From Deltaproteobacteria bacterium TL4 (GTDB lineage Bacteria; SAR324; NAC60-12), in contig JBBCAX010000126.1 in the NCBI GenBank assembly GCA_051382335.1, forward strand, positions 1 to 24,902: a DNA stretch of 24,902 nt. Direction: 5' to 3'. Positions 1 to 24,902 of this stretch are shown one piece after another. The notes under the pieces are model-generated. The model did no database searches. It was not told the DNA's origin and saw nothing but the letters and a program-made list of their open reading frames with translations. Each line of letters begins with the position of its first letter. Position 1 is the stretch's first letter. A program made the position numbers and the translations under genes.

Positions 1-102
1 TGGGGAAATAAATATTTTAGATCTGAGGATCACCCAGAACTTAAGTTATTTTCTCAAGACGATTTGCATGTCTTGATTAATCAGCTACTCAATGTGGCTT
101 AA
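1..102 (+). CDS. 3' end of an unidentified CDS entering from the left edge (WGNKYFRSEDHPELKLFSQDDLHVLINQLLNVA*)
   Basis: Frame 1 is open from base 1 to TAA at 100-102; too short to assign a product. Confidence 0.35.
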   Translation, partial: WGNKYFRSEDHPELKLFSQDDLHVLINQLLNVA

Positions 103-188
103 TTCTTTAAAAATGTTCAAAGTCCAGTTAAGTGGATAGCCTGAATTAGTAAATTTTACTCAAGCAATAGAGAAATAACTTGTCCATT

Positions 189-282
189 TTAACGAAAAGA
201 CGCAGAGGACGCGAAAGTTTCGCAGAGAAAATTATTATTTATTCCTCTGCGTTTCTCTGCGTTCTTTGCGACTCTGCGTTAA
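189..282. repeat. Imperfect palindromic intergenic repeat built from CGCAGAG/CTCTGCG units
   Basis: Starts TTAACG and ends CGTTAA. The left arm has gacgcagaggacgcgaaag...cgcagag and the right arm ctctgcgtttctctgcgttctttgcgactctgcg, separated by an AT-rich loop. Confidence 0.6.
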
Positions 283-383
283 GAGACTTTCAGAGATTTC
301 CGTGGTGAATTTCGGCAACGGTGAATAAACTCCTTGAGTCGCAGCAACTGATTAGAAACGAACAGCGGTGGGTGAAGACGCAG

Positions 384-806
384 ATGATTGAAATAACAAA
401 AAAAATATCAATTGATGAAAAAGAGCTTCATGAAGAGTTTATACGGGCATCGGGTCCTGGTGGTCAGAATGTGAACAAAGTCTCAACGGCTGTCAGGCTC
501 CGTTTTGATGTTTGTCGTTCAGCCTCTCTCTCCGATGAAGTTCGTGAACGTCTGACCAAGTTGTCAGGAAAAAAATTAACAGAGGAGGGGATATTGATCA
601 TTGAAGCTCAACGGTTCAGAACGCAAGAGAGGAATAGAAGGGATGCCTTGGAGCGGTTGATCAAACTCATCCTCAAGGCCATTGAAAAACCTAAAGCTCG
701 TAAAAAAACAAAACCTACGAAACAATCCAAAGAAAGCCGACTGAAAGAGAAAAAGCACCATGGTGAGGCAAAACAGAGGAGAAAAACCGTTTCAAATAAT
801 GAATAA
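384..806 (+). CDS. arfB: Alternative ribosome-rescue aminoacyl-tRNA hydrolase ArfB
   Basis: RASGPGGQNVNKVSTAVRLRFD (GGQ motif), RTQERNRRDAL and a basic tail (RKKTKPTKQSKESRLKEKK). ATG at 384 is preferred over the GTG at 321 given in the ORF track. Confidence 0.95.
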   Translation: MIEITKKISIDEKELHEEFIRASGPGGQNVNKVSTAVRLRFDVCRSASLSDEVRERLTKLSGKKLTEEGILIIEAQRFRTQERNRRDALERLIKLILKAIEKPKARKKTKPTKQSKESRLKEKKHHGEAKQRRKTVSNNE

Positions 807-898
807 AAAAGCCTCCCTTTGAGCCTTGATCAATATTATTTTTTAAGGTAAGGGTTAGCCTCATTTACAAAAGAACCGAATATCTTTGCCGGAAAACC

Positions 899-1666
899 AT
901 GAAAAATAAGATCTTGCTTATTGTTCCTTGTTACAACGAAGCACAACGACTTCCGAGGGAGGCGTATTTGTCTTTTTTTCAGACCCATCCTCACTATGAC
1001 TTTTGCTTTGTTGATGATGGGAGTCTGGATCAGACGGGGGTAATTCTGAAACAAATGGCCAACGAGTTTCAACAGGTTGTGATGTTAACACAACCCCGGA
1101 ATCAAGGAAAAGCGGAAGCGATACGACTGGGCGTTCAGTACGCCGCTTCAAAAAAACAGTATCACTGGCTGGGATACTGGGATGCCGATCTGGCAACGCC
1201 TTTGTCAGCACTTGACGATTTCATGCGGGTGTTCATAAAATCACCAGAGCTGTCGTTGGTTATGGGCAGTCGAGTTATGATGTTAGGGCGGTTGATTCAG
1301 CGCTATTGGTACCGGCATTATTTAGGGCGAATTTTTGCGACGTTTGCGAGTCTTTTGTTAAATCTGTCCGTTTATGACACTCAGTGTGGTGCTAAAATAT
1401 TCAAAATGGAGTTAGCGGAAAAAGTGTTCCGCCTTCCCTTTCTCACACGCTGGCTTTTTGATGTGGAAATCCTCGCCCGGATGAATCAGGAACTTGGCGT
1501 GAAACGAACACCCTCTCAGATTTATGAGTTGGTTTTAAACGAATGGCATGATGTGGGGACTTCCAAATTGTCCCTTGGGAACATGCTCCAGGTTCCTTGG
1601 CAGTTCATCAAACTGGCCCATCACTATCAATGCTACAAATTCTATCGTTCTTCTTCCTCATCCTAA
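899..1666 (+). CDS. Glycosyltransferase family 2 (polyprenyl/dolichyl-phosphate hexose synthase-like)
   Basis: IVPCYNEAQRL, FVDDGSLD, RNQGKAEAIRLG, DADLATP (DxD), DTQCGAKIF, WLFDVEILAR. Confidence 0.92.
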   Translation: MKNKILLIVPCYNEAQRLPREAYLSFFQTHPHYDFCFVDDGSLDQTGVILKQMANEFQQVVMLTQPRNQGKAEAIRLGVQYAASKKQYHWLGYWDADLATPLSALDDFMRVFIKSPELSLVMGSRVMMLGRLIQRYWYRHYLGRIFATFASLLLNLSVYDTQCGAKIFKMELAEKVFRLPFLTRWLFDVEILARMNQELGVKRTPSQIYELVLNEWHDVGTSKLSLGNMLQVPWQFIKLAHHYQCYKFYRSSSSS

Positions 1667-1678
1667 ACAAACCCGCTT

Positions 1679-3838
1679 ATGAAAAACACACTGACACAAC
1701 ATGAGGCCTGGTTTTTAATGGGAATGCTGGGCTTGGCTATTTTGTATCGAATGCCGCTCTATGCCTACCTGCCCCTTGCTGCAGATCAAGGCTTATACAC
1801 CGCATTGGGACAATCTATCGCCAGGGGCGATTGGTTCTTAGAAATAGATCACCCCTCTGATAAATTTCCCTTATTCTACTATGCTCAAGCCCTCATGTTT
1901 CATTTTTTTGGCATTTCCGATCAAACAGCGGTTCTGCCTAACTATTTTGCAAACCTGGTTTCGATCATCCTGGTGTTTCTTTTGGGACGTGCCTGGTTTT
2001 CCGCGTCAGCAGGCGCTATCGCCGCTTTTTTAATGGCCATATCTCCCGCAGAAGCTTTATATGCGGGTAACGCTTATGTCGATTCGTTCTTCATGATGTG
2101 GCTTTTGTCCTCACTGCTGGCCTTAGCTCATCAGCGTTGGCGTTTATTAGGACTTTTGATTGCCTGGTCCTTGGCCACAAAGCAAACCATTGTGGTCTTT
2201 GCGCCGTTGTATCTCTTCGGTATTTGGATTGTTGAAAAGAACACCGTGAAGCTGTGGGAAAGACTCAGGAGACTCTATTCAGTGGCCGGGAAAGTGCTGC
2301 TTTGGTTTTTCTTGGGGATGCTGCCTTTTTTGGGATGGAGTTTGTTTTATGCCAGCAAACCCTTACGAGCTTTGAGTTATTTATTGGACTTGATAGGTTT
2401 TGGCGAACAGCAAGAATTCTTGTGGACTTATACACAGCGCTGGGAAATGATTCAACGAGCGTTGACGACCGATGCTTTTGGAAGTCTTCTGTTTGCTTGG
2501 TCACTTTATGGTCTAATCATTGTTCATGTGCTACTGGCTGGCTGGAAGTATTTAAGATCCTTGCGTTCCAAATGGAATAAGGAATCCGCAGACTCAAACA
2601 TTCAGTGGGAACTGGGAATCTTGGGTTTTAGTTTTGCCTTTATTGCCTTGAATCAGTTTGTCGTGTCGCGCTTTTTTGGGACACGGTATTTGATTCCTAT
2701 TCTGCCTTTCCTCTTTCTGCTTGCAGGACATGCGCTCACCGATTTTTATCAGCAGGTTCCCCGTCCCTTTTTAAAGCGGGTTCCTGCGTGGTTTCAAGGA
2801 ACCCTTGCCGGAGCGCTCTCACTTTGGGTTTTATGTTTTTCCTCGGGGATGATTCAGGATTACGCCAAGCAGAGGCACTTTCATCAAGATCGGGAAGTTC
2901 CTTTGGTCGCAAATTTCTTGAAACAGCAGGCAAAACCTCAGGATATTTTTTTCTATGACAGTAACGGCTGGGGTTTTCAGTATTATTATCCTGACGCTGA
3001 AATCCGTCGGAGTTATTTTTTTCATAAATTCCACAAAGTTAAACCTTTTCTGGCCCAATACCCTTACCGCAAAGCCTACATGATCGTTTGGTTCTATAAT
3101 TATTCAAAAATACAGGAAATAGTCCCTCTTTTGGCACCTGACTATACTTTGGATCTCCAGTTTCAAACACCTGAGGGAACTTATAGAATCTACCAGGTCA
3201 GCGCTACGGTTCCCGCACAATTTCAACCTCAGTTGCAAGCACTCAATCAAGTCTCCTGGAGTTGGCAACGCTGGCTGCAAGAGATCCTCATCAAGCAATG
3301 GCCTCATGAAGTGAGTGTTTCTTATGACCATTCCACTCTGCGAATAGCAGGAAAACAGGTTCCTTTTATGGGATTGTCGCACACGACGCTTAGGCTTAAC
3401 GCACAAGCTCCCGTATGGAATGCCTCCGAATCTATCGCGCGACAATGGCCTATTTGGACTCAAGTTCCGGATCTTGAAGTCCAATATGAAATGACAGATA
3501 AGTCGTTAGAGGACGAATTAAGGGAACAGGTTCGGCAAATACAGAAGATTAACGTCCATACAGACCAAGGTCTCACCCAAGTGAAAGCTTCTATACATCA
3601 GCAGAATCAGGTTATTGAAATTCTTCTTGAATTTGGCTTAAAACAACAAGGCGATTATATCACCATGGATGTTCAGAAATTGGAAGTCAGTGGATGGCCT
3701 TTAACCTGGATTGTTCGAAGGATTCAATCCAGGATTTTAAAATTGCGATCAGGGTATAATGAATTATTTAACGCGCCACTAACAAAACTTACCCAAAACC
3801 AGGGCCTTCTTAGTTTGACCTATCATCGAACACCTTGA
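1679..3838 (+). CDS. Multi-pass membrane GT-C glycosyltransferase (PMT/ArnT, GT39/GT83-like) with a long extracytoplasmic C-terminal region
   Basis: N-terminal loop ADQGLY...DKFPLFY, many hydrophobic helices, AAFLMAISP, LATKQT, RYLIPILPFL. Starts 12 nt after the GT2 gene, a typical donor-synthase/transferase pairing. Confidence 0.8.
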   Translation: MKNTLTQHEAWFLMGMLGLAILYRMPLYAYLPLAADQGLYTALGQSIARGDWFLEIDHPSDKFPLFYYAQALMFHFFGISDQTAVLPNYFANLVSIILVFLLGRAWFSASAGAIAAFLMAISPAEALYAGNAYVDSFFMMWLLSSLLALAHQRWRLLGLLIAWSLATKQTIVVFAPLYLFGIWIVEKNTVKLWERLRRLYSVAGKVLLWFFLGMLPFLGWSLFYASKPLRALSYLLDLIGFGEQQEFLWTYTQRWEMIQRALTTDAFGSLLFAWSLYGLIIVHVLLAGWKYLRSLRSKWNKESADSNIQWELGILGFSFAFIALNQFVVSRFFGTRYLIPILPFLFLLAGHALTDFYQQVPRPFLKRVPAWFQGTLAGALSLWVLCFSSGMIQDYAKQRHFHQDREVPLVANFLKQQAKPQDIFFYDSNGWGFQYYYPDAEIRRSYFFHKFHKVKPFLAQYPYRKAYMIVWFYNYSKIQEIVPLLAPDYTLDLQFQTPEGTYRIYQVSATVPAQFQPQLQALNQVSWSWQRWLQEILIKQWPHEVSVSYDHSTLRIAGKQVPFMGLSHTTLRLNAQAPVWNASESIARQWPIWTQVPDLEVQYEMTDKSLEDELREQVRQIQKINVHTDQGLTQVKASIHQQNQVIEILLEFGLKQQGDYITMDVQKLEVSGWPLTWIVRRIQSRILKLRSGYNELFNAPLTKLTQNQGLLSLTYHRTP

Positions 3839-3883
3839 ACGTGTTCCGATAGGCATTTACCGATTGCTGACGGAACAAAATTA

Positions 3884-4043
3884 GGGGTTGGTCACATTTT
3901 CGGCCATGTGTCAAAAATTTGATCTTTGATGTTCCACCTGATTTGTGTTTTATCCCGTAGGGGCAGACCTGTGATCTGCCCGGGATCAGGGCGAACACAC
4001 AGGTTCGCCCCTACAATTTGTGGTCGAAAATATGACCAACCCC
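3884..4043. mobile_element. 160-bp MITE-like element with 23-bp terminal inverted repeats and an 8-bp target-site duplication
   Basis: Left end GGGGTTGGTCACATTTTCGGCCA (3884-3906) matches the reverse complement of 4021-4043, GGGGTTGGTCATATTTTCGACCA, at 21/23. Direct repeat CAAAATTA at 3876-3883 and 4044-4051. Confidence 0.85.
3957..4014. repeat. Inverted pair of GTAG-type REP sequences (REPIN-like doublet)
   Basis: GTAG-GGGCAGA-CCTGTGA-TCTGCCC at 3957-3981. The reverse complement of 3989-4014 is GTAG-GGGCGAAC-CTGTGT-GTTCGCCC. Confidence 0.8.
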
Positions 4044-4048
4044 CAAAA

Positions 4049-4570
4049 TTAAATGATTTTTATAATTTCTTCCAAGGGTTTTCTCTTCTTGTTAGCCAGT
4101 TTTTGGTACCCTTTATTTTGATATCCCAAAGGCGTGATCGCAAAGACTACCTCATTTTCTTTTAGAGCAATGGCGTCGGATAGTATTTTAAAATCATAAG
4201 CTTCAATCCAACAGGTACCAATATTTTCATATTTCGCGGCCAAAATGATATGATCCATGGCTATGGCCAAATCCGTTTCAATTGAATTATAACCATCATA
4301 CGGTCGAATCCAAGACTTTGTTTTATCTCCAATGAGGATCAAGATATGAGGCGCTTGTTGAAACCACGACCTTTTATAACAGGCCCGTACTTTTTCGAGC
4401 TTCTCTTTTGATGAAACAACCAGAAAGGTCCAAGGTTGCTTATTGCACGCTGAGGGCGCCAACCTTCCCGCATTCAAGATTCGATTCAAAACCGTCTCGT
4501 CAATCGTCCTGTCCGGGTCATAATCCCTGACGCTTTCTCTACTTTCTACCAAATCATAAAAATCCATCAT
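4049..4570 (-). CDS. Nitroreductase family protein
   Basis: RESVRDY, LNAGRLAPSACNKQPWTF, DLAIAMDHIILAA, IGTCWI, TPLGY. Confidence 0.93.
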   Translation of the reverse strand: MMDFYDLVESRESVRDYDPDRTIDETVLNRILNAGRLAPSACNKQPWTFLVVSSKEKLEKVRACYKRSWFQQAPHILILIGDKTKSWIRPYDGYNSIETDLAIAMDHIILAAKYENIGTCWIEAYDFKILSDAIALKENEVVFAITPLGYQNKGYQKLANKKRKPLEEIIKII

Positions 4571-4803
4571 TTCCTCAAATTTTTAGTTTTATTTATTTTA
4601 AATTCCTTTCCCACCCGACAAGGAATCATTGGAATTTTAAATTTATCAGTTGAGCGTTCTACCTGAAGATGAGGGGGAAAGGTACTGAAAAATGTATGAA
4701 ATAAAAAAAATGACGAATTTAAAAAAAGTGCGCATATCTTGCATAAGACATCAGTACTCACACTCTGAGATTTCGTTATCTCAGGACGCAAGGAGGCGAG
4801 TGA

Positions 4804-6300
4804 GTGTACCCTTTAACACTAAAGGCACAGGCGACAAGGATGTCGACTTTTGACTATAACTCATTGGAACAATTAAAAAAGAAATCCACGGAGATCAAGC
4901 TACTCAACCGGGACAGCTTACCCTTCATGATTGGATTTTTGCAGAAGGAATTTATCGCCGCCAGTCGGCATTCTATTCCTCAGTCCGAGTTAATTCCAGC
5001 ACTAGGCAATTATTTGTTCGATCTCAATGAGTATTACAGTGAGCAACGCTACACTCAAACCCCTAAAGACTATCTGGAAGACTGGTCTACTCCTGAAGCT
5101 CACATTTTAAGAAAATATTATCCTTCTAACGCGGATGAGGCGTGTTTTGATCTAACTCCTTCGACAGTGAGAGTGATTCAATTCATTGAGTCCCTGGAAA
5201 CCCATGATTTTGTGGGCGCGGAATCTCGTATGAAGAATATGCTTCACATGTTGCGGAGTTTGGCGAGAGACAGTGAGACAAATCCCGAGGTCTTGGTCCA
5301 GGATTACAAACAGCAAATTATGGAATTGGAACGAAAAATTGAGCAAATCGAAGTGGGCGATGTAGAACTGGTCGATTCTTATATGCTCCGTGGACAATTC
5401 TTTGAAATTCAGGATACCGCGAAAAATTTGCTGTACGATTTTCGGCAAGTTGGAGAGAACTTCCGAAAGCTGGATCAAAACATACGGGAACATTTTTCCT
5501 CTGATGAACGGAGTAAGGGGAAGATTCTGGATGATGTTTTTAGGGAACATGACCAAATACGGGAATCTGACCAGGGAAAAAGTTTCCGTGCCTTTTGGGA
5601 GTTCTTGATGTCTCCTCATCATCAAAACGAACTCAAAGCCCTTTTGGGCAAAGTGCTTAGCATTTCTGAGCTTCAGGAGTTAGAAAATGAAGCGTTCCTG
5701 GAAGGCTTTGCCGAAAACCTTTTAGATGCGGGGGAAAGTGTTTATAGCAGTTATAATCTCATTACAGAACAATTACGTCAGTATTTGGAAAGCCAGATCC
5801 ATGTAGAAAATCGAAGGATCATGGAATTGATTCATGATATTGAGAGGCAGGCTTTAGCGGTGAAAGATCTGGATCGGAGGAAACTGCCCGGTCTTAAGTT
5901 TCAAAGTCGCAAACCCAACGTAAGTTTTCCGATGTCAAAGATCCTTTTCACACATCCCAAAAGGCCGTTGATTGACGATAACCCCATTTATGCGGGGGCC
6001 TCCGAACTAAACCTTGCCGCGCTTTATCCGGAAGGCAGCGTTGACGAGAAGCGCTTGTTATCCAACATCAAAGGCGCGTTGACAGACAAAGTTTCAATAT
6101 CGATGCCCGATTTATTTCAATACTATCCGATCGTTGATGGCTTGGCCGAAGTTTTGACCTATTTTCGTTTCGCTGTTTATCGGGAAGTTCCCGCGACGGT
6201 GGTGAAGCATTCTTCTCAAATCATCAGTTGGAAACGTTCGGAAGATCAAGTCTGTGAGATACAATTACCTGAAGTATTTTTTCTAAGAAAAAAGGGGTGA
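4804..6300 (+). CDS. jetA: Wadjet JetA / MksF-like kleisin (DUF3375-like)
   Basis: YLEDW...LRKYYP...FDLTP, FVGAESR, DFRQVGENFRKLD, SDQGKSFRAFWEFLMSP, ENRRIMELIHDIE; first gene of the jetABC order. Start is GTG 4804 (AGGAGG at 4791-4796) or ATG 4840. Confidence 0.88.
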   Translation: MYPLTLKAQATRMSTFDYNSLEQLKKKSTEIKLLNRDSLPFMIGFLQKEFIAASRHSIPQSELIPALGNYLFDLNEYYSEQRYTQTPKDYLEDWSTPEAHILRKYYPSNADEACFDLTPSTVRVIQFIESLETHDFVGAESRMKNMLHMLRSLARDSETNPEVLVQDYKQQIMELERKIEQIEVGDVELVDSYMLRGQFFEIQDTAKNLLYDFRQVGENFRKLDQNIREHFSSDERSKGKILDDVFREHDQIRESDQGKSFRAFWEFLMSPHHQNELKALLGKVLSISELQELENEAFLEGFAENLLDAGESVYSSYNLITEQLRQYLESQIHVENRRIMELIHDIERQALAVKDLDRRKLPGLKFQSRKPNVSFPMSKILFTHPKRPLIDDNPIYAGASELNLAALYPEGSVDEKRLLSNIKGALTDKVSISMPDLFQYYPIVDGLAEVLTYFRFAVYREVPATVVKHSSQIISWKRSEDQVCEIQLPEVFFLRKKG

Positions 6301-6899
6301 ATATGAACCAGAACTCAAAAGAAGGAACAGTCAAAGTGCTTCTCTTCAGAGGAATTCTTTACAGGGATGAGGCACCGGAGGCATGGAACGATTTACTTCT
6401 ATTTCGTGGTAGAATCCTGGATTGGTTTTATCAGGTAGGATTGGAGGTGTTTGTCGATGAAGCCGAAGGTTATGCCTTTCTGAAGCAAAGAGAACGCTAT
6501 GCGGATGATGAAGTTCCGATGGATCTTCCACCGTTGATCATTCGACGGCCCCTCAGTCATGGCATGAGTCTGCTGTGTGTCTTACTTCATAAAAAGCTTG
6601 TGGAGCATGAAGCGCATCAAAGTGGGAGTTGTGTGATTCACAAAAAAGAGGTGGTTGAAATGATGAAAGTCTTCATGACGGATACCAAAAATGAGGCAAA
6701 AATCGTTGATGACGTGAATAGCAACATCAAAAACGCGGTAACCCTGTTGGGTTTTTTAAGACCACTCAAAGGCGAGTCGGATAAGTACGAAATAAGGAGA
6801 ATTATCAAAGCCTTTGTTAATGCGCAAAACCTGGCCGATTATCGGGAAGCGTTAATGGGAGTTAGTGAGCAAGAAGGAGAAAATCAATATGTCTGCTGA
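6297..6899 (+). CDS. jetB: Wadjet JetB / MksE-like KITE subunit (DUF4194-like)
   Basis: LFRGILYRD, GLEVFVDEAEGYAFLKQ, PPLIIRRPLS, LGFLRPL, YEIRRIIKAFV; GTGA overlap with the jetA stop. Confidence 0.9.
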   Translation: MNMNQNSKEGTVKVLLFRGILYRDEAPEAWNDLLLFRGRILDWFYQVGLEVFVDEAEGYAFLKQRERYADDEVPMDLPPLIIRRPLSHGMSLLCVLLHKKLVEHEAHQSGSCVIHKKEVVEMMKVFMTDTKNEAKIVDDVNSNIKNAVTLLGFLRPLKGESDKYEIRRIIKAFVNAQNLADYREALMGVSEQEGENQYVC

Positions 6900-9800
6900 A
6901 AATCAAACCAAACTTGCCAGTGGGTTTCGGCTCAATTGGATGGAAATTCGCAATTGGGGGACTTTTGACAAATACGTCTGGCGCATGACACCTGAGGGCG
7001 AAACCAGTCTCATGACCGGGGACAATGGTTGTGGCAAATCCACAATCGTCGATGCGATCGTGACGCTGCTGATCCCCCATCCGATGATTACCTTCAATAA
7101 AAGTTCCGGGGCAAAAAAACAAGATCGCACGATTTACTCCTACCTTCGGGGGGCCTATAAGAATGTGCAGGATGAAAATAACAAAGCGAAAGCCATTTTT
7201 TTACGAGATGACAACAGTTATTCCGTTTTGCTTGCGTGTTTTCAAAACAAAGTGTTGAACCAGACCATTACATTGGCACAGGTCTTTTGGCTGGAAAATC
7301 ACAAGTTGGTCCCTAAAAAATTGTTTATCGTTGCGCATCACCCGTTGACCGTGGAAAACGATTTCACCGGATTTGGTTCTGATATTCGTAATCTCAAGAA
7401 AAAACTTAAAGAGCAAAAGGGGGTCGAAGTCTTTGATAGTTTTGCTCAATATGGAAACTATTTCCGGAAACGTGTTGGTATCGATAATATTCAGGCGCTG
7501 GACCTGTTCCTGCAGATGGTTTCCATGAAAAAAGTAGGAGTTTTAACCAATTTCATCAGGGAACGGATGATTGAACGGGGGCATGTCGAGCCTCGCGTCA
7601 ATCAACTCTGTGAGAACTTTGAAAATTTAAGTCAGTCTCATGATGCCGTATTGCAGGCGGAGGCGCAATTGAAAATCCTGGAACCCCTGGTCGAAGAGGC
7701 CACACATTATCGAAGCCTTGGAGAGAAAAAACAGGAACTGGAACGAACTCAAGCGTCTTTAGACCAATACTTCGCCCGTTATGAAATACAAACGCTCAAT
7801 CAACAAATAGTGACTTTGAATTTTGAGATTGAGAATATGGAAAACAGTTTAAAAACACACTCCCAAGAAGAGCGGCGTTTGGAACATGACCGTTTGGATC
7901 TCAAGAAGAATATGGAGGACAGCGGCGGCGCGCGGATTGTGGTGTTGACACAGCAAATCAGCAATCTTCGGGAGTTGGTTGAAAAACGAAAACAGGAATA
8001 TGCGATCTATCAATCCCATGCCGAGGAAGTGGATCTTCCGCTTCCGGATTCCAATGAAGTGTTCCAGGGGAACCGGAGGGAACTGGTGGATATCCTCAAT
8101 GACTATGAAGTGGAGTTGAAGGGGATAGAAGAACGCCGCCTGGAGTTGGCCTTATCCGCGAAAACACTGATGAATACACACAAAGAACTCCAAACGGAAG
8201 TGGACTCTATCAAGCAGGGAAAAACGCAGATTCCCATGATCTTGCAAAAATTCAGAGAGCAATTGGCTGAGGCGTTACAATGTGCTGAAGATGAAATCCC
8301 CTACGCTGCCGAATTGCTTCAGGTTTGTCCTGAAGCACAGGAATGGGAAGGCGCGATTGAACGCTTGCTGCATGGTTTTGGAACAACGTTGCTGGTGCCG
8401 AATGGACTTTATCATGAGGTGAGAGATTATGTGAACTCCAATCGGATTCAAGTCAACATCAATGGCAGTATTCGGGGACTCCGCATTGTTTATCAATGCG
8501 CCGAAGAAAACATGAGCGATCAAGGTCAGGAACACTCACATCCCAGTGAGTTGATTACCAAAATTGAAATCAAGTCCGATCATCCTTTTAGGGGGTGGCT
8601 GGAAAAACAAATTAGAGAACGCTTTGATTATGTCTGCTGCGCCTCTCCACGAGATTTTGACAGCCATCGAAAAGCGTTGACCCGTGAAGGACAGATCAAA
8701 ACTTACCAACGACATGAAAAAGATGACCGACAAGGGTTATCCGATCGGAGTCAATTCATCCTGGGATGGAGTCCTCAGCACAAAGTGGCCTCAATGGAAG
8801 AAGACTTGAGAAAAGTGGAGAAAGAAGGACAGTTGATTGCGGCCAAAATCGCGGATACCAATACCCTCAAAAATTATTGTGAAAAGCAAAAAGATCACGC
8901 GAAAGCGCTGCAGGCGTTCAAACAATTTGAAAACCTTGATTTCTATAGCCTTGAAGAACAATTACAACAGGCTGTTGCGGAAAAGAAAAACATCGAATCC
9001 AGCTCGGATCTGCTTCGTACCTTTCAAGAACGTTCCAAACAATTGGATGATTCTATTTTTATACAAAGGCAATTGCGAGAGAATTTGATCCGTGAACATG
9101 CGGTAGTTTCTAATCGGCGCAAACATTATCTGGATCGGGTACAGCATCTGGAACAGGCGATTTTGAATGCCCTGGAAGCAGAAAAACGTGAATTTGTGAA
9201 ACTGGATGAAATTCTGAAAGAACAGTTTGGTGAAGCTGGAAATTCTTTGGATAATATTCCCGCGAAGAAGTTATTTCTGCAAGACTGGATTATGGGGCAA
9301 CTCAGTGAAACCAACAGGGAAATTAACCGCTTGGGGCACTCGATGATTAAGCGGATGTCTCAATTTGCGGCGCAATATCCTGCGGAAGTGCAAGATTTCG
9401 AAGCCAGTCTCGAAGCAATGGCGTATTGGGAAAAACTCTATTATCAACTGAAACGTGAAGATCTGCCGCGTCATAAAAATCGGTTTAAAGAATTGCTGAA
9501 TGAAGGCGCGATCAATGGTCTTGCGTTATTCAAACACCAATTGGAACGTGAAGAAGAAGACATCCGAAAGAAGATCGAGAAGATCAATGAGTCCCTCTGT
9601 CAAATTGACTATGATCTCGGAACCTACATCGCGTTGATCATTCATCCGATTCTTGACCCTGAGATTCGTGAGTTTCGCGCTGAGCTTAAAGGGTGCCTGG
9701 ATCAGGAAGAAGGGGATGAAGATTTGTATAATGAGGAAAAGTTTCTCAAAGTCAAAGCGTTGATAGAACGTTTCAAAGGAAGAGAAGGTCAAAGTGAGGA

Positions 9801-10341
9801 AGATCGTCGCTGGAGAGACAAAGTCATTGATGTTCGAAACTGGATGTCTTTTAATGCCAGTGAGCGTTGGCGTGAAACCGATGAAGAAAAAGAATTCTAC
9901 TCAGGTACGAGTACCAAATCCACAGGACAGCAGGAAAAACTGGCTTATACGGTTTTAGCCTCCGCGATTGCGTACCAGTTTGGCTTGGATTGGATCGATG
10001 GCAATGCCCGAGGTTTCCGATTTATTGTGATTGATGAGGCCTTTTCTGTGGGGTCTGATAAAAACACACGCTATGCCTTGGAACTCTTCAAAAAGCTTGG
10101 ACTTCAAGTGTTGATTGTGACGCCATTGCAAAAACTGCATGTGATTGAGCCTTATATTCAAAATGTCCATTTCATCTATAATGAAAATGGTGCCTTTTCT
10201 CAAATTGAAAACCTGCCGATTAAAACCTATCAGGACCAAAAGAAAAATTATCGTCAACAACCTGAAGAGGTGCAGCTTGTAGAGGATGACGAGCCTTTGC
10301 TGACGGAGGATGATCCTCTTGAAGAAGTAGAAAGCGCGTAA
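6889..10341 (+). CDS. jetC: Wadjet JetC / MksB-like SMC ATPase
   Basis: GFRLNWMEIRNWGTF, Walker A GDNGCGKST, long coiled coils, HEKDDR, signature region KSTGQQEKLAYTVLASAIAYQF, Walker B FIVIDEAF, VTPLQK. ATG 6889 has AGGAG at 6875-6879 (ORF track starts at 6865). Confidence 0.92.
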   Translation: MSAENQTKLASGFRLNWMEIRNWGTFDKYVWRMTPEGETSLMTGDNGCGKSTIVDAIVTLLIPHPMITFNKSSGAKKQDRTIYSYLRGAYKNVQDENNKAKAIFLRDDNSYSVLLACFQNKVLNQTITLAQVFWLENHKLVPKKLFIVAHHPLTVENDFTGFGSDIRNLKKKLKEQKGVEVFDSFAQYGNYFRKRVGIDNIQALDLFLQMVSMKKVGVLTNFIRERMIERGHVEPRVNQLCENFENLSQSHDAVLQAEAQLKILEPLVEEATHYRSLGEKKQELERTQASLDQYFARYEIQTLNQQIVTLNFEIENMENSLKTHSQEERRLEHDRLDLKKNMEDSGGARIVVLTQQISNLRELVEKRKQEYAIYQSHAEEVDLPLPDSNEVFQGNRRELVDILNDYEVELKGIEERRLELALSAKTLMNTHKELQTEVDSIKQGKTQIPMILQKFREQLAEALQCAEDEIPYAAELLQVCPEAQEWEGAIERLLHGFGTTLLVPNGLYHEVRDYVNSNRIQVNINGSIRGLRIVYQCAEENMSDQGQEHSHPSELITKIEIKSDHPFRGWLEKQIRERFDYVCCASPRDFDSHRKALTREGQIKTYQRHEKDDRQGLSDRSQFILGWSPQHKVASMEEDLRKVEKEGQLIAAKIADTNTLKNYCEKQKDHAKALQAFKQFENLDFYSLEEQLQQAVAEKKNIESSSDLLRTFQERSKQLDDSIFIQRQLRENLIREHAVVSNRRKHYLDRVQHLEQAILNALEAEKREFVKLDEILKEQFGEAGNSLDNIPAKKLFLQDWIMGQLSETNREINRLGHSMIKRMSQFAAQYPAEVQDFEASLEAMAYWEKLYYQLKREDLPRHKNRFKELLNEGAINGLALFKHQLEREEEDIRKKIEKINESLCQIDYDLGTYIALIIHPILDPEIREFRAELKGCLDQEEGDEDLYNEEKFLKVKALIERFKGREGQSEEDRRWRDKVIDVRNWMSFNASERWRETDEEKEFYSGTSTKSTGQQEKLAYTVLASAIAYQFGLDWIDGNARGFRFIVIDEAFSVGSDKNTRYALELFKKLGLQVLIVTPLQKLHVIEPYIQNVHFIYNENGAFSQIENLPIKTYQDQKKNYRQQPEEVQLVEDDEPLLTEDDPLEEVESA

Positions 10342-10361
10342 CTTCAGCTCCTGATTCGTTG

Positions 10362-10399
10362 ACAGAAAGCCTGGTGCTGCGAGGTGGACCAGGTTCTGT
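10362..10399. terminator. Long hairpin between the convergent jetC and cas6-like genes; possible bidirectional terminator
   Basis: ACAGAA(AG)CCTGGT at 10362-10375 pairs with ACCAGGTTCTGT at 10388-10399; no clear U-tract. Confidence 0.4.
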
Positions 10400-10420
10400 T
10401 CCGTGGACTCATTGCAGAGA

Positions 10421-11413
10421 CTATTCATTTTTAACGAAAAAGAAAGCGCCATGTCCAAAGTGAGTTTGACGTCCGACATGGAAAATAGAGGCTAATTCCA
10501 GATAAGGTAATAGTTCGGGAAGAAGGCCTTCAAGGAAATAGGAAGCGCTACCCCCTTGACCTTCTGAAAAAGAATGAGAACTCTTAGGAGAAGGAATCAC
10601 CGTCGCCGCACAGGCCATTTCCAGGATTTTCAAAAAATCCGTCGTTTCTTCGGAAGAAAGGGAACTCCATGTTTTCTGAGGATCGTAACGTTTTCCATGA
10701 GTGATCTCGCTCCATCGTTCCAAAAGATCTTCCAGTATGAGACATAACACGTGCCGCGAGAGAGGAGCCTCTTCTCCCGTTAAGTGGGATACGGAATATC
10801 GAGGCAGGAAAGGTGTCTGCCATGAAAGCTTTTTGAGCTTTTTGAGACTGAAGGAGATTTCGCTTTCATTATTCCACTGCAAGGAATCGACGGACAGACG
10901 CATATTTAATTTTCCTTGCTCGACCAAAGGCTCCCATTGTCGTCCCTTTGCGATGTAAACAGCGTCGATATCAAAGCGTCCCCACAAGCTGCGTGGTTGT
11001 TTCCAGCGCGGGTCATTTGTATAACCCGCTTCTTCCATGGCTGGTAAAATAGTTTCAAGAAACACCGCATGATCCGCATAATCTCCAAATAGCTTAAGTT
11101 CCCAGACGAGGCATTCGCCTTCTCCAAAATGGCGTTGTTGGGAATGCGTCGAGATGACGGATGACAATGGCCACTCCAAGTCCGGGTCCTTTGTCAACGC
11201 TTCCGAAGCGTCGGACACATTTTGATAAGTCTGCCATCCTGCCACAAACTTTTTCCAACGTTTTGCTTCTTGAGATGAAAGGCGTTCAGCGATGAGGGAA
11301 CCTAGCGTTTTCGAGATTTCAGCATTCGGATGAAGCAGGCTTGCAAAAGAGTTATTCGTTTTCCACACTATCAGATAGCGAATCAACGGAATGGATTTGA
11401 AAGTATTCAACAT
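10421..11413 (-). CDS. cas6: Cas6-like RAMP endoribonuclease (divergent)
   Basis: C-terminal LLPYLELASIFHVGRQTHFGHGAF resembles the Cas6 G-rich loop; internal WELKLFG...LPAMEEAG...GRFDIDAV and LSWQTPF segments fit Cas6; last gene of a RAMP operon. Confidence 0.75.
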   Translation of the reverse strand: MLNTFKSIPLIRYLIVWKTNNSFASLLHPNAEISKTLGSLIAERLSSQEAKRWKKFVAGWQTYQNVSDASEALTKDPDLEWPLSSVISTHSQQRHFGEGECLVWELKLFGDYADHAVFLETILPAMEEAGYTNDPRWKQPRSLWGRFDIDAVYIAKGRQWEPLVEQGKLNMRLSVDSLQWNNESEISFSLKKLKKLSWQTPFLPRYSVSHLTGEEAPLSRHVLCLILEDLLERWSEITHGKRYDPQKTWSSLSSEETTDFLKILEMACAATVIPSPKSSHSFSEGQGGSASYFLEGLLPELLPYLELASIFHVGRQTHFGHGAFFFVKNE

Positions 11414-12263
11414 AAGGAAAAAGCTCGTATAAGAGATGAATGCGGTGTCGTGGCCATTGTTTCATGCGCCAGGATTCAAGCATGTCTTTCACTCGCAGAT
11501 CAACGCTCCCCAAAAAACGTCCCCAATAAAAAGAGTCTTGTTGCGTTTTCGAACTCATTAGTAATTTGTAGAGTTCTTGCTGTTCGTTGGGGCGAAGTAG
11601 CGCGCGAAACAATTCCGCCATTTCCAACAAGTTCAAGAATTCAGAAACCTCAAAAAAATGACGTTTTGCGCTCCCTTTCAAATATTCTAGAATATAACGA
11701 TAGGGGTTGGGATAGAAAAACAATTGGAGATTATGGCTTTTCTGTTGCAGTCGTTGTGGAATCGCTATTCTCAAAAAATCGCCCATATGAATGTCGAGAC
11801 TGTTCCCTATCGACGGAAACACGTACAACTGCCCTTGAACGTCGAGGCCGTGAGCAAGGAGAAAATTTTGCAACCATTGCTTGAGTTGTCGTTGTTGCAA
11901 CGCGACTACAAAGTGAGAGTCGTCTAACACACAGTTGAGAAAAGACGACGCTGCCGATGCGTCCGTTTTTCGCAAATTCCAAGGGATCTCATTTAAGACC
12001 CCCCAAACGAAAACCGCTTGATGAGATCGCTTGTGGTGTCGAGGGGAGCATTGATGTATAAACAGGCAAGCGGGACAATATTTTTTTTTAGGAGCAGGAG
12101 CGTAAATCCCACAGCGCTGACAAGGTACGGAAAGCGCGGAGGGAGGGGAACCAAGCTCGAGATCGTTGTCAACGACCTCTGGCCTTTCCGTCAACAAGGA
12201 GATCGTCGACAATAACTCGGTCCCGTTTTTACTCAAACGCAGCCAATCAAATTTTTTCAGCAT
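11352..12263 (-). CDS. Zn-finger protein, putative highly reduced Cas10-like large subunit
   Basis: C48-x2-C51...C63-x2-C66 (CQRCG...YCPAC), beta-strand AVFVWG, NCVLDDSHFVVAL resembling a decayed GGDD hairpin, helical C-terminus. Overlaps both neighbours. The CDS is solid; the Cas10 call is inference. Confidence 0.5.
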   Translation of the reverse strand: MLKKFDWLRLSKNGTELLSTISLLTERPEVVDNDLELGSPPSALSVPCQRCGIYAPAPKKKYCPACLFIHQCSPRHHKRSHQAVFVWGVLNEIPWNLRKTDASAASSFLNCVLDDSHFVVALQQRQLKQWLQNFLLAHGLDVQGQLYVFPSIGNSLDIHMGDFLRIAIPQRLQQKSHNLQLFFYPNPYRYILEYLKGSAKRHFFEVSEFLNLLEMAELFRALLRPNEQQELYKLLMSSKTQQDSFYWGRFLGSVDLRVKDMLESWRMKQWPRHRIHLLYELFPYVEYFQIHSVDSLSDSVENE

Positions 12264-15200
12264 TCAACACTCTTATCAGCGCATCGCGATGTTGAACAAC
12301 CGAAGTATTTGTCCATTCGGCAAGACGCAACAGTTGCGATGTGCTCTTAGCAGAATTCGAGTAGCGTGCCTCCCAATCAACAAAAGCACTTTCTGGCAAG
12401 AGCTTCATTTTCAAACTTCCGAAACCCAGAGCACGGCATCGTCCCATTTTGTGCGCCAAACCTTCTTCCAGTTGCACACACCAGATCAGCCGTTGCAACT
12501 CCGTTTTTTCGAGATTCCAAAAGCGAATGGCAAAGCGCGCTTTACTTCCCGGCAACATTGCCCGGAAATAAACGGCTTGCGATGAATCAGGCTCGAAACT
12601 TTCGAGCTGTGTCACTGGCGGAGCCAAGGGCGTATGGGGGAAAACGCGCCATCTTTTATCGATCTGCACCATTTGTCTTTTATTCTGTCCTTCTTGCCAA
12701 CCGCCTTTTGTGTAATTCCAGGTTCCATAAGGATAGGGCGCTTGAAACCAGGCAGACGACACTTCGAAAAACACACCGAAATCAAAGGCTAAGCGACCGC
12801 TGAGGGACTGATTGCTGCCTTTGCCCACCCAACCGAACAAACTATCGACGGGATTTAAATGGCTAAGTTCTCGACTTTCGGTTTTAGCATCGGAGGCAAT
12901 TTGATATAAGTGGCGAATTGCGCCTTTGAGACTGAGACTGGGAATCGCATAGGGACGGTTTTCGGTTTTCAAGTCGGCGCGATGAGAGGACAAAGAAAAG
13001 AAATCCCAACCGTTTACCGGGCGTTCGTTGACCATCGCAGAAAACGAAGGTTGACCGCTTTCGGAAATATTGAACGGCGTCAATACTTCGATTTCTCCTT
13101 GCAACATCCCGCAGTAGCCTCCAAACGAGCGATGAGAGATGAAGCCTTCACGAGCGCGAGGAGGCGGTAAGTCTGCTTTTTTCTCTTGGGTAAACAACGG
13201 AGGCAGGGCGTTCAACGTTTCGCGACTTTGAGACGAATCAAGCGTCACTTTTTTCCAGAGGCCTTCCTGCGAGAAGTCACATTTTCCAAATAACGATTGG
13301 CTCACGGCGTTGTGAGTCCGCATCAACCAATCTAATCGAACCAATTCTCCTCGGATCCAACCGAAGCCGTTGCTCCGTTCCCCGCCTAACGGAATGTCTC
13401 GTCGTTGTAAATCGTCCAATAGATGCTTGAACAAAGACAAGGCTTCCAGATCCTGTTGGGTCACATCTTGGAGATCCAATTGAAAACGAAACGACAATTC
13501 CTCGCCAAAGGCAAAGAGGTAATCGCGTTTGGAACCATCGGCTGGTCGTCCTGTTCCAGGATCGACTTTGATTCCGTCCATGGCGCAGAAATCTTTTTCT
13601 GACAACTCCGAACGATTCAAGTAAGCGTCCGAAAATAAAATCAAGCCACGTCGCCCCTGAATACCAAAGAGTCGGGCGAGCAAATCGCTCGTTTTTTTGG
13701 ACTCGCCCCAAAAAGTTTTGAGCAGTTGAGAAGCCCGTTTTCGAAAGGCGCCCTTGATGGTGCTTCCGGGAATATAGATTTCCCAGGATTCTTCCTTGTT
13801 CGACTGTGTCCAGGATAACATGCGCATCGGAATCGTATCGTAAGGTTTGCCATATTGTTTCGATTGGCTAGGATCGTTCAACCCTCCCGAGCGAAAATCC
13901 ATATTATGCGGTTGGGCTAATTCCTGATGCGTGCGATTACGATAGTTTTTCAGGTAGGCGATAAAATTTTGATCGTTCGTAATGCTTTTTTGGAGATTTG
14001 TCCGGTTTGCGATGTGAGGAAACCGCACTCGATTGTGTGCGTCGAGAAATTCTTTCCAGGCTGCCAACTTTAAGCCCTGAGGCGCATTATGGGAATTGCC
14101 CCATTGATCTTCGTCAATTTCCCCTCTGAAAATCATTTCCTTGATTTGCAAGTGATCGGAACGGTTGCTCAATTCCACTTCAACCCACGCGTCGCTCTGC
14201 AATAATTTTTCATTGCGGTCGATTTGCCGATCCAGATCCGGTAGGGCTCGTTTGCATTCTCGCTCTACAATGCGTTGCACGGCTATTTCGTCAGCAATGA
14301 CCGAGGCTAATTCTTCTTCAGCACTTTTGACAAAGCCCAGGTTTGAGGCGATTTCCGTCCACAGGGCTCGATTCAATTGCAAAACGGTTTGGTTTTGTTT
14401 GGTCAACTCTTCGAAGATCCGTTTGTTTTTTTTCGCATTGTCTGCGCCTAAGGCCTCTGAAAGAGCACCTTCCGCCTCCTCTTTGGTGACAAAGGCTTGA
14501 TCGATTAAGGGTTGAATCAGATCCAAGATCTTCTTGGAAAGCGGATATTTCCCTTTTGAGAGTTTGGCGATGTTCTTAGCGGACAAGATCCAGCTTTCCT
14601 TTTCTTGTGTGGCGCCCTTCAGCAAAGAAGCGGTCACCGCTTTGGGAAGCGCGTTCGCCAACTTTTTTTTCCAATCGCTAATGGACAAAATGGGACCGCC
14701 GATCCCCATCGCCAACCGTTCGCGAACGGTGAGGGGCAAGGATTGCATCATTTCGATCAACACACGTCCTTCTACCGTCAGCATCGTCGGCATATTCTCA
14801 TCCAATTTTCCCCAGTTCCATCCGACCAGGATCGGGTTAGCCAAACCAAACTGGAGCGAAAGTGTCAAGTGATTGGCCCGCATCGAATCATCAGGAATAG
14901 CGTCGTCGTTCGGCTGGAAAGGCAAATCCATTTCGAGGTGACATTTTCCCAACCCTCGACTTTTTCCCGCACCAAACCAAAAACGTCCGGCTTTCAATTC
15001 CGACAGGAGATAGTAGAGGCACGTTTGGTTAGCTCCCGATTTCAAAATTCTTTCGTTGACATCAAGCGTCAACTCAAAGGCTGAATTGCGTAAGATCGTT
15101 TCCATCTTATAATTGGCGTTGGCTTCGGCAGCCCACCGATCTTCATCCAGTTTAATCCCCATCCGCAAATCAAAAAAATGAGCGTTGGGGTAATGTTTTT

Positions 15201-15651
15201 CCATAAGTTTACACGTCACTTGATTGATCAGATCGGCTGGCATCCGTTGAGAGTACAACCGTTGCCACAATTGGGGTAGCAAGCCTGTGTTCTTCCCGTC
15301 CTTCGACGTACCAATGAAGGCGTCCATCAGCGATTGCGCCGTTCCTTGGATTTCTCCCGCCAGCGAAACTAAGCGTTGCTTGCCGTCTCCGTCTCGCGTA
15401 AACAAGGTTTTTCTAGCGTTCCCCCGGTAGATAGGCGATTCGGAAAACAGTTTTCCTCGTAGTAACATAAGTGCCTCGTTAAGTTTTTGTATTGTGAAAA
15501 TCATAGAGTTGGGATGAGGAATATTCCGACCTTTGTCAATTATTTTTTGTTCCCATTTTACTTCCGACTTTGGTGGAATCAAGGTGCAAGGCAGATCAAT
15601 GGGTTTCTTGAGCCTTGTTCCTAAAATTCGTAAGTAAAACGGATCTCTCAT
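12247..15651 (-). CDS. Multidomain RAMP protein with three fused Cas7-like domains (type III-like effector backbone)
   Basis: Domain 1 (aa ~62-240): LRGKLFSESPIYRG, RMGIKLD, FGAGKSRGLG. Domain 2 (aa ~262-770): NPILVG, IYIPGSTIKGAFR, RLFG...GLILFSDA, DGIKVDPGTG, LGGERSNGFG. Domain 3 (aa ~845-1085): GMLQGEIEVLTPF, YAIPSLSLKGAIR, SLFGWV...GRLAF, FAIRFWNL, KMGRCRALGFGS. Confidence 0.88.
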   Translation of the reverse strand: MRDPFYLRILGTRLKKPIDLPCTLIPPKSEVKWEQKIIDKGRNIPHPNSMIFTIQKLNEALMLLRGKLFSESPIYRGNARKTLFTRDGDGKQRLVSLAGEIQGTAQSLMDAFIGTSKDGKNTGLLPQLWQRLYSQRMPADLINQVTCKLMEKHYPNAHFFDLRMGIKLDEDRWAAEANANYKMETILRNSAFELTLDVNERILKSGANQTCLYYLLSELKAGRFWFGAGKSRGLGKCHLEMDLPFQPNDDAIPDDSMRANHLTLSLQFGLANPILVGWNWGKLDENMPTMLTVEGRVLIEMMQSLPLTVRERLAMGIGGPILSISDWKKKLANALPKAVTASLLKGATQEKESWILSAKNIAKLSKGKYPLSKKILDLIQPLIDQAFVTKEEAEGALSEALGADNAKKNKRIFEELTKQNQTVLQLNRALWTEIASNLGFVKSAEEELASVIADEIAVQRIVERECKRALPDLDRQIDRNEKLLQSDAWVEVELSNRSDHLQIKEMIFRGEIDEDQWGNSHNAPQGLKLAAWKEFLDAHNRVRFPHIANRTNLQKSITNDQNFIAYLKNYRNRTHQELAQPHNMDFRSGGLNDPSQSKQYGKPYDTIPMRMLSWTQSNKEESWEIYIPGSTIKGAFRKRASQLLKTFWGESKKTSDLLARLFGIQGRRGLILFSDAYLNRSELSEKDFCAMDGIKVDPGTGRPADGSKRDYLFAFGEELSFRFQLDLQDVTQQDLEALSLFKHLLDDLQRRDIPLGGERSNGFGWIRGELVRLDWLMRTHNAVSQSLFGKCDFSQEGLWKKVTLDSSQSRETLNALPPLFTQEKKADLPPPRAREGFISHRSFGGYCGMLQGEIEVLTPFNISESGQPSFSAMVNERPVNGWDFFSLSSHRADLKTENRPYAIPSLSLKGAIRHLYQIASDAKTESRELSHLNPVDSLFGWVGKGSNQSLSGRLAFDFGVFFEVSSAWFQAPYPYGTWNYTKGGWQEGQNKRQMVQIDKRWRVFPHTPLAPPVTQLESFEPDSSQAVYFRAMLPGSKARFAIRFWNLEKTELQRLIWCVQLEEGLAHKMGRCRALGFGSLKMKLLPESAFVDWEARYSNSAKSTSQLLRLAEWTNTSVVQHRDALIRVLNAEKI

Positions 15652-15818
15652 TTTGAAAGGAAACTATTAGAGTTTAGGCGAATATTCATCACCCCACCAG
15701 AGAGTGTTTCAGATTCAGAAAAACATTTTAAATAAATAAGCGAACCATGAGTAATAACAAGTCAAAAAAGCATGGAGTAAATAAACAGACGCACCCTATC
15801 CCCTTATCCTTTTTTACA

Positions 15819-15847
15819 TTGCAATCTTACTCCCCATTGGCTATACA
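15819..15847 (+). promoter_or_regulatory. Candidate sigma70-type promoter for the chemosensory operon
   Basis: TTGCAA (15819-15824), 17-nt spacer, TATACA (15842-15847); imperfect -10. Confidence 0.3.
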
Positions 15848-15914
15848 GATTTAAGCCCATTATTTGTTGGGGGAGAAATTCTTTCAAACCAGTTCGGCAA
15901 TTTCAAGGTTTTTT

Positions 15915-18074
15915 ATGAAGACGTTCAACCAAATCAAAATAACAACAAAAGTTACTGGGGGTTTTGTCATTATTATCCTTTTGATGGTACTTTCATCTAT
16001 ACACCGCATTCACTCCAGTCTCAACGATGCCGCTCATGCCAAAGAAATCAATGAAAACCTGCTACCTCAAGCTCTTACCTTCATTGGCTTAAGAATGGAT
16101 GTGGTCCAGATTCAACAATGGTTGACGGATATTGCCGCGACTCAAGCACAGGGAGGAATGGATGCCGGGTATGGGCAGGCTGAACAATATTACCAGGAAG
16201 CCCATGCTAAAATAGCGAAATTAATGGAGACTCATAGACAGGACAAGGAGATTACCAAGTATTTGAAAAGCCTAAAAAGGGATTTAGACAGTTATTATGA
16301 AATGGGTAAGGTCATGGCCAAAGCCTATATTGAGGGCGGGCCGGGCGCTGGAAACACGGCCATGGCAAAGTTTGATCCTTTGGCGCAAAAAATCACTTCA
16401 AGTTTAAGTAACTTTGTTGGAGAGTATAACGCGAAATTGACTCATTCTTCTTCAGAGGTTGAGGCTTCCGCCAACTTTTCAGTTAAGGCGGGACTTCTTT
16501 CATCGATAGCCATTTTTATTCTCAGCGCCTTGATCGCGTTTATGATTTCTCGGAACATTAGCCGTTTAATCAACAAGTTGGTTCAAAAAATAAGAGAGAT
16601 TATCGATGGTGAAATTAATTTAACTAAAAGCTTCGAGGTGAACAGTTATGCGAATTGCTCCGATATTCGTGGATGCCATAACCAGGCCTGTTCCAGTTTC
16701 GGAAAGGAGGAAGATTGCTGGTCTAAAGTGGGCAGCATGCAAAAAGAAAAAAACAAAATTAAATGTCCACGTGTGTTGAAAGGAAACATCCTCAATTGTT
16801 CCGATTGTCAAGTGTTTCAAATGGCGGAAGTGAATGAAATCGCCTCCATTTCGATTTGGCTCAATGCGTTTATTACTCAAGTCAAGCAAGTCGTTGAGGT
16901 TGTAAAGAGTTCAGCCGATCATCAGTCTTTTGCCACGAAGGCGTTGGCTGATTCTTCTCTGGAAATCTCAGCCAGCACCAAGAACATCCAGCAACGGATT
17001 TCCGGTATTTCTTCGGCCTCCCATCAAGTCAGTTCCAGTATTCAGAAAATGACCTCCTCTTCCGAGTTTGTCGCGTCGAACATTAATACCGTAGCAGTCG
17101 CTGTGGAACAACTGAACACCAACATCACAACCATTGCCGGAGCAACCGAGGAATCTTCAGTCAATATGGTGGAAATCAGCCAGAATACGAGTCGTATTTC
17201 TGTAGATATTGAAAAATTAGCGAATGTGATTGAAGGCATGTCGAAGAAATTGGCAGAAATCAGTCGGAATACCCAGGAAGCGATGAGTATTTCCACGGAT
17301 GCCAATCAAACAGCTCAGGTGACCTTGAATACGATGACCCTGCTTGGAGAGACGGCTAATAAAATTGGGAAAATCGTAAAATTGATTGACAATATCGCTT
17401 CTCAAACTAATATGCTGGCACTCAATGCGACTATTGAAGCGGCAAGTGCGGGAGATGCCGGCAAAGGTTTTGCTGTGGTCGCCTCAGAGGTTAAGGATTT
17501 GGCGCAACAAACGGCTGACGCGAATAACGAAATCGCGCAACAAATCGAATTGATCCAGAAACAAACCACGGAGGCGTTAAACCATAGCAGGAAAATCAAT
17601 GACCTCACCACCCGTGTGGCGGAAATTAATCGCTCCACCAATAAAACGATAGACGAACAGAGCAAATCGTCCGCGGAAATTTCGCGATCTGTCGATTCCA
17701 TTGCCAATGCCAGTAAAGAAACAGCCTTGAATGTGGATGAAGCCAATCTGGGAATGAAGGAAATTGCGCGTTCTATCGCGGAAGCCTCGCAAGTCGCTCA
17801 TGATACGTCCCAAAGAGTCGCTCAAAACGCGGGAAGTATGAAAGAAATCGCCAGAGCTTCTTCAGAGTCCGCGCTTGGGGTTCAAGAGGTCAACGCGAAT
17901 CTTCAGGAAATCCAAAGCGCGATTGGAGGCATGGATGAAGGCGTTTTGCTCATTACTCAAAACGCAATGACTTTGAAAGAAATGTCTGAAAAATTGCGAG
18001 AGATAACCCAGTCCTTCATCACAGATAAAAAAACAAAAGCGAGCACTACCAAATCGTTAATGAAGCTAACATAA
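15915..18074 (+). CDS. Methyl-accepting chemotaxis protein (2 TM, periplasmic helical sensor, HAMP with Cys-rich insert, long signalling domain)
   Basis: [37 protein letters not shown] hairpin tip; two TM segments; sensor motif [18 protein letters not shown] 15915 is preferred over TTG 15864. Confidence 0.95.
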
Positions 18075-18103
18075 AATGACGCGCCTAATCAATAAGAGGA
18101 AAA

Positions 18104-21100
18104 ATGGAAATGGATGAGGATTTACTTGATAGTTTTGTAGAAGAAGCCTTGGAAAATGTGGAAACTATTGAGCCGAACTTACTCAGACTTGAGGGTGAAC
18201 CTGGAAATATGGAGTTGATCAATATCCTTTTCAGGTCCATCCATAGTATTAAGGGCGGGTCTGGTTTTTTTGGATTTCAGAACATGGGTTCTCTCGCGCA
18301 TAAAATGGAAGCTTTGATGTCCAAAGTGAGAGAAGCTGAAATTGTGTTAGAGCGACGACATATTGATGTGCTGTTGACCAGCGCGGATCATCTTCATCAA
18401 ATGATTAAGGACCCTCAAGCCAGTGAGGCCATCAATGTGACCGAGGATCATCAACGCCTTGATGCTTTGATTGAAGGACAAGCAGAATACGCTAAGGCGT
18501 CCTCGCCGCGACCTGAAGCCAAAGCCTCAACCAAGGTCCCAAGAGTCCAAAAGTTTCTGATTTCCGCCATTGAAGTTGAAAAAATAATCCAGGGCGGAAA
18601 TCATCTGTATGCGGGGAGTGTTTTCCTCAATGAACATCTTTTTGATCAAGAGAGCACTCCGCAAACTTATATTGATGTCGCCAGCGAATTTGGCAGTTTT
18701 GTGATGACGACCCCTCCTCTTAACGAGATTGCCTCCTTACAAAGCGCACAGGACGATGAGACGTTTACTTTCCTCTTCGCAACCATCATGGATTCTGATC
18801 TGGTTTTTCACAGTCTGGGGTTGTCGGAAAATCAAGGCGTTGAAATTGATTTGCAAGCTCTCAAAGAAATGCTGTCTGGAGGTCATCCCGTTCATATTAT
18901 CGTTAATTTCGATGGAACCGAGACCTCTGTACAATTCGAAGCTACAGCAAAACAGCAATCCCGGGAGGCCTTGCCCGCCGTGGAAGAAGCAGCGGAAACA
19001 AAAGAGCAACCCACAGAGGACGAGCCTTTACCCGAGGATGCCCCACCCTCAACATCTGCTGTGACACCTGCGGTTGCTCAGAAAAAGATGCCGCTCAAAG
19101 GCGATGAAAGCATTCGTGTTCACGTCAGCCGATTGAATCGATTGATTGATCTCGCGGGAGAGTTGGTGCTTGCCAGAAACCAAATCATGCAGTTGAGTGA
19201 GCCTATTGTTAAGGAAATTCAAGGACTCAAAAGCGTCTTGCAAAATTTCAACATGGTGACCACTGAACTTCAGGAAGTCATTATGAACACACGGATGCAG
19301 CCCATTGGGATGGTTTTTGGAAAATTTCCGCGGATCATCCGCCAGTTGGCGTCTAATTTAGGCAAAGACATTCAACTCATAACCAAGGGGAATGAGGTGG
19401 AACTCGATAAAACCATTATTGAGTCCCTCTCGGATCCGATGACCCACATTGTTCGAAATACGGCAGATCATGGGATTGAGCTGCCTGAGGAACGGGAGAA
19501 AAAGGGGAAACCCAAAAAAGGCACGTTACAGTTAAAGGCCTATCATGAAAGTGGTCAGGTGATTATTGAGATTTCTGATGACGGAAAAGGCATTAACGCG
19601 GAGTTCATTGCCAGAAAGGCTGTTGAAAAAGGCGTGATCACAGCGGAAATGGTCAGGCAAATGTCCACCAAAGAAAAAATTAATTTGGTTTTTGCGCCAG
19701 GCTTTTCTACTGCGGAAAAAGTGACTGCGGTTTCTGGACGCGGCGTCGGAATGGATGTGGTCCGTACCAATATTGAACAATTAGGCGGCACTGTCGAAAT
19801 TACTTCTGTGGTGGATAAAGGAACTACGATTTCCATGGTTCTGCCTCTGACGATGGCGATTGTTTCTTGCCTGATTGTTTCAAGTCGCGGTCAACGCTTT
19901 GCCTTTCCTCAAACCAACCTTGAAGAATTGGTCATGCTCAAAGAGGAAGACGCCTCAAAAATGGTAGAAAAAATTCAAGGGAAAACCGTACTGCGTCTGC
20001 GAGGAAAACTGCTTCCGTTAATTTCGCTTGCTGAGGGCTTGAACCTTCCCGACAGACGGCTAGGGAAACCTCCCTACAAAGAAGAGGGAAATGCCCGACA
20101 AAAACGGGCCCATCGGATTATGATCCTAAAAGCGGGAGCCGGGGCGCGCATAGGCATTATTGTGGACACAATTCTCGGCAGTGAAGAGATTGTGGTCAAA
20201 CCGATGCCTGAATACTTGAAACATCTGCCCTGCTTTTCCGGAACAACGATTTTGGGCGACGGAACCATTTCCATGATCATGGACGTTGTGGGCTTTACAG
20301 AGAAAAATGGTCTGCTCTTTACCAAAGATGTGGTGGAGGAGGAAAAGGAAGAAATCGGGAAAATGAGCCATGAAACGCAGTCCCTTCTTCTTTTTGACAA
20401 TGGCTCGATGGAACGCTTTGCCGTAACCATCCCTTTGATTCAACGCGTGGATACGATCAATACGAATCAAATCCAGTATGTTGGCGATAAAGAGTATGTT
20501 GCTTATATGGGAGAACAAATGCGAATTTTGCGTTTGGAAAATTATATTCCTATTCAAAAGCCTACCCAATACTCAGAAACACCGAGCATCATTATTCCTA
20601 AAAAAGCGAGAGTGCCCGTGGGAATCTTGATTAATCGAGTGATTGATTCACGTAACATCGTAGTGAAATTTGAAAAGGGAAGTATTGAATGCCGTGGGAT
20701 CTTGGGATCGACGTTGATTGACGACAAAATCACCTTATTGGTGGATTTATATGCTGTTTTAGAAATGGGCGAACCTCGAAGTCTTTCCCAGACGTCTATG
20801 GAAAATAAAAAAGTTCAAAAACGTCACATCCTGCTGGTAGAAGACACGCCTTTCTTTTTAAGTATTGTGAAAGAGTATCTGACGTCTGTAGGATACCAGG
20901 CTACCACGGCGATCGATGGGAAAAAAGGCCTGGAAGCCCTGGAAGCCGGGCGCTTTGATATGATTTTAAGTGATATTGAAATGCCGGAAATGGATGGATG
21001 GGAATTCATCAAAGCGATTCGGGCCAATAAAAAATGGAATGATATTCCCGTCATCGCCCTCACTTCGTTGAATGACGATAAAACGATTCATGCGGGAAAA

Positions 21101-21178
21101 GAAGCAGGTTTCAGTGAATGGCTCGTGAAACTCGATAAGGAGGAAATATTAAAACAACTCGCGAAATATTTAGGATGA
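18104..21178 (+). CDS. cheA: Hybrid chemotaxis histidine kinase CheA (HPt-dimer-HATPase-CheW-CheW-REC)
   Basis: FRSIHSIKGGSG, LIDLAGELVLARNQ, DPMTHIVRNTADHGIE, SGRGVGMDVV, two CheW-like domains, C-terminal receiver LLVEDT...LSDIEMPEMDG. Confidence 0.96.
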   Translation: MEMDEDLLDSFVEEALENVETIEPNLLRLEGEPGNMELINILFRSIHSIKGGSGFFGFQNMGSLAHKMEALMSKVREAEIVLERRHIDVLLTSADHLHQMIKDPQASEAINVTEDHQRLDALIEGQAEYAKASSPRPEAKASTKVPRVQKFLISAIEVEKIIQGGNHLYAGSVFLNEHLFDQESTPQTYIDVASEFGSFVMTTPPLNEIASLQSAQDDETFTFLFATIMDSDLVFHSLGLSENQGVEIDLQALKEMLSGGHPVHIIVNFDGTETSVQFEATAKQQSREALPAVEEAAETKEQPTEDEPLPEDAPPSTSAVTPAVAQKKMPLKGDESIRVHVSRLNRLIDLAGELVLARNQIMQLSEPIVKEIQGLKSVLQNFNMVTTELQEVIMNTRMQPIGMVFGKFPRIIRQLASNLGKDIQLITKGNEVELDKTIIESLSDPMTHIVRNTADHGIELPEEREKKGKPKKGTLQLKAYHESGQVIIEISDDGKGINAEFIARKAVEKGVITAEMVRQMSTKEKINLVFAPGFSTAEKVTAVSGRGVGMDVVRTNIEQLGGTVEITSVVDKGTTISMVLPLTMAIVSCLIVSSRGQRFAFPQTNLEELVMLKEEDASKMVEKIQGKTVLRLRGKLLPLISLAEGLNLPDRRLGKPPYKEEGNARQKRAHRIMILKAGAGARIGIIVDTILGSEEIVVKPMPEYLKHLPCFSGTTILGDGTISMIMDVVGFTEKNGLLFTKDVVEEEKEEIGKMSHETQSLLLFDNGSMERFAVTIPLIQRVDTINTNQIQYVGDKEYVAYMGEQMRILRLENYIPIQKPTQYSETPSIIIPKKARVPVGILINRVIDSRNIVVKFEKGSIECRGILGSTLIDDKITLLVDLYAVLEMGEPRSLSQTSMENKKVQKRHILLVEDTPFFLSIVKEYLTSVGYQATTAIDGKKGLEALEAGRFDMILSDIEMPEMDGWEFIKAIRANKKWNDIPVIALTSLNDDKTIHAGKEAGFSEWLVKLDKEEILKQLAKYLG

Positions 21179-21187
21179 TCATTAAAA

Positions 21188-22261
21188 ATGCGTGAAATTA
21201 TTAAGATCTTGGTTGTTGATGACAGCATTACTTATCGCCTGGCTCTAAAGCAGGTGATTGATAACATTCCCGATGCGGAGTGTACTGGAATGGCTGCGTC
21301 AGGAAGCATCGCACTAAGAAAAATCAAGGAAAACCCTCCCGACTTGGTGTTGTTGGATGTGGTGATGCCGGATATGGACGGCGTTGAAACCCTATGGAAC
21401 ATTCGTCAAAACTATCCTGGGATAGACGCTGTGATGATCAGCGCGTTTGACTTGAAAAATGCCAAGGCTTCCATTCAATCACTTGAATTAGGCGCGCTGG
21501 ATTTCATCCCGAAACCTGTAACCAAAAACCAGGAGGAAAGCTTGGAGGAATTGTCCCGGCATCTGACGCGGTTGATTCATCTGGTTCAGAGTCGAAAGTC
21601 CAGACACTTGCCCCAAGCGGAAAATACTCAGGTCATCAGAAAATCATCACAACCCGCCTACCTAAAACCAGCGCCTGCGGTCTCCTCGGATAAGTATCAA
21701 CTCATTGCGATTGCTTCTTCAACGGGTGGACCGAAAGCGTTGTTTGATATTTTTTCTTCGATTACTACAAAAATTCAGTGTCCTGTGGTCATTGTGCAGC
21801 ATATGCCGCCTCTGTTTACGCAGTCTCTTGCGGAACAATTACAAAAGGCGTCTTCAATGACGGTTAAAGAAGCCGAAGATGGAGAAGAAATCCTTCCTCA
21901 GCATGTTTATATTGTGCCAGGGGGACATCACATGGTGTTGACCAAAAGGAAGGGCAGTTATTGTTTGGAGCTTTGTGATATTCCTCCCGTCAACAACTGC
22001 AAACCCTCCGCCGATGTGTTGTTTGAATCCATCACGGAATTTTATACAGAAAAGGTCTTGAGCGTGGTGTTGACAGGCATGGGGCATGATGGAACTGAAG
22101 GCATTCGTTCCCTCAAAACGAAAGGAACTTTTTGCCTTGTTCAGAATGAAGAATCATCTATTGTATGGGGGATGCCTGGAAGTGTTGTGAACGCGGGTTT
22201 TGCGGATGAAATACTTCCTTTAGAACAAATTGCGAAACGACTTGTCAGCCTGACTGGATAA
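21188..22261 (+). CDS. cheB: Chemotaxis response regulator protein-glutamate methylesterase CheB
   Basis: N-terminal REC (VVDDS, LLDVVMPDMDG); ASSTGGP, VQHMP, VLTGMGHDG, WGMP. Confidence 0.96.
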   Translation: MREIIKILVVDDSITYRLALKQVIDNIPDAECTGMAASGSIALRKIKENPPDLVLLDVVMPDMDGVETLWNIRQNYPGIDAVMISAFDLKNAKASIQSLELGALDFIPKPVTKNQEESLEELSRHLTRLIHLVQSRKSRHLPQAENTQVIRKSSQPAYLKPAPAVSSDKYQLIAIASSTGGPKALFDIFSSITTKIQCPVVIVQHMPPLFTQSLAEQLQKASSMTVKEAEDGEEILPQHVYIVPGGHHMVLTKRKGSYCLELCDIPPVNNCKPSADVLFESITEFYTEKVLSVVLTGMGHDGTEGIRSLKTKGTFCLVQNEESSIVWGMPGSVVNAGFADEILPLEQIAKRLVSLTG

Positions 22262-22262
22262 A

Positions 22263-23129
22263 ATGGCTTTGATTGATACGGCACCAACCCTTCACCCCCT
22301 AACACAAGTAGAGTTTTTACAGTTACGTGAGTTACTCCTTAAGGTTTGCGGTATTTCCCTCAATGATGACCATCACTACCTGATTGAAACCCGTCTCAGG
22401 GATTATGCTCTCGAATTAGGAGCCAGGACCTTTGGGGAACTCTATCGTTTTATTGTAACTCAGGCAGACCAACGGCTCCCTGAAGTGATCGAACGCATGA
22501 CAACCAACGAGACCCTCTGGTTTCGGGATCAGTCGTGTTGGAACATTTTGGAAAAATACATCATTCCCCATTTCTTTGAATGTCTGGATAACGGTGTTTC
22601 AAAAATTCGCATTTGGTCTGCCGCCTGTTCCACAGGACAGGAGCCGTATTCTTTAGCCATTTTAATCGATGAGCTGTGTGCCAAATATGGGAAAATGGGC
22701 TATCAGGATCGATTCTCTATTTTGGGGACAGATATTTCGGGGAAAGCTTTGGCAAGCGCCAGACTTGCTCAATATGACTCCTTTGTGATCAATCGAGGGC
22801 TTTCTGAGCAGCGGAAAAAACGTTACTTTACTTGTGAAAATGAAAAATGGAAACTGAATGAGACTCTTTCAAAGAGAGTCAACTTCAGCTCCTTCAATTT
22901 AATTGGCTCGTATCGGACCTTCGAGAAGTATCACTTAATCTTATGCCGAAATGTGATGGTTTACTTTTCCTCTTCCTTCCAAAAGGAAGTCTTGCAAAAA
23001 ATGAACAGTGTTTTGCATGATGATGGCATGTTAATGATTGGAGCCTCAGAATCCTTATTGAATTACAGAGAACTGTTTAATCGCTGTGAATTTGAGAATG
23101 GGGTTTATTATCGACCGATACGTTCTTAG
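22263..23129 (+). CDS. cheR: Chemotaxis protein-glutamate O-methyltransferase CheR
   Basis: TTNETLWFRD, RIWSAACSTGQEPYSLA, GTDIS, ILCRNVMVYF, IGASESL. Confidence 0.96.
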   Translation: MALIDTAPTLHPLTQVEFLQLRELLLKVCGISLNDDHHYLIETRLRDYALELGARTFGELYRFIVTQADQRLPEVIERMTTNETLWFRDQSCWNILEKYIIPHFFECLDNGVSKIRIWSAACSTGQEPYSLAILIDELCAKYGKMGYQDRFSILGTDISGKALASARLAQYDSFVINRGLSEQRKKRYFTCENEKWKLNETLSKRVNFSSFNLIGSYRTFEKYHLILCRNVMVYFSSSFQKEVLQKMNSVLHDDGMLMIGASESLLNYRELFNRCEFENGVYYRPIRS

Positions 23130-23262
23130 CTGTTACTTTTTTCAAAGCCGCACGTCTAGCGGGACAAGGCGTAACCGTAAGCCTTAAAAAGTCCGATGAT
23201 GAGGGAGATTACTGAAATTCTTATTTGGAATTAACGTTAAAAAATAAATAGAGAGTTGTATC

Positions 23263-23766
23263 ATGCAATTAGCGACCTTTCATATTGGCGATGAATTATT
23301 CGCCGTTAATATTCTGCTCACTAAAGAGATTGGGAAAATTCACGAACTGACGGCGGTGCCCGAATCTCCGGAATATGTTGTGGGTCTCATGAATTTAAGA
23401 GGGCAGATTCTAACGATCATTGATTTTCAATGCTTCCTTGAGCCTCAGCAAAACCGTAATGATAATGGAGAGAAGCAGCTCATTATTTTGAAAACCAAGT
23501 CGGAATTGGAACCTTTGCAGCGTCATGGTTTAGTTGCTGATTATGAAATGACAACCGATCCCATGGCCTTGGTGATTGATAAAATCGGAGATGTATTGAC
23601 CGTGGAAAACGACGATATTGCACCGGCACCTTCAAATTTGGTGGACGCGAGGAAAGAGTTGGTTTCTGGCGTGGTGCAACTGGATGAACGATTAGTCATT
23701 CTCTTATCGGTTGAAAGGCTTGTGAAAAAATTTTTATCAAGTCAACCATCTAAATCGTCTAAGTAA
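23263..23766 (+). CDS. cheW: Chemotaxis coupling protein CheW
   Basis: QLATFHIGDELFAV, TAVPESPEYVVGLMNLRGQILTIID, LVIDKIGDV, GVVQLDERLVILL. Confidence 0.95.
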   Translation: MQLATFHIGDELFAVNILLTKEIGKIHELTAVPESPEYVVGLMNLRGQILTIIDFQCFLEPQQNRNDNGEKQLIILKTKSELEPLQRHGLVADYEMTTDPMALVIDKIGDVLTVENDDIAPAPSNLVDARKELVSGVVQLDERLVILLSVERLVKKFLSSQPSKSSK

Positions 23767-23767
23767 T

Positions 23768-24726
23768 AGACATCTTTCCAAAATAAAGCCTGGATTTTAG
23801 CGAGTTCACGGGTATCCTCCTCTTTTACATAATTTTCAGTATTTCAAATGTATTGTAAGGAGGACCTATGAGCTACTTTAATAAATTGAGAACCCAGAAT
23901 CCCGATCAATTTAGACGAGAAACGGGGATTCCTTTGAAAAAATTTAAAAAACTGCGCAAAGCCGTCACTAATCACCTGACTGCGGCACGCCAAAATAATC
24001 CTTTACAACAGAGAGGGTGCAAGTCAGAAATATCTTTAGAGGATAAGTTGTTGCTCACCCTCTTTTACCTGCGTCATTACCAAACCTTTTTCATGTTGGG
24101 GAAACAGTTTGGCGTCAGTAAATCCTATGCCTGTAAAATTTTTCATCACTATAGTGATATTCTTGTTAAAGTTCAACCCTTGAAATCTCGTAAAACACTC
24201 ATAGAAGAAAAAGATGCCATAGTCCTTGATGTGACTGAAACTCCTATAGAACGCCCCAAAAAAGGACAAAAAGAATTTTACTCCGGAAAAAAGAAACGTC
24301 ATACGATCAAAGCCCAGTTGGTGGTCAATCTGACGACTTTAGTCATTTTGTCGGTCTTTTGTGAAAAAGGAACCGTTCATGATTTTCAAATTCTAAAAAA
24401 CAGTCGCTCCGTTTTCAATCCGGAGGCTCCAAAACTGGCTGATTCAGGTTATCAGGAAATCCACAAACTTTATAAAAACACACAGACTCCCATCAAAAAG
24501 AAAAAAGGAATTCCGTTAACCGAAGAAGAAAAACAATATAATCGGGAGTTGGCTCGCAAACGTATTGTCATTGAGCATATCAACCGACGCTGTAAAATCT
24601 TTCGTATTGTTAAAGAAACTTACAGAGGAAAACATAAAAACTATGGAAAAATTTGGAACATTATTGCTGGATTGGTAAATCTTCGCTATGCCGCATGATT
24701 TCAGGGTTTATTTAGGAAAGATGTCT
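23768..24726 (+). mobile_element. IS5-family insertion sequence (ISL2-group-like), complete
   Basis: Left end AGACATCTTTCCAAAATAAAGCCTG (23768-23792) matches the reverse complement of 24702-24726, AGACATCTTTCCTAAATAAACCCTG, at 23/25. AAT flanks both sides (23765-23767, 24727-24729). Confidence 0.88.
23868..24698 (+). CDS. IS5-family DDE transposase
   Basis: N-terminal HTH (LLLTLFYLRHY...FGVSKS); DDE residues in VLDVTE, LADSGY and RIVIEH; IERPKKGQKEFYSGKKKRHTIK; RBS AAGGAGG upstream. Confidence 0.93.
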   Translation: MSYFNKLRTQNPDQFRRETGIPLKKFKKLRKAVTNHLTAARQNNPLQQRGCKSEISLEDKLLLTLFYLRHYQTFFMLGKQFGVSKSYACKIFHHYSDILVKVQPLKSRKTLIEEKDAIVLDVTETPIERPKKGQKEFYSGKKKRHTIKAQLVVNLTTLVILSVFCEKGTVHDFQILKNSRSVFNPEAPKLADSGYQEIHKLYKNTQTPIKKKKGIPLTEEEKQYNRELARKRIVIEHINRRCKIFRIVKETYRGKHKNYGKIWNIIAGLVNLRYAA

Positions 24727-24729
24727 AAT

Positions 24730-24902
24730 GAGTACCCTGAACTATTAGCGAAAGGCAAGGGCGAAACCGTGAGGGATCGTCTGAAGGAAGCCTGGAGCAA
24801 ACTGACGAGCCGACGAACAGAAACCGCATAGAAGGCTCACTTCCCTGGGATGAGTTAGCACAACATAATGAAATCCTGTGGCTTGGGGGATAGGGTAAAT
24901 GC
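24730..24902 (+). mobile_element. Group II intron (class C/IIC-like) domain I sequence, lacking its 5' GUGCG end and running off the window
   Basis: The ordered motifs AGTACCC..AAC..TTAGC.AAAGGCAAGGG...TCTGAAGGAAGCC...GCAAA...GACGAACAGAAACCGCATAGAAGGC...GGATGAGTTAGCA...GTAAATGC match my recollection of the 5' region of bacterial class C introns. Confidence 0.7.

Follow-up and report, generated by a model that had tools for sequence, protein, structure and literature searches.

A stand-alone subtype III-I CRISPR effector module without a local array in Deltaproteobacteria bacterium TL4

Results

The window, the 24,902-nt stretch of DNA analyzed here, is an entire contig and carries a three-gene module flanked by unrelated genes over ~10 kb on one side and ~9 kb on the other. 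The first-pass annotation had described three overlapping minus-strand genes, 79 nt from jetC and ~260 nt from the ATG of an MCP gene, and these genes and gaps hold: neighboring ORFs overlap by 17 nt (large gene and cas10i) and 62 nt (cas10i and cas6i), jetC stops at 10341, the MCP ATG lies at 15915 (263 nt from 15651), and all three reading frames are open. The start at 15651 given for the large gene did not stand. In the long ORF, the NF049957 match starts at residue 62, homologues measure 1069–1102 aa among the 120 matches listed, the database entry for the protein is 1073 aa, and the ATG at 15468 is the sole candidate start with a ribosome-binding site upstream (GAGG at 15474–15477). All of these favor 15468, which is almost surely the true start of a 1073-aa product and would leave an intergenic gap to the MCP gene of ~446 nt. 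The features are as follows.

12247–15651, minus strand: long ORF of the large gene as called (start revised to 15468)
12247..15468, minus strand: cas7-11i, 1073 aa, subtype III-I effector (NF049957; model alignment to 7wah)
14929..15468, minus strand: Cas7 domain 1, residues 1–180 (motif and hhalign comparison)
15409–15411, minus strand: Lys20 of domain 1, where Csm3 has its catalytic Asp
13864..14796, minus strand: mostly helical insertion of ~310 aa in Cas7 domain 2, residues ~225–535 (DSSP of the model)
13189..13863, minus strand: Cas7 domain 2, C-terminal part (hhalign; Pfam RAMPs, 68.7 bits)
13837–13839, minus strand: Asp544, canonical catalytic position of domain 2 (hhalign to a Csm3-like protein)
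12250..13152, minus strand: Cas7 domain 3, residues 773–1073, TIGR03986-like (Z 15.7 to 8s9t_E over model residues 773–1072)
13003–13005, minus strand: Asp822, second candidate active site (motif spacing)
11352..12263, minus strand: cas10i, 303 aa, shrunken Cas10 (NF049958, 318.1 bits vs. cut-off 175)
12123..12155, minus strand: Cas10i residues 37–47, predicted Cas6i docking segment, P40 invariant (complex model, conservation)
10421..11413, minus strand: cas6i, 330 aa, with a Cas6 fold and a Gly-rich loop at the C terminus (NF049959, 240.6 vs. 160; Pfam CRISPR_Cas6, 33.6 vs. 25)
15469..15914, no strand: intergenic leader common to the module and the divergent MCP gene; no repeat or known RNA
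4804..10341, plus strand: jetA-jetB-jetC (Wadjet) without jetD, context outside the module (PADLOC JetA1/B1/C1)

All three proteins scored above the NCBIfam cut-offs for subtype III-I (models NF049957/8/9): Cas7-11i at 1624 bits against 800, with profile positions 1–1076 covered, Cas10i (303 aa, no GGDD) at 318 against 175, and Cas6i at 241 against 160. These curated models bear out an earlier lead to III-I, described as a three-Cas7 fusion with a diverged Cas10, and we assign the locus with very high confidence as a stand-alone III-I effector module. The subtype was named by Makarova et al. 2025 (PMC12669027), with Cas7-11i and Cas10i and with Desulfonema magnum as exemplar; the family counts at least 490 homologues. 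The module shares with the description in the relevant passages of that paper the three protein families, a triple Cas7 fusion whose central region is helical, and a shrunken Cas10 without GGDD. Gene order, which the first pass had wanted scored across loci, is that of 56 of the 57 testable loci: downstream of the large gene, wherever at least 2.1 kb of sequence was available, Cas10i followed in 57/57 and Cas6i in 56/57. RNA-guided RNA cleavage is predicted for III-I in PMC12669027; our literature search found neither an experiment showing it nor other experimental characterization of the subtype.

A fused Cas7 backbone is also common to the III-E effector Cas7-11e (gRAMP, Craspase). The Cas7-11i model (residues 1–1072) aligned to residues 404–1552 of Cas7-11 (7wah) with Z 16.5 and rmsd 4.9 over 520 positions, a match to Cas7.2–7.4 that agrees with PMC12669027 in the passages concerned. 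However, the large protein scored only 55 against a cut-off of 700 with the III-E model NF041225, and it has neither the N-terminal processing Cas7 nor the large C-terminal insertion of Cas7-11e. Whereas Cas7-11e has four Cas7 domains and occurs with Csx29/Csx30 and without Cas10 or Cas6, the present module has Cas10i and Cas6i and no csx29/csx30 in the window; we therefore rejected III-E membership. III-D2 (Cas6, Cas10, Cas7-5, and Cas7x3, as described in part of PMC13294483) shares the Cas7x3 fusion with separate Cas6 and Cas10, and it provides a precedent for Cas7 domains without a catalytic Asp. In contrast to its Cas7-5 and its two-Palm Cas10, which makes SAM-AMP for a CorA effector, the module has no Cas5, no GGDD/GGDE-type polymerase, and no effector. 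With a 303-aa Cas10i lacking GGDD and a third gene that is Cas6 rather than Cas5, membership in III-D and III-D2, which combine a full Cas10 bearing an active Palm motif with Cas5 or Cas7-5, was likewise rejected.

Cas7-11i consists of three Cas7 domains, the second of which is split by the helical insertion. The passages of PMC12669027 concerned call this insertion a “putative Cas11”; our structure searches gave only generic helical-bundle matches at residues ~420–523 (Z up to 7.6), no Cas11 chain among the matches listed, and no usable Atlas match. Each Cas7 domain carries near-invariant Asp, this copy included (D26, D544, D631, and D822), and in PMC12669027, so far as the relevant text goes, the conserved Asp of all three domains are read as cleavage sites. 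Only D544, kept in 107/107 homologues, mapped clearly to the catalytic position: with the insertion removed, domain 2 aligned by hhalign to a Csm3-like protein at E 1.6e-6, placing D544 on the Asp of D-x4-R. Asp822 (106/107) is a candidate catalytic residue from its motif spacing. In domain 1, Lys20 occupies the position of the Csm3 Asp in a weak hhalign alignment to Csm3-like proteins of the same genome (E 1.2e-4, probability only 28%); the column is Lys in 105 of 107 homologues, Asn in 1, Arg in 1, and never Asp. The cut sites are, therefore, probably one or two and not three, and the first Cas7 domain probably does not cut, a reading that rests on this weak alignment and goes against the passages of PMC12669027 concerned. 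Slices of the domains gave no hhalign match to the C45 Csm3, nor did domain 3 to any Csm3, and PDB profile searches left the catalytic loop of domain 1 uncovered.

Cas10i retains a CxxC...CxxC zinc finger (C48, C51, C63, and C66) whose four Cys are invariant in 48 aligned rows, and GGDD appears in 0/48 of them. A sequence profile with Cas10i found no Cas10 in the PDB. This is in line with the account in PMC12669027, which in the text concerned describes III-I Cas10 as extremely diverged, without its N-terminal polymerase domain, and with a disrupted catalytic motif.

The Cas6i model (pLDDT 79.9) had Streptococcus thermophilus Cas6 as its best fold match (Z 12.3, rmsd 3.9, 217 aligned), and Cas5-type chains matched less well (Z 6.7 to 8s9t_A residues 242–595 and 5.5 to 3w2v_B). 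Descent of the third gene from Cas5 was thus rejected, with fold and sequence both favoring Cas6. A sequence profile with Cas6i found no Cas6 in the PDB. Histidine mapping showed that no His is conserved in the region of helix 1, and Cas6i lacks the Arg and His that the III-A Cas6 of the same genome has in its GSxxRG...GH helix; H115, H312, H318, and R233 are invariant.

In the complex model, the docking site of Cas6i on Cas10i is the segment that precedes the zinc finger, with a score of 0.77. Among solved complexes 116 of 157 attain this mark, as against 2 of 215 mismatched pairs, a calibration that is roughly applicable to this run (own alignments, three chains). The best of 3 controls scored 0.00, as did the complex once Cas10i was replaced, and runs shared at least 75% of contacts with partner pLDDT of at least 76. 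Interface conservation was higher than elsewhere on the Cas6i side (40 columns, 0.73 vs. 0.62, p 0.009) and not significantly so on the Cas10i side (0.71 vs. 0.65, p 0.14). The modeled site corresponds approximately to that of Cas5 in III-D2, where the Cas10 Linker contacts Cas5 (PMC13294483, in the part concerned), and III-I loci have no Cas5. The docking suggests that Cas6i is a built-in part of the III-I complex, which would then probably be a trimer with Cas6i in place of the missing Cas5; we regard a Cas6 subunit as somewhat favored. The score may reflect resemblance to solved Cas10–Cas5 complexes, though neither profile finds Cas10 or Cas6 of the PDB by sequence. No Cas6i contact with Cas7 domain 1 is named in the model, which does not count against such a contact.

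The window holds no CRISPR array, cas1, cas2, cas5, csx19, CARF, csx29, or csx30 gene (Pfam on 16 main ORFs; PADLOC and NCBIfam on 10 of them), just as the first-pass annotation had it, and the three repeats of the genome’s own arrays match it at best with 14/36, 15/35, and 9/28 mismatches. The first pass had also considered that homologues might normally sit beside arrays and cas1/2, making this copy an orphan. The homologues do belong to a described subtype, but none of 81 related loci has an array beside it in 622 kb of flank, and no cas or defense gene recurs among 588 flanking ORFs; the present copy has, therefore, not been orphaned from an array-linked system, and lack of a local array is the norm for the III-I family. 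The text of PMC12669027 in the passages concerned discusses neither this absence nor the role of Cas6i nor the domain-1 Lys.

Cas6i was found in 40 of 41 III-I genomes, and pairwise identities across the three proteins correlate at 0.91–0.93 (36 loci), as expected for any co-inherited operon. A conserved accessory gene was sought and rejected: among the 25 largest neighbor clusters, the biggest cover 8 of 82 loci and are host-like by sequence. Viral contigs gave 46 pattern matches and 0 relatives. Among the matches listed, what is common to the 104 upstream and 59 downstream regions is limited to promoter- or RBS-like sequence, the Cas6 gene end, and neighboring genes of close kin, with no conserved RNA, and BLAST of the window’s flanks against those of other loci (103 other upstream regions) listed no match. 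The leader gave 0 Rfam matches at E ≤ 1, and its folding is not unusual (z −1.48). Promoter and terminator counts are at chance level.

A whole-genome search, as proposed in the first pass, showed that other contigs carry arrays of types III-A, III-B, and I-E, which makes a supply of guides in trans available. A single run of 188 repeats makes up the III-A array, and the III-B arrays contain 31 and 17; III-A and III-B repeats share their final 10 bases, which would give one crRNA pool with a common 8-nt tag. It is plausible that guides are taken in trans from these arrays. Across the family, cas1 occurs in 26 of 41 III-I genomes (49/74 comparison genomes) and an array pattern in 24 of 41 (47/74), with enrichment of neither; one or the other is present in 33/41, and neither in 8/41 vs. 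13/74. The assemblies are incomplete. Each marker alone misses ~35–40% of genomes in both groups, so that ~14% would be expected to lack both even with arrays in every genome, and the test has little power. Five III-I genomes (G177, G185, G247, G321, and G392) showed no cas1, cas2, Cas5 (PF09704), Csc2, other RAMP, or other PF10040 Cas6, and three patterns found no array in them.

The present copy is divergent. Its best relative among the matches listed has 56% identity, and its terminal branch (0.51) is the longest of 107 (others 0.46 and 0.44). The median identity among the 107 family members is 66%, very strong conservation by the standard of immune effectors. At columns at least 90% conserved, it departs from the consensus, which is built from the other rows and favors them, at 63/463 in Cas7-11i (others 0–32, n 49), 14/67 in Cas10i (0–12, n 47), and 13/74 in Cas6i (0–9, n 43). 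Cas6i carries K93Q and has lost the PG.W.G.Q hairpin at 284–291; a compensated frameshift behind its odd C terminus was looked for in cas6i and not found. This copy retains the four Cys and D26, D544, D631, and D822, and also P40, G157, W160, E105, L305, and A308 of the docking interface. III-I was found in this 1 of 88 genomes of its phylum (0 of the 87 others). The operon lies head-on to jetC at the expected jetD site; JetD_C and DUF3322 are absent from the genome, and in the relative G045 jetD directly follows jetC.

Discussion

The locus holds three intact, coupled III-I genes with no local array and no polymerase motif. The mechanism that we propose, and to which we give roughly even chances, is a III-I effector bound by Cas6i and using guides borrowed from arrays elsewhere; that the module was acquired horizontally is part of the best explanation and about as likely true as false. 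In the model, Cas6i would bind the Cas10i stretch that precedes the zinc finger. Cas7-11i would form the backbone on the guide RNA and pair it with target RNA, which would be cut at Asp544, perhaps at Asp822 too, and probably not in domain 1. Cas10i would act as a scaffold, with no second messenger and no HD domain, so the output could only be RNA binding or knock-down. The guides may be crRNAs from arrays elsewhere in the genome, the weakest step.

That no array accompanies the family could also mean that III-I is a domesticated, CRISPR-independent ribonucleoprotein, loaded with a host non-crRNA for RNA regulation or turnover, with Cas6i structural rather than a repeat-processing nuclease. 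The array-free flanks, neighborhoods without recurring defense or cas genes, lack of viral relatives, unenriched cas1 and arrays, five genomes without other cas genes, strong family conservation, and the missing Arg and His of Cas6i all fit such a role. Incomplete assemblies could nevertheless account for markerless genomes, no conserved noncoding element was found up- or downstream, and most III-B, III-C, III-E, and III-F loci are array-less as well (legend in PMC12669027). Cas6i has also preserved the fold of Cas6 and the Gly loop, along with its invariant His and Arg, which could form another active site. We consider domestication possible although unlikely. The more specific form, a three-subunit machine freed from arrays, with Cas6 fixed on Cas10i for Cas5, no signaling, one or two RNase sites, and a host non-crRNA as guide, seems to us slightly more doubtful.

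With similar reserve, we consider that Cas6i may be only a free processing enzyme beside a two-protein effector, the Cas7-11i–Cas10i dimer as published. That AF3 model, as given in the part of PMC12669027 concerned, contains only Cas7-11i, Cas10i, and crRNA (ipTM 0.75), the NCBIfam name is pre-crRNA processing endoribonuclease, Cas6 is not a stable subunit of, and did not copurify with, type III complexes in Sulfolobus or Pyrococcus (PMC4041471), and one locus (L036) retains the P40 segment of Cas10i even though it lacks a Cas6i match. Against this stand the passing complex model, with a defined interface on invariant residues, and the presence of Cas6i beside nearly every copy despite no local array to process. 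Finally, the family may be functional while this copy, under relaxed selection after transfer to a foreign phylum, works partly or not at all. Its conserved-column departures, K93Q and hairpin loss, longest branch, solitary occurrence in the phylum, and adjoining Wadjet without jetD would agree; the open frames, the retained Asp, Cys, and docking residues, a consensus that favors other rows, and other branches nearly as long would not, and we think it improbable.

III-I is of interest as a compact, signaling-free candidate for RNA targeting. The Cas6i docking in the Cas5 slot, predicted at Cas10i residues 37–47, and a probably noncutting domain 1 are predictions for the family that go beyond the relevant passages of PMC12669027; if true, the former would make this the first type III effector with an integral Cas6 found in our literature search. 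The present copy may be drifting, and its divergence makes it a poorer bench choice than a typical III-I member. If the array-free reading is true, and the bound RNA is not a crRNA, III-I would be a rare case in which a type III complex has been domesticated for a nonimmune role.

Subtype identity and gene boundaries

The three minus-strand ORFs of the first-pass annotation were recovered at their coordinates, with overlaps of 17 and 62 nt, save for the start of the large gene, which had been placed at 15651. We set this start at 15468, giving a protein of 1073 aa, because the match to the III-I family model starts only at residue 62 when the longer frame is used, because homologues among the matches listed measure 1069–1102 aa, and because a GAGG site precedes only that ATG.

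12247..15468, minus strand: cas7-11i, large Cas7 fusion
11352..12263, minus strand: cas10i, Cas10-like
10421..11413, minus strand: cas6i, Cas6-like

Subtype III-I had been named as the nearest design, and this lead was borne out: all three proteins exceed the NCBIfam III-I cut-offs (Cas7-11i, 1624 bits against 800; Cas10i, 318.1 against 175; Cas6i, 240.6 against 160), and the III-E model scores the large protein at 55 bits, below its cut-off of 700. By these profile scores, the operon is a member of III-I, a subtype whose defining features are a Cas10 of extreme divergence and a fusion of three Cas7 and Cas11, known from >160 genomes and predicted to cleave RNA (Makarova et al. 2025, PMC12669027). 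At least 490 Cas7-11i homologues were found at E ≤ 1e-50 (8000 candidates scored; top identity, 56%). A literature search for experimental studies of III-I returned none; a 2026 paper (PMC13294483) names III-I once.

The locus is array-less, as first read: the window takes in all of contig C126 and carries no array anywhere, and no further cas genes occur among the 16 main window ORFs scanned. Elsewhere in the window, a DDE transposase (23868–24698) lies between 26-nt inverted repeats (23767–23792 and 24702–24727), in what looks like a complete IS element close to the end of the contig. Another 26-nt inverted repeat pair (3881–4046; 88% complementary, 114 nt spacing), between a PMT-family gene and a nitroreductase, may be a MITE or a REP-like element.

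Domain layout of Cas7-11i

The AlphaFold2 model of Cas7-11i is of moderate confidence (pLDDT 68.2, pTM 0.55). The Foldseek comparison proposed in the annotation ranked Cas7-11 chains at the top, and the model matches residues 404–1552 of Cas7-11 (7wah; Z 16.5, rmsd 4.9, 520 aligned); its last domain matches 8s9t_E (Z 15.7). Cas7 domain 2 is interrupted at about residues 225–535 by a helical insertion, a putative Cas11 whose matches are generic helical ones only.

The Asp of the Csm3 D-x4-R motif is a catalytic residue. D544 aligns with this Asp in TL4 Csm3-like proteins (E 1.6e-6) and is Asp in 107/107 sequences; D822 is Asp in 106/107. In domain 1, the same comparison places K20 at the motif position (E 1.2e-4, probability 28%), where Lys occurs in 105 of 107 sequences and Asp in none; the next Asp, in an ‘RD’ pair, is the invariant D26. 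From these alignments, Cas7-11i probably has one or two RNA cut sites. Cas7.2 and Cas7.3 of III-D2, which lack the catalytic Asp (PMC13294483), are a precedent for such a domain.

Cas10i, Cas6i, and their modeled docking

Four Cys are invariant in Cas10i, and GGDD is found in 0/48 aligned rows. Cas6i folds confidently (pLDDT 79.9) and is closer to Cas6 (Z 12.3) than to chains of the Cas5 type (Z 6.7 and 5.5), so we rejected a Cas5-type assignment. Aligned to the TL4 III-A Cas6 (E about 4e-5), it keeps the GS.I motif and shows no conserved His in the helix region of that motif; its invariant His are 115, 312, and 318.

We modeled Cas7 domain 1 (1–225) and Cas10i (1–290) with Cas6i as partner. 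The model scored 0.77 against 0.00 for the best control, a mark reached by 116/157 solved complexes and 2/215 mismatched pairs in a benchmark that applies only roughly to three chains modeled with our own alignments. Runs share at least 75% of contacts, Cas6i pLDDT is at least 76, and all confident contacts are between Cas10i and Cas6i: Cas10i 37–47 (P40 invariant), ahead of the zinc finger, packs against Cas6i G157, W160, E105, L305, and A308–I310. Interface columns are conserved above the remainder in Cas6i (p 0.009), with no significant excess in Cas10i (p 0.14). The model supports binding of Cas6i to the segment before the zinc finger, although solved Cas10–Cas5 complexes could, by likeness, feed the score. 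In III-D2, the Cas10 Linker touches Cas5 (PMC13294483), and the Cas10i segment would be its counterpart. Since III-I loci lack Cas5, Cas6i may fill its place.

Family loci and the site in TL4

We compared 81 loci, some near-duplicates: the best 80 of 323 metagenome relatives plus L001, from the first genome scan with a single protein. Gene order, which the annotation proposed to score together with array proximity, is conserved, Cas10i following Cas7-11i in 57/57 loci with enough sequence and Cas6i coming next in 56/57 (the sole exception is L036:7214–8116). Array proximity is absent: 0/81 loci have an array of at least three repeats nearby in 622 kb of flank (both flanks at least 2 kb in 21/81 and at least 5 kb in 12/81; repeats recovered in 21/24 control loci). 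No conserved accessory gene or RNA was found beside the compared loci, and no viral III-I copies were found. One clade (L008, L015, L016, L022, L023, L097) carries ~11-nt imperfect GACCA-rich tandem repeats that separate the promoter from the ribosome-binding site, ~100 nt ahead of cas7-11i; the window lacks them.

III-I is present in 41/401 genomes of the L001 class and in 1/88 of the TL4 phylum. The GC3 of cas7-11i (0.525, 95th percentile of the TL4 genome) is in line with horizontal transfer. The operon faces jetABC (Wadjet, 4804–10341) head-on at the expected place of jetD, a gene not found in the TL4 genome and lying directly after jetC in a relative (G045); III-I may have displaced it. 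Neighbor clusters of other III-I loci showed no Wadjet genes, so the adjacency looks like a shared insertion site.

Guide source and proposed working

The genome-wide array search suggested in the annotation located arrays on other TL4 contigs.

Type III and type I loci elsewhere in the TL4 genome (G000; subtypes by gene order and motifs)
C45, array extending onto C90: III-A locus, 188 repeats in one run
C237: cmr-type locus (III-B repeats), arrays of 31 and 17
C353: I-E-type locus, 12 repeats
C160:1015–9149: array-less RAMP module with Cas10-like, several Csm3-like RAMPs, and a TIGR03986-like gene

The C160 module is thus the second type III module of this genome without a local array (none was found on its contig), and from its genes it looks like III-D. 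Among 168 spacers extracted, one has a match in the TL4 genome itself (C77:38819–38852; 34 nt, 97%), possibly a prophage or self-target.

We propose that Cas7-11i, Cas10i, and Cas6i would assemble into one complex for RNA binding or cleavage, with no signaling output and with crRNAs supplied in trans as guides, a reading to which we give about even chances. The III-A and III-B repeats share their final 10 bases and differ over most of their length (orientation inferred), which suggests a common crRNA pool in TL4. Loading of the complex with a non-CRISPR guide instead is a less probable reading. Within the L001 class, cas1 occurs in 26/41 III-I genomes against 49/74 without III-I (chosen from 360), an array pattern, in which single matches may be chance, in 24/41 against 47/74, and neither in 8/41 against 13/74. 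Five of the eight markerless III-I genomes yielded no other RAMPs, I-E arrays, or cas2, nor PF09704 Cas5, Csc2, a second PF10040 Cas6, or broader-pattern arrays. Marker dropout could account for most blanks, so these counts neither prove nor exclude array independence.

Decay of the TL4 copy is improbable. The copy departs from consensus at 63/463, 14/67, and 13/74 positions in the three proteins, above every aligned relative; its Cas7-11i terminal branch is the longest of 107, and its Cas6i has lost the PG.W.G.Q hairpin without a frameshift. The frames nevertheless remain open, and the putative catalytic Asp, the zinc ligands, and the residues of the predicted docking site are retained. Broken Cas7-11i copies exist in the family: L051:10001–14772 is interrupted by about 1.5 kb, and G129:C13:26004–29202 is split into two frames. 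Independently of these readings, Cas6i might act as a free enzyme only, which we consider rather doubtful. In favor of a free enzyme, Cas6 did not copurify with Sulfolobus and Pyrococcus type III complexes (PMC4041471), and the published III-I model, as described, left Cas6 out (PMC12669027); against it, our model docks Cas6i on Cas10i. The value of the finding lies in the guide-source question and the Cas6-docking prediction more than in the TL4 locus itself.
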